Shown here one piece after another: positions 1 through 64,000 of a stretch of DNA of 64,000 nucleotides (positions are counted from its first letter, which is position 1; every line of letters starts with the position of its first letter). Source of the DNA: Escherichia phage UE-S5a; sequence record PP175015.1; one strand, 5' to 3'. The notes beneath the pieces were generated by a model. That model was not told where the DNA came from, made no database searches, and worked only from the letters and a program-made list of their open reading frames with translations. Both the position numbers and the translations under genes were made by a program.

Positions 1-59
1 GTGTACATAAGGATATATTCGGCAAGGACGCCATTAACCAGAAAAACAAAGAGGTTCTT

Positions 60-2414
60 ATGAACGAAATGTTCTCACAAGGTGGTAAAGGCTCCACTGG
101 TATTCTTACCAACAAACAAGCCATTGCCCGTAAGTTTGGTGTTAAGCAGAATGAGGTTGTTTACTTTGCTGTAGGTGTAGACTTAGGGGAATACAAGGTC
201 ATTTATGATAAGACTACCCAGCGAGCTTACTCATTACCTGCAGACCTTGGTTCAGGGGTTACTGCTGTAAGCCTTAATACTGCCGGTGTGTTAGTTCACT
301 CTACTGGTAATGTTGACCTGGGTGCACTAGCTGTTTCACGAGGAGAGTTTATAACAGTCCCTGGGTCCTTCTCTTTGGGTTATGAGATTAAAGTAAAGAA
401 TGAATGTCTTGAATACCAGGGTGGGTTGTATCGATGGGATGGCGCACTGCCAAAGGTTGTAGATGCTGGGTCTGTTCCTGATATTGGTACAGGAAAGTGG
501 CTGAGCGTCGGTGATGCAGCCCTGCGCAGCCAGATTTCAGACCCGGATGGTGCGTCCAGTTACCCTGAATTGCAGATGGCAAGATGGCGTGATGAGGGTG
601 ATGTTCGAGGCTGGGGTGCTAAAGGGGATGGTGTAACAGATAGTACGGAGAATATAGCTGCTTCACTAAATTCTCAAAAAGCTGTCGTAGCATCAGACGG
701 TGTATTCTCTAGTTCTGGTATTAATAGTAATTACTGTAACTTAGACGGTAGAGGCAGTGGTGTACTAAGTCACCGTTCAAGTACAGGTAACTACTTAGTA
801 TTTAACAATCTACGCTCAGGTCGCTTAAGTAATATTACGGTAGAAAGTAATAAGGCGACCGATACCACTCAAGGGCAGCAGGTATCTCTTGCTGGTGGCA
901 GTGATGTTACTATAAGTGATGTTAATTTCTCAAACGTTAAGGGCGCTGGTTTCAGTTTAATCACATACCCTAATGATGCACCCTCTGATGGGCTTATGAT
1001 TAAAGGCATTCGAGGTAGCTACTCCGGCTATGCTACTAATAAGGCGGCTGGATGCATACATGCTGATTCCTCGGTTAACTCCCTCATAAATAACGTCATT
1101 GCTAAGAACTACCCTCAGTTCGGGGCTGTAGAACTGAAAGGTACAGCCAGTTATAACATAGTCAGCAATGTTATAGGGGCAGACTGCCAGCATGTAACTT
1201 ACAACGGTACAGAAGGGTCAATAGCTCCCTCTAACAACCTTATCAATGGGGTAGTGGCTAATAATCCTAAATATGCAGCGGTTGTTGCAGGCAAAGGTAG
1301 TACCAACTTAATCTCAGATGTGCTTGTAGATTTCTCAATCTCTGACGCTAGTCAGGCTCACGGTGTTACAGTAGAAGGCTCTGATAACGTAATAAGCAAT
1401 GTGCTTATGTCAGGATGTGATGGTACTAACTCTTTAGGGCAAGCTCAAACTGCTACAATTGCGCGCTTTATAGATACAGCTAATAACAACTATGCGTCTG
1501 TATTTCCTAGCTACAGTGCTACAGGTGTTATTACTTTCGAATCAGGTTCTACCCGTAACTTCGTAGAGGTAAAGCATCCGGGAAGGAGAAACGACCTTCT
1601 CAGTGCTACTGGTACTATTGAAGGTGCAGTTACTATTGACGGCACTAGTAATAGCAACGTAGTGCACGCACCTGCCTTAGGACAGTACATAGGTAGTATG
1701 TCAGGTCGGTTCGAATGGCGGATTAAGTCCATGTCACTTCCGTCAGGCGTTCTTACCTCGGCTGATAAATACAGAATGCTTGGGGATGGTGCTGTGTCAT
1801 TAGCTGTAGGCGGGGGTACTTCTTCTCAAGTTCGCCTATTTACTTCTGATGGTACTTCTCGGAAAGTATCACTCACCAACGGTAACGTGCGTCTTCCTAC
1901 CAGTAGCACAGGTTATTTGCAGTTAGGTTCTGATGCAATGACCCCAGATAGTACTAATACATACGCATTAGGTTCCGCAAGTAGAGCATGGTCTGGCGGT
2001 TTTACTCAATCAGCATTCACTGTTGTCTCAGATGCTAGGGATAAAACAGAGCCTCTTAATATCTCAGATGCTTTACTGGATGCTTGGTCTGAAGTTGACT
2101 TTGTGCAGTTTCAGTACTTGGACAGGATTGAGGAGAAGGGTGCAGACTCAGCCAGATGGCACTTTGGTATCATCGCTCAGCGAGCTAAGGAGGCTTTCGA
2201 ACGTCACGGCATAGATGCACATCGCTATGGCTTCCTGTGCTTCGACAGTTGGGATGATGTATATGAGGAAGATGCCAATGGCTCTCGTAAACTGATTACA
2301 CCAGCAGGTTCCCGCTACGGTATTCGTTACGAGGAAGTACTGATATTAGAAGCTGCGTTGATGCGGCGTACTATTAAGCGTATGCAGGAAGCATTAGCTG
2401 TTATGTCTAAGTGA
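60..2414 (+). CDS. Tail fiber/tailspike with C-terminal intramolecular chaperone (peptidase S74-like) domain; reading frame is open upstream to position 3, so the true start may lie outside the window
   Basis: 784-aa ORF; Gly/Ser/Thr/Asn-rich central region typical of beta-helical receptor-binding proteins; C-terminal VVSDARDKTEP...WHFGIIAQRAKEAFERHG matches the self-cleaving chaperone domain of endosialidase-type fibers; RBS AAAGAGG before ATG at 60. Confidence 0.7.
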   Translation: MNEMFSQGGKGSTGILTNKQAIARKFGVKQNEVVYFAVGVDLGEYKVIYDKTTQRAYSLPADLGSGVTAVSLNTAGVLVHSTGNVDLGALAVSRGEFITVPGSFSLGYEIKVKNECLEYQGGLYRWDGALPKVVDAGSVPDIGTGKWLSVGDAALRSQISDPDGASSYPELQMARWRDEGDVRGWGAKGDGVTDSTENIAASLNSQKAVVASDGVFSSSGINSNYCNLDGRGSGVLSHRSSTGNYLVFNNLRSGRLSNITVESNKATDTTQGQQVSLAGGSDVTISDVNFSNVKGAGFSLITYPNDAPSDGLMIKGIRGSYSGYATNKAAGCIHADSSVNSLINNVIAKNYPQFGAVELKGTASYNIVSNVIGADCQHVTYNGTEGSIAPSNNLINGVVANNPKYAAVVAGKGSTNLISDVLVDFSISDASQAHGVTVEGSDNVISNVLMSGCDGTNSLGQAQTATIARFIDTANNNYASVFPSYSATGVITFESGSTRNFVEVKHPGRRNDLLSATGTIEGAVTIDGTSNSNVVHAPALGQYIGSMSGRFEWRIKSMSLPSGVLTSADKYRMLGDGAVSLAVGGGTSSQVRLFTSDGTSRKVSLTNGNVRLPTSSTGYLQLGSDAMTPDSTNTYALGSASRAWSGGFTQSAFTVVSDARDKTEPLNISDALLDAWSEVDFVQFQYLDRIEEKGADSARWHFGIIAQRAKEAFERHGIDAHRYGFLCFDSWDDVYEEDANGSRKLITPAGSRYGIRYEEVLILEAALMRRTIKRMQEALAVMSK

Positions 2415-2492
2415 GTAATACTGGTACGGTTAGATCAGTAGAGTTGGTTAACAGTAGCCTACGTACTACCAGGCTATTACTTATCTAGGTAT

Positions 2493-2521
2493 AAAACCCC
2501 GCTCAGGCGGGGTTTGTTTTT
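2493..2521. terminator. Bidirectional rho-independent terminator between convergent genes
   Basis: ataaaa-CCCCGC-tcag-GCGGGG-tttgttttt: GC stem flanked by A-run and T-run. Confidence 0.6.
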
Positions 2522-2539
2522 ATCTATTAATAATATTTC

Positions 2540-3166
2540 TTATATAGAGTTTACTGTTTGCATTGCCCTAATTGATACTGCTGTTAGGGTAATTACTTGT
2601 CCTGAGATATTAAACATACCTAACTGAATACCGTCTACCATGAAAGGGTCAGTTGAACCAAGTGTGTAAGTAGCCAGTACGTTATCTCTGTTAGCAATGT
2701 CTGTACCCTGTACTTTAACACTAGCATCTGAACCTACTATCGTAATTCCATTGGTTCGTCTTGTTTGTGTTCTCCATTCCCTTGCTGTACCTGCACCACC
2801 TGCAATAATTCCTGATATACGAACACTGAACATTACCTGGGTATTCCTGGTTCTAATGGGGAACTTAAGATTTCCTTCTTCAATTGTTAGTGCTGCTGTA
2901 CCTCCAGGTGATTTAGTTATCCCTGGTAATGAAAAGTAATTGAACCAGGATTGGTCATTTACTGCCTGGCTCCCGGTCCATGTATACAAGTCCAGAAGAA
3001 ATGTGTCTTCTAACTCTGTTGGTGGGAAAGGTAGTAGTTCTGGGGGGATCTCTGAGATGTTATTAGCAGAAACTATTCGTTCCCCATAACTTCCCACGAC
3101 CAACAATCCCCCCTTCATTTTGCACACAACATCCCTACCACTTTGGAAAATATCTTTAATAGACAT
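2540..3166 (-). CDS. Hypothetical protein encoded antisense to the late module
   Basis: Track ORF 2540..3193; start moved to second ATG (MSIKDIF...) preceded by GAGG at 6 nt; no recognisable motif. Confidence 0.45.
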   Translation of the reverse strand: MSIKDIFQSGRDVVCKMKGGLLVVGSYGERIVSANNISEIPPELLPFPPTELEDTFLLDLYTWTGSQAVNDQSWFNYFSLPGITKSPGGTAALTIEEGNLKFPIRTRNTQVMFSVRISGIIAGGAGTAREWRTQTRRTNGITIVGSDASVKVQGTDIANRDNVLATYTLGSTDPFMVDGIQLGMFNISGQVITLTAVSIRAMQTVNSI

Positions 3167-3290
3167 AGTTACCTCGCAGTTGATACCAGACACTATGTCT
3201 GGATGTATCCCATCATACTAAGTATTATCTAAGAGTCATCTTATGATACGACCCTATTGGGGTTCTTAACTTTACAACTACGGTAATATT

Positions 3291-3620
3291 ATGAATGAAT
3301 CGGGCGAACTGCTTCTAGTCAGACTGGAGGAACGATTGAAGACTCTGTTTGAGAATCAGACGAGAGACAGACAGGACCGTGAGAAACTGGAGGAAACTCT
3401 GGGAGAATTACGGGATTCAATCAATGACATAGGCAATAGACTAAAAAATGTGGAGGATAGCTTAGCTAAGAATGAACCTACTATTGAAGAGTTCATCACC
3501 ATTAAGCATAAAGTTGTTGGTGCTGGAATTTTTGGTAAGTGGGTATGGGCTGGAGCAGGTGCAATTATTGGTGTATTGGCTGCTGCAAGACGGGAGATAT
3601 TCGCATGGTTCGCAGGCTAA
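3291..3620 (+). CDS. Coiled-coil protein with C-terminal transmembrane helix (holin/antiholin-associated candidate)
   Basis: 109 aa; charged coiled-coil N-terminus, C-terminal VVGAGIFGKWVWAGAGAIIGVLAAA; sits at head of lysis cassette. Confidence 0.45.
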   Translation: MNESGELLLVRLEERLKTLFENQTRDRQDREKLEETLGELRDSINDIGNRLKNVEDSLAKNEPTIEEFITIKHKVVGAGIFGKWVWAGAGAIIGVLAAARREIFAWFAG

Positions 3621-3865
3621 AAAGAAAAGTAGAGTTAGTACCTAACTGGAAAAGGTGTTGGAAGTGGGCATCCATTCAGATTAGTACACTTGGTTTAGTT
3701 CTATTTTCCGCTATAGATATTATCCAACCAATGGTGACAGGATTACCTCGTCACATCTTGGAAGATATTCCCCATGGTTCCAATATTGCAATCGCACTGT
3801 TTGCCTTAAACATCATAGGCAGATTAATACGATTCCGACCAAAGGAAGATTCACATGAAAGCTAA
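3605..3865 (+). CDS. Putative class II holin (two TMDs)
   Basis: Start moved to ATG 3605 (GGGAGA 8 nt upstream); 86 aa, basic N-terminus, two hydrophobic helices (ISTLGLVLFSAIDII, IAIALFALNIIGRLI), charged C-terminus; overlaps endolysin start. Confidence 0.5.
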   Translation: MVRRLKRKVELVPNWKRCWKWASIQISTLGLVLFSAIDIIQPMVTGLPRHILEDIPHGSNIAIALFALNIIGRLIRFRPKEDSHES

Positions 3866-4490
3866 ACAGAAACTTGCTGCAAAAGGTGGTGCAGTGGGAG
3901 GGGTTATCGCTGCTATTCTGGGGGCAGTGTTCTATATGGAAGGAGGTTATGTAAACAATCCTCGTGACCCAGGTGGGGAAACTAATCATGGTATTACCCA
4001 ATCAGTAGCTAAGACTCATAAAGAAGTTCTGGCTACTGAGTATGGTTGGGATGGTTCTATGAAGGGTTTATCTAAAGAGATGGCTGCTGAGATATACATT
4101 GATGACTATGTACTTAAACCTAACTTCGTAGCCTTCGCTGATATATCTCCTGCTGTAACGCATAAGCTAGTAGATGCTGGTGTTAATACTGGTGTAACCC
4201 GTCCTGCTAAGTGGTTGCAGATGTCTCTTAATGAAATGTCACGTAATGGCAAAGACTACCCTAAAATACAGGTTGATGGTAAAGTCGGTACAAGTACTGT
4301 TAATGCATATAAAGCATTACAGAAAAAACGGGGCAAAGTTGCAGCATGTCAGGTAATGATTAAGCTGCTTGATGCTAAACAACTGAACCACTATACCTCA
4401 TTAAACATGCCAGACTTTACGTATGGTTGGGTAGCTAACCGAATAGGCAATGTGCCACTGGAGGCATGTAATGAAGATGCTAATCTCTAA
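3855..4490 (+). CDS. Endolysin, N-acetylmuramidase (GH108 domain + peptidoglycan-binding domain), N4 gp61-like
   Basis: N-terminal EGGYVNNPRDPGGETNHGITQ is the GH108 signature; C-terminal region resembles PG_binding_3; RBS AAGGAAG. Confidence 0.8.
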   Translation: MKAKQKLAAKGGAVGGVIAAILGAVFYMEGGYVNNPRDPGGETNHGITQSVAKTHKEVLATEYGWDGSMKGLSKEMAAEIYIDDYVLKPNFVAFADISPAVTHKLVDAGVNTGVTRPAKWLQMSLNEMSRNGKDYPKIQVDGKVGTSTVNAYKALQKKRGKVAACQVMIKLLDAKQLNHYTSLNMPDFTYGWVANRIGNVPLEACNEDANL

Positions 4491-4977
4491 AGGTTGGCCT
4501 TATCTTCTGGTGGTGGTCCTTGGGGCCACCATTTACTTTTGGGGCAATTCCAATGGGCAGTCTACTGTTCAAAAGAAATGGGATGCCCAAAAGGTCGAAG
4601 ACCAAAAGGCAACGCAAAAATTACAGGACAAATACAATGCTCTCCAAAGAAACCATAGTTATGAAGTCGGGTTACTCACTTCCCGGTTGCAGACGGCTGA
4701 GAGTAATTACGCAAGCGAGCTTGCTCGCGTTAGCAGTGATTACGACAGCCGGATGCAACAGTCTGAAAGACGAGCATCGGTATATAAACGTCAAGCCGAA
4801 GCCGGAACCCTTGAGTGCAGAAGTCTTGCAAGCCATGCAGCCAGACTCGACAATAGTCTTGAAGAAGGCAGACGTTTGGTTGAAGAACTCCGGGCAACTG
4901 TTAGACTCCGTGACAGCCAACTAATTGAGTTGGGTAAACAGATTCAGGCTGACCGTAAACTTTTTGAACAGGAATAA
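4471..4977 (+). CDS. i-spanin (Rz-like)
   Basis: Start moved to ATG 4471 (GGAGG 6 nt upstream); N-terminal [24 protein letters not shown] followed by charged coiled-coil region; overlaps endolysin end. Confidence 0.6.
4661..4924 (+). CDS. o-spanin (Rz1-like lipoprotein) embedded in the +1 frame of the i-spanin gene
   Basis: Track ORF 4520..4924 trimmed to ATG 4661: [32 protein letters not shown] = signal peptide with lipobox-like TAGC, then short Pro-rich mature peptide. Confidence 0.55.
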   Translation: MKSGYSLPGCRRLRVITQASLLALAVITTAGCNSLKDEHRYINVKPKPEPLSAEVLQAMQPDSTIVLKKADVWLKNSGQLLDSVTAN

Positions 4978-4979
4978 CT

Positions 4980-7250
4980 ATGGAACACCAAGACACTTTT
5001 AAGCCTTTACCAGACCCGGCTCAATCAGAGAAGTTAACGGACTGGAAGAAGGAACCAAGTATCCAATTACTGAAGGGTGATTTGGAATCTGCTAAACCTG
5101 CTCACGATGCAATCATGGCACAGATTCGTGAGTGGAATGATTTAATGGAAGTAAAGGGTAAGGCTAAACCCCCAAAGGTTAAGGGACGCTCGCAAGTCCA
5201 GCCTAGACTGGTTCGCCGTCAGGCAGAGTGGCGTTATGCTCCATTGTCTGAACCATTCCTCTCGTCTAACAAACTATTTAAGGTAACTCCGGTTACTTTT
5301 GAAGATGAGTTAGCTGCACGCCAGAATGAGCTAGTTCTTAACTACCAATTCCGTACTCAGCTTAATAAAGTAAAACTGGTAGATGATTACGTGCATAGTG
5401 TCGTAGATGACGGTACTGGTATTGCTCGTATTGGTTGGGAACGTAAGACAGTTAAGATTAAAACAGAAACACCAGTCTTCCAGTTGTACCCAATTGAGAA
5501 CCAGGAACAAGCAGATATTCTTCAGCAGGCTTTGCAGCTTCAGGCAGAGAATCCTCGTGAGTATGATGAAACGATGCCAGAAGATATTAAGGAAGCTGTT
5601 AACTACTTCAATGAAACTGGAGAAGCTACTTATGCAATTCAGACAGGGGTCACTGAAGTAGAAGTAGAAAAAGCACTGGTTAACAGACCTACCGTTGAAA
5701 TGCTTAATCCTAATAACGTAGTTATTGACCCAAGCTGTAATGGTGATTTGGACAAGGCTCTTTATGCAGTCATCTCATTTGAGACTTGTAAAGCAGACCT
5801 CATGAAAAACAAGGACCGTTACCACAACCTGGATAAGATTGACTGGGAAAGTTCCAGTCCTATGACTGACCCAGACCATGAAAGTAAAACTCCAGGTGAC
5901 TTCCAGTTTAAGGATGCACTTCGCAAGAAAGTAATTGCTTATGAGTACTGGGGATTCTACGACATTAACGATGATGGTTCGCTGGAACCAATTGTTGCTA
6001 CCTGGATTGGTTCTACTCTTATTCGTATGGAGAAGAACCCATTCCCAGATGGTAAGTTACCATTGGTAGTTGTTCCTTATATGCCTCGTAAACGTGAACT
6101 CTATGGTGAAGCTGATGCTGAATTGCTAGGAGATAACCAAGCAATTCTTGGTGCAACCATGCGTGGGATGATTGACCTGTTGGGCCGAAGTGCAAATGGT
6201 CAACGTGGTTATCCTAAAGGGATGTTAGATACCCTGAACCGTCGTCGATACGATGATGGACAAGACTACGAATATAACCCAATGCAGGGCAATCCTAGTC
6301 AGGCCATTATGGAACACAAGTTCCCTGAGTTACCCCAGTCGGCAATAGTAATGACTCAGATGCAAAACCAGGAAGCAGAAGCACTAACGGGTGTTAAAGC
6401 ATTCTCGGGTGGTGTAACTGGTGAAGCTTACGGAGATGTAGCTGCTGGTATTCGTGGTGTACTAGATGCAGCATCCAAACGTGAGATGGCAATCCTTCGT
6501 CGATTAGCTAAGGGTATGGCAGACATTGGTACTAAGATTTGTGCAATGAATGCTGTGTTCTTATCTGAGAAAGAAGTAGTACGTATTACTAACGAGCAGT
6601 ACGTAGAGATTAACCGTGAAGACCTTAAAGGTAATTTCGACATTGAAGTTGATATTAATACTGCTGAGATTGATAACCAGAAATCCCAGGACTTGAGCTT
6701 CATGGTTCAAACGTTAGGTAATACGGTTGACCAGACTATTACGTTATCTCTTGTAGCTAAGATTGCAGAACTTAAACGTATGCCAGACCTTGCTCATGAG
6801 TTACGTACATGGCAACCACAACCAGACCCTATGGAAGAACAGCTTAAGCAATTGGCAATTCAGAAAGCACAGCTTGAGAACGAAGAGCTGCAAAGTAAGA
6901 TTGCACTCAATATGGCTAAGGCTAAAGAGGCTGCTTCTAGTGGTGACCTTAAAGATCTGGATTATCTGGAACAGGAATCTGGTACTAAACATGCTCGTGA
7001 CATGGAAAAACAAAAAGCACAATCCCAAGGAAACCAAAACCTTCAGATAACTAAGGCGTTGACAACACCTACTAAAGAAGGTGAAACTACCCCCAACATA
7101 TCTGCTGCTGTTGGATATAACGCTTTGACTAACGGGAACTCTATACCAGAACGTGACTTAGCTGCACAACAAGACCCAGCTTATTCACTTAGTTCCCAAT
7201 TCTATGACCCTAGCCAAGACCCAGCATCGGCTCTTGGCATGAACTTGTAA
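4980..7250 (+). CDS. Portal protein (N4 gp59-like)
   Basis: 756 aa; size and position between lysis cassette and capsid genes match N4 portal; acidic low-complexity C-terminus. Confidence 0.7.
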
Positions 7251-7263
7251 GGCAGACCTTCAC

Positions 7264-7608
7264 ATGAGTAAAGAATCAACAATCGCTGGACTGGAACATC
7301 GACTGGAAGCTGCTAAAGGTGCAGTTGCACACGCAGAAGATGTACGTAAACTTCTGGAGAATCCACTGTTCCGTAAAGTAATTCTTCGCCAGTTCTGTGT
7401 AGAAGATTGTGCACGTTACGTGCAGGAGTCTGGTGACCCACTGCTTGAACCAAATAACCGTGCAGATGCACTTAACATGGCTCAAGCTGCTGGTCACTTA
7501 CGTCGTTGGCTCGACCTCGCCATTCGTATGGGCGAAAACGAAGCTGACGTTATTCTTCAGGTAGAAGAAGAACTCGATGCAGTTCGTGCTGAACCTGAAG
7601 ATGAATAA
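7264..7608 (+). CDS. Hypothetical head-assembly protein
   Basis: 114-aa ORF tightly packed between portal and scaffold-like gene. Confidence 0.45.
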   Translation: MSKESTIAGLEHRLEAAKGAVAHAEDVRKLLENPLFRKVILRQFCVEDCARYVQESGDPLLEPNNRADALNMAQAAGHLRRWLDLAIRMGENEADVILQVEEELDAVRAEPEDE

Positions 7609-7627
7609 TTAACCGGAGATATTTCCT

Positions 7628-8848
7628 ATGACTACGGAAGCTGCAACCACAGCTTCCGACATTCTCGCAATGTCGGATGATGAGATTCTGAATATGGAAG
7701 CCCCAGCAGTTATCGCTGAGGAAGATACTTCCACTCAGAACAACCCAGAAACCAACGGCGTACAGACTCCTGATGAAGAAGTTGACCCCTCTGCTGTTGA
7801 AGACCTACCAACCGAAGAAACCTCCCCTGAAACCGAACCAGTTGAAGAAGATGCAGCAAATTCTTTAACTTCTGATAAAGTTGATGATAAAGTTGTTGAC
7901 ACAGAAGTTGATAGTAACGGTAAGCCGATTACTAAAGCTGAACCTTCTACTGCTGAACCCGGCCAGGAACAGAAAGAAGAAGGCAAACAGTCTGAAGGTC
8001 TGCCTGCTGACTTCAACTATAAGGAAGGTTATGAGAAGTTGATGGCTCCTTTTAAAGCTAACGGCAAAATGATTACTCCCCGTTCACCGGAGGAGGCCAT
8101 TAGCCTGATGCAGATGGGTGCTAACTATACTCGTAAGATGCAAGAACTTCAGCCGTACCGTAAGGTAATGCTGATGTTACAGAACAACGGTTTAATGGAT
8201 GAGGACAAACTCTCTTTCCTGATTGACCTGGATAAGAAGAATCCTGAGGCCATTAAGAAGTTGCTCAAAGACTCTGGTACAGACCCTCTGGACTTTAACC
8301 CAGATGAGGAAATTAACTACCAGGGTGGCAATCACCGTGTTACCGACACCGAAGCAGATTTTGCAACCGAAATTGACGACTTAAAGTCTACTCAAGAAGG
8401 ACAAGCTACATTAGGTGTTATTGGCTCGACATGGGATGCTGCCAGTAAAGATGCTCTTTATCAGAATCGTGGCTTACTCCATACGATTCACGAACAGCGT
8501 GAGAATGGTATTTATGACACCATTGCTAACGAAGTGAATCGTCTTCAGATGTTAGGTCAGATTCCGGTAGGTACTCCGTTTATTCAGGCTTATAACTACG
8601 TTGGTAATCTCCTTGCACAACAGGGAGCATTTAACCAAGTAGCTAAGCCTGAACCGGTACAAGCAGTTAAACCAGCGGTTCAGCCGGTAGTGCGTGTAGC
8701 ACAACCTAAGCAGACTCTGGCTAACAACGAGCAAGCTAAAGCAGCTTCCCTTAATCGGGCTGCTACACGCAAAGCAACACCTATTGTAAACCCACTCGCC
8801 ATGAGTGATGAAGATTTCGCTAAACTCCCAGTACCGGGTAGTCTTTAA
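7628..8848 (+). CDS. Putative scaffolding protein
   Basis: 406 aa; very acidic Glu/Asp/Pro/Thr-rich N-terminus; immediately upstream of major capsid gene. Confidence 0.5.
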   Translation: MTTEAATTASDILAMSDDEILNMEAPAVIAEEDTSTQNNPETNGVQTPDEEVDPSAVEDLPTEETSPETEPVEEDAANSLTSDKVDDKVVDTEVDSNGKPITKAEPSTAEPGQEQKEEGKQSEGLPADFNYKEGYEKLMAPFKANGKMITPRSPEEAISLMQMGANYTRKMQELQPYRKVMLMLQNNGLMDEDKLSFLIDLDKKNPEAIKKLLKDSGTDPLDFNPDEEINYQGGNHRVTDTEADFATEIDDLKSTQEGQATLGVIGSTWDAASKDALYQNRGLLHTIHEQRENGIYDTIANEVNRLQMLGQIPVGTPFIQAYNYVGNLLAQQGAFNQVAKPEPVQAVKPAVQPVVRVAQPKQTLANNEQAKAASLNRAATRKATPIVNPLAMSDEDFAKLPVPGSL

Positions 8849-8864
8849 ACAGGAATAATACGAT

Positions 8865-10067
8865 ATGTTAAACTATAACGCTCCAATTGACGGTCAGAAA
8901 TCTAGCATTGATGGTGCTGGTTCCGATCAGATGAATACCTTTTACTGGCTGAAGAAAGCTATTATTCAGTCTCGTAAAGACCAGTACTTCATGCCACTGG
9001 CTAACACCATTAACATGCCTAAGAACTATGGTAAGACTGTTAAGGTGTATGAGTACGTTCCACTGCTCGACGATAAGAACATTAACGACCAGGGCATTGA
9101 TGCTAATGGTGCTACCATCGTTAATGGTAACCTGTATGGTTCTTCTAAAGACGTAGGTAACATCACTTCCAAACTGCCTCTGCTGACAGAGAATGGTGGT
9201 CGTGTTAACCGTGTAGGCTTTACCCGTCTGTCTCGTGAAGGCTCCATCCATAAGTTCGGTTTCTTCTACGAATTTACCCAAGAGTCCCTGGACTTTGATT
9301 CTGATGATCAACTGAAAGAACACCTGTCTCGCGAACTGATGAACGGTGCTGTACAGTTGACTGAAGCTGTTCTCCAGAAAGACCTGCTTGCTGCTGCTGG
9401 TACTGTATTGTATGCAGGTGCTGCTACTTCTGATGCTACCATCACCGGTGAAGGTTCTACTCCGTCTGTAGTTTCTTATAAGAACCTGATGCGTCTTGAC
9501 CAGATTCTTACTGAGAACCGTACCCCGACTCAGACTACTATTATCACTGGTTCTAAACTGACTGATACCAAAGTACTTGGTGGTACTCGTGTAATGTACG
9601 TTGGTTCTGAATTGGTTCCAGAACTGAAAGCGATGAAAGATCTGTTCGGTAACAAAGCATTCATCGAAATTCAGCACTATGCTGATGCCGGTACTCTGAT
9701 GAATGGTGAAGTTGGTTGTATCGACAAGTTCCGTATTATCCAGGTTCCTGAGATGCTGCATTGGGCAGGTGCTGGTGCTCAGGCTACTTCTAACCCAGGC
9801 TATCGTTCTACTATGGTTGGTGGTCAGGAACACTACGACGTATTCCCGATGCTGGTAGTTGGTGATGACTCCTTCTCTACCATTGGCTTCCAGACTGATG
9901 GTAAGTCTGTTAAGTTCTCCATCATGACTAAGATGCCTGGTAAAGAAACTGCTGACCGTAATGACCCGTATGGTGAAACTGGCTTCAGTTCTATCAAGTG
10001 GTACTACGGTATCCTGGTTAAACGCCCAGAACGTCTGGCTATGATTAAGACTGTTGCTCCTCTGTAA
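8865..10067 (+). CDS. Major capsid protein (N4 gp56-like)
   Basis: 400 aa; high-usage codons; followed by a strong terminator; position matches N4 MCP. Confidence 0.75.
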
Positions 10068-10085
10068 TAGTCCGAAATAAAACAA

Positions 10086-10110
10086 GGGGGACTAATGTCC
10101 CCCTCTTAAT
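10086..10110 (+). terminator. Rho-independent terminator after major capsid gene
   Basis: GGGGGAC-taat-GTCCCCC followed by T-rich tract. Confidence 0.6.
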
Positions 10111-10134
10111 AAAACTGAATGAACCACAGGAAAT

Positions 10135-10776
10135 ATGAACATGAGCATTAACGATAAACCGACCACTGACGTAGAAGTGAACGTACAGGGCAACGAAGAT
10201 ACCGTTAACGATATTGCAATGCCTAGCGAACTTGAAGTTCTTAAGCAACGTGCAACGTTGATGAATATCAAGTTCTCTAACAACATTTCCGTTGAAAAGC
10301 TTCGTGAGAAGATTGAAGCTGCACAAGTAAAAGATGAACCAGTATTAGAAGAAGCTGCCGTTAATCCGCTGGGTGAAAAACAGGAAGCTGGTGTTAAGAA
10401 GATGACTCTTGGTCAAAAGATTCGTGCAGAACAGACTCGACTGATTCGTGTACGTATCCAGAACCTTGACCCTAAGAAGAAAGACCTGCCAGGTGAGATT
10501 ATCACCGTAGCTAACGAATATATGGGTACTGTGCGTAAGTTTGTTCCATTCGGTGAAGTAACCGACAATGGTTATCACATTCCGTATTGTATCTACGAGT
10601 TCCTTAAAGAGCGTAAGTTCATCAACATTACGACCCGTAAAGGTAAGAATGGCTTACCGGATATTCGTGCAACTGAAGCACGAGAGTTCTCCATTGAGGT
10701 ACTGCCTCCGTTGACTGAAGCTGAATTAGCTCAACTAGCTCAGGCACAGATTGCTGCTGGTAGCCTGAACGATTAA
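10135..10776 (+). CDS. Virion-associated protein (N4 gp55-like by position)
   Basis: 213-aa ORF, RBS AGGAAA; assignment by position only. Confidence 0.45.
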   Translation: MNMSINDKPTTDVEVNVQGNEDTVNDIAMPSELEVLKQRATLMNIKFSNNISVEKLREKIEAAQVKDEPVLEEAAVNPLGEKQEAGVKKMTLGQKIRAEQTRLIRVRIQNLDPKKKDLPGEIITVANEYMGTVRKFVPFGEVTDNGYHIPYCIYEFLKERKFINITTRKGKNGLPDIRATEAREFSIEVLPPLTEAELAQLAQAQIAAGSLND

Positions 10777-10797
10777 CGTATAAGCTACAGTTCAACA

Positions 10798-10840
10798 CGG
10801 CTCACTGGGGTAACTCCGTGGGCCGTTTCTTTTTGAACCA
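10798..10840 (+). terminator. Rho-independent terminator
   Basis: CGGCTCAC...GTGGGCCG stem followed by tttcttttt. Confidence 0.5.
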
Positions 10841-10852
10841 AGAGGAATGATT

Positions 10853-11689
10853 ATGTCTTGTTCTGCTGAGGTAGAAGCTAACCGACTCCTAGAAGAGTTA
10901 ACTAAGGGTGATGACTTTACCCTTCCTGATGTTGATATGACTGGCCCCGAATGGGATATCCCTGGTGGGGATGCTTCCCCAATCTTTGGTGCTATTGATA
11001 AAATATCCAATGAATCACTCACTACCCGTGAAGTTGGTGGTAGTGGTACGTTTGATGCATTAATGGAATCTGCACACAATCATCTGAAAGCTGAGTTTAA
11101 AGCTAACCGTATTACCGGTGGTGAATATACCAAAGCATACATTGCTATGATGGAATCTTGCATGAGCAATGCTGTTCAGTTCTTACTTGGTCGTGACCAG
11201 GCATACTGGGCTGCTGCTATGGCACAGATTCAGGCAGTTACTGCTCGTGTTCAACTGGCAACGTCTAAAGCACAGTTTGTGCTGGCTAAGATTCAGGCAC
11301 TGTCTGCTAAGAGTGAGTATGCTCTTACTAAGATGAAGATTGCTACTGAGTCTGAAACATACTGTGCTGCATTGTTTAATGTTAGTCAGATGTTACCTCA
11401 ACAGCTTAAATTGCTTACTGAGCAGACTGAAGCACAACGTGCACAGACACTTGATACCCGTAGTGATGGAGCTACTGTTACTGGTTCTGTAGGTAAACAG
11501 AAAGAGTTGTACTCACAACAGATTACTTCTTATCAACGTGATGCAGAGGTTAAAGCATCTAAGCTGTTTACTGATGCATGGATTACTCAGAAGACTATTG
11601 ATGAAGGCTTGAATCCACCAAATGGTTTCACTAACGCAAGTATTGACACCATTCTGACCAAGCTGAAGTCTAACAACGGGCTGAACTAA
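10853..11689 (+). CDS. Virion structural protein (N4 gp54-like by position)
   Basis: Track start 10847 abuts the RBS; second ATG at 10853 has AAGAGGA at proper spacing. Confidence 0.5.
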
Positions 11690-11690
11690 T

Positions 11691-14345
11691 ATGGGCTTAT
11701 TCAGTGGGAAGACCAAAGTATACGTAGCATCCTCTGTCTATAACATGGCAGGGGATATACATAAACGCCCTAACTATATGAAGACTGTAGTTATAGGTAA
11801 TATTGTTTCCAATACAGGATTCACTATGGCAGATACTATCTCTGATAGTTATCTGAATGGGCCAGGTATTCGTATGCGACTGTTCTCCAGCTGGAGTAAG
11901 AACCACTATGATTCAGTAGTTGGTATGGCTGGTTCTTCATTGGGTGTATTGGCTAAGATTGACCCTACCGTTATAGAGGGTCAAATTACACCCCCTGCTG
12001 GTGAATCAGTCTATGTTCAGGCAGCAGAGATTGGCTTTGCTGACTTTGAGCAATGGTGTGACCAGTATCTTTATGAGAATGCTCCAAGTCGAATCATGGA
12101 ACGATTCGACATAGATATTGATGAAGATACTAATGAAATCACTATGACCTCCTTAGATGGGGGCTCTACTATTACATTCACACCTACTAACTTTGAACCA
12201 GGTGCTTTATATCTCTATGCTGATTACTCATTCTATAAGACCCCTTCTACTAATCCTCCGGTAGTAGGACCGACTACTGTCTATGATGATGAGGATGACT
12301 TACCTTCCACTTTGTTATGGACTACCGTCTCAAGTGATACGACGGCTAACACAACCAATCTTACTAAGACTATACATACTCATTCTGTTTACTCTGATGG
12401 CAGACCGGATGAAGACAGTACTGTCACAGAACCAAGTGTGGATAACTGGAACTCTTACGTTAAAGTTTATCGTAGAGGATTCACTGAGAAACCTGATGAT
12501 GTGACTGTAGTTGTATCTGACAGGGTAATGACTCATACAAAATTTGGTGAGATTCAATCCAGTACTTCTGTAACTACTAATGTGGTTGATATAGGTGGAG
12601 GTGTTACTCGTACAGATACAATCACTACAACCACAGAGACACTGGTTCGTAAGTACTCATCCCAGACTACCCGTACTGATACCGAGATGACTGCTGTTAG
12701 TACACCTAAAATGCTTATTTATAAGCAGAACTCCGGTAACGTTGCACTGGATTCTTTGTTCGAGACTGAAGCTACTGATAACCGATTCTACCCATTCATT
12801 CCAATCAGAAATGATAAGCAATGGGTAGAGAATGACCCAATCTACCCACACTGTAAGAAAGCCCTTTATAAAGCTACTGGTGGAAAAATTGATAAAGTAG
12901 TCACAGAGCTTAAGAAGAATGATGACATAGGTGATATTCAGTACATCTATGGTTCATTTGGTGTATCCCTTAATACCCCCGAGGATAGTGCTAAGGAATA
13001 CATCTATCGTTTCTTTCAGATGGCTACTGAAGCATTCCCACCTGACCCAACCTACCCAACACTGGAAGCAGTGATTGCAGGCTATCAGGCAGCAAATGAT
13101 GCAGTTGACGCATATGTGGAATGGTGGAACAGGACTGAAGGGCATATTATTGGAACACCTCCACCACTGCCAGAATACCCAGTTATACCTAAGCGAGAGT
13201 TTAGGGTGCATAGTAATAAGCAGTACAAGTACGACATGACTATTGGCTGGAACTATGTATCTGAAACTACCCATTCAGGTCAAGCATGGTCTGGTGCTAA
13301 GCAGGGGCAACTTCGAGCCAGGTATGCAGGAGATATAACCCTTACTCGTAAGAACATAAGGACAGCTTCCAACTCCGGTTCTGCTAAGAAACTTGAGGTA
13401 ACATACACATTCTATTCAATGCAGGAATACGAGTTGCTTTGGCAGGATGGTAATAATACCTATCGTAAACTTAGAGTACTGGGTCTAAATCACAACAACA
13501 GGGTATATAAAAATAAGTCAGTGCACATTGATGTTGCCGAAGCAATGGGTGATGCAGAGGAGAGTGGATTCATTATTCCACTGCACACCAATATCTACCG
13601 TTCAATGTCACTGGTTCGTAGCACTCAGTTATCCACTGCCTGCTCCTACTTAGTGATGAACTCATATAAGAAGGTTAAGCAGAAGTGGTATCAGACTGGG
13701 GCATTTAAAATTGTTGTTGTAGTGGTAGCTGTAGTTGTCTCTGTATTTACAGCAGGTGCTGGTGGTGCAGGTATACTTGGGGCATACGGTGCAGTCGGTG
13801 CATCACTTGGTTTTGTTGGATTAGCTGCTGTAATAGTTGGTGCTGTAGCAAACGCCATAGCTGCAATGATTCTGGTATCCATTATTACTAAAGTATCTAC
13901 TTCACTGTTCGGTGATAAGCTAGGTTTTATCATTGCTGCTATTGCCTCAATGGTAGCCATGAACGTTGGTACTGCTTTGTCTACTGGTACATCCTTATCC
14001 TCTTTAGCTGGTGAAATGATGAATGCTCAAAACATCATGCAACTTACCAGTTCAGTGGGTAATGGCATTAGTCAGTATATTAATGCATCCACGGCTGCTA
14101 CTATTCAGAAAGCAGAGAGTGTAATGCAGCAGTACAATACTGATATGATGGCAATCAATAAGCAGTATGAAGAGATGTTCGGTACTGCTGGACAGGGTGT
14201 GATTGACCCCATGCAATTCGTGTCAATGGAGTCGTTGGATTCATTCTTGTCACGTACTCTCATGACTGGTTCAGATATAGCTGACTTGTCTTTAGACATG
14301 GTTGGCAACTACTCTGATATGACTCTTAATACTGACCTTGTTTAA
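11691..14345 (+). CDS. Large virion protein with Gly/Ala-rich hydrophobic C-terminal region (N4 gp53-like by position)
   Basis: 884 aa; residues about 670-770 are an extended hydrophobic Gly/Ala/Val tract (AFKIVVVVVAVVVSVFTAGAGGAGILGAYGAVGASLGFVGLAAVIVGAV...). Confidence 0.5.
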   Translation: MGLFSGKTKVYVASSVYNMAGDIHKRPNYMKTVVIGNIVSNTGFTMADTISDSYLNGPGIRMRLFSSWSKNHYDSVVGMAGSSLGVLAKIDPTVIEGQITPPAGESVYVQAAEIGFADFEQWCDQYLYENAPSRIMERFDIDIDEDTNEITMTSLDGGSTITFTPTNFEPGALYLYADYSFYKTPSTNPPVVGPTTVYDDEDDLPSTLLWTTVSSDTTANTTNLTKTIHTHSVYSDGRPDEDSTVTEPSVDNWNSYVKVYRRGFTEKPDDVTVVVSDRVMTHTKFGEIQSSTSVTTNVVDIGGGVTRTDTITTTTETLVRKYSSQTTRTDTEMTAVSTPKMLIYKQNSGNVALDSLFETEATDNRFYPFIPIRNDKQWVENDPIYPHCKKALYKATGGKIDKVVTELKKNDDIGDIQYIYGSFGVSLNTPEDSAKEYIYRFFQMATEAFPPDPTYPTLEAVIAGYQAANDAVDAYVEWWNRTEGHIIGTPPPLPEYPVIPKREFRVHSNKQYKYDMTIGWNYVSETTHSGQAWSGAKQGQLRARYAGDITLTRKNIRTASNSGSAKKLEVTYTFYSMQEYELLWQDGNNTYRKLRVLGLNHNNRVYKNKSVHIDVAEAMGDAEESGFIIPLHTNIYRSMSLVRSTQLSTACSYLVMNSYKKVKQKWYQTGAFKIVVVVVAVVVSVFTAGAGGAGILGAYGAVGASLGFVGLAAVIVGAVANAIAAMILVSIITKVSTSLFGDKLGFIIAAIASMVAMNVGTALSTGTSLSSLAGEMMNAQNIMQLTSSVGNGISQYINASTAATIQKAESVMQQYNTDMMAINKQYEEMFGTAGQGVIDPMQFVSMESLDSFLSRTLMTGSDIADLSLDMVGNYSDMTLNTDLV

Positions 14346-14358
14346 CAGGAGAATCCCC

Positions 14359-14802
14359 ATGGATTTGTCATTCTTAACAGGCAACCCAACTCCACAGCCA
14401 GCTGCTATGTCTTGGATGTCTAATAACAATCAGAACTTTAATACCCCGGCTATGAACTATAACCCAGGTGCAACTATTGGTATGGGGGCAAATACAGGAG
14501 TAGCCTCCCCTACTTCTTTCCTGTCTGGTTCAGCTGATCAGTTGGGATTGAATGTACCTACCTTCCAATTAGGACTGGGTGCACTTGGTTCATTAGCTAA
14601 TATCTACAGTGGTTTCCAGGCTAATAAGTTAGCCAAAGACCAGTTGAACTTTACTAAGAGTGTTACTAACACTAACCTGAATAACCAGATTAAGTCTTAT
14701 AACACTGCACTGGAAGATCGTGCTCGTAGTCGTGCTACAGCAGAGAACCGTGACCAGTCTACTGCTGATGCTTATATTGCAGCTAATAAATTAACCCGTT
14801 AA
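14359..14802 (+). CDS. Virion protein (N4 gp52-like by position)
   Basis: Track start 14338 is TTG; ATG at 14359 preceded by AGGAGA. Confidence 0.45.
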   Translation: MDLSFLTGNPTPQPAAMSWMSNNNQNFNTPAMNYNPGATIGMGANTGVASPTSFLSGSADQLGLNVPTFQLGLGALGSLANIYSGFQANKLAKDQLNFTKSVTNTNLNNQIKSYNTALEDRARSRATAENRDQSTADAYIAANKLTR

Positions 14803-14814
14803 TAGGAAACCATC

Positions 14815-16779
14815 ATGGCTCAAATTACATGGCGTAATGTTGATGCACCTAACTTCTCTGGAGTAGGTGACAGCATTCGCACATTTGGCAACATGATTGG
14901 TAACGCCACCTCTGGCTTAAGTGATGCACTGGGTAATTTCCAGAACGCTGCCAAGCAGGAGGCTGGCAATGCCGTCATGATGAATGCTATGCAGTATCAA
15001 GATCCTACTGAGTACCGTAATGCTTTGGCATCAGGTGCACTGTTTCAGGGGGTTGACCCTTCATTGGTAAACCAGCGTACTCTCCAGAATCTGGATGAGC
15101 GAGCAGGTACACTGCTGACTCAACAAGGACAGCAGGGAACCAATGACTACATTGCATATCGCTTTGGTCGCTTAAAGGATATTAACTCAGCACTAGATAA
15201 TGCTTCTCCGGCTATTCGTTTATTGTCTGAGGCTTATCAGTCTGGTGACCAGAATCGTATTAATACTGCATTGGGTCAGACTCGTGAGGCATTATCTACG
15301 CTCCCAGCTGACCAACAGTTAGAATTGTTAGGTAGTTTACAAGGACAGGGTAGTGCTGCTATTAATCAGGCGAGCAATCGTTTTGATTTGGGTGTTGCTC
15401 AACGTAATGATGCCGATAGTCAGGCAGCTATGGGTGTAATGGCACAGATTACCCGTGGTGCTGAGAACCCTAATGATGCCCGTCTGTTGGCAGAAGCATA
15501 CAGTAAGAACCTGTCTCCAGTTGCACAGGCACGCTTGCAGGGATTACTGGCTAATGCTTACCCGGGTGTTTACGGTAATGGTGTAGGTGCTACGTCTGCT
15601 CCTGGTACTGCTGGTACTCGTCAGGGTTCACCTTACGATGTTACTTATCAGTTTGCTGGTACATCTACTCCTATTACTCAAATGAGTATTGGTGATGTAA
15701 TTAAACACCAGGATGGTATGAAATCGAACCAGGGTGCTTCCCCTGTTGGTGCATTCCAGATTAACCAAGCTACTCTGAAAGACTTCGCTCCCAAAGTTCT
15801 TGGTTCAGATTGGCAAAGCCAGCCTCTTTCTGCTGAGAACCAGGATAAGATTGGTAAGGCTATCTTCGAGTCTCGTAAGAATGGCAACCTTAAAGATACC
15901 TGGGCTGCTCTTCCTAACTCTACCCCTGGTGCTTATAAGGATATGACTTGGGAACAGATTAAACCTGTTATTGCCCAAGCTGAAGTAGGGGCTGACCCAT
16001 TCGCTCTGATTCAGAATAATCAAGGAAATCAGGCAGTATCCACTCTGGCTCAGGGTATGATTGGTACTCGTTCTATGCAGGATAATACCGGTAGTCTTAA
16101 TACTGACTTCCTTGGTACTGTCACTGATAATACTCCAGTAGGTGAAATTGCTAACCGTCTATTAGATGGTGACTTTAAAGGTGCTGACCGTAACTGGGTA
16201 CTGAACCGACTAACTGATATTTCTCAACGTGGAAATATGTCACCAGCTATGGCTGCTGCTGTTATGCAGCGTGCACAGACTGGTGTACCGGAAGGTTACA
16301 TTAGCCGTGCTATTGATGCAGTTAACCCATTCATTACCAACGAAGCCGGTAATGGTATGCGTCTTAATGACCGTTTGGTAGATCAGTTAATTGAGGGTGT
16401 ACAACGTGGTGAACCACTGGAAGGCAGTGTGCGTAATCTTGGACGTGCTCAAGCTATGCAGAACATTCAGGCAGCACAGACTGCTTATGATGCTGCTGTA
16501 GCTGCACTGACAAATACTCAGAACAAGATTAACACCGGACAAACAGGACTTACTGCATTGTTACCTGCACGTCAGGAAGCTGTTACTAAAGCTGCTGCAA
16601 TGCTTCAAGCTGCACAAGCCCAAGTGCAAGCAGACCCAGCTAACCTGGCTCCAAGAGGTTTTCGGTCACAGGTTAGTGTGGACAGAGCACGAGCCAAGGA
16701 AGATGAAGAACGTGCTGCACGTTATCTACGTCAGGCACAGGGTTTGCCTGAGTATATGCAACCAAGACAAAATCGGTAA
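14815..16779 (+). CDS. Virion protein (N4 gp51-like by position)
   Basis: 654 aa, Gln/Ala/Asn-rich; immediately upstream of vRNAP gene. Confidence 0.5.
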   Translation: MAQITWRNVDAPNFSGVGDSIRTFGNMIGNATSGLSDALGNFQNAAKQEAGNAVMMNAMQYQDPTEYRNALASGALFQGVDPSLVNQRTLQNLDERAGTLLTQQGQQGTNDYIAYRFGRLKDINSALDNASPAIRLLSEAYQSGDQNRINTALGQTREALSTLPADQQLELLGSLQGQGSAAINQASNRFDLGVAQRNDADSQAAMGVMAQITRGAENPNDARLLAEAYSKNLSPVAQARLQGLLANAYPGVYGNGVGATSAPGTAGTRQGSPYDVTYQFAGTSTPITQMSIGDVIKHQDGMKSNQGASPVGAFQINQATLKDFAPKVLGSDWQSQPLSAENQDKIGKAIFESRKNGNLKDTWAALPNSTPGAYKDMTWEQIKPVIAQAEVGADPFALIQNNQGNQAVSTLAQGMIGTRSMQDNTGSLNTDFLGTVTDNTPVGEIANRLLDGDFKGADRNWVLNRLTDISQRGNMSPAMAAAVMQRAQTGVPEGYISRAIDAVNPFITNEAGNGMRLNDRLVDQLIEGVQRGEPLEGSVRNLGRAQAMQNIQAAQTAYDAAVAALTNTQNKINTGQTGLTALLPARQEAVTKAAAMLQAAQAQVQADPANLAPRGFRSQVSVDRARAKEDEERAARYLRQAQGLPEYMQPRQNR

Positions 16780-16786
16780 TACTAAC

Positions 16787-16810
16787 AAAAGCCCTTCGGG
16801 GCTTTTTTCT
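16787..16810 (+). terminator. Rho-independent terminator upstream of vRNAP gene
   Basis: AAGCCC-ttcg-GGGCTT followed by ttttct. Confidence 0.6.
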
Positions 16811-16873
16811 TACACTGGCTTACTGTAGAGTAAGCTTTCCATATACGATATAAGTTTGAACAGGAAACATGCT

Positions 16874-19800
16874 ATGTCAACATTTGACCGTCTGGCAGGT
16901 TTCGCAGACAGCATCACTAATGCTAAGCAAGTCGATGTCTCTACTGCAACCTCTCAGAAGCAAGCTGCACAAGGGCAAAGCCCTTTCCAATTAACCCCAG
17001 AGAATGCTTACAATCTCCAAACTGGTCGTGTAGGTAATCTTGGAATCGGTGCATTCGAACCAGGTTCACTTCAGGCAGATTTCACTCAAGCCTCCCCATT
17101 AGAAATTCTTAATAAATACGGTAATGAGCAAGGTCTACAGATTCTTAATAGCCGGGCTAATGCTGCTGATGCTGTACGTCAGGACTTATCTAAACAACGT
17201 ACTAACGCAGAAGCATTTGGTGATACTCTTTCTGGTGTTGGTCTTGGTGTTGCTAATACCCTTGGGGGCATTGCTGCTCTTGGCACAGGTCTGGTCAATG
17301 ATAATGCCGGGGCATCCATTGCTTCCGGTATGGATTGGCTGAATGAAGGGGTACACAATCTACAGTCTGATGCTCTGAATGCTACCCGTAAGGTTGTTCA
17401 GAATCAGAACCAGATTTCTGCACAAAAGAACCAGAGACTCTACGAAGAAGATATTAAAAATGGTGAGAACGATTTAGTTGCCTCCCTGTCTCGTATTGGT
17501 CGTGATGCTTTTGATTCTGTTGCTAATACACTTAATAATGGTATGGCTGCTACTGATGGGCTGAGTGAAGGTGTTGGTTCTCTCTTTACCGGTGGTCCAT
17601 TAATTCGTGGTGTATCTGCACTCGGTAAAGTAATGGTAGGTGGTGATAAAGCTGTTAAGGGTATTACCTTAGCTGCTGAGTTAGGTTCACGTCCTGCACA
17701 GGTTGCATTGTCTGCTGGTCGTGTTGCTGCACCTGCTATTGCAATTGGTGGTATGGAAGCTGGTGGTGCATACCAACAGACTGCTTCCGAAATCATGAAG
17801 ATGTCCCATCAAGAATTGGCAAGTAAGTCTCCTGTTTATCAACAGCATATCGCTGATGGTTTATCTCCTGATGAAGCACGTCGCCAAACTGCATCTGAAA
17901 CGGGTATCATTGCTGCTGGCTTAACTGCTCCGGTTGCTGCTGCTACTGGTCCTCTGGTATCCAAATTTGAACTTAACCCACTTAAGGTAGGTTCGCTGGC
18001 TGGTGCTGGTTCTAACATGCTACGTGAAACAGTAGAAGAAGGTATTCAGTCTGGTACAAGTCAGTTTGCACAGAACAAGGCAATTCAGGGTAATGTAGAT
18101 GCTAAGCGTGATTTGCTTAAAGGTGTCGGTGAGCAAGCAGGTCTTGGTGCACTCTACGGCTTCGGTAGTGCTGGTGTTGCTCAGGCTCCAGGTACAACTG
18201 TTAAAGCTGTTGGTGCTTCTGCTGGGCCTGCTTTACGTACTACTCTGGCTGGTGCTTCTCTGGTTGGTAGTGCATTAGCAAAAGCTGCCTCTCCTATTAC
18301 TAACATCCTGGTTCAGCGTGGCGAAGAAGTTGCTAAGCGTAATGAACAAGCTTCCCCTGTATCTGATGCTACGGTTAATGCTGCTGCACAAGAAGCTACT
18401 GCTCAAGCAGAACAAGCACAAGCAACTGTACAAGAAGCAGTAGATGCAATGGATATTTCTCCTGAAGATAAAGCTGCTGCTACTCAGTATGCTGCTGACT
18501 TAACTCAGGCAATGAAATTTGACCCAGTAGAACTGGAACAAGCTAACCCAGCAATCCGTGAAGCTGTTTCTGGTTCCACTAACCGTGTTGAAGCTATTCA
18601 GAAGATGGCTGACCTGGTTAATACTGCCGAAGACCCTAACGTTCAAATGGAAGCTGCAATCCAGATGTATGACAACATCATGTCTATGGATAGCTTCATT
18701 AACCGTGATCCTGGTGCTTTAGCTAATCTGGAACAGGGTTCTCCTGCTGCTAATATTGTTGACCAGTTCTCCGGCCTGATGGCTAACGTTCAGAATACAC
18801 CAAAGGTACTTCGTGCATTCCGTGCCATCCATTCTATGATTCAGGAACAGGCTGAAGCAGGTAAACTGAAAGCTACCGAAGAAGCTAACCAAGCCCAAGC
18901 AAACAACATTGCTATGGCTGCTGATATGTCTCCAGAAGTACTGGATGCAGACTCAGTGAACATGGTTCTGAAACATGCAAGTGAAGGTAAGATTACACTG
19001 GGGAATCGTCAGCGTGCTGCCCTGCAATCTGCTGCTGCTCTATTGCAAGGAGCACGAGAATTTGACGCTAAAGCAGAAGAACTAGGCTTACGTCCTCAAG
19101 ACATTGTTAGTAAACAGATTAAAACCGACGAGTCTCGTTCTAATGAAGGTCAGTACTCTGCGTTGCAACATGCTAAACGCATTCGTTCTGCGTACAACTC
19201 TGGTAACTTCGATTTGGCTTCCGCTTACCTCGACGACTTTATGAAGTTCGCCCAGCACATGCAGAATAAGGTCGGAGCGTTGAATGAGCATCTGATTTCT
19301 GGGAATGCGGATAAGAATAAGTCTGTCCATTATCAGGCTCTTACTCCCTCCCGTGAATGGGTACGTAGTCGTACTGGTCTTGGTGTTAATCCGTATGATA
19401 CCAAGTCGGTTAAGTTTGCCCAGCAAGTAGGACTGGAGGCCAAAACCGTAGCTGATATTGCTAACGCACTTGCTACGGCTTACCCGGAGCTTAATGTTTC
19501 TCATGTGAAGGTTACTCCATTAGATTCACGTCTGGACAAGCCTGCTGCCCAGGTAGTTAAAGAGTTCCGTCAAGGTGGTCTTGATGCCACTCAGTCTCAA
19601 CAGACCAATGAACCAGTGAATCAGGTTGATGAAACTCCTGCACCAGCGCAAGAGACTACTACTACTGTACAGCCTAAAGCTAAACCAGTGGTAGAAAATA
19701 AGACTGTTCCTGTTAAAGAGGCTAGTTCAAAAGCAGAAGAAGTCTCTACTACTAAGTCTGAAACAGTAGATGCTACCCTCACCAATGAGGATACCACTCA

Positions 19801-22800
19801 AAAAGTAGCTGAAACTAAAACGGAAATGGAAACAGTTTTCCCTGTCTATAACAATGACAAGACACCGAACCAGTTCCTGAAATCATTTACCCTGCCGGAA
19901 GAACCTAAGTCTCGCACCATTGGTTCTGAATCCCCTTTGACTGATATTAAGCAAGCACTGTCTTCTACTGCACGCTTTGAAGCATTCACTCAAAAAGAAA
20001 ATAACGCTCTCACAAGTGATGTGATTAAGCGTTATCAGGACTTAATGGGCTTTGGTGAAACTCTGAAGACTACTCTGTCTGATCGTCTGGCTAAGTTTCT
20101 TGCTAATAAGAACGTTGGTAAACGCTTTGCAGAAGGCACAGAGGCTAACCGTTGGGTAGGTGGTAAGTTACTTAATATCGTAGAGAAAGACGGAGACACC
20201 TTTAAGTTCAATGACCAGTTGTTAGAGACTGCTGTACTTGCTGGTCTGCAATGGCGACTGACTGCTACACAGAATGCTGCTGTTAAAGACATGAAAGATG
20301 TAGCTGCTATTACTGGAGTAGAAGCATCCTTGTTACCTGAAGGTATCCTGGCTGAATTTGAGAATGCTCAGACTCTGGTTGAAGCTACTAACTCACTGGC
20401 TCAAAAGATTGAATCTTACTGGGGATTGAATCGTAATCCTAATGCACCACTGGGTTATACCAAAGGTATTCCAATGGCAATGGCTACAGAGATTCTGTCT
20501 TCTCTCATTGAGATGGGTGAAGTTAAAGAGTCTATGCTTGATGTGTCTGAGATTGACCCAGACTCTAATAAGACCGTCGGTCTGTATACCATTGAGAAGC
20601 TGGATGATAACGATGCCATTAACAAGTTCCCTACTGCTATCGAGGAAGCTGTTCTCGTAGAACCAGAAGAGAAAATGTACTTTGGTGATGATATTCCTTC
20701 CGTGGCTCAAACTCAGTTACGTAACCCTGCTGTTAAGAATACCCCAGAGCAGAAAGCTGCTCTTAAAGCAGAACAGGCTACCGAGTTCCGTGTACACATG
20801 CCGATGGTTAACTTCTATGAAGCATTAGGTCGTGACAACATTCTGGAACTGATGGGTGCTGGTACTCTTAATCCTGAACTGCTGAACGTGAACACTGCTA
20901 AGTCACTGGAGGGTAAAAACCTGTCAGTGTCTATGGCATATGATTCCCTGTTCGGTGTAATCAACCAGTTACAGGAACAGGAGAATGGTCTGGATACGCC
21001 TATTCACTATGGTTACAACATGACCCGTGTAGGTCGTATGCAGATGTTAGGTAAGAACAACCCACAGTCCAGCAAGCTGGTTCGTGAAGCAATTCTGCCA
21101 ACCTTCTCTACTATCGACTTAAGTAATGAAAACAGTCAGACGTTCTCTGATTTCCAGTTAGGTCTGTCTCAGGCATTAGGTATCAAGGTTCATAATATGT
21201 CCCGTGAAGCTATGTCTGAAAAACTGACCAAAGCTCTGGAAGGTAATTTGAAACCTGCTGTTGATATGATGGTTGAGTTTGATAAGTCCGGGCACTTACC
21301 AGCCGATGCAGTAGATATTCTTAAGACATCTCTGGGTGGTGATAAATCATTCGTAGCTCTTATGGCTCTTATGGAGTATGCCCGTTACCTGAACAGTGAT
21401 GACCGTGCCAACTTTAATACCCCACTGTACGTTGAAGCCGATGGTGTAACCAACGGACCAATCAACGCAATGGTATTAATGACTGGTGGTAAGTTCACTT
21501 CAGACTGGATTAAGAATACTGCTAAAGGTGGTCTGTTCTTCGGTAAAGCTGGTAAGACTATGAATGAACATCGTTCACAGGATGACAGTGTTGACCTGTA
21601 TGAAGCATCTACCAATGGTCTGCAACAAGCACTTAATGAGTTACGTACTACTTACCGTAACAACGTTCCGGTTATGAACCAAATGAATCATCTTCAGAAG
21701 TTAATGGACCTGTTTATTAAAGACTTTAACCTGAATGAAGACGGTACTCTGGACCTGAAACGTGGTATCGCTAAAAACCCACTGACCATTACCATCTATG
21801 GTTCAGGTGCTCGTGGTATTGCTGGCAAGATGGTTAGTGCAATTACTGACACCATCTATGAACGATTCAGTGATGTTCTGCAAGCTCGTGCTGCTGACCC
21901 TAGCATTTCCCCAGCTATGGCAATGTTTGGTAAGGAGGCTGCGTCTGAGGCTGATGCTCAGGCTATGCTGGATACTTTCCTTACTTCTATGGAAGCACTG
22001 ACTGGTAATGTTCCAGTTATGCGTAAAGGTGAATTGTCTATTCAACAGGTAGAAGGTGCTCTGACTGGTAAGTTAGACCCTCAGAAGTTTACCGTATCGG
22101 GTAATGCCCTGAAGAACTTACAAGAGAACATGCTTCACCTGTTCGTTGAACCAATGCGTACTGGTATCCGGAATACTGTTGGGGAAGGTCTGATGCATTC
22201 TACTGAGAACTTGCAGAAGGCTACCCAGATTCAGTCTTTGGTTCTACAAGACATGTTCCAACAAGCAGTACAGGCTAAGCTGGCAGAAAAAGAAAAAGAC
22301 CCAACCTGGAAGAAGGGTGATTTCTTAACACAGAAAGAACTGAATGAAATTCAGGAATCATTGTCTCCACTGGCTCCAATGATTGAGACTGGTTCACAGA
22401 CTTTCTATATTGCTGGTAGTGAGAATACTGATGTTGCTAACCAGGTACTGGCTACCAACTTAGATGACCGTATGCGTGTGCCAATGAGCATCTATGCTCC
22501 TTCTCAGGCAGGCGTTGCAGGTATTCCATTTATGACCATTGGCACTGGTGATGGCATGATGATGCAGACCCTTTCTACTATGAAAGGTGCTCCGAAGAAT
22601 ACCCTGAAAATCTTTGATGGTATGAACATTGGTATCGACAACATCACTGATGCAAGTCGTAAAGCTAACGAGGCTGTATACACTTCCTGGCAGGGTAACC
22701 CTATCAAGAATGTTTATGAGTCTTTTACTAAGTTCATGAAGAACGTAGACTTCAGCAAACTATCGGATGAAACCAAACAGGCTATCGCTAAATCTGCTCT

Positions 22801-25800
22801 GGAATATGACCAGCGTGAAGGTGCTACCGATGACCTGTTACGTGTTGGTGCTGAACAGATTGAACGTAACCTGCGTAATATTGCTCTGGGTGTAGATATT
22901 CGTCACAAAGTAATGAACCAGGTACAGACTACTGTTGACCAGATGGCTGCTGTTGGTGCTCCTTATGTGAACAACGGTAAAATCTCTCTGGAAGGTCTGA
23001 CCGTAGACCAACAAGTAGCTAAGCTAAATGAACTGTTCGATGCTGAATTAAACAAACGTCGTGATGCAGTACGTGCTGCTAAAGTAGAACCAGTGAAAGA
23101 AGTGCCAGCAATGGAACAGGTTGGTCGTGTACTGAAGTCTGGTGTACGCCTACTGTCTAATACTGCTATCTCTAAGCTGGCTAAAGAGATGTCTCCGGAA
23201 CAGCAAGCAGTACTGAAAGAAGTACAGAAATCCCTTGCTGCTAAAGACTATAAGGTTGTTTACGGTACACCTTCCCAACTGGATGCTTATGCTATTGAGA
23301 AGAATATTACTCGCCCAGCACCAGAAGATATTGAAGCTGCTGAAGCTGGTAATGCGTATGGTTGGACTAACTTTGAAGATAAGACCATCTACTTAGTTAC
23401 CCCTTCCTTAGAGACTCTGGTTCATGAATTGGTGCATGCTTCTACTTTTGAATCTGTACTGGCTCACTATGAGGGTACTCCTAATGAAGCGGTCCAGAAC
23501 ATTGAAGACCTGATGAACCAGTTCCGTGCTCTGGATGTTAAGGATGAATCCCCGGCAGTTCGGGAAGCATATGCAGATGCTCTTAATACTATTAACGGTC
23601 ATTTATCTAATGGCTTTATTGAGCCAGCAATGGCTAAAGCTGCTGCACTGAATGAGTACATGGCATGGGGTTTAACCAACCGTGAACTGATTAGTAAGCA
23701 GAAGAAAACCACTGCACTTAAGACTATGGTTCAGGCTGTATATGAAGCAATTAAACGTCTGGTATTCGGGCGTAAGAAAGCACCAGCTAATGCAGATGAT
23801 ATGTTCTCTGGCTTACTGTTTAACTCGTCCGTAGTTATGCGTGGGCAAGCTCCTACTGCTGCTGTAGCCAAAGATACTACTCTGTTCCATAACAAAACGT
23901 ATGGTGACAATACTCGTCTGGAAGAGCTAGGGAAAACCTTCGATAAACTGATTACTGACTACATTGGTTCTGAACCAGTACAGCAAGTAATTCGTAAAGG
24001 TAAGTTCTCTGATGCAGTGGTTAATGCGACTAAAGTAACTCGTGATGTTCAGGCTCATGGCTTCACTATGAATATGCAGGAACAACGTCTCTTTACTAAC
24101 ATTGTTGCTGCTCTGGCTACTGAGGCTGCTATTAATCCTGCTGCTCTGGCTCGTGCGCAGGAATACTACACACATGTTACTAAGAACCTGACCGTTGAGT
24201 CATTCATGGCTGACCCAGATAGTACTAACCCTGCTGACCGTTACTATGCACAGCAGAAGTTCGATACCATCATGGGTGCTAACAACATTGAGTTTGATTC
24301 ACAAGGTCGTTCCTCCTTACTGCCTACCTTTATTGGTCTGGCGATGGTAAGTGAAGAGGTACGTAAAGTGCTGGCTGATATTCCAGTTATGAAAGTAGAC
24401 AAGAAATCTGGCAATACCGCTGATGCAATGCTGACTAACATCGGTACTGCTGCAATGGCTAGTCTGAATGCTCGTGTAGCAGGAGATACTAAAGCTACCA
24501 ACGTACAGGAAGGTATGGATGCACTGGCTCAGACAATCATGCAGACCAGTCTTAATGCACAATCCTTCTATGATTCCGTTGCTACTCCTACGGGTAATGC
24601 TATTGATCGTGCTAACCAGTATCTGGTGGACTCTATTGATGTACTGTCTACCCGTGCTTTAGAAGGTGCTCGTGAAGTTGCAGCTAATACCAAGAACCCG
24701 TTGGTTAAAGGTGCTGCCCATGCTGCACAATTAATAGCTGCTATTGCTACAGAGAAGAATGGTGCAATCGTAGCCGAAGGTGTTATGGCTGCAATGAACC
24801 AAGGTAAAGTATGGCAACCCTTTCACGATCTGGTTAATGACTTAACTGGTCGTACTAAGAGTAATGCTTCTGTATATGATTTGATTAAGGCAGTGCGTGC
24901 CCAGGTACAGGCTGACCGTCAACAGTTCCGTGAACATCTGCCCACCACTATCGCATCTAAGTTCAGCCGTAAGCTGACTAATGATGAGTGGAAAGCAATG
25001 CATACCGGTATGGGTAAAACCGACTTAGCTGTTCTGCGTGACACTATGTCTCTGGGTGAAATTCGTGACTTGCTGACTGACCAAAAGATTGTTGACCGTG
25101 AAGTGAATAAGCTGGAAGCAGATTTGCAGAAACAAGCAGGACGTAACTGGCCTTTGATTAGCCGTAAATCTAAGCAACTGGCTCAGTACATGATTAATGG
25201 CACAGTTGGTAATAACTTGCTGCGTAATGCTACTGCAATCTCTCGTATGCTGGGTGAACGACAGGCTGCACGTTCTACTGTAGACGTAGCTCAACTGGAT
25301 AAACTGATTACTCTGTATGCACTGGAAGCAATGAGTAAGACTGACCGTGAGATGTTATCTTCACTGGCTCAATCAGAAGCTGATGGGATTGATTTTGCTA
25401 CTTCTTATCTGGTTGGACAGCGTAAAGATGAAATGGCTAAAGCCAAATCTGACATGCGTGCAACCCTGAACCAGTACAAAGGGTATATTCCTGGTGAGAC
25501 TAAACAGGGTGTTAACTTGATTGTTGCTGAAGATAGTCAGTTTGCTGATTTGATTGAGAAGTCCTATGTACGTCTGGGTACTTATCAGGGTAGCTCTGCT
25601 AATCGTGGTCCAGCACGTAGCTACTACTTTGCACCGGTACAGGCACAGGCTCCATTCTCGCAAGGTATCTTACAGAACGTTCGCAATACTGCTGGTGGTG
25701 TAGACCTTGGTACAGGCTTTACGATGGGTACAATGGTAGCTGGTCGTATCACTGACAAGCCTTCTGTAGACCGTATCACTAAAGCACTGGCTCGCGGTGA

Positions 25801-27226
25801 ACGTGGTAATGAACCACTGCTGCCTGTATATGATGATAAAGGCAATGTGGTTGCTTATGAGCAATCTATTGACCCTAACATGCTGAAGCACATTGAGGGT
25901 GAGAACCATCTCGCTCGTGCAATCGGTGTATGGCGTGGTCGTCAGGTAGAGGAAGCTAAGGCTCAGCGTTTCAACGATATGCTGATTGAGAACCTGCATA
26001 GCATGTATAAAAACGACATTAAAATGTCTGCCTCTAACAAGTCACAGTACGTTAACCTTCTTGGTTCTAAACTGGACCCAGTAACTGCTGATGCCCTTAA
26101 GCTGATGAACAGTGAAACTCGTCAGAAAGCAGAAAGTCTGTTTGGTCCTGGTGAGTTGTGGGTACGTCGTGACATGCTGAATGATGCACTGGGCTATCGT
26201 GCAGCTTCCGTAGGTGATGCCTGGTCTGGCAATTCTCGTTGGTCACCAGAAACACTGGATACCTTCAAGAAAGCTATGTTGGGTGTATTCGGCAACCGTG
26301 CTTATAAGTATGTAATGGGTGGTGAGAACCTGGTTCAAAACTTAGTTAAAGAAGCTAAGACTCTGATTGTAGTTAAATCAGTAGTTGTTCCTGCTGTTAA
26401 CTTCCTGGCTAACCTTTACCAGATGGTTGGTCGTGGTGTACCTGTTAAGAACATTGCTAAGAGCATTCCACAGAAGACTGCTGAGATTAACCAGTACCTG
26501 AAATCTCGTCTGCGTCAGGTAGATGCAGAAGCAGAATTACGTGCAGCTACTAACCCGAACCAGATTCGTAAGCTTAAGGCTGAAATTCAGTCCATCACTG
26601 ATAGTCATAAGCGTATGAGTATCTGGCCTCTGTTAGAAGCTGGTGAGTTTTCTTCAATTGCAGATGCTGGTATTGGACGAGATGACATCCTGATTACTGA
26701 AGGTAAACTTCACGAATACATGGATAAACTGGTTGATAAGTTACCTAAGTCTGTACGTAATGCTGGACGTTATGCCCTTATCACCAAGGATACTGCTTTA
26801 TTCCAGGGTATCCAGAAGACGGTTGAGTACTCTGACTTTATTGCTAAAGCAATCATCTATGATGATTTGACTCAGCGTAAAGGTAAGACTCGTGAAGAAG
26901 CACTTGGACGTGTAACGGAAGAGTTCATTAACTATGACCGTCTGCCTGGTCGCTTCCGTGGGTATATGGAAAGTGTTGGTCTTATGTGGTTCTATAACTT
27001 TAAGATTCGTTCTGCAAAAATTGCAGTATCCATGATTCGTAACAACCCGGTACACGCAGCTATGGCTATGTTGGCTCCAACTCCTACCATGTTTGGTAAT
27101 GTTGGTTTACCTATTCAGGACAACATCTTCAGTATTGCTGCACAAGGCAATCTCGGTTACTCCTGGGGCTTCGGTCAGGGACTTCGTGCCCATAACCTTA
27201 ACCCTTGGCTCAATCTAGCTAACTAA
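16874..27226 (+). CDS. Virion-encapsidated RNA polymerase (vRNAP), N4 gp50-like
   Basis: About 3450 aa (track ORF starts on TTG at 16856; ATG at 16874 has AGGAAA RBS); central region carries T7-like polymerase motifs: PLYVEADGVTNGP (motif A-like), RGIAKNPLTITIYGSGARG (motif B, R..K..YG), IFDGMNIG (motif C). Confidence 0.9.
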   Translation: MSTFDRLAGFADSITNAKQVDVSTATSQKQAAQGQSPFQLTPENAYNLQTGRVGNLGIGAFEPGSLQADFTQASPLEILNKYGNEQGLQILNSRANAADAVRQDLSKQRTNAEAFGDTLSGVGLGVANTLGGIAALGTGLVNDNAGASIASGMDWLNEGVHNLQSDALNATRKVVQNQNQISAQKNQRLYEEDIKNGENDLVASLSRIGRDAFDSVANTLNNGMAATDGLSEGVGSLFTGGPLIRGVSALGKVMVGGDKAVKGITLAAELGSRPAQVALSAGRVAAPAIAIGGMEAGGAYQQTASEIMKMSHQELASKSPVYQQHIADGLSPDEARRQTASETGIIAAGLTAPVAAATGPLVSKFELNPLKVGSLAGAGSNMLRETVEEGIQSGTSQFAQNKAIQGNVDAKRDLLKGVGEQAGLGALYGFGSAGVAQAPGTTVKAVGASAGPALRTTLAGASLVGSALAKAASPITNILVQRGEEVAKRNEQASPVSDATVNAAAQEATAQAEQAQATVQEAVDAMDISPEDKAAATQYAADLTQAMKFDPVELEQANPAIREAVSGSTNRVEAIQKMADLVNTAEDPNVQMEAAIQMYDNIMSMDSFINRDPGALANLEQGSPAANIVDQFSGLMANVQNTPKVLRAFRAIHSMIQEQAEAGKLKATEEANQAQANNIAMAADMSPEVLDADSVNMVLKHASEGKITLGNRQRAALQSAAALLQGAREFDAKAEELGLRPQDIVSKQIKTDESRSNEGQYSALQHAKRIRSAYNSGNFDLASAYLDDFMKFAQHMQNKVGALNEHLISGNADKNKSVHYQALTPSREWVRSRTGLGVNPYDTKSVKFAQQVGLEAKTVADIANALATAYPELNVSHVKVTPLDSRLDKPAAQVVKEFRQGGLDATQSQQTNEPVNQVDETPAPAQETTTTVQPKAKPVVENKTVPVKEASSKAEEVSTTKSETVDATLTNEDTTQKVAETKTEMETVFPVYNNDKTPNQFLKSFTLPEEPKSRTIGSESPLTDIKQALSSTARFEAFTQKENNALTSDVIKRYQDLMGFGETLKTTLSDRLAKFLANKNVGKRFAEGTEANRWVGGKLLNIVEKDGDTFKFNDQLLETAVLAGLQWRLTATQNAAVKDMKDVAAITGVEASLLPEGILAEFENAQTLVEATNSLAQKIESYWGLNRNPNAPLGYTKGIPMAMATEILSSLIEMGEVKESMLDVSEIDPDSNKTVGLYTIEKLDDNDAINKFPTAIEEAVLVEPEEKMYFGDDIPSVAQTQLRNPAVKNTPEQKAALKAEQATEFRVHMPMVNFYEALGRDNILELMGAGTLNPELLNVNTAKSLEGKNLSVSMAYDSLFGVINQLQEQENGLDTPIHYGYNMTRVGRMQMLGKNNPQSSKLVREAILPTFSTIDLSNENSQTFSDFQLGLSQALGIKVHNMSREAMSEKLTKALEGNLKPAVDMMVEFDKSGHLPADAVDILKTSLGGDKSFVALMALMEYARYLNSDDRANFNTPLYVEADGVTNGPINAMVLMTGGKFTSDWIKNTAKGGLFFGKAGKTMNEHRSQDDSVDLYEASTNGLQQALNELRTTYRNNVPVMNQMNHLQKLMDLFIKDFNLNEDGTLDLKRGIAKNPLTITIYGSGARGIAGKMVSAITDTIYERFSDVLQARAADPSISPAMAMFGKEAASEADAQAMLDTFLTSMEALTGNVPVMRKGELSIQQVEGALTGKLDPQKFTVSGNALKNLQENMLHLFVEPMRTGIRNTVGEGLMHSTENLQKATQIQSLVLQDMFQQAVQAKLAEKEKDPTWKKGDFLTQKELNEIQESLSPLAPMIETGSQTFYIAGSENTDVANQVLATNLDDRMRVPMSIYAPSQAGVAGIPFMTIGTGDGMMMQTLSTMKGAPKNTLKIFDGMNIGIDNITDASRKANEAVYTSWQGNPIKNVYESFTKFMKNVDFSKLSDETKQAIAKSALEYDQREGATDDLLRVGAEQIERNLRNIALGVDIRHKVMNQVQTTVDQMAAVGAPYVNNGKISLEGLTVDQQVAKLNELFDAELNKRRDAVRAAKVEPVKEVPAMEQVGRVLKSGVRLLSNTAISKLAKEMSPEQQAVLKEVQKSLAAKDYKVVYGTPSQLDAYAIEKNITRPAPEDIEAAEAGNAYGWTNFEDKTIYLVTPSLETLVHELVHASTFESVLAHYEGTPNEAVQNIEDLMNQFRALDVKDESPAVREAYADALNTINGHLSNGFIEPAMAKAAALNEYMAWGLTNRELISKQKKTTALKTMVQAVYEAIKRLVFGRKKAPANADDMFSGLLFNSSVVMRGQAPTAAVAKDTTLFHNKTYGDNTRLEELGKTFDKLITDYIGSEPVQQVIRKGKFSDAVVNATKVTRDVQAHGFTMNMQEQRLFTNIVAALATEAAINPAALARAQEYYTHVTKNLTVESFMADPDSTNPADRYYAQQKFDTIMGANNIEFDSQGRSSLLPTFIGLAMVSEEVRKVLADIPVMKVDKKSGNTADAMLTNIGTAAMASLNARVAGDTKATNVQEGMDALAQTIMQTSLNAQSFYDSVATPTGNAIDRANQYLVDSIDVLSTRALEGAREVAANTKNPLVKGAAHAAQLIAAIATEKNGAIVAEGVMAAMNQGKVWQPFHDLVNDLTGRTKSNASVYDLIKAVRAQVQADRQQFREHLPTTIASKFSRKLTNDEWKAMHTGMGKTDLAVLRDTMSLGEIRDLLTDQKIVDREVNKLEADLQKQAGRNWPLISRKSKQLAQYMINGTVGNNLLRNATAISRMLGERQAARSTVDVAQLDKLITLYALEAMSKTDREMLSSLAQSEADGIDFATSYLVGQRKDEMAKAKSDMRATLNQYKGYIPGETKQGVNLIVAEDSQFADLIEKSYVRLGTYQGSSANRGPARSYYFAPVQAQAPFSQGILQNVRNTAGGVDLGTGFTMGTMVAGRITDKPSVDRITKALARGERGNEPLLPVYDDKGNVVAYEQSIDPNMLKHIEGENHLARAIGVWRGRQVEEAKAQRFNDMLIENLHSMYKNDIKMSASNKSQYVNLLGSKLDPVTADALKLMNSETRQKAESLFGPGELWVRRDMLNDALGYRAASVGDAWSGNSRWSPETLDTFKKAMLGVFGNRAYKYVMGGENLVQNLVKEAKTLIVVKSVVVPAVNFLANLYQMVGRGVPVKNIAKSIPQKTAEINQYLKSRLRQVDAEAELRAATNPNQIRKLKAEIQSITDSHKRMSIWPLLEAGEFSSIADAGIGRDDILITEGKLHEYMDKLVDKLPKSVRNAGRYALITKDTALFQGIQKTVEYSDFIAKAIIYDDLTQRKGKTREEALGRVTEEFINYDRLPGRFRGYMESVGLMWFYNFKIRSAKIAVSMIRNNPVHAAMAMLAPTPTMFGNVGLPIQDNIFSIAAQGNLGYSWGFGQGLRAHNLNPWLNLAN

Positions 27227-27229
27227 ATG

Positions 27230-27262
27230 AAAAAGCCCCTCATTAGAGGGGCTTTAATTTTT
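27230..27262. terminator. Bidirectional terminator at the strand switch
   Basis: aaaaa-GCCCCTC-atta-GAGGGGC-tttaattttt. Confidence 0.65.
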
Positions 27263-27263
27263 A

Positions 27264-27764
27264 CTAAACTAACACCCAGTCTTCAGCTAATATATCTGAT
27301 TGGGATGGGACCCAAGGCATAAACTGGTCATCAACAGTTTTGATTCCTAACCATGGACGAGGTTTCAATTCATCAGCAAGTCCTGGACGCTCTAAGCTAC
27401 TGCTATTCCATTCTTGAGCAGCAACGTACTCAATGTACATTCCTTTACCATTCCAGCCTTTACGGGCTAGTTTGAAGCCGGATTTGAGAAGCTCTACTGC
27501 ATGACCAAAGGTGCAACCTTTTTCTACGTCATGGTACGCAGTTTCAAATGCAGATTTAGGTGACCAGCTAATATAGCCACGGAACTGAGGATGGTTAGAC
27601 TTAGAGTCTGGGTACTCTACTAAGTAACCTTCTTCTAATGGGTCTTCATTAGCAGGTACATCCCAGCCACGAAGTTTGCAGTATGTTTCTTTGTTCATTC
27701 GGAAACCATTTACACACTTGGTTCCGATATAATTGGTAAAATGGACTTTAATTTCTTCTGACAT
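27264..27764 (-). CDS. DUF2829-domain protein (Tad2-like anti-Thoeris candidate) with N-terminal extension
   Basis: Track start is GTG; ATG 27764 has GAGG RBS; C-terminal half LARKGWNGKGMYIEY...MPWVPSQSDILAEDWVLV matches the DUF2829 pattern as I recall it. Confidence 0.5.
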   Translation of the reverse strand: MSEEIKVHFTNYIGTKCVNGFRMNKETYCKLRGWDVPANEDPLEEGYLVEYPDSKSNHPQFRGYISWSPKSAFETAYHDVEKGCTFGHAVELLKSGFKLARKGWNGKGMYIEYVAAQEWNSSSLERPGLADELKPRPWLGIKTVDDQFMPWVPSQSDILAEDWVLV

Positions 27765-27882
27765 AACTACCTCAAATGAGAAAGCCCTCACTAGGAGGGC
27801 TTGTTTTGTTTTGGCTTCATGAGCCTTACCACATGTCGGGTAGTTCAGTACCTTTCGGTAAAAACTACCTTACACTTTTGAA

Positions 27883-28263
27883 TCAGATTGTACAACCACC
27901 ACCATCACAGGTGTTGTTTTCTGCAAAGGAAGCCAGAGCTTTAGCAGTCTCTTCTTTCTCATGCAGTGCCTGACGTAGCAGGTAACCTTCTAATTCCCAA
28001 ATCTTATTGAATGCATTTTCATATGCATACTGACGGCCTTTTTGCTCATCATAGATAGCTGGGTCAACACAGGCAGATACACCTTCAACTTTGAAGCCAT
28101 TTTCCAAGATGATAATGCAATAGGTTATCAGACCCAGGTTAGCCAAATCATCTGCCGGGAGTGCAGATGGATCAACAAATGCAGACTTCACTGCATCAGC
28201 TCCATTAAAATAGTAGACGCTCTTAATCTTAGCTTCGATTGCTTCTTTACTTACTGTTGCCAT
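27883..28263 (-). CDS. Phage gp49/gene-66 family protein (N4 gp49-like)
   Basis: Start moved to second ATG (MATVSKEAIEAK) with GAGG RBS; family call from recalled similarity to PF13876-type proteins. Confidence 0.45.
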   Translation of the reverse strand: MATVSKEAIEAKIKSVYYFNGADAVKSAFVDPSALPADDLANLGLITYCIIILENGFKVEGVSACVDPAIYDEQKGRQYAYENAFNKIWELEGYLLRQALHEKEETAKALASFAENNTCDGGGCTI

Positions 28264-28405
28264 TATTAGCCTCATAGAGTGGTTTGAGTTTGTACTTAAA
28301 CATGACTGCGTTGTTATAGGCTACGCTACCTGCAAACACCAAAGACTTGCGTCCTCGATTATCCGTTACCTCATAGGCATACGGGGTTGAGATTAGGTCA
28401 ATCAT
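28247..28405 (-). CDS. Small hypothetical protein
   Basis: Track ORF starts on TTG; only an internal ATG is available; weak. Confidence 0.2.
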   Translation of the reverse strand: MIDLISTPYAYEVTDNRGRKSLVFAGSVAYNNAVMFKYKLKPLYEANNGNSK

Positions 28406-28440
28406 ATTGATTATCCAATTATTAATACTCAAATAAAAAA

Positions 28441-28472
28441 GTCCCCCAGAGTGACGGCTCCAGGGGACTTAG
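28441..28472 (-). terminator. Candidate terminator downstream of the tRNA cluster (minus-strand sense)
   Basis: A-run on + strand followed by GTCCCC...GGGGAC inverted repeat (T-run in minus sense). Confidence 0.35.
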
Positions 28473-28713
28473 TACTATTTACCCATAGCTGGGAGGCTTT
28501 TGGTTCTTACCACGAAGACAGTCCACGCTGACTAGACTTGGGATTGATAGTCCCGTTCCTGTGGTAATTACTCAGGCTAGGATTTAAGGAGTTCCTATTC
28601 TCCAGCGAAATTCCCGTCGAGGGGAATAACAATACAATAGCAGTCACTGGACTGTCTTACCAGTGTTGTCTTTAGAGTGCGATGCAATCAGGACTATGTT
28701 ACTGCTGAATGGG

Positions 28714-28787
28714 TGTCCACTACTGGATTTGAACCAGTGACTTTCCGATTATTAGTCGGTTGCTTTCCCCGTCTAAGCTAAGCGGAC
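28714..28787 (-). tRNA. tRNA; anticodon loop reads CUAAUAA, i.e. anticodon AAU (formally Ile, unusual A34)
   Basis: Hand fold: acceptor GTCCGCT/AGTGGAC (one G-U), D-stem GCTT/AAGC, anticodon stem CCGA/TCGG, T-arm ACTGG-TTCAAAT-CCAGT; no encoded CCA. Confidence 0.55.
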
Positions 28788-28793
28788 ATAATA

Positions 28794-28869
28794 TGGTTAC
28801 CCGGACAGGATTCGAACCTGCGTCCTAGTTGGTTTACTAGTGGGGCTTTACCACTAAGCCTACCGGGTA
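28794..28869 (-). tRNA. tRNA with encoded CCA; anticodon arm non-canonical by hand fold (identity unresolved)
   Basis: Perfect acceptor TACCCGG/CCGGGTA, discriminator A, CCA encoded; D-stem GGCT/AGCC; T-arm GCAGG-TTCGAAT-CCTGT; anticodon region folds as CTAGT/ACTAG with a 6-nt loop. Confidence 0.5.
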
Positions 28870-29170
28870 TTAATAGGTGAGTCATGCCAGACTCTAACTG
28901 GCTCCTTCTTCGCAATCCTTACATACCCCTACATAATTATTGCGTTAAGCTTTTTTGTTTAAGTTTAAGTGAAGGCGTTCTTGCTGACTCATAATTGGGT
29001 TGGGCGTTTGACGAATGACTAGTTCGTTACTACCCGTTTGCCATAAGTACCTGGCGACTTTGGTTTGAGGTGGGAGTCCGAGTCCTGTACAGCCTTACCG
29101 TTCACACATTGGCAGCGTATCTAGAGTTGCACTTCCGGCAACTGGATTTAACTGTTACACCTCAAATAGG

Positions 29171-29245
29171 CAGTGGGGGATGGAATCGAACCATCAGTAT
29201 TAAGTCTTATTCGTGCACCAAGCACGCTAGTAGATTACTCTACCG
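29171..29245 (-). tRNA. tRNA-like element (canonical T-arm, acceptor pairing not resolved)
   Basis: T-arm GATGG-TTCGATT-CCATC present in minus sense; no matching 5' acceptor found by hand within 75 nt. Confidence 0.3.
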
Positions 29246-29315
29246 GAGGGAATCGAACCCTATCTACTTCACCAGACCCACCATAATTCTTCCAATTTAG
29301 AGTAGCATTGTCACG
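29238..29315 (-). tRNA. tRNA-like element (T-arm motif only)
   Basis: AGGG-TTCGATT-CCCT in minus sense; cloverleaf not resolved. Confidence 0.25.
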
Positions 29316-29367
29316 GTGGGTGCTTTAAATGCCGGGAAACATTTAAATATACAATGCTACTTTGAAT

Positions 29368-29445
29368 TGGTTATCAGTGAAGGATTCGAACCTCCGGTTG
29401 GAGTCTATAGCTTACCGCAGCAGCCCTCCAATCTAGCGGTGTCAC
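29368..29445 (-). tRNA. tRNA-like element with encoded CCA; possible long or interrupted tRNA
   Basis: CCA + discriminator + acceptor 3' strand ACTGATA + T-arm GGAGG-TTCGAAT-CCTTC; exact complement of the acceptor (TATCAGT) only found about 120 nt away at 29485-29491. Confidence 0.3.
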
Positions 29446-29493
29446 ACTTAGTCCAAACTTGAACATGTCAAGCCATCTCGTGCAACTGATAAT

Positions 29494-29560
29494 TGGTTCC
29501 GGCGTCTGGACTCGAACCAGAACACTCATGCCGTGCACGACACTAGTACCTACACCGGAA
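29494..29560 (-). tRNA. Short tRNA-like element with encoded CCA
   Basis: CCA, acceptor TCCGGTG/CGCCGGA, T-arm TCTGG-TTCGAGT-CCAGA; only about 66 nt, too short for standard D + anticodon arms. Confidence 0.3.
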
Positions 29561-29626
29561 TTAATTGCCAGGGATTCCACCTGGCTCCATCTGTTTTTAT
29601 AGTCACTCAGATATCGTCTGGACTGT

Positions 29627-29704
29627 AGGCATGGGTGGGAATCGAACCCACAAACCATTCAGCACTGTAGCCTCACGCTCTACCTATTTGAGCTATCACA
29701 TACC
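29627..29704 (-). tRNA. tRNA-like element
   Basis: T-arm GTGGG-TTCGATT-CCCAC, D-arm-like GCTC-AAATAGGTA-GAGC, acceptor GGTATGT/CCATGCC (6/7 pairs); anticodon arm not resolved. Confidence 0.35.
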
Positions 29705-30384
29705 ATTGATTAACTCCCCGTTTCTAATACATGGACGGGGACACTCCACGGTCGTTTGATAATCAGGACGACTCACTCCTGACTGACGCTTGGCTTATTA
29801 GGCTGCCATCAGAACAACATCATCGTTTGCATTTATGTTATTGGTTCGTTTCTAAAAAACCGCATAATCGCTTACGAAAACTATCAAAGAGTACACTAGC
29901 TCTGGGCCACGCTTGTGGACATCGGCCTACCTTCCACAGCTAATCAACTAATGCACTCACTGATAGCCCATAATAGGGGGGAGGGGACGAATCCTCCCTT
30001 TATACCCTATATTGCATGTAAGATCTAACAGTTCGATGTTGTAGGTAGCTAGGCTATCCGACATTTAACCCAGCCCATATAGGGGCTTATGTGATTAGAA
30101 TGCTCAACATTGAGCGGTTAGTTTGATAAGGGATCTGAAGCCTTATCCTAAAGATACTAACCTTTGGGATATAGCCTAAGATTCAGAAATGGCCCCTATA
30201 GGGAGAGGCCATTGATTAACCCGAATGTTGCTTTACATTTGCTGTGATAACCAATTCTTAAAATAGTCTGTCTGACGGATGGGGGTCCACCCCTAGCGTC
30301 AGTGCCATACGGCAAAGATTAAGTTAAGAAAGGTTATGATAGGAGTTCCTATCTCAAAGGATTCTAACAGAACCCTTCACGATA

Positions 30385-30555
30385 TTAACTACTCTTTTTT
30401 AATGCCTTTACTTCACCATCTTTATACCAAGCATATGGTATTAAGATTTTGCAACCTTCTGAATCAATGTGGAATGCTTTGTTCCCTTCAACAGGTTCTC
30501 CACCCACGAAAGAACTAACCTTTCCATTGAGCCAGTGAATAGTAAATTTGTTCAT
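30385..30555 (-). CDS. Small hypothetical protein (about 56 aa), below ORF-track cutoff
   Basis: ATG with AGGG RBS; MNKFTIHWLNGKVSSFVGGEPVEGNKAFHIDSEGCKILIPYAWYKDGEVKALKKSS; coordinates hand-counted. Confidence 0.3.
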   Translation of the reverse strand: MNKFTIHWLNGKVSSFVGGEPVEGNKAFHIDSEGCKILIPYAWYKDGEVKALKKSS

Positions 30556-30786
30556 GTTAACCCTGTTTGAACCAATCCCCTTCAGAGAGTATTAAAGGGG
30601 ACTGGTTCGGTTGTTGTTATTCTGGCGGCTTGTCACCACCGTGTTTACCACTGCATTTCCACAGGATAATGACAGTGATGATAAAAGCTATGTATGGAGC
30701 CGACACGTCTATAATCCTGACCAGTAGTAGCATCAGGACTATAAACACTACCACACCTAGCAGCAGCTTCTGAGCCACCTACCAGA

Positions 30787-31230
30787 TTAACTACGTTTAA
30801 GGCCAGCGAACAGTGAAGGTTTCGCAGCAGGTTTCTCTGCTGGTTCTTCAGCCTTAACCTCTTCCTGCACAACTTCTTCTTGTGCTTCTGGTTCAGTTAC
30901 TGCTTCTTCTTCAGGTTCCGGCGTAGAACTCTCGTTCGGACCACCAGTAGAGGTCTGGATTTCTTCTCCCTTTACCTCTTCAACCACTTCTTCTGGTTCC
31001 GGTTCTACCGGACGGTGTTTAGCTTCCTGAGGGTTCTTACGAGAACGACGTGTCTTCTTCTCTACCAAGGGCGGAGTATCATCGTTATGACTTACCTCTT
31101 CGTTAATACCAACGGAGGCTGTACCATCTGCATTGATGACAATACTAATGTCTCCAGCAAGATTGATTTGATCATCGACATAAGCCTGTACAGCAGCTTC
31201 TACTTCGGACTGGTTCAAAATGATTTGCAT
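30787..31230 (-). CDS. Acidic Glu/Pro-rich hypothetical protein
   Basis: 147 aa, ATG with AAGG RBS; low-complexity acidic C-terminal half. Confidence 0.5.
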   Translation of the reverse strand: MQIILNQSEVEAAVQAYVDDQINLAGDISIVINADGTASVGINEEVSHNDDTPPLVEKKTRRSRKNPQEAKHRPVEPEPEEVVEEVKGEEIQTSTGGPNESSTPEPEEEAVTEPEAQEEVVQEEVKAEEPAEKPAAKPSLFAGLKRS

Positions 31231-31231
31231 A

Positions 31232-31786
31232 TTACGCCTTTATTAAATTAAGAAGGTTTTGGAAAGCTGGGAGATTTACACCAGCGTGGATTGCACCGAT
31301 TGCATCTGCTAAGTGCTCATTCTTATTCAGAAGTTTACCTTTTTTATCTGTGAGCCAGTTGGCTTCTGGATAGATAGCATGGGCAGCACGAATCATCGTG
31401 TCTTTGGATGCAGTTTTATCACCGACCAGTGCAAGTTTATTTTCAATTGGGGATACTTCAAAGATTGGACAACCCAATGCACGAAATGCACCAATTAATC
31501 CTACGCATACGCCATAGGATTTCATACCGTTAGCAGACTGAGAGCCTACTGGTACTTCTACGAATACTGCTTTAGCAGACCGTAACCATTCTTCACAACC
31601 AAGAAACAAATCGTGAGCGGCTTGTATATCTTTGGAGTTGGTTCGAACTTGTTTGTTGTGGTCAACTTCAGTTTGAACCAGTTTAAGTTCGACCTGCTCG
31701 AAGACGCCGGACTCAATGTCCAGCATCCCACGAGCTAAACCCCAATTGCGGAGACTAATGTCTGCACCAACAATTGGGATTTTCAT
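31232..31786 (-). CDS. RuvC-like Holliday junction resolvase
   Basis: N-terminal MKIPIVGADISLRNWG (RuvC-type Asp), mid FVEVPVGS (Glu), C-terminal EHLADAIGAIHAG (Asp/His), resembling RuvC catalytic motifs. Confidence 0.55.
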   Translation of the reverse strand: MKIPIVGADISLRNWGLARGMLDIESGVFEQVELKLVQTEVDHNKQVRTNSKDIQAAHDLFLGCEEWLRSAKAVFVEVPVGSQSANGMKSYGVCVGLIGAFRALGCPIFEVSPIENKLALVGDKTASKDTMIRAAHAIYPEANWLTDKKGKLLNKNEHLADAIGAIHAGVNLPAFQNLLNLIKA

Positions 31787-32583
31787 TAACGTTTACCGAA
31801 CAGTGATTTACCACCAGCAGGAGCAGTACCCGTGCCAGCACTTGGTTTAGGAGGCAAGCCACCTTTGCCATTACCACCAGCAGAACCCTTGGTCTTATCA
31901 CGGGTTTTACCCTTGTTCTTTTCTAACCATGCTGCATAAAATACAGCCAGTTCTGGGGTCAGTTCTTTCTCAGCCTTCTCTGCTTCCTGAGCCTCGACGA
32001 CTGTGACCAGCAGTTCCGGGTGAAACACTTTCTGAATCTCGTTTACTTCACGGGTTTCACCGGAATCAACGTAACCGTTGTCACCCTTAACCTGCTTAGA
32101 TTCCAGAACCTTTTCCAGGGCGAAGGTAACAGTCTGACCAACCAGGTCTACTGGAACCATGACAGATTTATTAACTTCTGCTTTAGCATCGAAGTCATAG
32201 ACTTTAACAATCTTCTCTTCGAAGTCAGCTTCAGGCAGTTCCGTACCGGTAGCCATCAGCATCATGTCGTTAATGACGGTGTATCCCGGCAGGAAGTATT
32301 CTTTACCGTTCTTCTCGTAAGTAGGCTTATTGCCTTTAGAATTACCAGAAGTGAAGTACACCTGTGAACGGAACTCGCCAGCATCATTACCATCAGAACC
32401 TTTCAGGTTTTCAATGATTAACTGCATCCAGTCTGCACCAGAGTCAGCTTTACCTACGTAAGCTACTTTTACAGTACCGGTGTAGATATCTGACTCCTTT
32501 GCACCGAAGCCACCACCACCAAGGGAGTCTTTTACAGCTTCAACGTTTTTGGTTTTTTCTTTCAAGTTACTGAACAGTGACAT
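31786..32583 (-). CDS. ssb: Single-stranded DNA-binding protein (N4 gp45-like by size and position)
   Basis: 265 aa (matches recalled N4 SSB length); Gly-rich C-terminal tail; lies between primase-like and resolvase genes. Confidence 0.5.
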   Translation of the reverse strand: MSLFSNLKEKTKNVEAVKDSLGGGGFGAKESDIYTGTVKVAYVGKADSGADWMQLIIENLKGSDGNDAGEFRSQVYFTSGNSKGNKPTYEKNGKEYFLPGYTVINDMMLMATGTELPEADFEEKIVKVYDFDAKAEVNKSVMVPVDLVGQTVTFALEKVLESKQVKGDNGYVDSGETREVNEIQKVFHPELLVTVVEAQEAEKAEKELTPELAVFYAAWLEKNKGKTRDKTKGSAGGNGKGGLPPKPSAGTGTAPAGGKSLFGKR

Positions 32584-32623
32584 AATATTTTTCCTAATAA
32601 GTGATTAACAACCAGGCAAACGC

Positions 32624-33376
32624 TTAAGCGTAGTATTCAGCCAGATGGTCTAAGAGTTTCTGGGCATCATTATCAATGTAAGTCTCAGACTTATCGAACA
32701 TACCCATTGGGGAACGTAGACGTTTACCAACAGACTTCTTGGTTGGGCGAGTCTGGAATACGTGCTTATAACCTAAGTCACGTTCTTCTTCGGTAATTTC
32801 AAGCATCTTGTTGCCATACTTCTCCAGCTCTTTAATGTCTACACGCTCTGCGTAAACCACTGTAGAGAAGTAAGCCTCAAGACCATTGTTCTTCAGAGAA
32901 CCTTTCACTGGGATGAATGTTTTAATCACACCAGCAGCTTCGTCGAGTTCATCTTTGGCATGGGCAGTAATAATTACTGGCTTACCAAATTTAACAACTT
33001 TCTGTTGCAGCAGTATTTTAAAGAACTGTGCAAAATCTCCCCATGCCTTCTGAGTATTAGCAGATGGCAGTACATACTGAGATTCCAGCATATCCATCAT
33101 GAAGGTAGCAGAGTCGATAATGATTCCATCAACATCGTCTGCCATTTCACCACCTGGGGATGCAACATCAAATGCTTCCCAAATCTGATATGGGTCTTCA
33201 ATGTTGTAGGTATTGAATTTGTTACGGAAGGGTAGACGTTTGCCCGCTTCAGTATTCAGATATAGCCAGCGTTCCTGGTTCCTGATGTTACGCAGTGATG
33301 CTGATTTACCACTCGCTGAGAATCCTGCAATCAGGATTAGCTGAGTGTTCATATCATTGGAGATTTCTTCGGACAT
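32624..33376 (-). CDS. P-loop (RecA/Sak4-like) ATPase
   Basis: Walker A LILIAGFSASGKSAS; Walker B-like GIIIDSATF; about 250 aa as for phage Sak4-type ATPases. Confidence 0.45.
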   Translation of the reverse strand: MSEEISNDMNTQLILIAGFSASGKSASLRNIRNQERWLYLNTEAGKRLPFRNKFNTYNIEDPYQIWEAFDVASPGGEMADDVDGIIIDSATFMMDMLESQYVLPSANTQKAWGDFAQFFKILLQQKVVKFGKPVIITAHAKDELDEAAGVIKTFIPVKGSLKNNGLEAYFSTVVYAERVDIKELEKYGNKMLEITEEERDLGYKHVFQTRPTKKSVGKRLRSPMGMFDKSETYIDNDAQKLLDHLAEYYA

Positions 33377-33432
33377 TATTTTTCCTCGTTTAATTTAGGA
33401 GTCCTTCAAACCAAAGAAAGACTCCTGTTTAC

Positions 33433-35586
33433 TTATTTGCCAGCGTAGCGTTTAGCCACGGTGACCATTACGGTTGCATTCAATTCATCATCTGGTAATG
33501 GATTAGCCAGTTTCTTATTGAATGTGTGGACGGCTTGCTGTACTTGAGCAAAGTCCCAACCACTGTCAACCAATGCCAGTGCGTACTTAATCATTTGATT
33601 ATTACGATTACCGGAGGCAATACGACTAGCGAACCAACGCTCCAGATTATCCAACGACTGTACTTCCTTCATCTGGTTCTGGAACTGCTCGTTCTTACTA
33701 GTACGAGGAATAAAGTCACGCACATCTAACAGATTCGCATCAAGATTGTAATGATAGGAACCAGTCTCACAGGACATCCACTTCTTGGCTCGTTGGTTAG
33801 CAGACTCATCTGTTTCAAATGGTAGCCAAGCCATAACGTTATTCATGAACTCTTTGTATTCCTCAGTGTCGAGGTGTAACTCATAGTTCATTGGAATAAT
33901 CAGACGGAAGCGGTTCTCTTCATCAGTATGACGCTTGGTGGTATAGGTCATGAACTTATATTCCTTCATTAGTTCATGGCACGTATGCAGGGGTACTCCA
34001 CCATCACAGTCAATAACAATCATGTTAAATCCTGGGATAACATTTTCTTCAGAACGATGCCCATTCTTCATGTGATGGTTTACCCAGTGCATACCGGGAG
34101 CTTGGGTTAATACATGCAACTGGTCGAACGGTACACGTTCACCAATGTAGTCATAAGCAAAGCTATCACTATACGCCACAATCATCTCATTGATGTCTGT
34201 CTCTTTAAGAGTTTCACCACGGAAGAACTCAATACCTTCATTGAAGGTCTTCTTAATGATGATGTGCTGCTTGTAACCCCATGCTGTAGCAAGAGTCATC
34301 ATCTCATTACGAGCTGCATTACCACTCTTATAGAATGGTAAAGACTCCACCAAATCAGCATGGGTTACTTCTTTACCTACAGAAGCAATGTACTTAGCCA
34401 GCTTCACATAAGCCTTCTCACGATTGAGGATTGTCTGAAATGCTGCTCCAGATTCTTCTACAAGCAGAATTGCTTGTTTAAGGTGGGTCATCTCAATGAA
34501 TGAACTTTGGTCAACAAACGCCAGTGCACCTGCCAGCTTAAGTGCTTTGAAATAACGGTGAGAAATTTCAGCTTTACGAATATCTTCATGGTCAGCCATA
34601 GCTTCTGCTTGCTTCTCACAATCAATTTTGTAAGCAATCAGAGCAATACCCACGGCATCTTCTACAACCATCTTAAAACCAAACAGGTTTGGGTCAGCCA
34701 GACTATGGAAATGGTTAGCCCACTTACCAAGAGTCTGTACGTTATCTTGTTTAATCAGGTTACGGTAGATTTCTTCCGGGGTTAGTGTTGCATGTGCTCT
34801 CTTGTCTAAGTGACCAGTAGCAAACAGACAGCGACGTGCATACCCTATATCGAGAAAGCCATAGAACTGGTCTTCAGTCTGACCACCATCCAGCAGCTTA
34901 CTCGGAGTACCGAACAGCAGCAGGTTAGTTGGAGTTTTTCCATCCAATTCTTCACCACGAACGCTTTCAGCAGTATTCTTGGTTAGCTTCTGTTTTACTT
35001 TTCCCTGGTCATATAACTCCAGGAATAGGGTTAGTACATCCATGTTAGCCAACAGGTTCGAACCAATTTCATCAATCTGAAGATTGATTGAACCACACCC
35101 AGCCATTAACAGCTTATGCCGTAGCTGTTTAACTGCTGGTGGAGTACCAGAGTCAAACGTAAACGGATATGCCCCGGCACGTTTATACTCTGCTTCAACT
35201 TTATCAAACTCTTCCTGCTGGTCAGTACCCTGACGAGCAGAACGTTCGTTAGCAATCTTCCATAGACGATCATTTGCAATGACGGGCATGGTGTCTTCCA
35301 TAAAGCGTTTACGGAAGCCAGACATGAACCCGTCTTCAATGATATTTACTGAGTGACCTTTACCGAAACCAGATGTAGCCAACGCTATAGCGTAGATGTT
35401 TACCGGCAGGTCACCACGGTCTTTAGTTACAATGGTTGCACCCATGCAGGATGCCATTTTAGCCAAGAAGTAGGCTACTTCGACACGGAAGAATCCCCGG
35501 TCATTATTCTGGGTTTTATTGCAGAGCACATCTACGATTTCTTCAATCGCCTGATGATGCACTACTCCGGTAAGGTCAATACTCAT
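33433..35586 (-). CDS. Putative DNA primase / replication initiation protein (N4 gp43-like by size and position)
   Basis: Track start 35643 is TTG; ATG at 35586 overlaps upstream stop (ATGA); about 717 aa. Confidence 0.45.
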   Translation of the reverse strand: MSIDLTGVVHHQAIEEIVDVLCNKTQNNDRGFFRVEVAYFLAKMASCMGATIVTKDRGDLPVNIYAIALATSGFGKGHSVNIIEDGFMSGFRKRFMEDTMPVIANDRLWKIANERSARQGTDQQEEFDKVEAEYKRAGAYPFTFDSGTPPAVKQLRHKLLMAGCGSINLQIDEIGSNLLANMDVLTLFLELYDQGKVKQKLTKNTAESVRGEELDGKTPTNLLLFGTPSKLLDGGQTEDQFYGFLDIGYARRCLFATGHLDKRAHATLTPEEIYRNLIKQDNVQTLGKWANHFHSLADPNLFGFKMVVEDAVGIALIAYKIDCEKQAEAMADHEDIRKAEISHRYFKALKLAGALAFVDQSSFIEMTHLKQAILLVEESGAAFQTILNREKAYVKLAKYIASVGKEVTHADLVESLPFYKSGNAARNEMMTLATAWGYKQHIIIKKTFNEGIEFFRGETLKETDINEMIVAYSDSFAYDYIGERVPFDQLHVLTQAPGMHWVNHHMKNGHRSEENVIPGFNMIVIDCDGGVPLHTCHELMKEYKFMTYTTKRHTDEENRFRLIIPMNYELHLDTEEYKEFMNNVMAWLPFETDESANQRAKKWMSCETGSYHYNLDANLLDVRDFIPRTSKNEQFQNQMKEVQSLDNLERWFASRIASGNRNNQMIKYALALVDSGWDFAQVQQAVHTFNKKLANPLPDDELNATVMVTVAKRYAGK

Positions 35587-36563
35587 GATGGAAAATATCT
35601 CTCTCTTTGTTTGCAAATGGATGCGACAGGGCAGTATAAACAACGCTTAACCTGCCCCTCCACGACCTTGATAGCACCCTTGCCACCTTTTTCAGCCATG
35701 AAGATACGAGCAGATGCCATATCGTCAAAGTTTTTGGTACTTCTGGCTCCAGGCATATCTACCTTAGAAGCATCAGAGAAGTATTTGAACTGTGGCTCTG
35801 TTCGCCACAACTCCTCGTCAGTACATTCAGGAATTTCCTCTTCAGGAGCATCCCAGTACTTTTCGATGAGATGTATCTTCTCTTCTACCCAACGTTCAGT
35901 CTTATCGACAGATAACAACGGAATATCCTTATGCATAATACGATTAGCAGGATAGTTCGGATTGCTATTAGCCATGTGTTTCATGAAGTCAGTGAAGATG
36001 TAGTTAATACGGATTACATCCTCGGTAATGATGTCGTTGTGAATCCAACGGTACAAGCTACCTTGCATCTTGTGTTCATCATCACGGGAACCAGCAACCC
36101 AGGAATAGGTTGAGGTAGACTTAAAGTCTTGCAATAGACCTTCTGTTACGATGTCGAACTTACCCCCGATAGTCCAACCCTTAACTACCCTGGTTCCACG
36201 TTGTTCAATGTAGATTGGGATAAGGTCAGGGTTAGCATCAAAGTCTGCTTTGGTTGGGTTAATGACTACTGCATCAATTACTCGCTGAGGATAGCCCAGC
36301 TTCTTCAATGCAGTCTTATGACCCAGCTTCCAGGCTTTCTCAATAGAATCGTGTAAGCCAGTACCCATTGATGTGGAGACAAAATCCATAACATCAATTG
36401 ACTGGTCACTGAGGTCTACACGATGCTTCATGACGATTTGCTTAAGTGGCTTAAGCAGTGTGGTTACAGACAGATACTTAGGATTGTCTACATAATCATA
36501 CTCGTCATGTAATAGCCATACAGCCAGGGCCAGCGAGACATCATGGTTGTTGGTTATCTTCAT
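35583..36563 (-). CDS. Putative nuclease with C-terminal Cys cluster (PD-(D/E)XK-like)
   Basis: 326 aa; C-terminal RCLYCPVASICK Cys cluster as in Cas4/RecB-type nucleases; low-confidence family call. Confidence 0.35.
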   Translation of the reverse strand: MKITNNHDVSLALAVWLLHDEYDYVDNPKYLSVTTLLKPLKQIVMKHRVDLSDQSIDVMDFVSTSMGTGLHDSIEKAWKLGHKTALKKLGYPQRVIDAVVINPTKADFDANPDLIPIYIEQRGTRVVKGWTIGGKFDIVTEGLLQDFKSTSTYSWVAGSRDDEHKMQGSLYRWIHNDIITEDVIRINYIFTDFMKHMANSNPNYPANRIMHKDIPLLSVDKTERWVEEKIHLIEKYWDAPEEEIPECTDEELWRTEPQFKYFSDASKVDMPGARSTKNFDDMASARIFMAEKGGKGAIKVVEGQVKRCLYCPVASICKQRERYFPS

Positions 36564-37030
36564 CAGTAAGTAATCCTGTATCTATGCACCTGGTTCCAAC
36601 GAATACTCTCTACCTCATCGAAGCTATAGCTGACTATGTTATCTAGTTCACCTTTGTACGCTACCTCAATGAACTGAAAGTTCACTGTTAGATAAGGCTT
36701 TCCATTCCCCGGGTAATGCCAGCATCTCCCAGTAGCAGTGATATCTGTGGCAGGTAATTCATCTACTAACTTCTCTTTAGTAAGAATACGATTAGCGTAA
36801 TGAACCAATTTCTCACAGTCATAAACTGAAGTGTTTCCAGGTTTACCATTACCCATACGGGCAGCAGCATTTCGCCATAGAGCTTTAAAGGCACAACCTT
36901 CATCGAAGGTCATGCCCAGCGCTTGGATAATATCCTCACACTCTGCTTGGTATGGCTCTTGCTCTTTCCGTTGGGGATTCTTAATTGTAACTACATAGTA
37001 GTTATTAAGACCACCGGAGAGCTTAGTCAT
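36563..37030 (-). CDS. Hypothetical protein
   Basis: 155-aa ORF in operon, ATG start, translationally coupled. Confidence 0.45.
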   Translation of the reverse strand: MTKLSGGLNNYYVVTIKNPQRKEQEPYQAECEDIIQALGMTFDEGCAFKALWRNAAARMGNGKPGNTSVYDCEKLVHYANRILTKEKLVDELPATDITATGRCWHYPGNGKPYLTVNFQFIEVAYKGELDNIVSYSFDEVESIRWNQVHRYRITY

Positions 37031-37335
37031 TATTCCCCCTTGGGAATCATGTTTGCCTGGAACTCTGGTTCAGACATCAGGCCCAGGTTGTTAATAGATA
37101 GATAAACAATATCTTTCAAATCAACTGAGGTATCGAAACGCTGATCCAGACTAATCTTCAGTGAGTGATTGGCACGAGCCAAATCTTTATAGGTCACATG
37201 AGGTTCGTCAGTGAGCAGCATTGTGTTCATGGTAAGCAGGGAGCCATCATCAGCTTTAGGAAGCTGGAAGATTACCTGTGCTGCCACCATCCAATGATAC
37301 TTTTTGACTACAGTTTCTTTAGTACTTTTGGTCAT
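37030..37335 (-). CDS. Hypothetical protein
   Basis: 101-aa ORF overlapping neighbours by 1-4 nt. Confidence 0.45.
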   Translation of the reverse strand: MTKSTKETVVKKYHWMVAAQVIFQLPKADDGSLLTMNTMLLTDEPHVTYKDLARANHSLKISLDQRFDTSVDLKDIVYLSINNLGLMSEPEFQANMIPKGE

Positions 37336-39911
37336 GCGAATGCCTTTTGAATTATTTGATGAACTTCTTCTGGGGTAGCGTGATTTGGAATTTCAATCTC
37401 GTTAGCCCACGTTGGGTAAAACAAGGATAGTTCCCCACCCAAACCAACTTCTGGATGAGCAATATCAGGATGATCCTGCCAGTTAACGGCTTCAACCAAG
37501 TGCTTGTTCGTATACTGCAAGGTGTCCATGTTATCGCGAATCATGAAGTATTGGGCATCATGAATGTGAATACAAGGGCGTATATCTAACCTGAACTCAC
37601 TGGTTCTGACTTTACGCATAAACTCTGAGCCAGCACGGTTATTCAGTAGACACCAGCTTTGACCTAATGCGTTACCAGCAGTTCTGCCTTCTGCTTCTGC
37701 TTCATATGGAGTCTTACATGTCCCACGTAATACCTGAGCCAGTAAAGGAGTACGCACTCTCAAACCAAATGCAGCAGTTACATAACCAGTCTTAGCAGCT
37801 TCATCTAGCTTAGCCTGAACCCACATATCACTAACTACATAGAGATCGTGATAACGTTTCTCTGTAGTCTTAGCCTTCTCTTCGGAGAAGCCACAGTTTT
37901 TCATTAAGCCCATATAAGTACCACCATAGGTAAGTAAGAAGGTTGGAGCCTTCGAGTCACTACGCAATGATTTGTACTTATGCTGAATGGAGTTAATGGA
38001 TTCTACTGTGTCTTCAATGTCTGGCATCTGCTCACCAAAATAAGCATATGCGCGAAGACTATGACCGTCATAACCATCGGTATATACCTTAAGCTTCTGT
38101 GGGTCTTTAGTCGTCAGTGCAGAGATTCTGTCTTCCAGCGAGGCGAAATCCAAGCCGCAAAATATCCAGCCTGGAGGAGCTTCGAAGCATTTCTTAATCT
38201 TCTTGGCATATTTAGAGCCGGATGGAATTGTTTGTAGATTTGGCTCTGAAGCCGATAACCTACCGGAGACTGTGCCTCCCAGATTGAGGTTACCGAACAG
38301 GTAGTGCCAGCCATCTGGTCCCGGTTGGGCATTCCTGAAAGCTGGTATAAAGCTAGTGATAATCTTATCCACGAGCTTATAGTCGATAAGTGCATTGAGC
38401 AGTTCCTTAACATCTTCACTCTGCGTATGTGTACGCAGTGCTTTAATAGTGTCACCGTCAGTAGCAGGTTGCTTGCTCTTAGTAAGACCAAGAACCGGTA
38501 AGCCGATATAATCAAATAACAACTTCTGTAGTTGTGGACCAGAGTTAGGATTAAACTCGATGTCACAATCAGCCAGTGTTACCTGTTTCTTTTTCAACTT
38601 AGCATTCTTATCGTCTACCCATTCCTGACGAAGCATCAGGGTAAAGTTCTTCATGAGGTTAGACTCACGAATAGTTTTCAGAGCCTGGTTCCTGTCAGTT
38701 TCCATTTCTTCAGCTACTTGGTTAACGGTTTCCATATTCATGGGCATACCGGTTAACTGCATCTGAATAATGTCTTCACAGGCTGGTTTAAAGATGTTGT
38801 TGTAAACATCTAGTTGGTCATCGGCAATGAGAGTATCCCAGTGCTTCTCATAAGTGTACCAAGTACACAATCCATCAATGAGGTTGTAGCGTAGCAATTG
38901 CTCATTGGGTATAAGACGTATGTCTTTAATATCATCCTGAGCATAGTTACCAGCATATTCCTGAGCCTGGTCTTTCAGACTAAGGTGATTACCAGCACAA
39001 CTGTTAGTAGCCAAGTAGGTAATTAACTTAGTACAGTCCCAATTGCGTAGCATGATCTCCATGCCGTGCAGTAAGCCTTCCGTATCAATCAGGTTATCCA
39101 TGAACAGCTGATAGATAAGTATGTACACGTCATAGCTAATGTTGTGATACATCTGCCGTTGGGTGTACTTAATGAAGAACTCACGCAGAAGGTTTCGAAC
39201 AATATCATTACGGTTGATACGCCCGTATGGTGCTTCTGTAGCCCCAGGAATTGGCTCGTAGTCCACATTAAAGGCTATGCCTTGTGTCTTACTCCAACAG
39301 AATGTAATTGTTCCTATACCAGCGTTATAATGCTTTAAACCGAATGCTTCGATGTCTATAGCCAAAGGCTTATTCATCTCAAGCAACTGGTCTAACCAGG
39401 CTTTAATCTTCTCAGGAGTATCTGGATAGGCTTCAAACTCAATGATTCCCTGACCTGGTTCAGCATACTGCCCACGTATATGGTTGAGTAATGCATCCAT
39501 ACCCTGAGCAATCTTGGATTTCACTACAGGTGGGTCATAAAATACCTGCCTGTAGCTAGGCGTATAGATAACCTTCTGCTTACCCCATACTGAGTCACAA
39601 ACATAGCCGAGGTTAGCCTCTGCTTTAGCTTCCTTAGTCAGTATTTTAAAGTAGTCAGAATCGGTACAGATAATGTATTGAGTTTCCGCATCATCCAGTA
39701 CTTGTTGCAGTTCCTGCTGTATGAACTCCTTAATCTCCCTTGCAGGAGTCTTCTTCTTGCCTGGAGCAGAATGAAGTTCAATGAAGATGAAGTCTTCCAT
39801 GCTTAGGTCATAAGGCAGCAGGTAGGTTTTAATCATCTCCTCCCTTCGGATTTGATGACCGAGGATAGCAATAGGATACTTACCAGTATCCTGAGAGGTG
39901 ATGTAACGCAT
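37332..39911 (-). CDS. DNA polymerase, family A with 3'-5' exonuclease domain (N4 gp39-like)
   Basis: Exo I LAIDIEAFG; motif A GLDFASLEDR; motif B RSDSKAPTFLLTYGGTY; motif C HIHDAQYF. Confidence 0.85.
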   Translation of the reverse strand: MRYITSQDTGKYPIAILGHQIRREEMIKTYLLPYDLSMEDFIFIELHSAPGKKKTPAREIKEFIQQELQQVLDDAETQYIICTDSDYFKILTKEAKAEANLGYVCDSVWGKQKVIYTPSYRQVFYDPPVVKSKIAQGMDALLNHIRGQYAEPGQGIIEFEAYPDTPEKIKAWLDQLLEMNKPLAIDIEAFGLKHYNAGIGTITFCWSKTQGIAFNVDYEPIPGATEAPYGRINRNDIVRNLLREFFIKYTQRQMYHNISYDVYILIYQLFMDNLIDTEGLLHGMEIMLRNWDCTKLITYLATNSCAGNHLSLKDQAQEYAGNYAQDDIKDIRLIPNEQLLRYNLIDGLCTWYTYEKHWDTLIADDQLDVYNNIFKPACEDIIQMQLTGMPMNMETVNQVAEEMETDRNQALKTIRESNLMKNFTLMLRQEWVDDKNAKLKKKQVTLADCDIEFNPNSGPQLQKLLFDYIGLPVLGLTKSKQPATDGDTIKALRTHTQSEDVKELLNALIDYKLVDKIITSFIPAFRNAQPGPDGWHYLFGNLNLGGTVSGRLSASEPNLQTIPSGSKYAKKIKKCFEAPPGWIFCGLDFASLEDRISALTTKDPQKLKVYTDGYDGHSLRAYAYFGEQMPDIEDTVESINSIQHKYKSLRSDSKAPTFLLTYGGTYMGLMKNCGFSEEKAKTTEKRYHDLYVVSDMWVQAKLDEAAKTGYVTAAFGLRVRTPLLAQVLRGTCKTPYEAEAEGRTAGNALGQSWCLLNNRAGSEFMRKVRTSEFRLDIRPCIHIHDAQYFMIRDNMDTLQYTNKHLVEAVNWQDHPDIAHPEVGLGGELSLFYPTWANEIEIPNHATPEEVHQIIQKAFA

Positions 39912-39920
39912 AGCTTTACC

Positions 39921-40451
39921 TTAGAAAATCAGATGGGAAGCTGCATAGTACTCAATAGAAGGCAGAATCTTCTCATACTGCTTAATTGCCATAGCATCAC
40001 CAGCAAGTGTCCAGGCTGCTTCACGAATACGTGGCAGTTCCTTGTACTTACCAGTCTGGTCTTGGGCTACCAGACACTCAGGTAAAGCATCACGTACATC
40101 CTGATAGGACATACAACCACGAACCAGACGATATACAGTCTGGTTCACAAGGTGTACTTCCATAATCAAACGACTGGAGGCTTTCAGATACTTGTCCATT
40201 GCAGGCCATAGTTCTGGATTAAGAGTTAGCCGCTCACCGTAGGTGGGAGGTCTGGTAGCATTAGAACGCTGATAGAACTCTCCCTGGTGAAGGAATCCAG
40301 CCGATACATCTACACCGTTAATACGGTCATTCTTATCAATAATACTGTTTAACACACCATCAAGACGAACCAGTTCTGCTAAGAACAGATGCTTGACTAT
40401 CTCGCTACTATTGGCAACCTGACCAATAGTCGCTGAACCAATCTGAGGCAT
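39921..40451 (-). CDS. Hypothetical protein
   Basis: 176-aa ORF between polymerase and helicase. Confidence 0.45.
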   Translation of the reverse strand: MPQIGSATIGQVANSSEIVKHLFLAELVRLDGVLNSIIDKNDRINGVDVSAGFLHQGEFYQRSNATRPPTYGERLTLNPELWPAMDKYLKASSRLIMEVHLVNQTVYRLVRGCMSYQDVRDALPECLVAQDQTGKYKELPRIREAAWTLAGDAMAIKQYEKILPSIEYYAASHLIF

Positions 40452-40461
40452 ATATCCTCCC

Positions 40462-41772
40462 TTAGAAAGTTAGACCACCGTACTTACTGGCAAGATTGCC
40501 ATAGAACACTACTCGCTTACGGGCACGAGACACAGCGACGTAAAGCAGACGGGCAACCATATCTGGTTGGCGACAGCTTGAGAGGTCATTTGCATCAATG
40601 AAGATTGTGTCGTAAGTAGAGCCTTGTGATTTATGGACAGTACATGCATGAGTAGCACGCAGGTCTGGAATGGTTTCTTTAAGACGGAAGTAAGGTTCCC
40701 AGTTCTTCTCCTTACCTAACCACTTAACCAAACGGTTGAAGTAGTCTGGGTCAGTAGGTACTGGAACTTCACTTACAATGCCACCATAGCCTAGGTCAAG
40801 AGTACTATCACGAACTTCCAGTTCCAGGTCACCTGTAACCTTAATCATGCGAGTACTACTATCCTGGTCAATGAGTTTTACGTCCTGTTCAATAGATAAA
40901 CGATTATCCACACCCAAGCGAACAGCAGAGTTAGAAACTAACTGTTCACCGATGGAGTATTCACCCACATAACCGTTAGCTTCACGAATGTAGTTATTGT
41001 AATTAATAACCTGGTCATTTGTGTAAGCAACAATACGGCTGTTGGTAGGTTGAGTGAAGTGACTGAGAACCAATTTCTCCATCTCTTCCTCCTGTACCCA
41101 GTCAATGATACCTGGGATACATTTAATTGGCAGGAAGCCTGTCTTACCTTCCACCGTATCACGCAATTGCTGGTGCAATACTTTAAGTTCCGGTGCATCA
41201 GTACGCATCTGTTCAGTCAGATAGTGTGTTGGGATATTACCTGCGTATACCGGAGACTTATTCTCTTTAACAGGCAAAAGCTGAGAAGCATCACCTACAA
41301 ATACCAGTTTGCACTGGTGAGTACCTTCACGAGCATACTTAAGTAACTGACGGTCAATCATGGATGCTTCGTCTACGAAGATGATTTTGTTCTTCTTAAT
41401 ATTGAATGATTTAGATGGTACGACATTAGCCTCGCCAGTCTTAAAATCATTCTTAACAATCAGACCCTGGAAGGAGTGATAGGTAGATGTTGGACGTCCT
41501 GTAGCTTGAGCCAGAACTTCAGCAGCTTTGTTCGTGGTCGCAGTCATGACGACTTCGTTATACAGGGGCTTGGTTCCCATGAGAGAACAAGTTTCCATGT
41601 ATGCAGGCATAGTGTCATCAATGAGGTGCGACATCAGGAATGTCTTACCAGTACCACCTGGGCCTGAAATTCCAAATTCGGTAGCATTAGGGTCGAGCAG
41701 GAAGTCGAAGAACTCCTTCGCAACCGCTTCTTGCCCCTTGTTCAGTGGGGCTTTGGTAGGTTTGGAAAACAT
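40462..41772 (-). CDS. SF1 DNA helicase (Dda/RecD-like)
   Basis: Walker A GPGGTGKTF; Walker B IIFVDEASMI; C-terminal HKSQGSTYD helicase motif. Confidence 0.75.
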   Translation of the reverse strand: MFSKPTKAPLNKGQEAVAKEFFDFLLDPNATEFGISGPGGTGKTFLMSHLIDDTMPAYMETCSLMGTKPLYNEVVMTATTNKAAEVLAQATGRPTSTYHSFQGLIVKNDFKTGEANVVPSKSFNIKKNKIIFVDEASMIDRQLLKYAREGTHQCKLVFVGDASQLLPVKENKSPVYAGNIPTHYLTEQMRTDAPELKVLHQQLRDTVEGKTGFLPIKCIPGIIDWVQEEEMEKLVLSHFTQPTNSRIVAYTNDQVINYNNYIREANGYVGEYSIGEQLVSNSAVRLGVDNRLSIEQDVKLIDQDSSTRMIKVTGDLELEVRDSTLDLGYGGIVSEVPVPTDPDYFNRLVKWLGKEKNWEPYFRLKETIPDLRATHACTVHKSQGSTYDTIFIDANDLSSCRQPDMVARLLYVAVSRARKRVVFYGNLASKYGGLTF

Positions 41773-41805
41773 TAAAATCTCCAGTAAAAAACCCTCCGTA
41801 GAGGG

Positions 41806-42267
41806 TTAGATGTAAGGGGTTAAATCCGGGGGAGTGTAGTCTTTCCCCTTCATGACTTTCTTATTCTCATTGAAGACAGGTTCCCCATCTTCAAACTTAG
41901 AATAGTTAGAGCGATTGACTTCATTCAATGCTCCAGGGACATTCATCCCAAGGAAAGTACCGACGCCGGTTGCTGTAACAATCTGGTCAGCAAGACTATC
42001 AAGGATAGCTAAACGATGGCTGTTCGGTGCATATACCTCTTTGTCATCTTTTTTCATTAAATCAGACAATTCGGTTAATGCTGCAATGGCATTGTGAAGA
42101 ATATCGTAAGCATCTTCTGAGTTAGCGTATAACTCGTCTAGCATCTCTACTACTTCTTCCAGATGACAACCAATCTGGGTACTAATATTCTTACTCGTCG
42201 GATTTGGTACTGCTTTCCGGAACCAGGCTTCCGTATTTGCCAGCGTACAAACGGATGAACTTGTCAT
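41806..42267 (-). CDS. Hypothetical protein (possible MazG-like NTP pyrophosphohydrolase)
   Basis: Track start is GTG; ATG at 42267; acidic helical region HLEEVVEMLDELY; weak family call. Confidence 0.35.
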   Translation of the reverse strand: MTSSSVCTLANTEAWFRKAVPNPTSKNISTQIGCHLEEVVEMLDELYANSEDAYDILHNAIAALTELSDLMKKDDKEVYAPNSHRLAILDSLADQIVTATGVGTFLGMNVPGALNEVNRSNYSKFEDGEPVFNENKKVMKGKDYTPPDLTPYI

Positions 42268-42586
42268 GCTCACTCTCTTGGTTAAGGTGGCGATTATTAT
42301 ATGCCTCCAGAATTAAGTCTCTTACGTATGAGCGAATCTCATAAGCAGGACCAACTTGTTCTGATAGCCAATCAGCCACATGGGTTGGTAAAGGACGTAA
42401 TACGTTTTCCATGAATGTCCGACGTGTGTCGGCTGGTTCAATGTTTAAAGAACGCAATCGCAAAGTAACCGTAGTGGGGTGAACCCCCAACGTCTTAGCG
42501 ATAGTTGCGAGGGATAGCCCAACAGCATTCATACGAATGATGTCTTCATCAGTTGCTTTGCGATTACTTCTGAATACTTTACTCAT
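42191..42586 (-). CDS. Helix-turn-helix DNA-binding protein
   Basis: ATG 42586 with AGAGGA RBS (track start GTG); NAVGLSLATIAKTLGVHPTTVTLRL is a classic HTH. Confidence 0.5.
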   Translation of the reverse strand: MSKVFRSNRKATDEDIIRMNAVGLSLATIAKTLGVHPTTVTLRLRSLNIEPADTRRTFMENVLRPLPTHVADWLSEQVGPAYEIRSYVRDLILEAYNNRHLNQESEHDKFIRLYAGKYGSLVPESSTKSDE

Positions 42587-42648
42587 AGTACAATTCCTCT
42601 TCAAATTTACCCTCACTTTATTACAAGTGAGGGCATTTGAACAGGCTA

Positions 42649-44709
42649 TTACTTAACTGCTTTAACCAGCTTGGTAGCTAATTTAGCTTCTTCTTCAGTC
42701 AGACCCATTGCAGTGAATGACTTCTTAGCATGACGTTTATAGTCTTGCAGAGCATGGCCTTTCTGATAGTCAGAATATGACGTATCGTTCAGGATGCTAC
42801 GCAGATTATCAACGTGTTTACCAGAAGGAGCTACTTTAGAAGCAGCAGCAGAACGTGTAGGTTTAACTGTCTTATCCTGCTTAACAGCTTTAGGTTTACC
42901 AATAGGCTTAATTGTATAGGTAGCACGTACATCAGCAATCTTAGCTACCACGTCACTACCTACATCAAATGCAGCCCAAGGCTTACGAGCTTTGGAACGC
43001 AGTTCTACCAGAAGGTCAGCAGCAGCTAACTTATCTTCTGGTGTTGTTGCATTAAGGAACTCTTTAACCAGTTCCTGGATTTGTTCTTTCACAGTAGGAG
43101 CCTTCTTAATAACGGGTTTAAGGTCAGTAGCCTTCACTGGTTCAGCAGCTACAGCTTCATTCAGTGACTCTTCCATGTCCAGTGCTTCTTTGCTAGCAAC
43201 TGTACGGAATTGTTCTACAGAACCAGATGTGAGATTGGTGTATTTGAGGTTAGTACCACGATGTCCACCAACCATAATAAGTGTGGTAGGTGAACTATGG
43301 TTCCCAACGATGGCATCATTAAGTAGTTTCTTACCTACTTCAGTTTTAGACAAATAGATACCACTGTTAACGTTATTACGTTCCTCTTCCGGCAGTTCAG
43401 CAATAATGTGATACGCAGATACACGCATCTTATTAGTGCTGTACTGAGGAACAGCAAATACATCTTCTGGTGCTACTTTACCAAGGATAGTTACGTTACC
43501 ACCGAAGCTACGAATATAGCTCATGGATGCTACATGCAGACCGTTAGAACAGTCCTGACGACGGTCAGGATCTACCAGGTCTTCCCGTACCTGCACTTTA
43601 CAGCCTACCCACTGTTTGATGTTACCTGAGTGACAGTCAACGAATACACGTTTACCATCTTCTTTCCCTTTATACTGAAGGCGTTTAAGGAACAGGATTG
43701 AACCATCATCAGCGATAGGCAATTCAGCAGTTTCCATGAACTTCATCAGGTCTTCTACTGAGTGCAGACGGTCTTTAATAACCGGAGCCAGACGCTCAAG
43801 GAACTTAGTGAAGCCCTTGTAGTCTTTCAACTTGGCAGACTGACGTAAGTGACGTTGCAGGTTCTCAACTCCAGGGATAACCCCATCGTTGGTAACAGCA
43901 ACAACCACTTCATCTTCCTTCACATCAGTGTGAAAGTTAGCGTTATCAGTACTAATAGCACCTAATGCAGCTAATTTCTCGGATGCAGCAGCCAGCTTAT
44001 CCTGGTTCGTAGTTTTAGCTACTTCAATGTAAGGTGGTGGGGTATGTTTACGGCTGGTAAATACAATATGTACACCTTTGATATGCTTGGCTTGTTTAGC
44101 AAACTCACCCATTTCATCATCGGATACTGCACGAACTGCAACAGGCCATTCCTGTCTGAGCATGGTGTTGGTTTGTTCATACCCCCAACCCATTACGTCG
44201 TTAATAAAACGAACCAGTGCAGGATAGTTATGGTCCTTATCCCAGCCAGTAATCCACATCAGATTGTCACGTCTGTCGTAGCAACCATCTGATACTGTTA
44301 CTTCTGGTTCATTAGCTTGTACAGCCAGGAATGTATCCATAGCTTTAGATACTAATGTCTTGGTGGGATTGCCTAGCTTAATATCAGAAACGGCTTGGGT
44401 AGGTTGAACATCTGTACCATCCTGGAAGAACTCTTTGAGTTTAGCTTTAGCTACCTTGAAGAAACGGACGAATCCATTAGTGTTCTTCTCTGCTTCCAGA
44501 TACTCATTACGCAGTGATACTTCTGGTGCAATGTTTACTTCTATCAGGTCTTTGGTAATTCCCAAGCCTTTGGTTTGTGCTTCAGATACGATACGAGCAA
44601 CCCGTGGGTCGCTCTGTGGATATACAATTGTGGAGCCATCAGGCTTCCACAATGTTAAGTTTCGACTGTCAACTGCCAGTGCGATGATAGAAATCAGTTC
44701 GATTTTCAT
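42649..44709 (-). CDS. rIIB-like protein (tentative)
   Basis: 686 aa, immediately downstream of the rIIA-like gene; assignment by synteny only. Confidence 0.35.
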   Translation of the reverse strand: MKIELISIIALAVDSRNLTLWKPDGSTIVYPQSDPRVARIVSEAQTKGLGITKDLIEVNIAPEVSLRNEYLEAEKNTNGFVRFFKVAKAKLKEFFQDGTDVQPTQAVSDIKLGNPTKTLVSKAMDTFLAVQANEPEVTVSDGCYDRRDNLMWITGWDKDHNYPALVRFINDVMGWGYEQTNTMLRQEWPVAVRAVSDDEMGEFAKQAKHIKGVHIVFTSRKHTPPPYIEVAKTTNQDKLAAASEKLAALGAISTDNANFHTDVKEDEVVVAVTNDGVIPGVENLQRHLRQSAKLKDYKGFTKFLERLAPVIKDRLHSVEDLMKFMETAELPIADDGSILFLKRLQYKGKEDGKRVFVDCHSGNIKQWVGCKVQVREDLVDPDRRQDCSNGLHVASMSYIRSFGGNVTILGKVAPEDVFAVPQYSTNKMRVSAYHIIAELPEEERNNVNSGIYLSKTEVGKKLLNDAIVGNHSSPTTLIMVGGHRGTNLKYTNLTSGSVEQFRTVASKEALDMEESLNEAVAAEPVKATDLKPVIKKAPTVKEQIQELVKEFLNATTPEDKLAAADLLVELRSKARKPWAAFDVGSDVVAKIADVRATYTIKPIGKPKAVKQDKTVKPTRSAAASKVAPSGKHVDNLRSILNDTSYSDYQKGHALQDYKRHAKKSFTAMGLTEEEAKLATKLVKAVK

Positions 44710-44713
44710 CAGA

Positions 44714-47281
44714 TTAGTTACCTTTCAGTTTATTTAGACGATTACGGTAGAGGGACTTAAACCCAGGAATATCCTCTGGATTTTTCTTGAGGTGTTTAAC
44801 TAAACTCCCCAAGTCCAGACTCTGTAGTATGTCACCAGCACTCCAGCTATAGCTGAATAACCCCTTGTACTGATTAAGTATTTCAAAGTACTTATGATTA
44901 CGCGGATTAACCATCATTGTATATGGCTCTAAGTCATCAACTGACTTAATACAACCCATTTCAACAAGTTTTTCTTTGTTGTTATGTGGTCGATTCCGTA
45001 GAAAGTCATATGCCCATTCATACTCTGGTTTAAAAATCAGATTCTGTAATGGTTTGAATGTTAGACCAAGAATATCGAGGATTTCCCAGTATTCCCTGTC
45101 ATCTAATCCTACATATTCCAGAATACCAATACGGTGTTCAGTAACATATTTCTTGAAGCCTTTGCTGGTAATAACTGGCATCAGCTCCATAAAACGAACG
45201 TCATCAATGTGAATAGCACCACGTCGTTTAGCTTTGTTAGCTTCAATTTGATTGCGACAGACAACAGTCTCTGCTTTCATCTCGTCAGATAACTCATACC
45301 ATTTCCACATGGTTCCAATCCGAGCAGTTACAGGACTACCAGAACTAACCTGATTGGCTAGTACGTAGTACTTAGGCTGTTCCACTTCAACGAAACCGTA
45401 CTTCTCATGGAAGCTTGGGTCAGTAAAATCCTTGTCAATGTACGGCTTAGAATCCCAATCCCCACTTTTATTTCGTACAGGAGTAGTACCGAGAACTGCA
45501 TTCAACGAAATCAGAGCATTAGTTTTACCCCCTGCTTTGGTTTTATTGGCAGCTATCGTCTTAGCTCGTTTCTCAGCAGCTATCTTAGCTTGTTCTCTGC
45601 GGTAGTTAGTTGGTTTGTCCCACTCATTATATTGAGTGAGGTCAATTACCCGATAACCCATAGCAGTGAACTTAGCTACAGCTTCTTCTGCTGCACCCTT
45701 TTTAGGACTAACGACGTGAACAAAAGCTGTACGCTCCAGGTCACCTCGGTTGTACTCAGGGAAGTATGAGAAAGAGTCTGCACAGTCAGATAAACGTCGA
45801 GTAACTACAACGTTCTTGGTAGTGAATATACCAATACTCTGGTGGGAGTTATGGTACATCTTAAAGTAGTCAGTAAGTTTGCCTTTTATCAGGTCTACAA
45901 AGTTACCCTGGTTCATTATGTAACCAGACCATTTAATGCCAGTAGCTTTTAAATCAGCAAGCTGAGGTAAGTGCAGATGACGATATACTAATTCCTGGAA
46001 TGAGGAATATGTATTTGCTTCACGAGTATCCTTAAGGGCACGCATAGCCTTACCATACAACTTCTTAAGACCTGCATATTCGGGACGAGCTAGTAATGCT
46101 TTGTTAGATAAGTTACGCCAGTGCTTGATGTGATGCTTACGTTGCTTAGCCCATAAACTAGAGGACATATAACTTTGAACAATTGGGTCTGTAACAGCAA
46201 GTAGGAAAGATGGATACTCCCAAAAGCGAGTAGAGGATTTAGAGGCGTATTCTTCAACCTGCTTAATAGCTTCAGGAATTTTAGCCCTAATCTCTTTCTC
46301 CATACGGTCTACTAAATCTACACACAGAGTAGTAATACCATCGTCAGTTAACTTCTGGTTAGACAGTGTTTCTCGACTAGGAGCAATAGCTAGAGTATCA
46401 GGTGCAGCCTGAACCACCAGATTAGAAGCACCAATGATATTCATAAAGTTGAGGATAAGACCTACAGCCTCTTCACTAGCTGGGCTGGATACAATTGGGT
46501 ACATTACGTTACCGTAACGAACGAATATGTTACTGTTACCCATATAGCCTTGATACCATCTATCAGACATATCGTATGAACCAGGTTCAAATGACATTCC
46601 TAGTGTATTCAGTAGAGTGTAGTCACCTTGCTGAATACTATTACCTTCTTCTGTTTTAACGAGTTTAGGGATACTAAGTTCAGCTTTAATCTCACCGTTA
46701 AATACTATTGATGTGATGTAATGTACAAAGGTATTTAAATCATGCTTGCCTAACTGGAATTTAACTTCCAGCCCAGATTCCTCAGTAGGAATATTAGTAA
46801 CAATAGGAACAATGCCTGGTTTACCGTCATTCTCAATCGCAGCTTTAGCTACGTTATATACCGACATCTTTCCCTGGTTCCATGAAGTAACCTGGAAGCT
46901 ATCTGTATAAGCGAACGGGGATTTACATCCCAGACCAAAACCACCAGTAACACTACTGTTGGCTTTCTTAGTAGATGCACCATAGACACCATAAATGGAA
47001 CCAATGAGTTCATCGGGGATGCCATTACCAAAGTCACGGAAGGTAATAAAGTTGTCTGTATCAATAGTGATACGAATAGGGGTATCAGTCTTACCTGCTT
47101 CAATATGAGCATCCCAACTGTTACAGATAGTCTCACGGACTACTGCCAGAGTAGGATTGTTATATAAGGAAGTACTTAATACATGGAAGAATGCCGGGTC
47201 ATCAGAGATGCCAAAGGCAATTGTTTCTTTGCCACCCAGTGTCGCTGAGGTAGCTACTTCATTGGTATCTGCAACTAACAT
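44714..47281 (-). CDS. rIIA-like protein with N-terminal GHKL-type ATPase domain
   Basis: GHKL motifs: ETICNSWDA (N box), RDFGNGIPDE (G1), GGFGLGCKS (G2); 855 aa. Confidence 0.55.
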   Translation of the reverse strand: MLVADTNEVATSATLGGKETIAFGISDDPAFFHVLSTSLYNNPTLAVVRETICNSWDAHIEAGKTDTPIRITIDTDNFITFRDFGNGIPDELIGSIYGVYGASTKKANSSVTGGFGLGCKSPFAYTDSFQVTSWNQGKMSVYNVAKAAIENDGKPGIVPIVTNIPTEESGLEVKFQLGKHDLNTFVHYITSIVFNGEIKAELSIPKLVKTEEGNSIQQGDYTLLNTLGMSFEPGSYDMSDRWYQGYMGNSNIFVRYGNVMYPIVSSPASEEAVGLILNFMNIIGASNLVVQAAPDTLAIAPSRETLSNQKLTDDGITTLCVDLVDRMEKEIRAKIPEAIKQVEEYASKSSTRFWEYPSFLLAVTDPIVQSYMSSSLWAKQRKHHIKHWRNLSNKALLARPEYAGLKKLYGKAMRALKDTREANTYSSFQELVYRHLHLPQLADLKATGIKWSGYIMNQGNFVDLIKGKLTDYFKMYHNSHQSIGIFTTKNVVVTRRLSDCADSFSYFPEYNRGDLERTAFVHVVSPKKGAAEEAVAKFTAMGYRVIDLTQYNEWDKPTNYRREQAKIAAEKRAKTIAANKTKAGGKTNALISLNAVLGTTPVRNKSGDWDSKPYIDKDFTDPSFHEKYGFVEVEQPKYYVLANQVSSGSPVTARIGTMWKWYELSDEMKAETVVCRNQIEANKAKRRGAIHIDDVRFMELMPVITSKGFKKYVTEHRIGILEYVGLDDREYWEILDILGLTFKPLQNLIFKPEYEWAYDFLRNRPHNNKEKLVEMGCIKSVDDLEPYTMMVNPRNHKYFEILNQYKGLFSYSWSAGDILQSLDLGSLVKHLKKNPEDIPGFKSLYRNRLNKLKGN

Positions 47282-47324
47282 TTATTTACTCTCCAGATTA
47301 AATGTTGCTTCTTGGTTATGACTA

Positions 47325-47549
47325 TTAAGAATCTAATGCTGATTTACAGGCTTCAAAGATTACTTTACGTAATTCCCGTTCTTTTTCCGGTTCCTCGTGG
47401 GGACTGTAACCAAAGGGACTGTTTTGCATAAAACTAGCCAGAATTAGTAAATCTTCTTCAGATAGACCATCAATAGCGATGGAGTATTGGTTTTTGCTTT
47501 TTACTGTAGCGTTAGCCATTTCGTTTCTCCGCCATTGCTTGTAGTACAA
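47325..47549 (-). CDS. Hypothetical protein
   Basis: 74-aa ORF. Confidence 0.35.
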   Translation of the reverse strand: MYYKQWRRNEMANATVKSKNQYSIAIDGLSEEDLLILASFMQNSPFGYSPHEEPEKERELRKVIFEACKSALDS

Positions 47550-47874
47550 ATACTACAGCATCTGAAATTTGGTCATCGGTTGGTTCAACTAATTGACCAT
47601 TCTCATCATACATTTCTTTCAGAAGTGCATTCAGTTCAGCCATACCAGCCAATACCATTTCCTTACTTGGTTCCAGCCATAACTTACGTTCCTCTGCCAA
47701 TGCAGCAATGCACATACACAGGGACGCAATATTTGCTGGGCAAGCAGCAATATCACCAGTTACCACAATTTCACTAAGTGGAACAGCTTTACCGGTTTTA
47801 CTATGAATAACTTCAGGATTAATCATGGATTTGCTCCAGGTTATGAGCAGGAATAGGGAAGCATGGATAGTCAC
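47512..47874 (-). CDS. Hypothetical protein
   Basis: 120-aa track ORF; true start probably internal. Confidence 0.35.
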   Translation of the reverse strand: MTIHASLFLLITWSKSMINPEVIHSKTGKAVPLSEIVVTGDIAACPANIASLCMCIAALAEERKLWLEPSKEMVLAGMAELNALLKEMYDENGQLVEPTDDQISDAVVFVLQAMAEKRNG

Positions 47875-48061
47875 CGGTAGGGTCCAGTGTTACTGATACA
47901 TGCAGTGTATTTGTCATTTGGGTTAACATCAGAGCAGCATTGAAATCGTCCTGGATACAGGCATATACAATGTCACCCTTCTCTCCCTCACACATTACAG
48001 GTGTGTCTTTGATACGGTATTTAGCAGGCATATGCCCTCCTAAAAGAGTTAATAGAATCAA
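47819..48061 (-). CDS. Hypothetical protein
   Basis: 80-aa ORF. Confidence 0.3.
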   Translation of the reverse strand: MILLTLLGGHMPAKYRIKDTPVMCEGEKGDIVYACIQDDFNAALMLTQMTNTLHVSVTLDPTGDYPCFPIPAHNLEQIHD

Positions 48062-48090
48062 AAAAAGACCTCCCGGAGGAGGTCTTAGGT

Positions 48091-48330
48091 TTACTTACGA
48101 CTTCCTTCTACGAAAAGTCGTATTTGTTTTTTCACTTCTTCTTTCTCACGTATTGCTTCGTAGTCACGAGCAAAGTAGTAAACACACCATAATCCAATTT
48201 CACTTACAAAGAACAGAATACTAGCTCGAATGAACTGCATATCTGTTTCTACTACAAAGGCAACTTTGTATGCGTAGGTAAGTGTTAATAGGGTACTAAT
48301 TAGCATTGCGTACAGAGCTAGTTTTTTCAT
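48091..48330 (-). CDS. Small membrane protein
   Basis: 79 aa, two predicted TM helices; overlaps ThyX stop. Confidence 0.4.
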   Translation of the reverse strand: MKKLALYAMLISTLLTLTYAYKVAFVVETDMQFIRASILFFVSEIGLWCVYYFARDYEAIREKEEVKKQIRLFVEGSRK

Positions 48331-49271
48331 TCAGTAATAGTCTCACCAGGAATTAACTTACGGAATTGGATAAAGTGAAGCAGGTTACCTGAGTACAGAT
48401 TCCCTTCTTTATCCATGGATGTAACACCTTGTTCCCATGTAACTGGGTTCATGTTATTTACATACTTCTCACCAAGGTTCATAGGTGTAGCCTGATGTTC
48501 CGTTGGGGAAGCATGAATAGGTTGGTTTTCCACTAACTTAGCGAATAAGCCAAGGTCTTCCTCGATAGTAGATGGTCGTCCTTCGAAGTTGTTATAGGAA
48601 GCACGAGCACAGCGTGCAGCACTTACTTTGAGAAGTAGTCCATGCACTTCTGCATCACTTGGTTCATCGCGTGTAACTCGATTGCGTTTGCAGAAATTGT
48701 AAGCCCCAACACGGTCAATATGAGCAATATATGGCAGATGCCATTGCCCATATGGTAATGCTCTCGGTGTACTTTCTTCCTGTGCCTTACGCATTGCTTG
48801 AGCCAGTTCACGAATCTCTGGTTGTGCATCTTTGTGGTCACGCAGTCCATAGAAATTAGCCCAGCTGGTTGAAGTTACCACTACACGAATATGCGTGAAT
48901 GGTTCCAGAATACGGTTAACAATCTGCTTATGTACTTGCCCACGTCGTAGCTGTTCTGCATACACAGCAGCAGCAGATGCAGCGTTATCCCAGATAAACT
49001 TAGCATCCTCAATCTCCATAGGAGTGAGTTCTTCTTCTGCTTGCATACCTTTCTGGTTCTTGCCCCAGTGACTAGGCATCACTGGTTCATTACGAACTTG
49101 TTCGATGAACTTAGCCGTGGGAATAGCACGACTGCTTGAGGCATTACGGTTGAATACACGGTGGGTCATAAACTCACTGTGAATGAATCGGGGATAAACC
49201 AATTCAAAGGTAGTAATACGAGTTCCTGTTTCTGGGTGAACGGAATCTGCAATGACAGTTGCCTTAATCAT
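48327..49271 (-). CDS. thyX: Flavin-dependent thymidylate synthase (ThyX)
   Basis: SEFMTHRVFNRNASSSRAIP matches ThyX RHR...S..R signature region. Confidence 0.65.
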   Translation of the reverse strand: MIKATVIADSVHPETGTRITTFELVYPRFIHSEFMTHRVFNRNASSSRAIPTAKFIEQVRNEPVMPSHWGKNQKGMQAEEELTPMEIEDAKFIWDNAASAAAVYAEQLRRGQVHKQIVNRILEPFTHIRVVVTSTSWANFYGLRDHKDAQPEIRELAQAMRKAQEESTPRALPYGQWHLPYIAHIDRVGAYNFCKRNRVTRDEPSDAEVHGLLLKVSAARCARASYNNFEGRPSTIEEDLGLFAKLVENQPIHASPTEHQATPMNLGEKYVNNMNPVTWEQGVTSMDKEGNLYSGNLLHFIQFRKLIPGETITE

Positions 49272-49714
49272 TAGAATGACCTTAGATAGTTGGTGATACC
49301 ACTACGGTTTTCTGTAATTTTCTTAACCTGAACATATACCAGCTTAAACTCACTACGGGGTAGTTCTTGTAATACTGCTACACCTTCAGTAAGGGCCACA
49401 GAACACGCTACAGCGGTTTCTTTTTTAAAGGAGTATAAGTCTTCATACATGAGGGCTTCATACTCCCTGCGGAGCATACAGAGAGCATCTCTTGCCTTAT
49501 CACTTACTTCTTGTGAACCAGCAGACATAGCTAAGCTGTATATGATAAAGATTTGTTCAAAAACAAAGTCCAGTAATCTATCAGGATTGTTAGTCCCCAT
49601 GAATAATTTTGATGTGTAGGAACGGGCTTTACGGTTGAGTTCATACTCATCCTCTATGCCTTTATTGTAAAGAACAGGATTTCGTTCCCTTTTCCGTAGG
49701 AATGGGATACGCAT
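49271..49714 (-). CDS. Hypothetical protein
   Basis: 147-aa ORF, ATG start, coupled to ThyX gene. Confidence 0.45.
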   Translation of the reverse strand: MRIPFLRKRERNPVLYNKGIEDEYELNRKARSYTSKLFMGTNNPDRLLDFVFEQIFIIYSLAMSAGSQEVSDKARDALCMLRREYEALMYEDLYSFKKETAVACSVALTEGVAVLQELPRSEFKLVYVQVKKITENRSGITNYLRSF

Positions 49715-50103
49715 TAGTATTTACTACCTCTTCTATACCAAGGGTAATGATGGGTAGTGCTCTTGCCTTTGAACACATCCTTAGTACGAGGATTCTTTTG
49801 TATTTGAGCCAGGTAAAGATGCATTTCGTCGTAACACGGACTAAGCCAGAACTTATCTATGATTCGGTCTACCTTAGATTTCAGATGAGGTTCTGGTGGA
49901 ATATATGAAGAAGTATTAAAAGGTTTTCTAGTAGTCCAATTCTTCATAATAATATTTTGCATTACTGCATAAACATCAGGACCAATTCCATTCTCTTCTA
50001 CTTGATCATGGATAGTTTTACCCAAAGTAAGCATTGCAGTTTGTTCCAGCTTACTTAAGTCCAGTCCTTGCAGGATAGACTTACCATTTTGTCTGCTTGA
50101 CAT
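49714..50103 (-). CDS. Hypothetical protein
   Basis: Track ORF extends through an upstream terminator hairpin; start moved to ATG 50103. Confidence 0.4.
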   Translation of the reverse strand: MSSRQNGKSILQGLDLSKLEQTAMLTLGKTIHDQVEENGIGPDVYAVMQNIIMKNWTTRKPFNTSSYIPPEPHLKSKVDRIIDKFWLSPCYDEMHLYLAQIQKNPRTKDVFKGKSTTHHYPWYRRGSKY

Positions 50104-50114
50104 AAGAGTACCTG

Positions 50115-50146
50115 TAAATAAAAAAGCCCACGGGTTAGGTGGGCTT
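50115..50146 (-). terminator. Candidate rho-independent terminator (minus sense)
   Basis: AGCCCAC-gggttag-GTGGGCT preceded on + strand by A-run. Confidence 0.4.
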
Positions 50147-50220
50147 GGGTTAGGAGATGGATAAGCAATGAGCTGGAAGTAACTTCCGCAAGCACCACTA
50201 TGCAATGATGCTTAGGTTAG

Positions 50221-50463
50221 TTACTCTGCTTTACTGCCACCATTGGTTTGAACAACAGTTACGTTTGTAACTTGGTTCTGACCTTTGTTGGACAGTGACC
50301 AAATCAGTGCTACTACCCAGAAGACTAAAGACCAGCCTAATACAATATTAAGCACACCAATGCCCCACTTGGAGGCATGGCCTCGTGCAAAAGCAATGAT
50401 AGTAGGGATGAGGTATACAGCTAATACAAACAACATAACAAGGATTGCTGCTAAAGATTCCAT
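50221..50463 (-). CDS. Superinfection immunity (T4 Imm-like) membrane protein
   Basis: ATG 50463 with AGGAA RBS (track start GTG); about 80 aa; IPTIIAFARGHASKWGIGVLNIVLGWSLVFWVVALIWSL resembles the Imm family conserved core. Confidence 0.5.
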   Translation of the reverse strand: MESLAAILVMLFVLAVYLIPTIIAFARGHASKWGIGVLNIVLGWSLVFWVVALIWSLSNKGQNQVTNVTVVQTNGGSKAE

Positions 50464-50536
50464 GATGGTTCCTATGTGAGGTTGAGTTAGTTTCTTCACA
50501 AATAGCCCAACTATGCTGGGCTATTTAGGCAGCTAC

Positions 50537-50746
50537 TTACTCAGCATCTTTGCTTGCAGGAGCAAGAGCTTTCTTCAGGTAATTGCGTACTGAACGATAG
50601 GTTTCTTTAGTATCCATAGCACTATCATTTACGAAAGTGATACGTGCACAATCAGACAGCGGAATCTGCTCCACTGCAATTACATTTGCAGCATTAATGG
50701 TTACACGTACATCTGAGGTTGCATGAGTTACTTGAAATACTGACAT
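50537..50746 (-). CDS. Hypothetical protein
   Basis: 69-aa ORF. Confidence 0.35.
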   Translation of the reverse strand: MSVFQVTHATSDVRVTINAANVIAVEQIPLSDCARITFVNDSAMDTKETYRSVRNYLKKALAPASKDAE

Positions 50747-50776
50747 GTTGTTTCCTTAATTAAGCCGGATAGCCTT

Positions 50777-51283
50777 TTATTTTGAAGGTCTAGCAGCTAC
50801 TGGTTTGTTTTCCTGATTCTGATACTTACCATTGTAATTAGCAGGTTCTTGAACCAGATGAAATAATACTTGAGCTATCCCAGCACCAGCCGGGATATGC
50901 AATTTCTTACGACCGTGATAGACCAGTTCGAGGGTAAGATACCCTTTCCATCCTGGTTCTATTACGGTATTGAACACTGATAATGCACGTCTTGCCCATG
51001 TAGACTTATCGTGAACGATTGCTACACAGGACGGGGACATGTTGAACTTCTCAATTGCTGAGGCCAAGGCGAACTTACCGAGATGGCGTGATACTTGATT
51101 TCCATCAACGACTTTCACCATTGGAATCAGCCCAAATAAGCGATAGAAGGTAATATCTTGTTTGATACGAATATCATAACCAGCTTCACCTAATCCATAG
51201 CTTACACCATGCTCTGATACCTTATGGTCTGGGACATCCAGCAACTGAGATGAACGGTATAGAGAATTACCATTAACAACCAT
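50777..51283 (-). CDS. dcd: dCTP deaminase
   Basis: KSTWARRALSVFNTVIEPGWKGYLTLEL matches the dCTP deaminase/dUTPase-fold signature. Confidence 0.7.
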   Translation of the reverse strand: MVVNGNSLYRSSQLLDVPDHKVSEHGVSYGLGEAGYDIRIKQDITFYRLFGLIPMVKVVDGNQVSRHLGKFALASAIEKFNMSPSCVAIVHDKSTWARRALSVFNTVIEPGWKGYLTLELVYHGRKKLHIPAGAGIAQVLFHLVQEPANYNGKYQNQENKPVAARPSK

Positions 51284-52458
51284 TATTTCATTCCTTTAGG
51301 GATATGAACTACCTCCCCAAAAGGTACGGTAGCATTGGGATTATTCAGAACACACCAGATGATAGGAATATCAAATGGTAATTCTTCCATTGGACGAACA
51401 TACATATCGGAGAATATGATTGCAGCGGTTGGTTTATTCTTAATAATCCACTCGCGTACTGGTTCCAGGTTTGTACCACCACGACCGGTAATCTTAATCT
51501 CTTCAAAAGTATCTTCTTCAGTGATGTCTATCTCTTCTTGGATAATATCGTCGAAGGTAATTAAGGACATCTTCTTAGGATTGAACTGGCTCTTAACGTA
51601 GGCAACCTCTGAGTTAAAACGCAGAGAGTCAGCACTACTAATAGAACCAGATACATCCTCAAAGTAGGCTAAGTGTCGTAAGCGTCCTTCATCATCTTCC
51701 ATGGAAGGTAGATAGATGTCAGTAAAACGACGGTTAGGTCTGGCCCACGTATAATGAGTATCGTCAATGTCGGTAAAGAAGTTCATGAGGACTTCCTGCC
51801 ATGGAACCACTGGTTTAAGGAATTGGGTAATAACCTCTTCCATACGACCAGCACCCTTACCGGGCATCTGTCCACCAGCCATTTTCTGGCTCTGCATTGC
51901 TCGTACTACGTTGTTGACGACAGCACCCTGGGACTGCCCCGAAGTGGGGGATTTCATGTCGCCAGCAAGACCTGCTCCAGCACCCCCTGACGGCTTCTGC
52001 CTTTTCTGAGGGTTCTTCATCAGGTCATCGTAGATGTCTTCTTCGACCCATCCTTTATATTGAGGGTCTTTGCAAATACCTTTATCAATGCCAGTGAACT
52101 TATAACCATCTTCTTCTAACTGAAGGTTAATGAAGTGGTCACACGCCTGGTTCCAGATTTCTGGGTCACGGCTTCCACGACGGATGCCATGCAGATATGC
52201 CACATGCCAAAGTTCATGCATTAACACTGTTTCTCTGGCATCTGGACACATCCAGATAAAGAAATCTGGATTGAAGTGAAGTTCTATCCCATCAGTACAT
52301 GCAGTGGGACAATTCTCACGTTTCCATGAGAACTTAAGACTACATAGTAATGAACCAAAGAACGCAGCACTGCGTCCGAGAAATGCGTTGGCCTGTATTC
52401 TATCGTATTCCCTCATTAACTGTTCATCAGTGAGGTTATGTGGTGGTATGTTATTCAT
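51283..52458 (-). CDS. VWA-domain protein with N-terminal HExxH metallopeptidase-like domain (DUF2201-type)
   Basis: HELWHVAYLHG (HExxH) in N-terminal half; C-terminal half has VWA-like layout; partner of the AAA ATPase below. Confidence 0.55.
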   Translation of the reverse strand: MNNIPPHNLTDEQLMREYDRIQANAFLGRSAAFFGSLLCSLKFSWKRENCPTACTDGIELHFNPDFFIWMCPDARETVLMHELWHVAYLHGIRRGSRDPEIWNQACDHFINLQLEEDGYKFTGIDKGICKDPQYKGWVEEDIYDDLMKNPQKRQKPSGGAGAGLAGDMKSPTSGQSQGAVVNNVVRAMQSQKMAGGQMPGKGAGRMEEVITQFLKPVVPWQEVLMNFFTDIDDTHYTWARPNRRFTDIYLPSMEDDEGRLRHLAYFEDVSGSISSADSLRFNSEVAYVKSQFNPKKMSLITFDDIIQEEIDITEEDTFEEIKITGRGGTNLEPVREWIIKNKPTAAIIFSDMYVRPMEELPFDIPIIWCVLNNPNATVPFGEVVHIPKGMK

Positions 52459-52934
52459 TAAGATGCTCCATGATTTATATGGTAACCCAATAATTTTTCT
52501 GCTTCCTTTCTGGCTGTAATGGCCTCTTGTTTACTGTTAAACTTTCCTAAGTAAATTTGTTTACCATTATCATTTATATGGGCAGCCCAGATTTTATCTC
52601 GGGTGTGCCAGTAAACTCCTGTCACACCTGATGTATTTGTAATTCTCTTGGTTTGATTTTTGCAATTAATCGAGTTTGTTACTAAACGGAAATTGCTTGG
52701 GTAATTATTTAATCTATTATGGTCAATATGGTCTACCTGCATACCGTCAGGAATTGGTCCAATCTCCATTTCATAAATTATGCGGTGAACTAAATGCATT
52801 TTCTTGTTACATTTAACACGCAAATACCCACTGTTATCCAAACAACCGGCAATGGCACCTGCTTTTACGCAGCCCCTGCTTACTTTCCAGTAGAGGGAAC
52901 CATTGCTATAAACAAATAGTTCATGCCAATTCAT
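52458..52934 (-). CDS. HNH-AP2 homing endonuclease
   Basis: HNH core QVDHIDHNRLNN...LVTNSIN; AP2-type domain NTSGVTGVYWHTRDKIWAAHINDNGKQIYLGKFNSKQEAITARKEAEKLLGY. Confidence 0.8.
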   Translation of the reverse strand: MNWHELFVYSNGSLYWKVSRGCVKAGAIAGCLDNSGYLRVKCNKKMHLVHRIIYEMEIGPIPDGMQVDHIDHNRLNNYPSNFRLVTNSINCKNQTKRITNTSGVTGVYWHTRDKIWAAHINDNGKQIYLGKFNSKQEAITARKEAEKLLGYHINHGAS

Positions 52935-52938
52935 TATT

Positions 52939-53991
52939 TTATCCGTGAATGTAACGAGAGATATTAGCAGCAGCCTTACGCCATTCAGGTGTAGCCTGAA
53001 GTTCTGGCAATGCTCTGCCTACTGTACGGAAGTACAGAATCTTATGGGTGAACGTTTTAAAGCGTTCAATGTACTGAAGAACATCAGAGAAGTTTTCTTC
53101 AGTAGTTTTGTTAGCCAGGTGGTTAACAGTAGCCCAACACAGGTTGTTATCTTCCGGTAGTGCACAGCCCAGAGGGTCTTTGACTACTTTCTCAATCGTA
53201 ATCATACGATTGTATACCTGAGTGAATTGAACAAACTCTGTAGCCTTACCAGCAGTAACATGTCCTGCGTAGTAGATAGAATCTTCATCTGGCAGAGCAC
53301 CTTCAGGACGGTTCTTGAGGTCTTTGTTAACAAAGTCCCAGGTGCGTGGGCAACAGAACGTTTTGTTCTTATGGGCTGGGTCGAAGTCATGCAGATAACC
53401 TGGGTTAGCATGTAAGAATGCAACCAGACGTTCATCCCATTCTTGTGGAATCATTACATCTTCAACAAAGATGTCGAAGTTAAGTTCCATTTCGAAGTGA
53501 ACCACGCGAGACTGCATTGCAGTGCCCAGTGGGTTAACAATGGCACGGTCAGTAGCTTTGTTACCAGCACATATAATCATCACATTAGGATGGAGTTTTT
53601 TCTGACCAGTCATACGGTCCAGAATCAGTTTGTATGCAGCAGCTACTACTTCTTTTCTGGCTGAGTTGAACTCATCAAGGAACAGGAGCCAACCATTATA
53701 TCCTTCCGGTATCTCATCCCCCTCAATAGGGAATAAGTCAGCGAATGGGATAAACTCTGCACGGTCACCATTACGGAATGGTAGACCAGACAAATCCTCT
53801 GGGGCAGAAGTAGACAGACGATGGTCTATCAGTTTCATACCAAATTCTTCTGCAACAGAGCGAATAATTGCAGATTTACCCATTCCCGGTGATGAAGTCA
53901 GGAACGGTACGTTACCTGCTTGCAGGGCACGGATAATAAAGTTACGGGCCTGACGTGTATTACATATGGTCAGTGAGTCAATGCTCGCCAT
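52939..53991 (-). CDS. MoxR-like AAA+ ATPase
   Basis: Walker A SSPGMGKSAI; Walker B LLFLDEFNSA; about 350 aa. Confidence 0.65.
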   Translation of the reverse strand: MASIDSLTICNTRQARNFIIRALQAGNVPFLTSSPGMGKSAIIRSVAEEFGMKLIDHRLSTSAPEDLSGLPFRNGDRAEFIPFADLFPIEGDEIPEGYNGWLLFLDEFNSARKEVVAAAYKLILDRMTGQKKLHPNVMIICAGNKATDRAIVNPLGTAMQSRVVHFEMELNFDIFVEDVMIPQEWDERLVAFLHANPGYLHDFDPAHKNKTFCCPRTWDFVNKDLKNRPEGALPDEDSIYYAGHVTAGKATEFVQFTQVYNRMITIEKVVKDPLGCALPEDNNLCWATVNHLANKTTEENFSDVLQYIERFKTFTHKILYFRTVGRALPELQATPEWRKAAANISRYIHG

Positions 53992-54025
53992 TTACTTACT
54001 CTCCTAAAGTTAATGGAATTACTAA

Positions 54026-54352
54026 TTAAGATTTAATACATGGGTAGGCTGTATCAATTGCCATCAGAACCATGTCTGATGGTACTTTTACTGCATTAAC
54101 CTTTCTGTCATACAGAATAATAGTGGCTACTTTGTCAAAGACATTTCCTAACTTCAAACTATCTGGTACGCAGTTCTTACCTGCTTCTACACCCATAGTA
54201 ACCATGCCCATAAAGTAACCCTGGTTCACAAAGTTTGCATTATTGGCTTTGTAGTCAGCAGCAGCGTCTAACAGAGTTTCACGGCTGGATGCTTGAGCAT
54301 TGAATGACAGAACTGATAAAGCTACTACAGCAACAGCAATTAAAGTTTTCAT
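54026..54352 (-). CDS. Secreted/periplasmic hypothetical protein
   Basis: N-terminal signal peptide MKTLIAVAVVALSVLSFNAQA. Confidence 0.45.
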   Translation of the reverse strand: MKTLIAVAVVALSVLSFNAQASSRETLLDAAADYKANNANFVNQGYFMGMVTMGVEAGKNCVPDSLKLGNVFDKVATIILYDRKVNAVKVPSDMVLMAIDTAYPCIKS

Positions 54353-54538
54353 TTAGTTACCTTTTAACTCGTTGAGTTGAAGTACTCCAGTAGGGGTTAA
54401 TGACCACCCAAGACCAGCATTGAACTGCACTAAGCCCAGTTTCTTAAGAGACTGTGCGGTTTTATTATTGCGGTTGCTGGTGGCAGAACCACCTTGAACC
54501 ATACGAAGGAAGATTGCTTGGGACTGGGTTAATTTCAC
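54353..54538 (-). CDS. Hypothetical small protein
   Basis: 61-aa ORF, coupled. Confidence 0.35.
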   Translation of the reverse strand: MKLTQSQAIFLRMVQGGSATSNRNNKTAQSLKKLGLVQFNAGLGWSLTPTGVLQLNELKGN

Positions 54539-54795
54539 TCATCTTCTCCTTCATCTGGGAGTGGTGATAAATCTACACATAAATGCTCAAAGCGTTTTTC
54601 TAAGACAGCAATTCTCTTTTGATAAAATGACAGCAGTTCAGGAAGTATTCTTGTACGAGCTTGCGGTCCTAAATCCGTACCATTGAATGATACTTTCACC
54701 ATATGTGGTGACTTCTTCAAACTAGCTAATTGCTGTCGGTTGTCGTTGTATTCTTCGTACAGTTTCTCAACCAAACGTAGATTGTGGATATTCAT
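54535..54795 (-). CDS. Hypothetical protein
   Basis: 86-aa ORF, coupled. Confidence 0.35.
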   Translation of the reverse strand: MNIHNLRLVEKLYEEYNDNRQQLASLKKSPHMVKVSFNGTDLGPQARTRILPELLSFYQKRIAVLEKRFEHLCVDLSPLPDEGEDE

Positions 54796-54980
54796 TTTTT
54801 CTCCGGTACGAACTGCATTACACAGTTTTGATTACGAGGGATATTCAATTCACATTCATGCTTGAGGGTTTGTGTTACAGAATTTGGAGTAGAACCAAAG
54901 TAGGTATTAGAAATAGCTACAAATCCTGCACCTAATAAACCGCCTAGTAAGAATGAGAAAAATGCAATCTCTTTATACAT
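54792..54980 (-). CDS. Small membrane protein
   Basis: 62 aa with one hydrophobic helix. Confidence 0.35.
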   Translation of the reverse strand: MYKEIAFFSFLLGGLLGAGFVAISNTYFGSTPNSVTQTLKHECELNIPRNQNCVMQFVPEKK

Positions 54981-55085
54981 TTCCTGGCTCCAGAATGTTT
55001 AAGTCAAAAAAAGACCTCCCTTCATCTGGGAGGTCAAGCTTGGGAGTTTTATATCAGGGTTTACAACCCCAAATAAAGGCTACCT

Positions 55086-55919
55086 TTATTCTACAACAGT
55101 AATAGCGATGGTTACATCGACCTTACCGTTGGTAACTACTACAGAAGTAGCTTCACCAGCAGCCACTGGTTTAACCGTCAATACGTTACCGGCAATGGTA
55201 GCCGTAGCACGGGCAGAATCTGGGGTAGTCTTAATAGACAAAGTACCAGCAGATGAACCAACAGGCATAGCAGCAATGGTTACAGTCTTACCGGCAGCAG
55301 TATCATCAGCAACAGACAGAGCCAGTGAATCAGGAGTAGCTACCAGTGAGCTTGCTTCATAGTAGCCTACTGCCAGCAACGACGTATCTTCTACAGTGGT
55401 TCCATTGGCATCAGTAACAATCACTTTATAAGTACCAGCAGAAGCAGCGGTTACGTCATTAAGGGTTAATGTTGCAGTAGCAGCAGATGGGTTAGTACTA
55501 GAGCTAATATCAGTGAATGCTGCACCAGCAGTATCAGCTTTGAACTGCCATTTATAAGTAAATGGTGCTTTACCGCCTGCTACATCAACATGCCAGTTAA
55601 TATCTTCGCCTTCGATAGCAGAGATTACACGAGGCAGTTTAGTAGCAACAGTCAGTCGTGGAGTAGCTTTCATGTCAATAGAGATGGCTTGCATATCCAC
55701 GATGTTGTTAGGCCAGAAGCCTGCTTCAGCAGGGTTTTTAGCAGAACGTTTATACAGCAGATCACGTACACCGTGAAAGATAACTAAACTATCCGGGTAA
55801 GTGGCATCCGGATGCACAAAAGTACCTACCTCTACGGAACCACCCGGGATAGAACCCCCTGCATCCAGTACAGTTGCAACATTGGTGGTTTTGTTAAAAC
55901 CTACTTTTAAAGTTGGCAT
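55086..55919 (-). CDS. Ig-like-domain capsid decoration-like protein (N4 gp17-like by position)
   Basis: Track ORF extends into a terminator; ATG 55919 preceded by GAGG; C-terminal Thr/Ala/Val-rich Ig-like repeats; sits just downstream of RNAP II genes as in N4. Confidence 0.5.
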   Translation of the reverse strand: MPTLKVGFNKTTNVATVLDAGGSIPGGSVEVGTFVHPDATYPDSLVIFHGVRDLLYKRSAKNPAEAGFWPNNIVDMQAISIDMKATPRLTVATKLPRVISAIEGEDINWHVDVAGGKAPFTYKWQFKADTAGAAFTDISSSTNPSAATATLTLNDVTAASAGTYKVIVTDANGTTVEDTSLLAVGYYEASSLVATPDSLALSVADDTAAGKTVTIAAMPVGSSAGTLSIKTTPDSARATATIAGNVLTVKPVAAGEATSVVVTNGKVDVTIAITVVE

Positions 55920-55964
55920 ATGAATTTCCTCATAAGTAAATAGCAGGATTAGTATACATGACAT

Positions 55965-55995
55965 GTAAAAAAATAAACCCTCCGTTAAGAGGGTT
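55965..55995 (-). terminator. Rho-independent terminator (minus sense)
   Basis: AACCCTC-cgttaa-GAGGGTT preceded on + strand by A-run. Confidence 0.5.
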
Positions 55996-56191
55996 AGTTG
56001 TTTACACAGTAGATAGCAAAAGCTATCCATCCTGCCATTACAAAGCATCCTAGTGAGTATGCTCCATAGTAGCAGTAAGCAAACTTAGACTTGTGGGCAC
56101 GAACTATCGTAGCCAGAATCAGTACAGATAAAACTATCAGTATTAGCTGAGAGATTACTTCAAAATTGATAAGCATAGTTGCTACCTCCAA
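55994..56191 (-). CDS. Small membrane protein
   Basis: 65 aa, two hydrophobic helices. Confidence 0.35.
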   Translation of the reverse strand: MEVATMLINFEVISQLILIVLSVLILATIVRAHKSKFAYCYYGAYSLGCFVMAGWIAFAIYCVNN

Positions 56192-56234
56192 GCAAAAAAT
56201 AAAGCCCCACTCCCGAAGGAATGAGGCTAGTTTA

Positions 56235-57452
56235 TTAACTTAATGCATAATCTGTTTCTAGAATGTCTTGCCAGAGGCTGTCATCCAGCTTACCAGCAGA
56301 GAACTCTTGTCCCAGTACTTGAGACAGAATGAAGCCCAGTAAGTCACTCTTAGCAATGTCAGACAGAATCTGATTGTACTGACGACGCAGGTCATTACCA
56401 TAGTTAGGGTGGCAACGGAAGCAATCATGTACAGTCATTACAGGGAATGGTTTCTTAGGCATAGTGTCGATCATATCTGCTACTACTTGACGGTCTACCA
56501 ATGCAATAGTATTCGGGTCAAGGAAGTCTAGGATAGACAGCGACAGGAATCCTGACCTTTCATAATGATTCCAGATTTCCATAGTCTTCTCTTGGTTCCC
56601 CTCAATAACGGGGTATTCACTTGGCCCGATATCGCACAGTTCCCGTACATAGGCAACCAGTTTAGGGTCGAAGTTACAACGACGTAGCATCTCACGTACT
56701 ACCATCCCATCAATAGAGTGAGTGATGTTAGCAGAGAGCATACGGGTCTTCTCTTCAGTACCCTGAACCATACGAGTGATGTCAAATGGTTTACCCAAGA
56801 AGTTAACAGTCTGTACTTCAAGAACCATGACTTTAATGACAGCATGGAAGTTGTCAGGGAGTACCCATATGTAACGGTTAGCATCCGGGTTACCACATTG
56901 CAGTAAGAACTTGTTAAGTGCCCAAGGACCACTTGCAACTGTTTCCATTACATTTTCAAAAGTCTTGAGACGGATACCTTCCCCGAATACTTCTTTAGGT
57001 TTGGCTTCTGAACCGTAGAATGCAGTCATAACTGCCTGCTTGGTATCACTACGTTTAATACGGGATGCTTCACCAAGGATGTCCAGCATCTTGTGATATA
57101 TAACTGTATAAGCATCACGTCGTAATGGCTTACCATTCTCTCCCATGTAATTAACTACGTTACACAGTTCAGCAGCAGAGCGGTCACCAGTCAGGCAGGC
57201 CAGTAACTGCAAGCCTGATGATGTAGCATCCAGGGCTACGGCATATCCGATAGGCTTACCAGCTTTCATATCTTTCCATGCGTTTACACCAGCATAGAAC
57301 AGTGCAGATTCCTCAGCTTCATCTACCAGATTAAGCAAGTTAGCTTCATTCTCATCGAACCAAGCAATACGCTCATCCCAGGTCTTTTTATCCAGACCAT
57401 AGTTATTGGCGATGTCTACTTTCAGGTATTCTTTAGCGGTTAACAGTTGCAT
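56235..57452 (-). CDS. Phage RNA polymerase II catalytic subunit (T7-like, N4 gp16-like)
   Basis: Start moved to ATG 57452 (AAGGAA RBS); T7 RNAP motifs: ALDATSSGLQ (A), RSDTKQAVMTAFYGS (B), VHDCF (C). Confidence 0.75.
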   Translation of the reverse strand: MQLLTAKEYLKVDIANNYGLDKKTWDERIAWFDENEANLLNLVDEAEESALFYAGVNAWKDMKAGKPIGYAVALDATSSGLQLLACLTGDRSAAELCNVVNYMGENGKPLRRDAYTVIYHKMLDILGEASRIKRSDTKQAVMTAFYGSEAKPKEVFGEGIRLKTFENVMETVASGPWALNKFLLQCGNPDANRYIWVLPDNFHAVIKVMVLEVQTVNFLGKPFDITRMVQGTEEKTRMLSANITHSIDGMVVREMLRRCNFDPKLVAYVRELCDIGPSEYPVIEGNQEKTMEIWNHYERSGFLSLSILDFLDPNTIALVDRQVVADMIDTMPKKPFPVMTVHDCFRCHPNYGNDLRRQYNQILSDIAKSDLLGFILSQVLGQEFSAGKLDDSLWQDILETDYALS

Positions 57453-57498
57453 TTTATGTTCCTTAGCGTCTGAGCCATTTGGCTCGCATAGTGGGTAG

Positions 57499-58005
57499 TT
57501 ATTGACCGTGACGGTTAGTATAGCCAGCACCATTCTGGTTCAAGGCTTCTAACATGTCGGCTCGTGCATCACATGCTTGTTGGAATGCGAACTCGTAGCC
57601 GTATTTCTTAACTGAGAATACTTTACACCTCTGTTTCTTTGTGATGTTGTCCGTACATGTAGCACGCCAGAATAACCCCTTTGGTGAATCCCATAGAGAT
57701 ACACCAGTTACCCCAGATTTATTGTCTGAACGTTTAGTAGAGTTACGCAGGTTGACTACAATGGGAACACATCGCAAGTTACACCAGCGGCAGTCCGTTC
57801 TGATACCGTTGATGTGGTCAATTGTATAACCAGCAGGGATAGATCTATGCTTCATTTCCCACAACCAACGGTGAAGGTATAAGATTTTATTTCCACGAGA
57901 GATGCGAATGTACCCAGTGGCACTATTCGCTGCCTCCGGTGGATGGGCTACAGCAAGTTCATCAACTGACTTGTTCCAGTAGCCCATTGGCATACGCTCT
58001 TTCAT
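57499..58005 (-). CDS. HNH-AP2 homing endonuclease inserted between the RNAP II subunit genes
   Basis: HNH core YTIDHINGIRTDCRWCNLR; AP2 domain NKSGVTGVSLWDSPKGLFWRATC...KYGYEFAFQQACDARADMLEAL; paralog of 52458-52934. Confidence 0.8.
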   Translation of the reverse strand: MKERMPMGYWNKSVDELAVAHPPEAANSATGYIRISRGNKILYLHRWLWEMKHRSIPAGYTIDHINGIRTDCRWCNLRCVPIVVNLRNSTKRSDNKSGVTGVSLWDSPKGLFWRATCTDNITKKQRCKVFSVKKYGYEFAFQQACDARADMLEALNQNGAGYTNRHGQ

Positions 58006-58823
58006 TAATCCTCATTAACAAGTTCTTTTTCTGCAAATTCTAGGACTGCTTTATTCCAAGAAGTCCCTTGGTAGTTACAGTGATAGCCCTGAGCGTAAGT
58101 ACGCCCACGTTTGTCATATTTGTGACCCAGTGAGAAGTTATTACCTTCTTTGGTCACTAACTCCATTACTTCCTTAGCAGTACGGCTGTACTTCTCAAAG
58201 GCTTTAACACGTTTCTCATATTCCTGACGGGTTTCACCCTCTTTGGGCTTATCCATATTAGGACGAGAGTCTTTTACATAGTTAGCAACGTCCCAGTTGA
58301 TACTTAGACGCTGATTATTCATACGGTTGATGTGATCAAGACAGACATCCATCTCATGATGGTTCTTCTTGAGGATGATACTTCCCCTGCTCTCGTAGTA
58401 ACCTGTATCACGGTTACACAGAACAGGCTTAGGAGCACTTACGATAGGTAATGGATACTGGAATGCTTCCAGTTCCATCTGAACATCTTCACTAATCTCG
58501 TAGATAACACCGAACTTGTCGATGGTAGGGTCATAGTTGAAGCAGTCATTCTCTGCCATCTTATACAGACAGTCAGCGATGTACTGAGCATCATCTGAAT
58601 GGCTCATAAGAGAGCCAATCATAGTCTGAAGGTCAGCACGTTTATGTAGGGCAATCTGCACCATTGCATCAATGAGCAGCTTATAATCAATTTCCAAATA
58701 GGCAGCGAATGCCTTAAAGTCAATTTCTTCGGAGTCCTCAAATTCCTTCCTCATGCGAGGGAGTAATTGATTTTTGTTGAAAAGAATTTCGAGTTGCTTC
58801 TGATGTTCAATGGATGAGTACAT
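58005..58823 (-). CDS. Phage RNA polymerase II small (N-terminal) subunit (N4 gp15-like)
   Basis: 272 aa (N4 gp15 is about 269 aa as recalled); lies upstream of the catalytic subunit. Confidence 0.5.
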   Translation of the reverse strand: MYSSIEHQKQLEILFNKNQLLPRMRKEFEDSEEIDFKAFAAYLEIDYKLLIDAMVQIALHKRADLQTMIGSLMSHSDDAQYIADCLYKMAENDCFNYDPTIDKFGVIYEISEDVQMELEAFQYPLPIVSAPKPVLCNRDTGYYESRGSIILKKNHHEMDVCLDHINRMNNQRLSINWDVANYVKDSRPNMDKPKEGETRQEYEKRVKAFEKYSRTAKEVMELVTKEGNNFSLGHKYDKRGRTYAQGYHCNYQGTSWNKAVLEFAEKELVNED

Positions 58824-58876
58824 CGCTTATTCTCCTAAATGTGATTAATAACCAAAAGCTGCGGAGCAGCTATTAC

Positions 58877-59137
58877 CTAACGTTTAGTCCAAAAGGTAAT
58901 ACGAATACTGTTCTCTTGACCAAGGTAGTCAATACGTACATATAAACCATTACCACTAAACTCGTTATTTTTCTTCTGGTAAGGCCATACCAGACTACGC
59001 ATAGGTATTTTAATTAAACCAGATATGTGACCTAGTTTAGTACGATCCTTTAGTTCGTTTTGTAATGCACAATAGATATCATGCCGTGTAAGTGCTCTGG
59101 CTCTGACTTGAGCAGTCCACAGTTCTTCATAAGTCAT
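58877..59137 (-). CDS. Hypothetical early protein
   Basis: 86-aa ORF. Confidence 0.4.
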   Translation of the reverse strand: MTYEELWTAQVRARALTRHDIYCALQNELKDRTKLGHISGLIKIPMRSLVWPYQKKNNEFSGNGLYVRIDYLGQENSIRITFWTKR

Positions 59138-59139
59138 TA

Positions 59140-59490
59140 TTAACTCCAGTAGTTGTAAGCATCGCCTAAGTGTTTACGCCATGCTTCGGGTAACAGTACA
59201 TTTCCGGTTACATTAATGAACTGGTATGGGTCCAGGTAGTCATTACTCATGACTTTGAAATCCCATTGTGGATTGGCAGATGCATAAGCAATAAAGCCCT
59301 CAATGAAGCCATAGATAGCACCCTCTTTGATACGGTTACCATTGCCATCTCTTACTGGAATAGCAAAGCTATTACCATAATGACCATAGGCCATACCCCA
59401 ACGAGCACCATGCTTCTTATAAGCTAACTTGGCAGAAGCATTGGTATGTTGTCCTAGTGTATTGGTAGTGAATACGAATATTTCTTTCAT
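59140..59490 (-). CDS. Hypothetical early protein (possible SLOG-like nucleotide-binding fold)
   Basis: 116 aa; IFVFTTNTLGQH...GNSFAIP resembles a Rossmann-like SLOG/LOG N-terminus; weak. Confidence 0.35.
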   Translation of the reverse strand: MKEIFVFTTNTLGQHTNASAKLAYKKHGARWGMAYGHYGNSFAIPVRDGNGNRIKEGAIYGFIEGFIAYASANPQWDFKVMSNDYLDPYQFINVTGNVLLPEAWRKHLGDAYNYWS

Positions 59491-59493
59491 TAG

Positions 59494-59874
59494 TTACCCC
59501 TTTGGATTCTCCACAAAGTAGTTATACATAGCTTTTACTAGCTTCTCTTTAATAACCTCACCATGACATGGTTTCGGATAACAGAAGCACTGTAAGGCCA
59601 ACCCTTTCTCATCAATGGCTTTATTACCAAGACGATTAAGTTCATCCAATACAGCTTGATTCTTCCTCATGATTTGTTCATTAAGCCATACTCGATATTT
59701 GGTTATAACCTGTTCTCTTGAACCGTCTTTACCAATAACGAATGGATTTCCTAATGGTGAACCACGTCCGATATACTCACCGGATTTACCGTGATGTTTA
59801 TTAACAATGATAATTGGACGTGCAGCTACACCCAGCAAAGCATTGGTGTCGTCCCCTAATGTAATAGTCTTCAT
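59494..59874 (-). CDS. DUF4326-like protein
   Basis: GRGSPLGNPF ... CFCYPKPCHG pattern. Confidence 0.4.
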   Translation of the reverse strand: MKTITLGDDTNALLGVAARPIIIVNKHHGKSGEYIGRGSPLGNPFVIGKDGSREQVITKYRVWLNEQIMRKNQAVLDELNRLGNKAIDEKGLALQCFCYPKPCHGEVIKEKLVKAMYNYFVENPKG

Positions 59875-60113
59875 GGTTTTAATGCCTCAATAGATGTACT
59901 TACTTTACATACAGTAGTTCCTTCTAATGCGTCTATTTTGTAAGCTAACCCTCTTGTTAACATTACCCCGTTCATTACTTTATTAACCTCTTCTAGGTTA
60001 GGTACAGAAAATGCTTCATTTAATACGGGAGTTGTATGCCAATCTATATAATCATCCGGCATAGCTATAAAATCATCCCCCTTTTTGAATACATAATATT
60101 CTTCATAAATCAT
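59871..60113 (-). CDS. Hypothetical early protein
   Basis: 80-aa ORF, coupled. Confidence 0.4.
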   Translation of the reverse strand: MIYEEYYVFKKGDDFIAMPDDYIDWHTTPVLNEAFSVPNLEEVNKVMNGVMLTRGLAYKIDALEGTTVCKVSTSIEALKP

Positions 60114-60424
60114 GGCTTAAGTACCTGGAATGCGAACACAGGACGTTTACTACGCCACTGGTTCATAGCTAGTTCACTAGTTTCAGAACCATCATGTAAG
60201 TCATAAATGAATGAGATTACATAGTCTGGTTCTTCCGGGAAGTTCTCTGTAGAGAATGGTAGACCTGATTCTTTAAGGATAGGAACCAGTGGAGATTCAG
60301 CATTGCAGTAGAGGGTAAATTCTTCATTGAATGCCTGGCTTGTTTGAGATACATAATCAATATTACGCATCATTTTATCTACATCTGTAAATGTAGAATC
60401 ATGAACTACTAGAATAGTTTTCAT
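60110..60424 (-). CDS. Hypothetical early protein
   Basis: 104-aa ORF, coupled. Confidence 0.4.
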   Translation of the reverse strand: MKTILVVHDSTFTDVDKMMRNIDYVSQTSQAFNEEFTLYCNAESPLVPILKESGLPFSTENFPEEPDYVISFIYDLHDGSETSELAMNQWRSKRPVFAFQVLKP

Positions 60425-60675
60425 ACCTTTCTCAATGTCCCATAGATGTTATTATCGACAATACTCAAATCACAAAAACCAATTTCTTCTTGTCTCCCAG
60501 AGGATACCCAGATATTGTTTTCTGTTAGCTTAGGCTTCTTAGAGAATCCTATTAATGAGGTATTAGCACTTTTATATTGACGTGGTAATAAAGCTATATA
60601 CTTAACCCAGTGAGGTACTTGAATGGTGTGCTTCATATATTCCACAGTCTTGCCTGTAGGATATGTAATAATCAT
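60421..60675 (-). CDS. Hypothetical early protein
   Basis: 84-aa ORF, coupled. Confidence 0.4.
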   Translation of the reverse strand: MIITYPTGKTVEYMKHTIQVPHWVKYIALLPRQYKSANTSLIGFSKKPKLTENNIWVSSGRQEEIGFCDLSIVDNNIYGTLRKV

Positions 60676-61032
60676 TTAGTACCTCACAACGTATACGGGT
60701 TTATTAAGCCTATACATGATATCAATCATGTGCTTGGTTCCTTTGGAATTACCATCCCAGAAACATACAGCAGCATCTGCAAATTCACCCATTTCCAGGT
60801 TACGTTTATAACCAGCACATTTACCATGTTTATCCCAGTTTGCTGGGAAATTATGAATAGGCATTTTGTTATTAGCCCATAGACTATATGCAAGCATATC
60901 TGCTCCACGAGCCATACCACATACTAATTCCGGACATTCAGGTATATTCCCTGAATTTACTAACTTCTGTAATTCCTCAATCATAAGATTGGTATTTACG
61001 AAGTCTCTTCCACCAGCTACGATTAGTCTCAT
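60676..61032 (-). CDS. SLOG/YspA-like (DprA/LOG-fold) protein
   Basis: MRLIVAGGRDF...GMARGADMLAY...FWDGNSKGTKHMI pattern typical of SLOG-family proteins. Confidence 0.4.
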   Translation of the reverse strand: MRLIVAGGRDFVNTNLMIEELQKLVNSGNIPECPELVCGMARGADMLAYSLWANNKMPIHNFPANWDKHGKCAGYKRNLEMGEFADAAVCFWDGNSKGTKHMIDIMYRLNKPVYVVRY

Positions 61033-61250
61033 TTCTGATACCCCTGTATATAGTTAATACGGCGAATACGTTGAGTAGATGCCTTAACAGCCATCTGTTG
61101 ATTTTCTTCTTTACGCTGGTTTTCCAACAGCTTATCCCATTCTTTCTGGTTCCGTTGTTTCTGTAATATACGACTACAACGCTTATGATTAGCAACTCCT
61201 TTACGTTTGTTACATACAGGGCAAACACCATAATCAGTTGAGTACATCAT
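61029..61250 (-). CDS. Basic zinc-ribbon-like small protein
   Basis: CPVCN...HKRC motif; Lys/Arg/Gln-rich. Confidence 0.35.
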   Translation of the reverse strand: MMYSTDYGVCPVCNKRKGVANHKRCSRILQKQRNQKEWDKLLENQRKEENQQMAVKASTQRIRRINYIQGYQK

Positions 61251-61251
61251 T

Positions 61252-61497
61252 TTAGTTGAATCCGTAATAGTTAAAGTAAGGAGCCTTTCTGTCTTCAGTT
61301 GATTTGATAATCACTGATTCATCTAGAAAGTACATCTCATTATTAATACGTACTTCTCTGTAAGATAACTTACCAAAGTTACGTATATATACCTTTCTAA
61401 CATATACCTTACGGGTATGCTTTAGCATGAACCAGGCATACCCTTTGGGATTTACTAATATTGTTTTATCTACGATGACATCACTAAGATTGTTCAC
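61252..61497 (-). CDS. Hypothetical early protein
   Basis: 81-aa ORF. Confidence 0.35.
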   Translation of the reverse strand: MNNLSDVIVDKTILVNPKGYAWFMLKHTRKVYVRKVYIRNFGKLSYREVRINNEMYFLDESVIIKSTEDRKAPYFNYYGFN

Positions 61498-61798
61498 CGA
61501 GTGCCTCCATCAGTATTTTACGAATAACGTTAACATCAGATTCAGTACCAATTAAACCAACAGGTTTACCTGTACTATCAGTTACAAAGCCAGCAATCCT
61601 TTCCATCTCTGCTGTAATTAACTTGTCACCATTAATAAGACGATTACGAAGGTAAGCTTCATAAGCTACCTCTATATCTTCTACTGTGGTTCTTTCATTA
61701 CGAGCAAATGGATTACTTAATGGGAATGGTAAATGTACCCGTATATTCCTGTCAGCTACTTTAGCTTGGTGAGGAAGTATACATACTATTTCATTCAA
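61484..61798 (-). CDS. Hypothetical early protein (possible second DUF4326-like)
   Basis: 104 aa; contains LSNPF motif similar to 59494-59874. Confidence 0.35.
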   Translation of the reverse strand: MNEIVCILPHQAKVADRNIRVHLPFPLSNPFARNERTTVEDIEVAYEAYLRNRLINGDKLITAEMERIAGFVTDSTGKPVGLIGTESDVNVIRKILMEALGEQS

Positions 61799-61847
61799 GA
61801 TTATTTCTCCTATTTAAATACATATCTAACTATTCAAAAATAAAAAA

Positions 61848-61875
61848 TAGGAGCCTCCTATTGGAGGACTCCTTA
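61848..61875 (-). terminator. Candidate terminator (minus sense)
   Basis: A-run then AGGAG-CCTCC-tatt-GGAGG-ACTCCT nested hairpin. Confidence 0.4.
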
Positions 61876-62169
61876 CTATTTGATACATGGATGATTGTAA
61901 GTAACAATCTTACGTACTGGTTCAGATGTCTGTTGCTTAGCAGCCAGACGTTCCTTCATCTTCTGTACGTCAGCTTTGGTTCCCATGATTAATGACTTAC
62001 GCATGTTTGGTACTCCACATAAAGTTAAAAGGCTTGTTGTTGTTACGTACAATTCTTACAACCATTTGATAGCCATTGAGTTGTACAACACCATAGTGTC
62101 GTTTCTGTACACCAGTGTGATATCTACGAAAGATACATTCTTCAATGGCATCCTCAATGTTAGTGAATA

Positions 62170-62388
62170 TCACTGGTTCCTCTTTGCAAACTCTTCTGCT
62201 TCTTTAGCCCAGAGTTGCTTACGTACCTCTTTAGCTATGATGGAAGCAAACAGACACTTAACGAATACAACTGGTAACTTACAAATAAGTACCAGCTTAG
62301 TTCTTACCCACTTGGCTCCATTGAGAATGTAACCACGTAGGCGATACAGCACATAACAGAGTATTACAAACGCAATGAAGTCCAACAT
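62170..62388 (-). CDS. Small membrane protein
   Basis: 72 aa; N-terminal hydrophobic helix. Confidence 0.4.
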   Translation of the reverse strand: MLDFIAFVILCYVLYRLRGYILNGAKWVRTKLVLICKLPVVFVKCLFASIIAKEVRKQLWAKEAEEFAKRNQ

Positions 62389-62392
62389 AGTC

Positions 62393-62578
62393 TTACACCT
62401 TATGAAGTTTACGGATTTGTTTACGAGTAGGTTTAGCTACAAAGAAGTGGTCATAATGCTGACCATTCTTATCTTCTACAGATACCTGCCAACGAGCATT
62501 AAGAGACATCTTACTACCCCAAGGTTGTAACATAACAATCAACTTTTGTGAGTTATAACGGTTACATACTGTACGCAT
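62393..62578 (-). CDS. Hypothetical small protein
   Basis: 61-aa ORF. Confidence 0.35.
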   Translation of the reverse strand: MRTVCNRYNSQKLIVMLQPWGSKMSLNARWQVSVEDKNGQHYDHFFVAKPTRKQIRKLHKV

Positions 62579-62679
62579 AATGGTTACTCCTTCATCTAAT
62601 ATAAATCTATATCTATCTGGTTACTGTTTCAGTACCCTTCGTCTAAAGATACTCAAAAAGTAGAAATAGATTATCGTCT

Positions 62680-62712
62680 AGTTAAAAATAAAAGACTCCC
62701 CGAAGGGAGTCT
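62680..62712 (-). terminator. Rho-independent terminator (minus sense)
   Basis: aaaaataaa-AGACTCCC-cgaa-GGGAGTCT; 8-bp stem. Confidence 0.55.
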
Positions 62713-62721
62713 AGTGGTTGA

Positions 62722-63105
62722 TTAGAAAGTCAGTTTACGAGCATATTTATTCTCGTCTGCTGGGATGTCAGCAGCCTCTGCTTTCACACGACGAAGTTGA
62801 ACTTGCAGGTTAATGATACCTTCTTCACCAGGTTCCAGGTTCTGAGCATATTCAATTAACTGTTCCAACAGGTCGTTCTGTGCACAACGCATAGCACGGA
62901 AGTCAGCATTGCTGCTATTAGTAGGCAGCGGCTCCTGAGTATCCAAAGGAATACCAGTAGGCAATGAGATGAATTTCTCATCATCAGAGCCTTCATTAGC
63001 TACATAACCAATGTTCAGCCAGAACTGAGCTTTAGGCTTATCAGTTTTAGCAGTAGAAGTAGCAGCAGCGTTAGATTGACCGAAAGTGAATTTTTGAATA
63101 GACAT
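62722..63105 (-). CDS. Acidic hypothetical early protein
   Basis: Start moved to ATG 63105 (GGAGAG RBS); acidic C-terminus. Confidence 0.4.
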
Positions 63106-63238
63106 TTTGTACTCTCCAGATAAATGATTGTTTGATTTATGGGTTTGTCCGTCGGTGACTAAACCCAAGAAAAGACTTAAGATTTCAATGATTAGTGGAT
63201 GCATTTAAATCATCCATAAGACGCGGAGCGTCTTGGTT

Positions 63239-63442
63239 TTAACTGTTATTAGGTCGGTGCTGTTTGATAGCTTTAAGCAAGGCTATCATGTCATCAATTT
63301 CTTTCTCGTTAAGTTTCCATAATATGGAATCCCCATCAGGGTAACCTTTAGCGGAACCATGATTCACGAGAACTACCCCGTCTACAATTGCTCCAAATAG
63401 TTTTCCTCTTTGGATAGCAATCTTCTCTATGTTAAATGCCAT
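63239..63442 (-). CDS. Hypothetical small protein
   Basis: 67-aa ORF. Confidence 0.35.
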   Translation of the reverse strand: MAFNIEKIAIQRGKLFGAIVDGVVLVNHGSAKGYPDGDSILWKLNEKEIDDMIALLKAIKQHRPNNS

Positions 63443-63499
63443 AAATAGGATTCTCTTAAAGTAGAATAACTATCTACTTTTGACTATCTATCTAATGTT

Positions 63500-63528
63500 C
63501 AAAACAGGAGACTCCGAAGAGCCTCCTA
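63500..63528 (-). terminator. Candidate terminator (minus sense)
   Basis: caaaac-AGGAGACTC-cgaa-GAGCCTCCT imperfect hairpin. Confidence 0.35.
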
Positions 63529-63534
63529 GGTGAC

Positions 63535-63858
63535 TTAGTTTTTAGTCAGGATGTCAATTACTTTTGAATATTCTGCGTTATAGATACGAGCGTTTTCTTT
63601 ATCCTTGCAGAATTCTTCAATACTTTTCTTACGCAGAGTCTCAGTCATAGCTGTCTCCTCTGCCAGTTTATTAACAAAGGTATGCATTTCTAATTTAGTA
63701 CGGATGGCTTGTTTCTCTGCCATAGTACTTACATATGAATTAAGCATACCTACTGCTTTAGTTGCTGTACCGAATGTATCTGCAACAGTAGTAGCAGCTG
63801 AGTTAACAGTACCAAGTAAAGTTCCTGCGGTCATACGTACAGTAGCTTGAGTAGTCAT
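63535..63858 (-). CDS. Hypothetical early protein
   Basis: 107 aa; ATG with GGAG RBS. Confidence 0.45.
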   Translation of the reverse strand: MTTQATVRMTAGTLLGTVNSAATTVADTFGTATKAVGMLNSYVSTMAEKQAIRTKLEMHTFVNKLAEETAMTETLRKKSIEEFCKDKENARIYNAEYSKVIDILTKN

Positions 63859-64000
63859 GATGATAGCTCCAATAGTTGATGATAGGACGACATGTCCATA
63901 ACATGCGGAGCATGTGTAACGTGTAAGGTGGGGTAGGGTAGTGGCTACACCGTCAACATACCGGGGGGGCTAGTTGAGTGTAAGGGTGTAGCCCCAGCCA

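What the first reader, a model, noticed from the sequence alone, without database searches (positions are those of the whole stretch)
51283..53991. MoxR-like AAA ATPase plus VWA/HExxH metallopeptidase-like pair, split by a homing endonuclease
A Walker A/B AAA+ ATPase (52939-53991) is followed by a VWA-type protein with an N-terminal HExxH motif (51283-52458), the classic MoxR-VWA two-gene architecture. Its role in a lytic podophage is unknown (chaperone-like remodelling, host takeover or anti-defence). An HNH-AP2 gene sits exactly between the two partners.
Basis: partly seen in the sequence, partly recalled or inferred. Interest (0 to 1): 0.6.

Follow-up and report, generated by a model that had tools for sequence, protein, structure and literature searches.

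The report
N4 gp24/gp25 ATPase–VWA-peptidase pair
This is the well-known, universally conserved N4-phage gene pair gp24/gp25, a MoxR-type AAA+ ATPase and its partner carrying a zinc-peptidase domain and a VWA domain, separated here by a mobile HNH endonuclease gene; the reading is correct, but it is already annotated and its biological target is still unknown.

Summary
The window is a G7C-like N4-like podophage (Gamaleyavirus), identical here to Escherichia phage UE-M3.

- **ORF 52939-53991 (-)** is the orthologue of N4 gp24. It is an AAA+ ATPase whose model best matches the MoxR proteins NorQ and CbbQ, then dynein and Rea1.
- **ORF 51283-52458 (-)** is the orthologue of N4 gp25. It has Pfam DUF2201_N (putative metallopeptidase, 3e-56) plus DUF2201 (VWA-like, 2e-34). 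The HExxH and the full MIDAS motif (DxSxS-T-D) are invariant in 52 relatives.
- **ORF 52458-52934 (-)** is an HNH_3(+AP2) homing endonuclease, the counterpart of G7C gp24.1. It replaces a 7-nt spacer and is absent from most sister phages.

The pair is not new. gp24 and gp25 are two of the 14 core genes of N4-like phages, and the MoxR plus peptidase-vWA architecture was described for jumbo phages in 2021.

What this work adds:
- The same pair, often with a third ~300-aa gene, is a very large bacterial family.
- In Paraburkholderia it sits between a PRTRC cassette and conjugation genes.
- A chromosomal variant lacking the catalytic Glu lies among metal-transport genes.
- Inteins and an intron-like HNH target the catalytic motifs.

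The most likely mechanism is an ATP-driven remodel-and-cleave machine. The substrate is unknown. Interest is low to moderate.

The parts
52939..53991 (-). N4 gp24 orthologue: MoxR-class AAA+ ATPase, 350 aa
   Evidence: ORF. Pfam AAA 2e-6 and phrog_1297 1e-133. AF2 model pLDDT 88, with NorQ, CbbQ2, dynein and Rea1 as top PDB matches. Annotated gp24 homologue in PhAPEC7 and G7C.
53872..53895 (-). Walker A (SSPGMGKS, residues 33-40)
   Evidence: G38, K39 and S40 are invariant in 51 relatives.
53671..53688 (-). Walker B (LLFLDE, residues 102-107)
   Evidence: D106 and E107 are invariant. In phage U1G an HNH-bearing insert splits the gene between profile positions 105 and 106.
52458..52934 (-). Free-standing HNH_3 (+AP2-like) homing endonuclease, 158 aa, counterpart of G7C gp24.1
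   Evidence: Pfam HNH_3 2.6e-18; AP2 31.2 bits, below the cut-off. phrog_99 2e-63. It replaces the 7-nt spacer seen in PhAPEC7. By megablast it occurs only in UE-M3, UE-S5b, UE-M6 and G7C.
51283..52458 (-). N4 gp25 orthologue: putative zinc metallopeptidase plus VWA-like domain, 391 aa
51700..52410 (-). DUF2201_N putative metallopeptidase domain (residues 17-253)
   Evidence: Pfam. The model shows three beta-strands followed by a helix carrying HExxH and a second helix carrying C106-D107.
52204..52218 (-). HExxH motif (HELWH, residues 81-85)
   Evidence: H81, E82 and H85 are invariant in 52 Schitoviridae-type relatives. The motif is kept in 66 of the 74 bacterial homologues that cover it; 8 replace the Glu.
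52138..52143 (-). C106-D107 of the invariant WNxACD motif. D107 is the candidate third metal ligand. Relatives carry an intein at this point.
   Evidence: Invariant. Inteins in P0364 and P0371 are inserted exactly between A105 and C106.
51301..51672 (-). VWA-like domain (residues 263-386)
51643..51657 (-). MIDAS DxSxS (DVSGS, residues 268-272). T329 and D351 complete the site.
   Evidence: D268, S270, S272, T329 and D351 are invariant.
50777..51283 (-). dCTP deaminase (N4 gp26 orthologue), start overlapping the gp25 stop, same transcription unit
   Evidence: Pfam DCD 4e-16. Annotation. The only terminator-like hairpins with a clean run of six or more T on the minus strand here are at 55013-55035 and 50124-50146; two weaker ones lie inside gp24 and gp25.

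Best explanation
The two genes are the orthologues of phage N4 gp24 and gp25. They encode a two-component MoxR-type AAA+/VWA machine whose VWA partner also carries an active-looking zinc metallopeptidase.

The inferred mechanism follows NorQ-NorD, CbbQ-CbbO and RavA-ViaA:
1. gp24 forms a hexameric ring.
2. The ring docks the C-terminal VWA domain of gp25.
3. The MIDAS metal site of that domain captures an acidic side chain of a target protein.
4. ATP hydrolysis twists or pulls on the gp25-target complex.
5. The N-terminal HExxH domain of gp25 cuts the exposed target. This step is specific to this family.

The pair is made in the middle phase from one transcription unit together with dCTP deaminase.

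The target is not known. The same module is a core gene pair of all N4-like phages, and it also occurs in unrelated myophages and in conjugative elements that make no virions. I therefore judge an intracellular role, processing or remodelling a protein needed to establish or replicate the incoming element, somewhat more likely (about 0.4) than the alternatives:
- virion morphogenesis, about 0.25;
- dedicated anti-defence or host takeover, about 0.2;
- metal insertion without proteolysis, about 0.1.

The HNH gene between the partners is an unrelated selfish insertion. It leaves both reading frames intact and is translationally coupled to gp25.
For: Shown directly:
- **Identity.** The window is 100% identical to UE-M3, and the ORFs are annotated as N4 gp24/gp25 homologues in PhAPEC7 and G7C.
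- **gp24 sequence.** Walker A, Walker B, sensor-1 N144, R162 and R216 are invariant in 51 relatives.
- **gp24 model.** The top structural matches are NorQ, the NorQ-NorD complex and CbbQ2. The model has an insertion between beta2 and beta3 and a hairpin before sensor 1.
- **gp25.** Pfam gives a metallopeptidase domain plus a VWA-like domain. HExxH, C106-D107 and the whole MIDAS motif are invariant. The C-terminal domain has a VWA fold.
- **Linkage.** In 69 of 74 bacterial loci with enough upstream sequence, a gp24 homologue lies upstream on the same strand. The pair is also adjacent in the jumbo phage GAP32.
- **Selection on the catalytic Glu.** Eight homologues, all without the X gene and from Desulfobacterota or Thiotrichaceae, have lost the Glu; the one locus whose flanks I scanned lies among metal-transport genes. 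Phage versions and most other bacterial versions keep it.
- **Selfish elements at catalytic motifs.** Inteins sit exactly at WNxA|CD, and an HNH insert sits at the Walker B motif.
- **Non-virion context.** In Paraburkholderia the module lies between a PRTRC cassette and T4SS conjugation genes.

From the literature:
- gp24 and gp25 are 2 of the 14 core genes of N4-like phages and are middle transcripts in N4 (PMC4193335).
- The MoxR-VWA docking and twisting mechanism comes from the NorQD structures (PMC13036017).
Against: - No experiment on gp24 or gp25 was found in the searchable literature.
- The window ATPase is below Pfam's AAA_5 cut-off (17.5 against 22 bits).
- No complex was modelled, so the gp24-gp25 interaction is inferred only from gene linkage and analogy.
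- It was not tested whether the VWA domain has a NorD-like 'finger'.
- The role assignment is weak. A virion decoration gene lies just upstream in the same region, and 'second structural modules' expressed in mid-phase sit near gp24/25 in some N4-like phages (PMC4193335). In GAP32 the pair follows virion structural genes.
- Only 13 of 75 bacterial loci showed T4SS or PRTRC markers within 6 kb.
Confidence: 0.8

Rival explanations
1. Virion-assembly chaperone and protease. The pair folds, assembles and proteolytically processes structural proteins. This was proposed for the same architecture in group 2.2 jumbo phages, and the MoxR/VWA pair of the archaeal virus ATV is reported to be required for tail assembly.
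For: - Published proposal (PMC7824862).
- In GAP32 the pair follows three virion structural genes.
- In this window the Hoc-like decoration gene lies 1 kb upstream on the same strand.
- Structural genes expressed in mid-phase lie near gp24/25 in roseophages and LIT1 (PMC4193335).
- Core-gene status fits a basic life-cycle function.
Against: - The same module, with all catalytic residues, is common in bacterial chromosomes and in conjugative elements that build no virion.
- It is shared by phages of unrelated morphology.
- It is not in the late structural gene block, and it is co-transcribed with dCTP deaminase.
- gp24 and gp25 are not among the N4-like virion proteins listed by mass spectrometry in PMC4193335.
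Confidence: 0.25
2. Anti-defence or host-takeover protease. The machine recognises and destroys a host protein, such as a defence component or a nucleoid or replication factor, to allow the incoming DNA to establish.
For: - The module is shared by phages and conjugative elements, and in the latter it sits next to a PRTRC cassette.
- It is expressed before late genes (PMC4193335).
- Its neighbours in the unit include a superinfection-immunity gene and a Tai4/Rap1a-like gene.
Against: - Anti-defence genes are usually accessory and variable, whereas this pair is one of 14 core genes across hosts from Roseobacter to Escherichia.
- Nothing significant was found in PADLOC; the only match is a weak 13.8-bit one for the ATPase.
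- Relatives also occur in ordinary chromosomal, metal-related contexts.
Confidence: 0.2
3. Metal-cofactor insertion without proteolysis. As in NorQD, CoxDE or the chelatases, the pair loads a metal into a phage or host enzyme, and the HExxH domain serves as a metal-binding site rather than a protease.
For: - The closest solved relatives are the metal-insertion machines NorQ and NorD.
- A bacterial subgroup keeps both His residues but has lost the catalytic Glu, and the one such locus examined sits among FeoB, DUF4198 and periplasmic-binding-protein genes.
Against: - All 52 aligned phage-type relatives, and 66 of the 74 bacterial homologues that cover the motif, keep the catalytic Glu of HExxH. 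That argues for catalysis in the phage version.
- No metalloenzyme that obviously needs assisted loading is encoded next to the pair. ThyX uses flavin, and I know of no metal centre in dCTP deaminase that would need a dedicated insertion factor (my own knowledge).
Confidence: 0.1

Closest known systems
Bacteriophage N4 gp24 (AAA ATPase) and gp25 (vWFA protein): core genes of N4-like phages (Schitoviridae)
   Same: Orthologues with the same order, strand and neighbours (RNAPII upstream, dCTP deaminase and ThyX downstream). RefSeq notes in PhAPEC7 and G7C say 'similar to gp24/gp25 from N4'. They are two of 14 core genes and are middle transcripts (PMC4193335).
   Different: The only difference is the HNH gene between them, which G7C shares (gp24.1) and N4 and most Gamaleyavirus genomes lack.
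MoxR AAA+ / metallopeptidase-vWA pair of group 2.2 jumbo phages (Iyer et al. 2021, PMC7824862)
   Same: Same two-gene architecture and the same families. GAP32_210/211 match the gp24 and gp25 profiles at 2e-36 and 4e-40.
   Different: The jumbo-phage proteins are longer (447 and 451 aa) and about 24% identical. The published functional proposal, virion assembly, has not been tested in either group.
NorQ-NorD (also CbbQ-CbbO, RavA-ViaA): bacterial MoxR/VWA remodelling pairs
   Same: The ATPase is closest in structure to NorQ and CbbQ2. The partner has a VWA domain with a DxSxS-T-D MIDAS motif. The genes are adjacent.
   Different: - gp25 has a much smaller VWA domain (about 125 aa).
- Its N-terminal domain is an HExxH peptidase-like domain, not the NorD or CbbO N-terminal domains.
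- Whether a pore-inserting 'finger' exists was not tested.
- gp24 has a longer C-terminal helical region (350 aa against about 255-270 aa).
Bacterial AAA - X - DUF2201 module on conjugative elements (Paraburkholderia) and in Acidobacteria
   Same: The ATPase and the DUF2201 protein are homologous at full length (E 1e-45 to 1e-70), and all catalytic residues are kept.
   Different: The bacterial modules carry a third conserved ~300-aa gene (weak DUF3150 match) whose position varies. It has no detectable homologue in the window.
ATV p618 (MoxR) / p892 (VWA) of Acidianus two-tailed virus
   Same: A viral MoxR plus VWA pair (cited in PMC7824862 and PMC7159879).
   Different: It has no peptidase domain on the VWA protein (PMC7824862). 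It is an archaeal virus, and homology to gp24/25 beyond the superfamily level was not tested here.
G7C gp24.1 and EndZ-like HNH homing endonucleases
   Same: 92.5% nucleotide identity to G7C gp24.1 at the same site, with the HNH_3 domain.
   Different: None of note.

Membership tests
MoxR-class AAA+ ATPase (clade 7; Pfam AAA_5 / AAA_3) | Walker A, Walker B, sensor 1 and arginine finger present | tested here: met
   G38-K39-S40, D106-E107, N144 and R162 are invariant in 51 relatives. They are kept in the bacterial homologues, apart from conservative E107 to D and S40 to T changes.
MoxR-class AAA+ ATPase (clade 7; Pfam AAA_5 / AAA_3) | Helix-2 insert and pre-sensor-1 beta-hairpin | tested here: inconclusive
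   The AF2 model has a ~40-residue insertion between beta2 and beta3 (residues 59-100, pLDDT only 55-75) holding the invariant P64, D66, G69 and P71. It also has short strands at 127-134 before the sensor-1 strand. This is consistent, but it was judged from secondary structure only.
MoxR-class AAA+ ATPase (clade 7; Pfam AAA_5 / AAA_3) | Closest structures are MoxR members | tested here: met
   Foldseek top hits are NorQ (9qhd, 9qh4, 9qh8) and CbbQ2 (6l1q), then dynein and Rea1, with E about 1e-7 to 1e-6.
MoxR-class AAA+ ATPase (clade 7; Pfam AAA_5 / AAA_3) | Reaches the Pfam AAA_5 or AAA_3 gathering score | tested here: not met
   The window protein scores 17.5 bits on AAA_5 against a cut-off of 22, and only the generic AAA model passes. 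Bacterial orthologues do pass: L080 scores 28.6 on AAA_5 and 27.7 on AAA_3, and L084 scores 27.5 on AAA_5.
MoxR-class AAA+ ATPase (clade 7; Pfam AAA_5 / AAA_3) | Gene linked to a VWA-domain partner | tested here: met
   The genes are adjacent in Schitoviridae and GAP32, and 69 of 74 bacterial loci have the ATPase upstream on the same strand.
MoxR-class AAA+ ATPase (clade 7; Pfam AAA_5 / AAA_3) | Hexamer with ATPase activity that binds its VWA partner | not testable with these tools
   This needs biochemistry or a complex prediction.
VWA / MIDAS domain | VWA (Rossmann-like) fold | tested here: met
VWA / MIDAS domain | Complete MIDAS motif DxSxS...T...D | tested here: met
   D268, S270, S272, T329 and D351 are invariant in 52 relatives. 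They are kept in 71 of 75 bacterial homologues; 3 of the other 4 are cut short or gapped at the C-terminal end.
Zincin-type metallopeptidase (Pfam PF13203, DUF2201_N) | Family profile match | tested here: met
   3.3e-56, 191 bits against a cut-off of 23.2, covering profile positions 3-270 of 271.
Zincin-type metallopeptidase (Pfam PF13203, DUF2201_N) | HExxH on a helix, plus a third metal ligand | tested here: met
   HELWH 81-85 lies in model helix 72-87 and is invariant. The invariant D107 lies on the next long helix (99-116) and is the candidate third ligand, which is an inference.
Zincin-type metallopeptidase (Pfam PF13203, DUF2201_N) | Fold similarity to solved zincins | tested here: inconclusive
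Zincin-type metallopeptidase (Pfam PF13203, DUF2201_N) | Peptidase activity | not testable with these tools
   No experimental report was found.
Free-standing HNH homing endonuclease | HNH catalytic domain | tested here: met
   HNH_3 2.6e-18. phrog_99 2.4e-63. PADLOC 'HEase' 8e-11.
Free-standing HNH homing endonuclease | Sporadic presence at a fixed site between conserved genes, with flanking ORFs left intact | tested here: met
   By megablast it is present in 4 genomes (5 records, G7C being deposited twice) and absent from most of the ~60 related records. It replaces the 7-nt spacer TCACAAC seen in PhAPEC7.
Free-standing HNH homing endonuclease | AP2 DNA-binding domain | tested here: inconclusive
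   AP2 scores 31.2 bits, just below the 33.3-bit gathering score, with E 2.8e-7.

The most novel reading that the evidence does not exclude
The AAA-(X)-DUF2201 module may be a shared 'establishment' device of mobile DNA. On this reading, N4-like phages, Rak2-like and rV5-like myophages and PRTRC-type conjugative elements all use an ATP-driven, MIDAS-targeted zinc protease to remove or process one conserved cellular protein that otherwise blocks replication or expression of incoming DNA. That would give two of the 14 unexplained core genes of Schitoviridae a function, and it would define a new class of protease common to phages and plasmids.
Probability: 0.15. Interest if true: 0.7.

Novelty: already known. 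Interest (0 to 1): 0.3.

Why it matters
gp24 and gp25 are two of only 14 genes shared by all N4-like phages, and after two decades they still have no assigned function. The predicted biochemistry is clear: a MoxR ATPase, a MIDAS adaptor and an HExxH peptidase. The catalytic residues to mutate are defined. The family has about 15,000 clusters at 50% identity with E up to 1e-10. A simple mutant study in N4 or G7C would therefore annotate a large family found in phages, conjugative elements and bacterial chromosomes. As a genome-scan finding, however, it is a correct re-discovery of an annotated and published architecture, not something new.

Tried and rejected
- NCBIfam gave no hit for any of the three proteins.
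- PADLOC gave nothing meaningful for gp24 or gp25, so the pair is not a known defence-system component.
- PDB sequence searches gave only weak midasin hits for gp24 and nothing for gp25, either with the single sequence or with the profile.
- I looked in the window for a homologue of the bacterial third gene X. The best hit has E 0.024 and was rejected.
- I tested whether the HNH-bearing insert that splits the U1G ATPase is a known group I intron. There was no Rfam hit.
- Literature searches for DUF2201, COG3864, Schitoviridae+VWA and N4 gp24/gp25 essentiality found no functional study. One search failed on a term that was too short.
- I first suspected that the bacterial gene downstream of gp25 might be a dCTP deaminase, as in the phage. 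In Acidobacteria it is instead an RNase H-like protein (my reading of the sequence, no profile search) followed by a ~200-aa protein with no NCBIfam match.
- The PHROG and RefSeq label 'HNH endonuclease' for the gp25 family was rejected as a mislabel, because Pfam sees only DUF2201_N and DUF2201.
Full report
**1. What is in the sequence**

On the minus strand there are three tightly packed ORFs:
- 53991-52939, 350 aa;
- 52934-52458, 158 aa;
- 52458-51283, 391 aa.

These are followed by a dCTP deaminase gene (51283-50777) whose start overlaps the previous stop.

The stretch 50700-54400 is 100% identical to Escherichia phage UE-M3 and 92% identical to phage G7C. Both belong to Schitoviridae, Enquatrovirinae, Gamaleyavirus. 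RefSeq notes in PhAPEC7 and G7C identify the outer two ORFs as homologues of N4 gp24 and gp25, and the middle one as G7C gp24.1.

On the minus strand, the only terminator-like hairpins here with a clean run of six or more T are at 55013-55035 and 50124-50146. Two weaker ones lie inside gp24 and gp25. The outer pair brackets a unit holding three small ORFs, a Tai4/Rap1a-like ORF, gp24, the HNH gene, gp25, dCTP deaminase, a small ORF and a gene annotated as superinfection immunity in relatives.

**2. The ATPase**

- Pfam gives only the generic AAA model above threshold (2e-6). AAA_5 scores 17.5 bits against a cut-off of 22.
- The best PDB sequence match is an AAA module of midasin (1e-4).
- In an alignment of 51 relatives at 50-91% identity, the following are invariant: Walker A (G38 K39 S40), Walker B (D106 E107), N144, R162, R216 and a P64-x-D66-x-x-G69-x-P71 motif.
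- The AlphaFold2 model (pLDDT 88, pTM 0.83) has NorQ, NorQ-NorD complexes and CbbQ2 as its best Foldseek hits. CbbQ2 is described in its PDB entry as 'a MoxR AAA+-ATPase'. Dynein and Rea1 follow.
- Bacterial orthologues of gp24 pass the AAA_5 and AAA_3 cut-offs.

The caveat is that the helix-2 insert is modelled with low confidence.

**3. The partner**

- Pfam gives DUF2201_N 'putative metallopeptidase' (3.3e-56, residues 17-253) and DUF2201 'VWA-like' (1.7e-34, residues 263-386).
- In 52 relatives down to 47% identity, H81, E82, H85, A105, D107 and the whole MIDAS set (D268, S270, S272, T329, D351) are invariant. C106 is kept in at least 90% of them.
- The model (pLDDT 80, with a low-confidence linker at 214-256) shows three strands, then a helix carrying HExxH, then a helix carrying C106-D107. 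This is the order expected for a minimal zincin.
- No solved zincin appeared among the top hits of either search, because the VWA domain dominates the lists. The peptidase fold is therefore not independently confirmed.

**4. The HNH gene**

HNH_3 scores 2.6e-18 and AP2 scores just under threshold.

In PhAPEC7 the junction reads ...GGATAA-TCACAAC-ATGAAC. In the window it reads ...GGATAA-AATA-[ATG...HNH...TCT-TA]ATGAAT. The insertion replaces the 7-nt spacer, leaves both neighbours intact and overlaps the gp25 start.

Most related records align in two pieces covering 80-86% of the query, consistent with a missing ~480-nt segment. PhAPEC7 was checked directly and lacks the gene. By megablast the gene itself occurs only in UE-M3, UE-S5b, UE-M6 and G7C. 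This is the pattern of a free-standing homing endonuclease.

**5. How widespread and how linked**

- A profile of gp25 finds 21,774 cluster representatives at 50% identity with E up to 1e-3, and 14,906 with E up to 1e-10.
- In phage records, tblastn finds 741 genomes. These include Schitoviridae of many hosts, Rak2/GAP32-like jumbo phages, rV5-like phages and others.
- In GAP32 the ATPase and the DUF2201 gene are adjacent. In rV5-like slur16 a gp24-like ATPase lies about 3.6 kb away.
Of the best 80 loci, 74 have enough upstream sequence. In 69 of those a gp24 homologue lies upstream on the same strand: 21 directly adjacent and 48 with a ~0.3-1.5 kb gap.
- In many of those loci the gap holds a conserved ~280-330-aa protein with a weak, sub-threshold DUF3150 match. 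Its profile finds it in 56 of the loci. In other loci the same protein lies before the ATPase or after the DUF2201 gene.
- The window has no homologue of this third gene.

**6. Context in bacteria**

- In Paraburkholderia the three-gene module lies between a PRTRC-type cassette (Prok-E2_D, Prok-JAB, ThiF) and conjugation genes for VirB11-like, TrbC, VirB4/TrbE, TrbL, TraI_2 and TraG proteins.
- Acidobacterial loci carry PRTRC protein E upstream. Twenty of them have an RNase H-like gene downstream (my reading of the sequence, no profile search), and an overlapping set of twenty has a conserved ~200-aa gene.
- Only 13 of 75 loci showed T4SS or PRTRC markers within the 6-kb flanks. The link to mobile elements is therefore clear for some lineages, not all.
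- Eight loci from Desulfobacterota or Thiotrichaceae, all lacking X, have replaced the catalytic Glu (H[LIVT]xxH) while keeping both His residues. The one I scanned, L080, lies among FeoB, DUF4198, periplasmic-binding-protein and flavodoxin genes.
- All 52 aligned phage-type relatives, and 66 of the 74 bacterial homologues that cover the motif, keep HExxH. Because the Glu can be lost elsewhere in the family, its retention in phages points to selection for catalysis.

**7. Selfish elements mark the catalytic motifs**

- Metagenomic gp25 homologues P0364 and P0371 carry inteins (Pfam Hint / Intein_splicing) inserted exactly between A105 and C106. Each has a Cys at intein position 1, a terminal HN, and C106 as the +1 residue.
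- In phage U1G an HNH ORF noted as 'phage intron' splits the ATPase between profile positions 105 and 106, inside the Walker B motif. Rfam finds no known intron there.
- By established knowledge, inteins and intron-borne endonucleases favour the most conserved functional sites. That is indirect support for the importance of WNxACD and Walker B.

**8. Mechanism**

*Shown:* the domain identities, the invariant catalytic residues, and the gene linkage across phages and bacteria.

*From the literature:* middle-phase expression and core-gene status in N4-like phages (PMC4193335), and the way MoxR rings dock and twist VWA partners (PMC13036017).

*Inferred:* gp24 hexamers dock the gp25 VWA domain, the MIDAS site captures an acidic residue of a target, ATP hydrolysis remodels the target, and the HExxH domain cleaves it.

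The target is unknown. Core status argues for a basic life-cycle role and against a narrow anti-defence role. Presence in virion-less conjugative elements and in morphologically unrelated phages argues against a specific virion substrate. Structural genes nearby, in this phage and in GAP32, keep morphogenesis alive as an option. My ranking is:
- intracellular establishment or replication-related processing, about 0.4;
- morphogenesis, about 0.25;
- anti-defence or host takeover, about 0.2;
- metal insertion without proteolysis, about 0.1.

**9. Comparison with what is known, and novelty**

- The genes are annotated in UE-M3 as 'ATP-binding protein', 'HNH homing endonuclease' and 'VWA-like domain-containing protein'.
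- gp24 was called a putative AAA ATPase and gp25 a vWFA protein in 2009 (PMC2784036).
- The architecture 'MoxR AAA+ ATPase plus vWA fused to an N-terminal metallopeptidase' was described for jumbo phages in 2021, with a virion-assembly proposal (PMC7824862).

The finding is therefore a correct re-discovery.

**10. Verdict**

- Observation: confirmed.
- Interpretation: supported.
- Novelty: already known.
- Interest: 0.3. The open question, what two core genes of N4-like phages do, is real. This finding does not by itself make it newly testable.

Noticed in passing
L088 (Escherichia phage U1G, NC_070872) 2239-4173; corresponds to window gp24, 52939-53991: In U1G the ATPase gene is split into 107-aa and 225-aa ORFs by a ~940-nt insert carrying an HNH ORF annotated 'phage intron'. 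The break falls exactly between profile positions 105 and 106, inside Walker B (LFL|DE). Truncated ATPase clusters P0141 and P0144 (27 and 66 member sequences) suggest this form may be common. No Rfam intron family matched.
   Followed up: partly
P0364 and P0371 (metagenomic gp25 homologues); site corresponds to window 52138-52146: Two gp25 homologues carry inteins (Pfam Vint / Intein_splicing) inserted exactly between A105 and C106 of the invariant WNxACD motif, next to the predicted third metal ligand D107.
   Followed up: yes
PHROG phrog_1314; RefSeq records such as NC_019401 GAP32_211, NC_013692 and NC_070852: The gp25 family (DUF2201_N + DUF2201) is widely labelled 'HNH endonuclease' in PHROGs and in many RefSeq phage records, although it has no HNH domain. 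The label has probably spread from members with inserted or adjacent homing endonucleases.
   Followed up: partly
L018 4002-7113; L084 7946-11194; L020, L022 and L041 for permuted orders: Bacterial relatives form a three-gene module: AAA ATPase, a conserved ~300-aa protein (weak DUF3150 match), and the DUF2201 protein. The position of the middle gene varies between lineages. In Paraburkholderia the module lies between a PRTRC cassette and T4SS conjugation genes. The third protein has no homologue in the window.
   Followed up: partly
L034, L045, L060, L063, L075, L080, L082, L083: Eight loci from Desulfobacterota or Thiotrichaceae, all lacking the third gene, have lost the catalytic Glu of HExxH (H[LIVT]VMHPxC[GN]HH). 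In L080, the one locus I scanned, the pair sits among FeoB, DUF4198, periplasmic-binding-protein and flavodoxin genes. This suggests a metal-handling, non-proteolytic offshoot of the family.
   Followed up: partly
window 54026-54352 (-): A 108-aa ORF with an N-terminal signal-peptide-like segment (my reading) and a weak Rap1a match (E 0.002, below threshold). It is annotated 'Tai4' in UE-M3 and 'Rap1a' in Shigella phage Moonfish. It is a possible type VI secretion immunity-like protein encoded just upstream of gp24.
   Followed up: no
window about 57500-58005 (-), from the UE-M3 annotation UEM3_067: A second HNH homing endonuclease gene sits between the genes for the two subunits of the middle RNA polymerase (RNAP1/RNAP2). 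This is another conserved gene pair in this genome separated by a selfish element.
   Followed up: no
L088 1057-2231 (U1G gp29/gp30): In U1G the gp25 orthologue is annotated as two overlapping ORFs that split at profile position 156, in the low-complexity linker. This is either a frameshift or a sequencing error. Both halves are labelled 'HNH endonuclease'.
   Followed up: no
window 28714-28869 (-): Two tRNA genes (Rfam 63 and 40.7 bits) lie near where cumulative GC skew turns over (about 28 kb), which may mark the boundary between oppositely transcribed gene blocks.
   Followed up: no

What the first reader, a model, noticed from the sequence alone, without database searches (positions are those of the whole stretch)
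52458..52934. Second HNH-AP2 homing endonuclease paralog
Same HNH + AP2 architecture as 57499-58005 but diverged sequence, inserted between the AAA ATPase and VWA genes. Two paralogs in one genome suggests repeated acquisition or intragenomic spread.
Basis: partly seen in the sequence, partly recalled or inferred. Interest (0 to 1): 0.5.

Follow-up and report, generated by a model that had tools for sequence, protein, structure and literature searches.

The report
Known HNH-AP2 homing endonuclease gene
This is an ordinary, already-annotated selfish "homing endonuclease" gene wedged between two genes of an N4-like coliphage; comparing related phages shows it comes and goes at exactly this spot, always together with a short recoded stretch of the neighbouring gene.

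Summary
The ORF at 52458-52934 (minus strand, 158 aa) is real. It has an N-terminal I-HmuI-like HNH nuclease and a C-terminal AP2 DNA-binding domain, shown by Pfam, a profile search of the PDB and a confident structure model.

The window is 100% identical to Escherichia phage UE-M3 (Gamaleyavirus, N4-like). There the gene is already annotated "HNH homing endonuclease". It is the ortholog of G7C gp24.1.

It lies exactly between the gp24 AAA ATPase and gp25 VWA-like genes. Nine sequenced relatives carry a gene at this site: five have this allele, four a 58%-identical second allele, and three of those four are frameshifted or deleted. About 33 relatives have a clean empty site.

All occupied genomes, and no empty ones, carry a recoded, mostly synonymous, AT-richer version of the first ~72 nt of gp25. 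Divergence between the two classes is 34% there and 5-11% elsewhere. This looks like homing with co-conversion and points to a target at the gp24/gp25 junction.

The second HNH-AP2 gene (57499-58005) is only 34% identical and belongs to a different site-specific lineage. The evidence favours independent acquisition, not intragenomic spread. No cleavage was tested. Ordinary and already known; low interest.

The parts
52458..52934 (-). Free-standing HNH-AP2 homing endonuclease gene (158 aa). It equals UEM3_058 and is the ortholog of G7C gp24.1.
   Evidence: ORF. Pfam HNH_3 and AP2. PHROG 99 at 2.4e-63. 100% identical to UE-M3 and 94% aa to G7C gp24.1. dN/dS against the G7C copy is 0.095.
52791..52934 (-). 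N-terminal beta-strand region (residues 1-48). It corresponds to the N-terminal DNA-binding sheets of I-HmuI.
   Evidence: The profile alignment to 1U3E covers positions 7-103. The model has strands at 7-10, 13-16, 38-42 and 45-48.
52665..52793 (-). HNH (HNN-type) catalytic core, residues 48-90. D68-H69 and N90 align with I-HmuI D74-H75 and N96.
   Evidence: Pfam HNH_3 at 2.6e-18. Residue-by-residue alignment to 1U3E. H69 is invariant, and D68, N77, N81 and N90 are at least 90% conserved in 54 homologs. The roles of the I-HmuI residues are from my own knowledge of that structure.
52488..52631 (-). AP2 DNA-binding domain (residues ~102-149): a three-stranded sheet plus a helix.
   Evidence: Pfam AP2 at 2.8e-07, sub-threshold at 31.2 vs 33.3 bits. 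Profile hits to WRI1 and TEM1 AP2 domains. Model strands at 107-110, 115-122 and 125-132, helix at 135-149. Foldseek matches TEM1, WRI1 and AtERF1 at rmsd 1.2-2.5 A.
52935..52941 (-). Upstream junction: gp24 stop codon TAA plus a 4-nt linker AATA before the endonuclease ATG. In empty genomes the same TAA plus a 4- or 7-nt linker directly precedes the gp25 ATG.
   Evidence: Junction sequences read.
52456..52469 (-). Downstream junction: a GGAG Shine-Dalgarno-like motif inside the last endonuclease codons (52466-52469), and a TAATG stop/start overlap with gp25.
   Evidence: Read directly from the sequence. The tGGAGca..TAATG ending is kept in five of the six occupied genomes aligned (tGGGGaa in G7C), across both alleles. 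Translational coupling is an inference.
52387..52458 (-). Recoded 'occupied-type' haplotype of gp25 nt 1-72, linked to the endonuclease gene. This is the proposed co-conversion tract and/or cleavage-immune variant of the homing site.
   Evidence: 27 of 38 gp25 mismatches against PGN829.1 fall here. All 13 sites that split perfectly by occupancy, out of 596 variable sites, lie at nt 7-63. Between-class divergence is 0.345 here and 0.05-0.11 elsewhere. Database-wide reciprocal checks agree. GC is 38.9% against 44.4% for the empty-type patch.
52939..53991 (-). gp24 AAA ATPase gene, the upstream neighbour.
   Evidence: Pfam AAA. Annotations.
51283..52458 (-). gp25 gene (DUF2201_N putative metallopeptidase + VWA-like), the downstream neighbour and proposed target gene.
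   Evidence: Pfam at 3.3e-56 and 1.7e-34.
57499..58005 (-). The other HNH-AP2 endonuclease gene in the window. It is an independent lineage sitting between the two RNAP2 subunit genes.

Best explanation
The ORF is a free-standing (intronless) HNH-AP2 homing endonuclease gene sitting in the 4-nt gap between the gp24 AAA ATPase and gp25 VWA-like genes of a G7C-like N4 phage.

Proposed mechanism, inferred rather than shown: in a mixed infection with a relative that lacks the gene, the protein binds DNA through its N-terminal beta region and AP2 domain. It then nicks or cuts near the gp24/gp25 junction, most likely within the first ~30-70 bp of gp25. Recombinational repair from the carrier genome copies the 476-bp gene plus the adjacent ~72 nt of gp25 into the recipient.

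Carrier genomes escape cutting for two possible reasons. The insertion splits the junction, and the first 72 nt of their gp25 are heavily recoded, mostly synonymously.

The gene borrows gp25's original translation start context. Its own 3' end supplies a GGAG and a TAATG overlap, so gp25 is presumably still expressed.
For: Shown:
- Nuclease and DNA-binding domains are present, with the catalytic D-H...N residues conserved.
- The gene is under purifying selection (dN/dS 0.095 against G7C).
- The insertion is exactly ORF-sized, 476 bp, relative to the empty site in PGN829.1. That phage is 99% identical in both flanking genes.
- Nine phages are occupied and about 33 are empty.
- A second allele, 58% aa identical, sits at the same site. 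It is intact in PD38, frameshifted in Bp4 and Uz-1, and carries a 35-nt deletion in Moonfish. This is the expected invasion-decay cycle.
- The 13 perfectly occupancy-linked sites all lie in gp25 nt 7-63. No such site occurs in the remaining 2.1 kb of gp24 and gp25.
- Between-class divergence is 34.5% in the patch and about 5-11% elsewhere, where it equals within-class diversity.
- Reciprocal database searches confirm the association in 58 records.
- Gene and patch are both AT-richer (36.9% and 38.9% GC) than the flanks (44.7%).

Background: the mechanism of intronless homing with co-conversion is established for T4 seg and mob genes (PMC2988022). HNH-AP2 is a described homing endonuclease family (Magnani 2004, as cited in PMC10448857).
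Against: - No cleavage, homing or marker-exclusion experiment exists for this protein or G7C gp24.1, as far as my literature searches show.
- Free-standing phage endonucleases often cut hundreds of bp or more from their gene (PMC2988022). The patch may be only a hitch-hiking tract and not the target.
- Uz-1 carries the (frameshifted) gene with an occupied-type patch only for about the first 35 nt. Linkage beyond that point is therefore breakable.
- I-HmuI, the closest solved relative, is a nickase that also acts on its own genome (my own knowledge). Self-immunity is thus not a strict requirement.
- The Pfam AP2 hit is below the gathering score.
- The occupied genomes are few and not phylogenetically independent.
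Confidence: 0.8

Rival explanations
1. The two HNH-AP2 genes are recent paralogs produced by duplication or spread within this genome.
For: They share the same domain order, similar length and the same PHROG 99 family. They align at E=1e-16.
Against: - They are only 34% identical.
- Each has far closer relatives elsewhere, at its own conserved site.
- UE-S5b has one gene without the other.
Confidence: 0.03
2. The protein is no longer mobile. It would be a domesticated or decaying remnant, for example an AP2-based DNA-binding regulator or a nuclease used only to damage competitor or host DNA.
For: - AP2 domains act as transcriptional silencers in phage CasPR proteins (bioRxiv 10.64898/2026.02.23.707548).
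- Decayed copies exist at this site.
- No activity data exist.
Against: - The catalytic residues are intact, and H69 is invariant in 54 homologs.
- dN/dS is 0.095.
- The gene is dispensable, being absent from about 33 close relatives.
- The patchy distribution cuts across flank phylogeny: PGN829.1 is 99% identical in the flanks but empty.
Confidence: 0.12
3. It is an intron- or intein-associated endonuclease, or a terminase-partner HNH like HK97 gp74, rather than a free-standing homing gene.
For: Related Gamaleyaviruses do have HNH ORFs interrupting the gp24 ATPase gene. HNH proteins assist packaging in some phages (my own knowledge).
Against: - The ORF abuts the gp24 stop and overlaps the gp25 start, and both neighbours are intact.
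- No Rfam intron family matches in the window.
- The neighbours are not terminase genes.
- The gene is absent from most relatives.
Confidence: 0.02

Closest known systems
G7C gp24.1 / UE-M3 UEM3_058 (annotated HNH homing endonuclease of Gamaleyavirus)
   Same: It is the same gene. It is 100% identical to UE-M3 and 94% aa identical to G7C gp24.1, at the same position between gp24 and gp25.
   Different: Nothing differs. The public records carry only a sequence-based label, and I found no functional study.
HNH-AP2 homing endonuclease family (Magnani et al. 2004; the IPA-HNH genes of ICP1 in Barth et al. 2023, PMC10448857)
   Same: It has an N-terminal HNH nuclease plus a C-terminal AP2 domain, is phage-encoded and has a patchy distribution.
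   Different: This protein has a canonical Pfam HNH_3 domain. The ICP1 IPA-HNH genes were described as too divergent for that profile.
I-HmuI (PDB 1U3E), intron-encoded HNH nicking endonuclease of Bacillus phage SPO1
   Same: The N-terminal beta DNA-binding region and the HNN catalytic core match (profile E=6.9e-12; top Foldseek hit).
   Different: I-HmuI lies inside a group I intron and ends in a helix-turn-helix domain. This protein is free-standing and ends in an AP2 domain. Whether it nicks or makes a double-strand break is unknown.
T4 free-standing endonucleases (SegF, SegG, MobE): intronless homing with marker exclusion
   Same: It is intergenic between conserved genes, and its presence or absence among relatives is linked to a flanking tract.
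   Different: The T4 enzymes were shown to cut and to bias inheritance; here that is only inferred. The Seg enzymes are GIY-YIG, not HNH. Their cleavage sites can be far from the gene, whereas the linked tract here is directly adjacent.

Membership tests
HNH-AP2 homing endonucleases | HNH/HNN nuclease core with conserved catalytic Asp-His and metal-binding Asn | tested here: met
   Pfam HNH_3 at 2.6e-18. D68, H69 and N90 align with I-HmuI D74, H75 and N96. H69 is invariant in 54 homologs.
HNH-AP2 homing endonucleases | C-terminal AP2 DNA-binding domain | tested here: met
   Pfam AP2 at E=2.8e-07, but 31.2 bits is below the 33.3-bit gathering score. The profile hits WRI1 at 4.7e-07 and TEM1 at 7.5e-04. 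The predicted fold superposes on AtERF1, TEM1 and WRI1 at 1.2-2.5 A.
Free-standing homing endonuclease gene (intronless homing) | Presence/absence polymorphism at one precise site in otherwise collinear, closely related genomes | tested here: met
   The insert is 476 bp relative to the empty site. Nine phages are occupied and about 33 are empty.
Free-standing homing endonuclease gene (intronless homing) | Flanking sequence co-inherited with the gene (co-conversion tract), discordant with the phylogeny of the rest of the locus | tested here: met
   The 13 perfectly linked sites are confined to gp25 nt 7-63. Between-class divergence is 0.345 in the patch and about 0.06 in the flanks. PGN829.1 is 99% identical in the flanks and 62.5% in the patch.
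Free-standing homing endonuclease gene (intronless homing) | Site-specific cleavage of the allele that lacks the gene | not testable with these tools
   Needs an in vitro cleavage assay. Only a predicted target region is offered here.
Free-standing homing endonuclease gene (intronless homing) | Biased (super-Mendelian) inheritance in mixed infection that depends on the nuclease | not testable with these tools
   Needs phage crosses.
Intragenomic paralog pair (recent duplication) | The two copies are each other's closest relatives | tested here: not met
   They are 34% identical to each other. Relatives in other phages reach 50-94% for this gene and 56-78% for the other.
Intron-encoded homing endonuclease | ORF lies inside a self-splicing intron that interrupts a host gene | tested here: not met
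   The ORF is intergenic and both neighbours are intact. Rfam finds no intron in the window.

The most novel reading that the evidence does not exclude
The recoded first ~72 nt of gp25 (possibly only the first ~35 nt, as the Uz-1 recombinant suggests), together with the split gp24/gp25 junction, would be the enzyme's homing site and its self-immunity determinant. That would make this one of the few HNH-AP2 free-standing endonucleases with a target predicted from natural population data. Two diverged alleles and natural susceptible, immune and recombinant substrates are available, so AP2-domain target recognition could be dissected with them.
Probability: 0.45. Interest if true: 0.35.

Novelty: already known. 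Interest (0 to 1): 0.18.

Why it matters
It matters little beyond correct annotation. Such genes are mosaic hot spots that distort phage phylogenies and local recombination maps. This locus offers a tidy natural series for anyone who wants a test case of HNH-AP2 homing in N4-like phages. The series comprises an intact allele A, an intact allele B, decayed copies, empty sites and one recombinant. The analysis also corrects the idea that the two HNH-AP2 genes arose by spread within the genome.

Tried and rejected
- A first gapless comparison of the flanks gave inflated variable-site counts, because Bp4, U1G and NAN33P5 have indels. I redid it with MAFFT and got the same 13 linked sites.
- A sigma-70 promoter and terminator scan around the gene gave nothing above shuffled expectation for promoters. 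The gene appears to be simply embedded in the operon.
- Rfam at gathering thresholds found no intron or other RNA at this locus, nor in the interrupted gp24 genes of U1G and NAN33P5.
- A search for an outside donor of the occupied-type patch found it only in occupied Gamaleyaviruses.
- I looked up genomic contexts of two metagenomic homologs, P0008 and P0010 (56-57% identical). Neither lies between gp24- and gp25-like genes, so they do not extend the site-specific lineage.
- NG86 dS was saturated for all allele pairs except window vs G7C, so only that one dN/dS value is usable.
- The Magnani 2004 paper itself is not held in the library. I cite it only through PMC10448857.
- I considered and rejected a terminase-partner HNH, an intron-encoded endonuclease and a recent paralog (see the rival explanations).

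Full report
**1. What is there**

The window carries an ATG-to-TAA ORF of 158 aa at 52458-52934 on the minus strand. Megablast of the 2.7-kb neighbourhood shows the window is 100% identical to Escherichia phage UE-M3 (PP301342.1). UE-M3 is a Gamaleyavirus (Schitoviridae), that is, a G7C-like relative of phage N4. In that record the ORF is UEM3_058, "HNH homing endonuclease". In the type phage G7C the 94%-identical ortholog is gp24.1, "HNH endonuclease; similar to EndZ of phage TLS".

**2. Domain check**

- Pfam gives HNH_3 at E=2.6e-18 for residues 48-90. It gives AP2 at E=2.8e-07 for residues 102-138, but the 31.2-bit AP2 score is just under the 33.3-bit gathering score.
- I therefore looked for independent support. 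A database search returned 96 homologs, many carrying both PF13392 and PF00847.
- A profile of 54 of these homologs hits the solved HNH homing endonuclease I-HmuI (1U3E) at 6.9e-12 over positions 7-103. It hits the AP2 domains of WRI1 (4.7e-07) and TEM1 (7.5e-04) over positions 99-155 and 90-149.
- An AlphaFold2 model built on that alignment is confident (mean pLDDT 93.2).
- Foldseek against the PDB returns I-HmuI first, then the TEM1, WRI1 and AtERF1 AP2 domains at 1.2-2.5 A over about 50 residues.
- In the I-HmuI alignment, D68-H69 and N90 match D74-H75 and N96. In I-HmuI these are the general base and the metal ligands; that assignment is from my own knowledge of the structure. H69 is invariant and D68 and N90 are at least 90% conserved among the 54 homologs.
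- PHROGs places both window proteins in phrog_99, "HNH endonuclease".

**3. Exact anatomy of the insertion**

In gene orientation the sequence reads: gp24 ...CACGGA TAA, then AATA, then ATG (endonuclease) ... CAT GGA GCA TCT TA-ATG (gp25). The endonuclease stop overlaps the gp25 start as TAATG. A GGAG lies 8 nt upstream of that ATG, inside the last endonuclease codons.

PGN829.1 is 99% identical to the window in both flanking genes. There the gp24 stop is followed by AACA and then directly by the gp25 ATG. The insert is thus exactly 476 bp, the ORF and nothing else. The endonuclease uses what was gp25's initiation context, and its own 3' end supplies a new one for gp25. That this maintains gp25 translation is an inference.

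The insert has 36.9% GC against 44.7% in the neighbours. No convincing promoter of its own was found.

**4. Distribution among relatives**

I classified fourteen Gamaleyavirus loci directly. Two database-wide searches extended this to 58 records, about 42 distinct phages.

| Class | Phages | State of the gene |
|---|---|---|
| Allele A (81-100% aa) | UE-M3, UE-S5b, UE-M6, G7C, Mimir124 | intact |
| Allele B (58% aa to A), same site | PD38 | intact |
| Allele B | Bp4, Uz-1 | 1-nt deletion in an A-run; could be a sequencing error |
| Allele B | Moonfish | 35-nt deletion in the AP2 region |
| Empty site | about 33 phages | clean site with a 4- or 7-nt linker |

Intact, decaying and empty states at one site are the pattern expected of a homing endonuclease life cycle. 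Between the window and G7C copies dN/dS is 0.095, so the intact gene is under purifying selection. Other allele pairs are saturated at synonymous sites. Their nucleotide identity is 60-75%, although the flanks are about 92% identical. The element is therefore older than, or exchanged independently of, its surroundings.

**5. A linked, recoded stretch of gp25**

Against PGN829.1, 27 of the 38 mismatches in gp25 fall within its first 72 nt. The next mismatch is at nt 589.

In a MAFFT alignment of the 14 loci there are 596 variable sites in gp24 plus gp25. Thirteen of them separate occupied from empty genomes perfectly. All thirteen lie at gp25 nt 7-63, and none lies in gp24.

Between-class divergence is 0.345 in nt 1-72. 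Elsewhere it is 0.05-0.11 and equals within-class diversity.

Codons 11-24 encode the same peptide (DEQLMREYDRIQA) in both classes but differ at nearly every synonymous position, for example TTA/CTC, AGG/CGT and AGA/CGT. The occupied-type patch is AT-richer (38.9% GC) than the empty-type patch (44.4%), resembling the endonuclease gene itself.

Reciprocal blastn searches agree. The empty-type 120-mer aligns over its full length only in empty records. The occupied-type 120-mer reaches 79% identity or more only in occupied records.

One natural recombinant, Uz-1, keeps the occupied type for about the first 35 nt and then switches to the empty type. With Uz-1 included, strict linkage holds only for nt 7-29.

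**6. Most likely mechanism**

The domains, the conserved catalytic residues, the purifying selection, the precise presence/absence, the decayed copies and the linked flank are shown. The rest is inferred by analogy with intronless homing of T4 seg and mob genes (review PMC2988022).

The proposal is as follows. In co-infection the enzyme cuts or nicks the genome that lacks the gene. Repair from the carrier genome copies the gene together with flanking markers.

No other occupancy-linked polymorphism exists within about 1.1 kb on either side, and the insertion splits the gp24/gp25 junction. The most economical prediction is therefore a target at that junction or within the first 30-70 bp of gp25. 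The recoded patch would be the co-conversion tract, the immunity determinant, or both.

Three caveats apply. Free-standing phage endonucleases can cut far from their gene. I-HmuI-type enzymes are nickases that may also act on their own genome (my own knowledge). The occupied genomes are few and related to each other.

I put 0.8 on "active or recently active free-standing homing endonuclease" and about 0.45 on the specific target prediction.

**7. The "second paralog" idea**

The two window proteins are 34% identical, and they are the only HNH-AP2 genes in the window.

The other gene (57499-58005) lies between the two subunit genes of the N4-type RNA polymerase II. Its closest relatives are a 78%-identical gene at the same inter-subunit site in the Enquatrovirus Jura and a 56%-identical gene next to RNAP1 in a Burkholderia phage. 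Within Gamaleyavirus it occurs only in UE-M3 and UE-M6. The near-identical sibling UE-S5b has the gp24/gp25 endonuclease but not this one.

The closest relatives of the present gene outside its own site are 50-52% identical genes in unrelated siphophages. Two metagenomic homologs at 56-57% identity sit in other genomic contexts.

The two genes are therefore separate, site-specific lineages acquired independently. They are not products of intragenomic spread.

**8. Comparison with what is known, and verdict**

HNH-AP2 endonucleases of phages, cyanobacteria and protists were described as a homing endonuclease family in 2004 (Magnani et al., as cited in PMC10448857). Studies of G7C-like phages already note that many indel loci are homing endonuclease-related (bioRxiv 10.1101/542787).

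I found no functional study of gp24.1. The gene passes every membership criterion that can be tested in silico. Cleavage and biased inheritance remain untested.

This is an ordinary, already-annotated element. The only added value is the population-level evidence for mobility and a testable target prediction. Interest is low.

Noticed in passing
window 51283-52458 (-): gp25 is a DUF2201_N putative metallopeptidase plus VWA-like protein by Pfam. PHROG 1314, which it matches at 3.8e-144, is labelled 'HNH endonuclease'. Many RefSeq and Pharokka-annotated Gamaleyavirus records copy that label onto gp25. This looks like a propagated misannotation, perhaps seeded by fusion with the neighbouring endonuclease gene.
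   Followed up: partly
L014 (Gamaleyavirus NAN33P5) 1484-4283; L004 (U1G) 2683-4617: In NAN33P5 the gp24 AAA ATPase gene is split into three pieces by two inserts. Each insert carries an HNH endonuclease ORF (189 and 191 aa), and they break the gene at the Walker-B 'LFLD|EF' and at 'CCPR|TW'. U1G and PW8 have one such insert, annotated 'phage intron'. Rfam at gathering thresholds finds no group I intron. Whether these are introns or gene-splitting free-standing elements is open.
   Followed up: partly
window 57499-58005 (-), between 58005-58823 and 56235-57533: The other HNH-AP2 gene separates the two RNAP2 subunit genes. The same site holds a 78% ortholog in Enquatrovirus Jura. In other Gamaleyaviruses it holds an 'endonuclease VII', another HNH or small hypothetical ORFs. 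The inter-subunit gap is thus a second hot spot for mobile nucleases. The mechanical ORF for the large subunit (432 aa) overlaps the endonuclease 3' end; the annotated start gives 405 aa.
   Followed up: partly
L015 (phage Uz-1), first ~120 nt of gp25: Uz-1 has the same length and frameshifted allele-B endonuclease as Bp4. It switches from the occupied-type to the empty-type gp25 haplotype after about nt 35, so it is a natural recombinant inside the linked patch.
   Followed up: yes
window 54026-54352 (-): A 108-aa secreted-looking protein is annotated 'Tai4' in UE-M3 and 'Rap1a' in Moonfish, that is, type VI secretion immunity-like. This is an unusual cargo for a lytic phage. I did not examine it.
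   Followed up: no
L017 (metagenome contig SRR33471211_36214) 1080-4033: The gene order is HNH-AP2 (56% identical to this gene), a 271-aa protein, HNH-AP2 (169 aa), then a protein of at least 366 aa. This resembles an N4-like RNAP2 locus flanked and split by two endonuclease genes. The identities of the 271-aa and 366-aa proteins were not checked.
   Followed up: no
window 28714-28869 (-): Two adjacent tRNA genes were detected by Rfam (63 and 40.7 bits).
   Followed up: no

What the first reader, a model, noticed from the sequence alone, without database searches (positions are those of the whole stretch)
55086..55995. Ig-domain decoration-like structural gene in the early/middle region with its own terminator-bounded unit
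A Thr/Ala/Val-rich Ig-like protein is encoded on the early/middle strand directly after RNAP II, mirroring N4 gp17. It is preceded by a strong terminator and a GAGG RBS, implying separate expression timing from the other virion genes.
Basis: partly seen in the sequence, partly recalled or inferred. Interest (0 to 1): 0.4.

Follow-up and report, generated by a model that had tools for sequence, protein, structure and literature searches.

The report
N4 gp17-type capsid decoration gene
This is the ordinary, already characterised capsid decoration protein of N4-like phages (the ortholog of N4 gp17), sitting in its usual place after the phage RNA polymerase II genes; only the timing of its expression remains unmeasured.

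Summary
A 277-aa gene lies on the minus strand at 55086..55919. It has a GAGG ribosome-binding site 8 nt before the ATG and a hairpin plus T-run terminator on each side. The window is identical to Escherichia phage UE-M3 (Gamaleyavirus, Schitoviridae).

The protein is 69% identical over its full length to N4 gp17. That protein's position on the N4 capsid has been solved by cryo-EM (PDB 9E99). The next closest match is Moo19 gp28 (PDB 9D7Z). An AlphaFold model shows three beta-sandwich domains, and its best structural matches are those same chains. The capsid protein it would bind is also conserved.

Its position after the RNAP II large-subunit gene, on the early/middle strand, recurs in all seven other N4-like genomes whose annotation I checked. 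[quoted passage not shown] They are not special to this gene, because neighbouring genes are bracketed the same way. The upstream hairpins probably mark the end of the early region.

"Separate expression timing" is plausible but unmeasured. A conserved -10-like box (xATAxT-N6-GC) in coliphage and Klebsiella-phage relatives is a candidate dedicated promoter.

Verdict: already known, low interest.

The parts
55086..55919 (-). CDS of the capsid decoration protein (277 aa plus stop), ortholog of N4 gp17
   Evidence: Translation. 100% identical to UE-M3 WWE95554.1. PHROG 2973 E=3e-99. PDB 9e99_J E=5e-116 and 9d7z_J E=4e-95. 69% identity to N4 gp17.
55656..55919 (-). Domain I (about aa 1-88), the N-terminal capsid-anchor domain. 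It is the only part conserved across Schitoviridae genera.
   Evidence: tblastn hits to Klebsiella, Alcaligenes, Achromobacter, Pseudomonas and Burkholderia phages cover only aa 1-~57 to 1-~98. Invariant HPDxTYPDS..I.HGV motif. [quoted passage not shown] AF2 strands at 3-35, helix 44-56, strand 78-82.
55362..55655 (-). Domain II (about aa 89-186), I-set/Ig_3-like beta sandwich
   Evidence: Pfam Ig_3 and I-set at aa 93-180, just under the gathering scores. AF2 pLDDT about 90. Titin and Dscam Ig domains appear among the fold hits. In N4, DII lies on the MCP P-domain.
55089..55361 (-). Domain III (about aa 187-277), C-terminal Ig-like domain, solvent-exposed in N4
   Evidence: AF2 pLDDT 94-97, all-beta. 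Weak similarity to the lambda gpV Ig-like domain (2l04, E=0.59) and PHROG 41. In N4, DIII is flexible and makes minimal capsid contact. It was not modelled in Moo19.
55928..55931 (-). Ribosome-binding site GAGG, 8 nt before the ATG
   Evidence: Sequence. AGGA is invariant in the alignment of 11 relatives.
55943..55956 (-). Conserved -10-like element TATACT-N6-GC in the 5' UTR. Candidate promoter; function not shown.
   Evidence: Columns xATAxT and the GC 6 nt downstream are invariant in 11 otherwise divergent UTRs from Gamaleyavirus, N4, KP8-like phages and L027. The element is absent from Moo19, Frozen, QDWS595 and Zuri. The sigma-70 consensus scan does not pick it up. It is not enriched in the window.
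55966..55995 (-). Upstream intrinsic-terminator-like hairpin (55995..55976) plus T-run. It overlaps the stop codon of the preceding 60-aa ORF.
   Evidence: dG -10.8, z -4.1. A hairpin plus T-run is found at the same position in 18 of 19 related loci, with different stem sequences.
55006..55035 (-). Downstream intrinsic-terminator-like hairpin (55035..55013) plus TTTTTTT
   Evidence: dG -15.7, z -3.4. My scan reported a hairpin plus T-rich tail downstream of the gene in all 19 related loci; a few are weak, for example L028 and QDWS595.
55994..56176 (-). 60-aa hydrophobic ORF between RNAP II and the decoration gene (a Gamaleyavirus feature, absent in N4)
   Evidence: PHROG 12530 E=2e-38. Annotated CDS UEM3_065. 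No Pfam hit.
56203..56228 (-). Terminator-like hairpin right after the RNAP II large-subunit gene; likely the end of the early unit
   Evidence: 11-bp stem, dG -18.5, z -5.4. gp15 and gp16 are early products in N4.
56235..57452 (-). RNAP II large subunit (N4 gp16 homolog), upstream neighbour giving the synteny
   Evidence: PHROG 2051 E=7e-175. Annotation.

Best explanation
The gene encodes the capsid decoration ('cement') protein of a Gamaleyavirus and is the ortholog of coliphage N4 gp17.

By homology, monomers bind the outside of the mature T=9 HK97-fold capsid, three per asymmetric unit (about 175-180 per head). The conserved N-terminal domain DI sits on the quasi-3-fold axes. DII lies flat on the P-domain of a capsid subunit. 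The C-terminal Ig-like domain DIII is largely free in solvent. In N4 the protein is dispensable for infectivity but protects heads against stresses such as EDTA and DNase. DIII may add a surface-adhesion role.

The gene is a short monocistronic unit on the early/middle strand, just beyond the RNAP II genes. Inferred, not shown: the hairpins upstream end the early (virion RNAP) transcripts. The gene is then read either by terminator read-through or RNAP II middle transcription, or from a weak sigma-70-type promoter marked by the conserved TATACT/CATAAT-N6-GC element in the 5' UTR. The downstream terminator closes the unit and probably stabilises the mRNA.
For: Shown here:
- The window is identical to phage UE-M3.
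- Full-length homology to N4 gp17: 69% identity; PDB 9e99_J E=5e-116 and Moo19 9d7z_J E=4e-95; PHROG 2973 E=3e-99.
- The AF2 model (mean pLDDT 89.4) has three beta domains. Its top Foldseek hits are 9e99_K/J, 9lbz_q and 9d7z_J/K.
- The cognate major capsid protein matches the N4 and Moo19 MCP chains at E about 1e-247.
- Synteny after the RNAP II large subunit holds in N4, Moo19, Frozen, KP8, QDWS595, Zuri and HN05.
- Only DI is conserved across genera, while DII and DIII vary in number and type.
- Flanking hairpin plus T-run sites are kept, with different stem sequences, in 18/19 (upstream) and 19/19 (downstream) loci.

From papers:
- N4 gp17: three copies per asymmetric unit, DI on quasi-3-fold axes, DIII flexible (PMC11768535).
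- gp17 is not needed for infectivity but stabilises heads (PMC7602432).
- About 175 copies per N4 head (PMC3715699).
- Moo19 gp28 is listed among virion proteins and modelled on the capsid (PMC11654681).
- The KP8 homolog follows RNAP2 'as usual for N4-like phages' (PMC6950046).
- gp15 and gp16 are early products, and middle transcripts cover the left half of the N4 genome (PMC4496689).
Against: Nothing contradicts the identification. No virion proteomics or structure exists for UE-M3 itself.

The cement role in N4 rests partly on unpublished mutant data cited in the papers. The review also lists a possible adhesion role.

The expression model is inference only, because no transcript mapping for this gene was found. 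The -10-like box has no usable -35 and was not called by the consensus scan. The motif is not enriched in the window: 3 intergenic hits to a loosened pattern, against my rough estimate of about 3.6 by chance. It is missing from Moo19-, Erwinia-, Alcaligenes- and Pseudomonas-phage homologs, where the T-run abuts the RBS.
Confidence: 0.93

Rival explanations
1. The protein is mainly an adhesin rather than a cement. In this reading it is a Hoc-like surface protein whose exposed Ig-like domains (above all DIII) bind glycans on mucus or on the host surface. Capsid stabilisation would be secondary.
For: In N4, DIII makes minimal capsid contact and the authors assign it an 'uncertain, non-structural function'. 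DII and DIII are the variable parts between phages of different hosts, while DI is conserved. The review lists gp17 (N4) under both stability and host adhesion. The Moo19 authors leave the function open.
Against: In N4, DI and DII lie flat across inter-capsomer interfaces at every quasi-3-fold axis, a cementing geometry. gp17-less N4 is reported to be less stable in EDTA and DNase. No binding partner is known.
Confidence: 0.25
2. The gene has its own late promoter. The conserved TATACT/CATAAT-N6-GC element after the terminator would be a weak, -35-less sigma-70 promoter activated by the phage SSB. The decoration protein would then be made together with the other virion proteins despite lying on the early/middle strand.
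For: The xATAxT and GC columns are invariant, with fixed 6-nt spacing, in 11 otherwise divergent 5' UTRs. The element lies 7-10 nt after the T-run and 37-38 nt before the ATG, or 59 nt in L027. N4-type late promoters only weakly resemble the sigma-70 consensus, and in LUZ7 roughly a fifth of late starts lie on the early/middle strand. In N4, virion structural proteins are not made in the presence of rifampicin.
Against: There is no -35 and no TGn extension, and the consensus scan does not call it. The motif is at chance frequency in the window. It is absent where the T-run abuts the RBS in Moo19, Frozen, QDWS595 and Zuri, so it cannot be the general solution. It could instead be an RNA-level element or an RNAP II signal. 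I could not establish whether the 32-kDa protein was among the proteins scored in the rifampicin experiments.
Confidence: 0.3
3. The gene is a middle gene expressed purely by read-through or RNAP II transcription from upstream. The flanking hairpins would only attenuate transcription and stabilise the mRNA, and the decoration protein would accumulate before capsids exist.
For: In N4, middle RNAP II transcripts overlap across the left half of the genome. In class-2 relatives there is no room for a promoter between the T-run and the RBS. The upstream hairpin is the weakest locally, at -10.8 kcal/mol. LUZ7 shows extensive time-dependent terminator read-through. Terminator followed by an RBS is common on this strand.
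Against: It does not explain the invariant -10-like box in class-1 relatives. The rifampicin observation on virion proteins, if it includes gp17, argues for host RNAP.
Confidence: 0.45
4. The gene encodes a fibritin/neck-whisker, tail or enzyme protein, as many GenBank records annotate the homologs.
For: Annotations under the tblastn hits include 'fibritin (wac)', 'neck whiskers protein', 'tail protein' and 'kappa-carrageenase precursor'.
Against: The model is all-beta with three Ig-like domains and no coiled coil. The solved homologs sit on the capsid shell. There are no Pfam or PDB hits to fibritin or glycosidases.
Confidence: 0.02

Closest known systems
Coliphage N4 gp17 ('32 kDa protein', PDB 9E99/9LBZ/9LD7), capsid decoration protein of Schitoviridae
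   Same: 69% identity over the full length, with the same length to within 2 aa. Same three-domain beta architecture. Same position after the RNAP II large subunit on the early/middle strand. Same terminator, 5' UTR box and GAGGAAATT RBS layout. A conserved MCP partner.
   Different: A 60-aa membrane-protein ORF with its own terminator is inserted between RNAP II and the gene. The -10-like hexamer is TATACT rather than CATAAT. The downstream gene differs: N4 has the gp18 superinfection-exclusion homolog, and the window has a 62-aa ORF.
Shigella phage Moo19 gp28 (PDB 9D7Z)
   Same: 62% identity, same three-domain layout and same synteny. It is modelled on the capsid and listed among the virion proteins.
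   Different: In Moo19 the T-run of the upstream terminator abuts the RBS (24 nt from stem end to ATG) and there is no -10-like box. The authors interpret the C-terminal domain as a possible Hoc-like trimer spike.
T4 Hoc (PDB 3SHS) and T5 pb10 Ig-like decoration proteins
   Same: Non-essential monomeric capsid-surface proteins built from Ig-like domains. The 'Hoc-like head decoration' label comes from PHROG 2973.
   Different: No significant sequence similarity to Hoc (E=0.23). The capsid anchor is N-terminal here and C-terminal in Hoc. gp17-type proteins lie flat at quasi-3-fold and quasi-2-fold positions, whereas Hoc projects from hexamer centres.
Shorter DI-plus-one-Ig-domain homologs in other Schitoviridae (KP8 gp26 171 aa, QDWS595 gp57 167 aa, HN05 ORF26 174 aa, Zuri gp27 252 aa)
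   Same: Homologous DI anchor, same locus after RNAP II, same flanking terminators.
   Different: They have one fewer domain (two rather than three in the 167-174 aa forms) or unrelated C-terminal domains, so the exposed part of the protein is modular.

Membership tests
N4 gp17-type capsid decoration protein (Schitoviridae; PHROG 2973) | Full-length sequence homology to N4 gp17 | tested here: met
   69% identity over 277/279 aa. phmmer versus PDB 9e99_J E=4.6e-116, aa 1-277 to 1-279. PHROG 2973 E=3.3e-99, profile positions 1-310 of 310.
N4 gp17-type capsid decoration protein (Schitoviridae; PHROG 2973) | Three tandem beta-sandwich (Ig-like) domains DI-DII-DIII joined by linkers | tested here: met
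   AF2 model with mean pLDDT 89.4; strands group into about 1-85, 90-185 and 191-276. Best Foldseek hits are N4 gp17 and Moo19 gp28 chains, followed by multi-Ig proteins.
N4 gp17-type capsid decoration protein (Schitoviridae; PHROG 2973) | Gene located after the RNAP II large-subunit gene on the early/middle strand, apart from the late virion genes | tested here: met
   Window gene order. Same order in N4, Moo19, Frozen (three small ORFs between), KP8, QDWS595, Zuri and HN05. One 60-aa ORF intervenes here.
N4 gp17-type capsid decoration protein (Schitoviridae; PHROG 2973) | Cognate N4-type major capsid protein (T=9 HK97 fold in N4 and Moo19) encoded in the same genome | tested here: met
   The MCP at 8865..10067 matches 9d7z_A (E=1e-248) and 9e99_A (E=5e-247) over its full length. 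The T number itself was not tested.
N4 gp17-type capsid decoration protein (Schitoviridae; PHROG 2973) | Physical presence on the capsid at quasi-3-fold and quasi-2-fold positions, three copies per asymmetric unit | not testable with these tools
   Shown for N4 and Moo19 by cryo-EM. Needs virion mass spectrometry or cryo-EM of UE-M3.
N4 gp17-type capsid decoration protein (Schitoviridae; PHROG 2973) | Dispensable for infectivity but increases head stability | not testable with these tools
   Reported for N4. Needs a deletion mutant.
T4 Hoc family | Sequence homology to Hoc | tested here: not met
   3shs_A E=0.23, 14.3 bits, a short stretch only.
T4 Hoc family | [quoted passage not shown] | tested here: not met
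   The cross-genus conserved domain, which contacts the capsid in N4, is N-terminal. Hoc's anchor is C-terminal.
Pfam Ig_3 (PF13927) / I-set (PF07679) | Score at or above the Pfam gathering threshold | tested here: inconclusive
   This sequence scores Ig_3 26.9 bits against a cut-off of 30, and I-set 22.6 against 23.7. Most close homologs carry a precomputed PF13927 hit, and the fold is Ig-like.
Fibritin / neck whisker (wac), as annotated in several GenBank records | Trimeric alpha-helical coiled coil | tested here: not met
   The model is all-beta apart from one 13-residue helix. There are no fibritin hits in Pfam or PDB.
Intrinsic (rho-independent type) terminators flanking the gene | G+C-rich hairpin directly followed by a T-run on the coding strand, and conserved | tested here: met
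   (z -4.1 and -3.4). Found in 18/19 loci upstream and 19/19 downstream, with at least 9 different stem sequences. Actual termination by vRNAP, RNAP II or host RNAP is not testable here.
Sigma-70-type promoter in the 5' UTR | -35 and -10 hexamers with 16-18 nt spacing | tested here: not met
   The consensus scan called no site on the minus strand at 55920-56000. Only a -10-like hexamer with a conserved GC 6 nt downstream is present.

The most novel reading that the evidence does not exclude
In the coliphage and Klebsiella-phage branch of the Schitoviridae examined here, the decoration gene carries a private, -35-less sigma-70-type promoter (xATAxT-N6-G) placed right after the early-region terminator. 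Host RNAP, activated by the phage SSB, would then make this one virion protein from the 'wrong' strand in step with the late capsid genes. As far as I know, that would be the first rightward late promoter described in N4-type coliphages. Relatives such as Moo19 lack the element and would rely on read-through instead.
Probability: 0.3. Interest if true: 0.3.

Novelty: already known. Interest (0 to 1): 0.1.

Why it matters
It matters little beyond correct annotation. The protein family, its structure on the capsid, its non-essential stabilising role and its unusual genomic position are all published for N4 and its relatives.

Three points are useful:
1. Many GenBank records mislabel the homologs as fibritin, neck whiskers, tail protein or carrageenase. 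They should be called gp17-type capsid decoration proteins.
2. The conserved N-terminal anchor with swappable exposed Ig domains makes this a natural display scaffold.
3. How and when a virion protein encoded among the early/middle genes is transcribed is still unmeasured. The conserved terminator and -10-like box give a specific site to test.

Tried and rejected
Transcript data: I searched the paper library for transcriptome or promoter-mapping data covering gp17 or its homologs in N4-like phages. I found only LUZ7 and LIT1 data, and those Pseudomonas phages lack the decoration gene.

Original N4 structure paper: Choi et al. 2008 is not held. Its results are cited second-hand.

N4 middle-promoter consensus: I could not recover it from the held papers, so no RNAP II promoter scan was possible.

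Sigma-70 scan: no promoter was called upstream of the gene.

Motif recurrence: I tested whether the conserved -10-like/GC motif recurs at other intergenic sites in the window. Only 3 hits to a loosened pattern turned up, about what my rough estimate predicts by chance. One lies upstream of the other minus-strand virion gene, 2540..3166. I rejected this as evidence.

Codon usage against the MCP or late genes: the gene ranks high among minus-strand genes (0.575, second to SSB at 0.619), but the spread is too small to assign a temporal class.

RNA families and structure: the Rfam scan of 54.5-56.5 kb gave only chance-level hits. The 5' UTR has no significant structure (z -0.19).

It ran after those rows were removed.
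Full report
**1. What is at the coordinates**

The finding spans 55086-55995. The gene is on the minus strand. The mechanical ORF extends to 56048, but the functional start is the ATG at 55919-55917. GAGG lies 8 nt upstream of it, at 55931-55928. This start matches the annotated CDS of the identical GenBank record. The product is 277 aa.

Ala, Thr and Val together make up 39% of its residues, against 22% for all proteins of the window.

The hairpin overlaps the stop codon of the preceding small ORF. A second terminator-like site follows the gene at 55035..55013 plus TTTTTTT.

Both hairpins fold far better than shuffled sequence (z = -4.1 and -3.4). The upstream one, at -10.8 kcal/mol, is the weakest of the three in the neighbourhood. 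The hairpin after RNAP II is -18.5 and the downstream one is -15.7. Terminator-like sites are about three times more frequent than in shuffles across 50-64 kb (27 against 9.1 +/- 3.1).

- The end coordinate is not coding sequence.
- The terminator is moderate rather than strong.
- The gene is not directly after RNAP II. A 60-aa hydrophobic ORF (55994..56176, PHROG 12530) with its own upstream terminator (56228..56203) lies between them.

**2. What the window is**

The window is base-for-base identical to Escherichia phage UE-M3, PP301342.1, positions 9674-73673. UE-M3 is a Gamaleyavirus (Schitoviridae, Enquatrovirinae).

The minus strand carries the early and middle functions: RNAP II subunits, DNA polymerase, helicase, primase, SSB and rIIA/B. 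The plus strand carries the late virion genes: portal, major capsid protein and the 3450-aa virion RNAP.

**3. What the protein is**

- PHROG 2973 ('Hoc-like head decoration') matches end to end at E=3e-99.
- tblastn finds the protein in 129 phage records, all N4-like.
- The large protein database returns 183 relatives, many of them on contigs of about 70-73 kb.
- Against the PDB, the best matches are the '32 kDa protein' of the N4 capsid reconstructions (9E99, 9LBZ, 9LD7; E=5e-116, full length) and chain J of the Moo19 reconstruction (9D7Z; E=4e-95).
- Identity to N4 gp17 is 69%.

An AlphaFold2 model built on 23 homologs has mean pLDDT 89.4. It shows three beta-rich domains at about residues 1-85, 90-185 and 191-276. 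Its best structural matches in the PDB are the N4 gp17 and Moo19 gp28 chains, followed by tandem-Ig proteins such as titin and Dscam. The low global TM-scores reflect different inter-domain angles, which also differ between the N4 chains.

Pfam Ig_3 and I-set match residues 93-180 just under their gathering scores.

The partner protein is conserved as well. The major capsid protein at 8865..10067 matches the Moo19 and N4 MCP chains at E about 1e-248 and 1e-247.

**4. How it most likely works (by homology)**

The 2.45 A N4 capsid structure shows three gp17 monomers per asymmetric unit lying flat on the shell. DI sits on every quasi-3-fold axis. DII lies on the P-domain of one capsid subunit. 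DIII is flexible and largely free. The authors conclude that gp17 reinforces the capsid and that DIII may have an accessory role (PMC11768535).

A review reports that gp17 is not needed for infectivity but protects against DNase I and EDTA. It lists 'stability, host adhesion' as functions (PMC7602432). About 175 copies decorate each N4 head (PMC3715699). Moo19 gp28 is in that paper's virion protein table and is modelled on the capsid for residues 1-183 (PMC11654681).

My comparison adds one point that fits this picture. Only DI is conserved across genera, including an invariant HPDxTYPDS...I.HGV motif. Hits in Klebsiella, Alcaligenes, Achromobacter, Pseudomonas, Burkholderia and Stenotrophomonas phages stop at about residue 57-98. 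The homologs there are 167-252 aa long, with different C-terminal modules. So DI is the capsid anchor and the outer domains are exchangeable.

**5. The genomic position and the 'terminator-bounded unit'**

The gene follows the RNAP II large-subunit gene, on the same strand, in N4, Moo19, KP8, QDWS595, Zuri and HN05. It does so in Erwinia phage Frozen too, with three small ORFs in between. [quoted passage not shown]

The flanking terminators are conserved as structures, not as sequences. My scan found a hairpin plus T-run upstream in 18 of 19 loci and downstream in 19 of 19, with at least nine different stem sequences; a few of the downstream calls are weak. Within the Gamaleyaviruses, one variant differs by a change on both sides of the stem (CTC/GAG against CAC/GTG). 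Selection therefore maintains these hairpins.

They are not a peculiarity of this gene, however. On the same strand, terminator-then-RBS junctions precede several other genes: 40462..41772, 47819..48031 and 55994..56176. Because gp15 and gp16 are early products in N4, the hairpins just beyond RNAP II are most simply the end of the early, virion-RNAP-transcribed unit. That step is my inference.

**6. Expression timing: not settled**

The 5' UTRs fall into two classes.

Class 2 comprises Moo19 and a metagenomic relative, Erwinia phage Frozen, Alcaligenes phage QDWS595 and Pseudomonas phage Zuri. Here the stem end is only 22-27 nt from the ATG and the T-run abuts the RBS. That leaves no room for a promoter after the terminator, so these genes must be read from upstream, by read-through or from a promoter overlapping the hairpin.

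Class 1 comprises the window, other Gamaleyaviruses, N4, KP8-like Klebsiella phages and contig L027. Here the distance is 53-77 nt. An alignment of 11 UTRs is only 58% identical overall. Even so, it has invariant columns forming xATAxT (TATACT or CATAAT), followed after exactly 6 nt by GC. That is the geometry of a sigma-70 -10 box with a G start.

Against a promoter reading:
- There is no -35 and no extended -10.
- The consensus scan does not call the site.
- The motif occurs at about chance frequency in the window's non-coding DNA.

In its favour:
- N4-type late promoters only weakly resemble the sigma-70 consensus.
- In LUZ7 about a fifth of late starts lie on the early/middle strand.
- N4 virion structural proteins are reported not to be made in rifampicin. 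I could not establish whether the 32-kDa protein was among those scored.

Middle RNAP II transcripts overlap across the left half of the N4 genome, and LUZ7 shows extensive terminator read-through. Middle-phase expression is therefore at least as likely. I found no transcript data for this gene in any N4-like phage. Codon usage does not discriminate between the options.

**7. Comparison with known families**

The gene passes every test for the N4 gp17 family that can be run here: sequence, fold, synteny and cognate capsid protein.

It is not a member of the T4 Hoc family. It has no significant sequence similarity to Hoc (E=0.23). Its anchor is at the opposite end of the protein. In N4 it lies flat rather than projecting. 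'Hoc-like' is therefore a functional label only.

The 'fibritin', 'neck whiskers', 'tail protein' and 'kappa-carrageenase' annotations attached to homologs in GenBank have no support from the fold or from any profile.

**8. Verdict**

The gene family, its structure, its role and its odd location are published, and the exact sequence is in GenBank with a decoration-protein annotation. The inference about separate timing is reasonable but untested. The terminator bracketing does not by itself imply it.

The only loose end of modest interest is the conserved -10-like element, which offers a defined site for promoter mapping.

Noticed in passing
L018:1258-3097 (Escherichia phage phi G17, NC_070870.1): At the decoration-gene position this Gamaleyavirus has two tandem genes. 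One is a 413-aa ORF whose N-terminus carries a weak DI-like motif (G.V.IG.YHH...V.FH.V.DLLY; pairwise E=1e-4). The other is a 198-aa protein with a clear DI (40% identity over aa 1-81, E=7e-18). Both lack the Ig-like DII and DIII of the window protein. They may form a two-protein decoration system or a module swap. The 413-aa ORF is also preceded by a terminator and a TATACT box.
   Followed up: partly
window 55057-55070 (minus strand): A small hairpin, GGGGTT-GTAA-ACCC, with no T-run lies between the stop codon of the decoration gene and its terminator. It is conserved in the other Gamaleyavirus loci, phi G17 and L027, and partly in KP8. Its folding energy is not significant on its own (z -0.3). 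Its function is unknown; it could be an RNA processing or stability element.
   Followed up: partly
window 57499-58005 and 52458-52934 (minus strand): Two HNH homing-endonuclease genes are present. One sits between the two RNAP II subunit genes, where N4 has only a 47-bp gap. It shares base 58005 with the small-subunit gene, and the mechanical large-subunit ORF (start 57533) overlaps it, while the annotated large-subunit start is at 57452. The other lies between the ATPase gene and the VWA-domain gene.
   Followed up: no
window 28406-30384 (minus strand): There are long non-coding gaps (308, 504 and 679 nt) around the tRNA cluster. ARAGORN finds only tRNA-Ile and one tRNA with an odd anticodon loop. 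The GenBank record also lists a tRNA-Cys at 29626-29705 that ARAGORN did not call. Degenerate tRNAs or other small RNAs may be present.
   Followed up: partly
window 2540-3335: One virion or tail gene (2540..3166, annotated 'tail needle knob', no Pfam hit) lies on the early/middle strand inside the late region. It is separated by a 169-bp divergent intergenic region from the next plus-strand late gene (3336..3620), which is followed by the lysis genes. Its upstream region contains TTCATAAT, similar to the -10-like box of the decoration gene in N4 and KP8. This single match is within chance expectation.
   Followed up: partly
window 54026-54352 (minus strand): A 108-aa protein with a signal-peptide-like N-terminus is annotated 'Tai4' in GenBank. 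It has a sub-threshold Pfam match to Rap1a type VI amidase-immunity proteins (E=0.002, 19 bits against a cut-off of 27.7). A phage-encoded periplasmic immunity-like protein might act in superinfection or lysis control.
   Followed up: no
phage records under (e.g. PV029541.1, PP989839.1, OM982646.1, KT321317.2): Homologs of this decoration protein are annotated inconsistently in GenBank as fibritin (wac), neck whiskers protein, tail protein, kappa-carrageenase precursor or hypothetical protein. The solved N4 and Moo19 structures show that they are capsid decoration proteins.
   Followed up: yes
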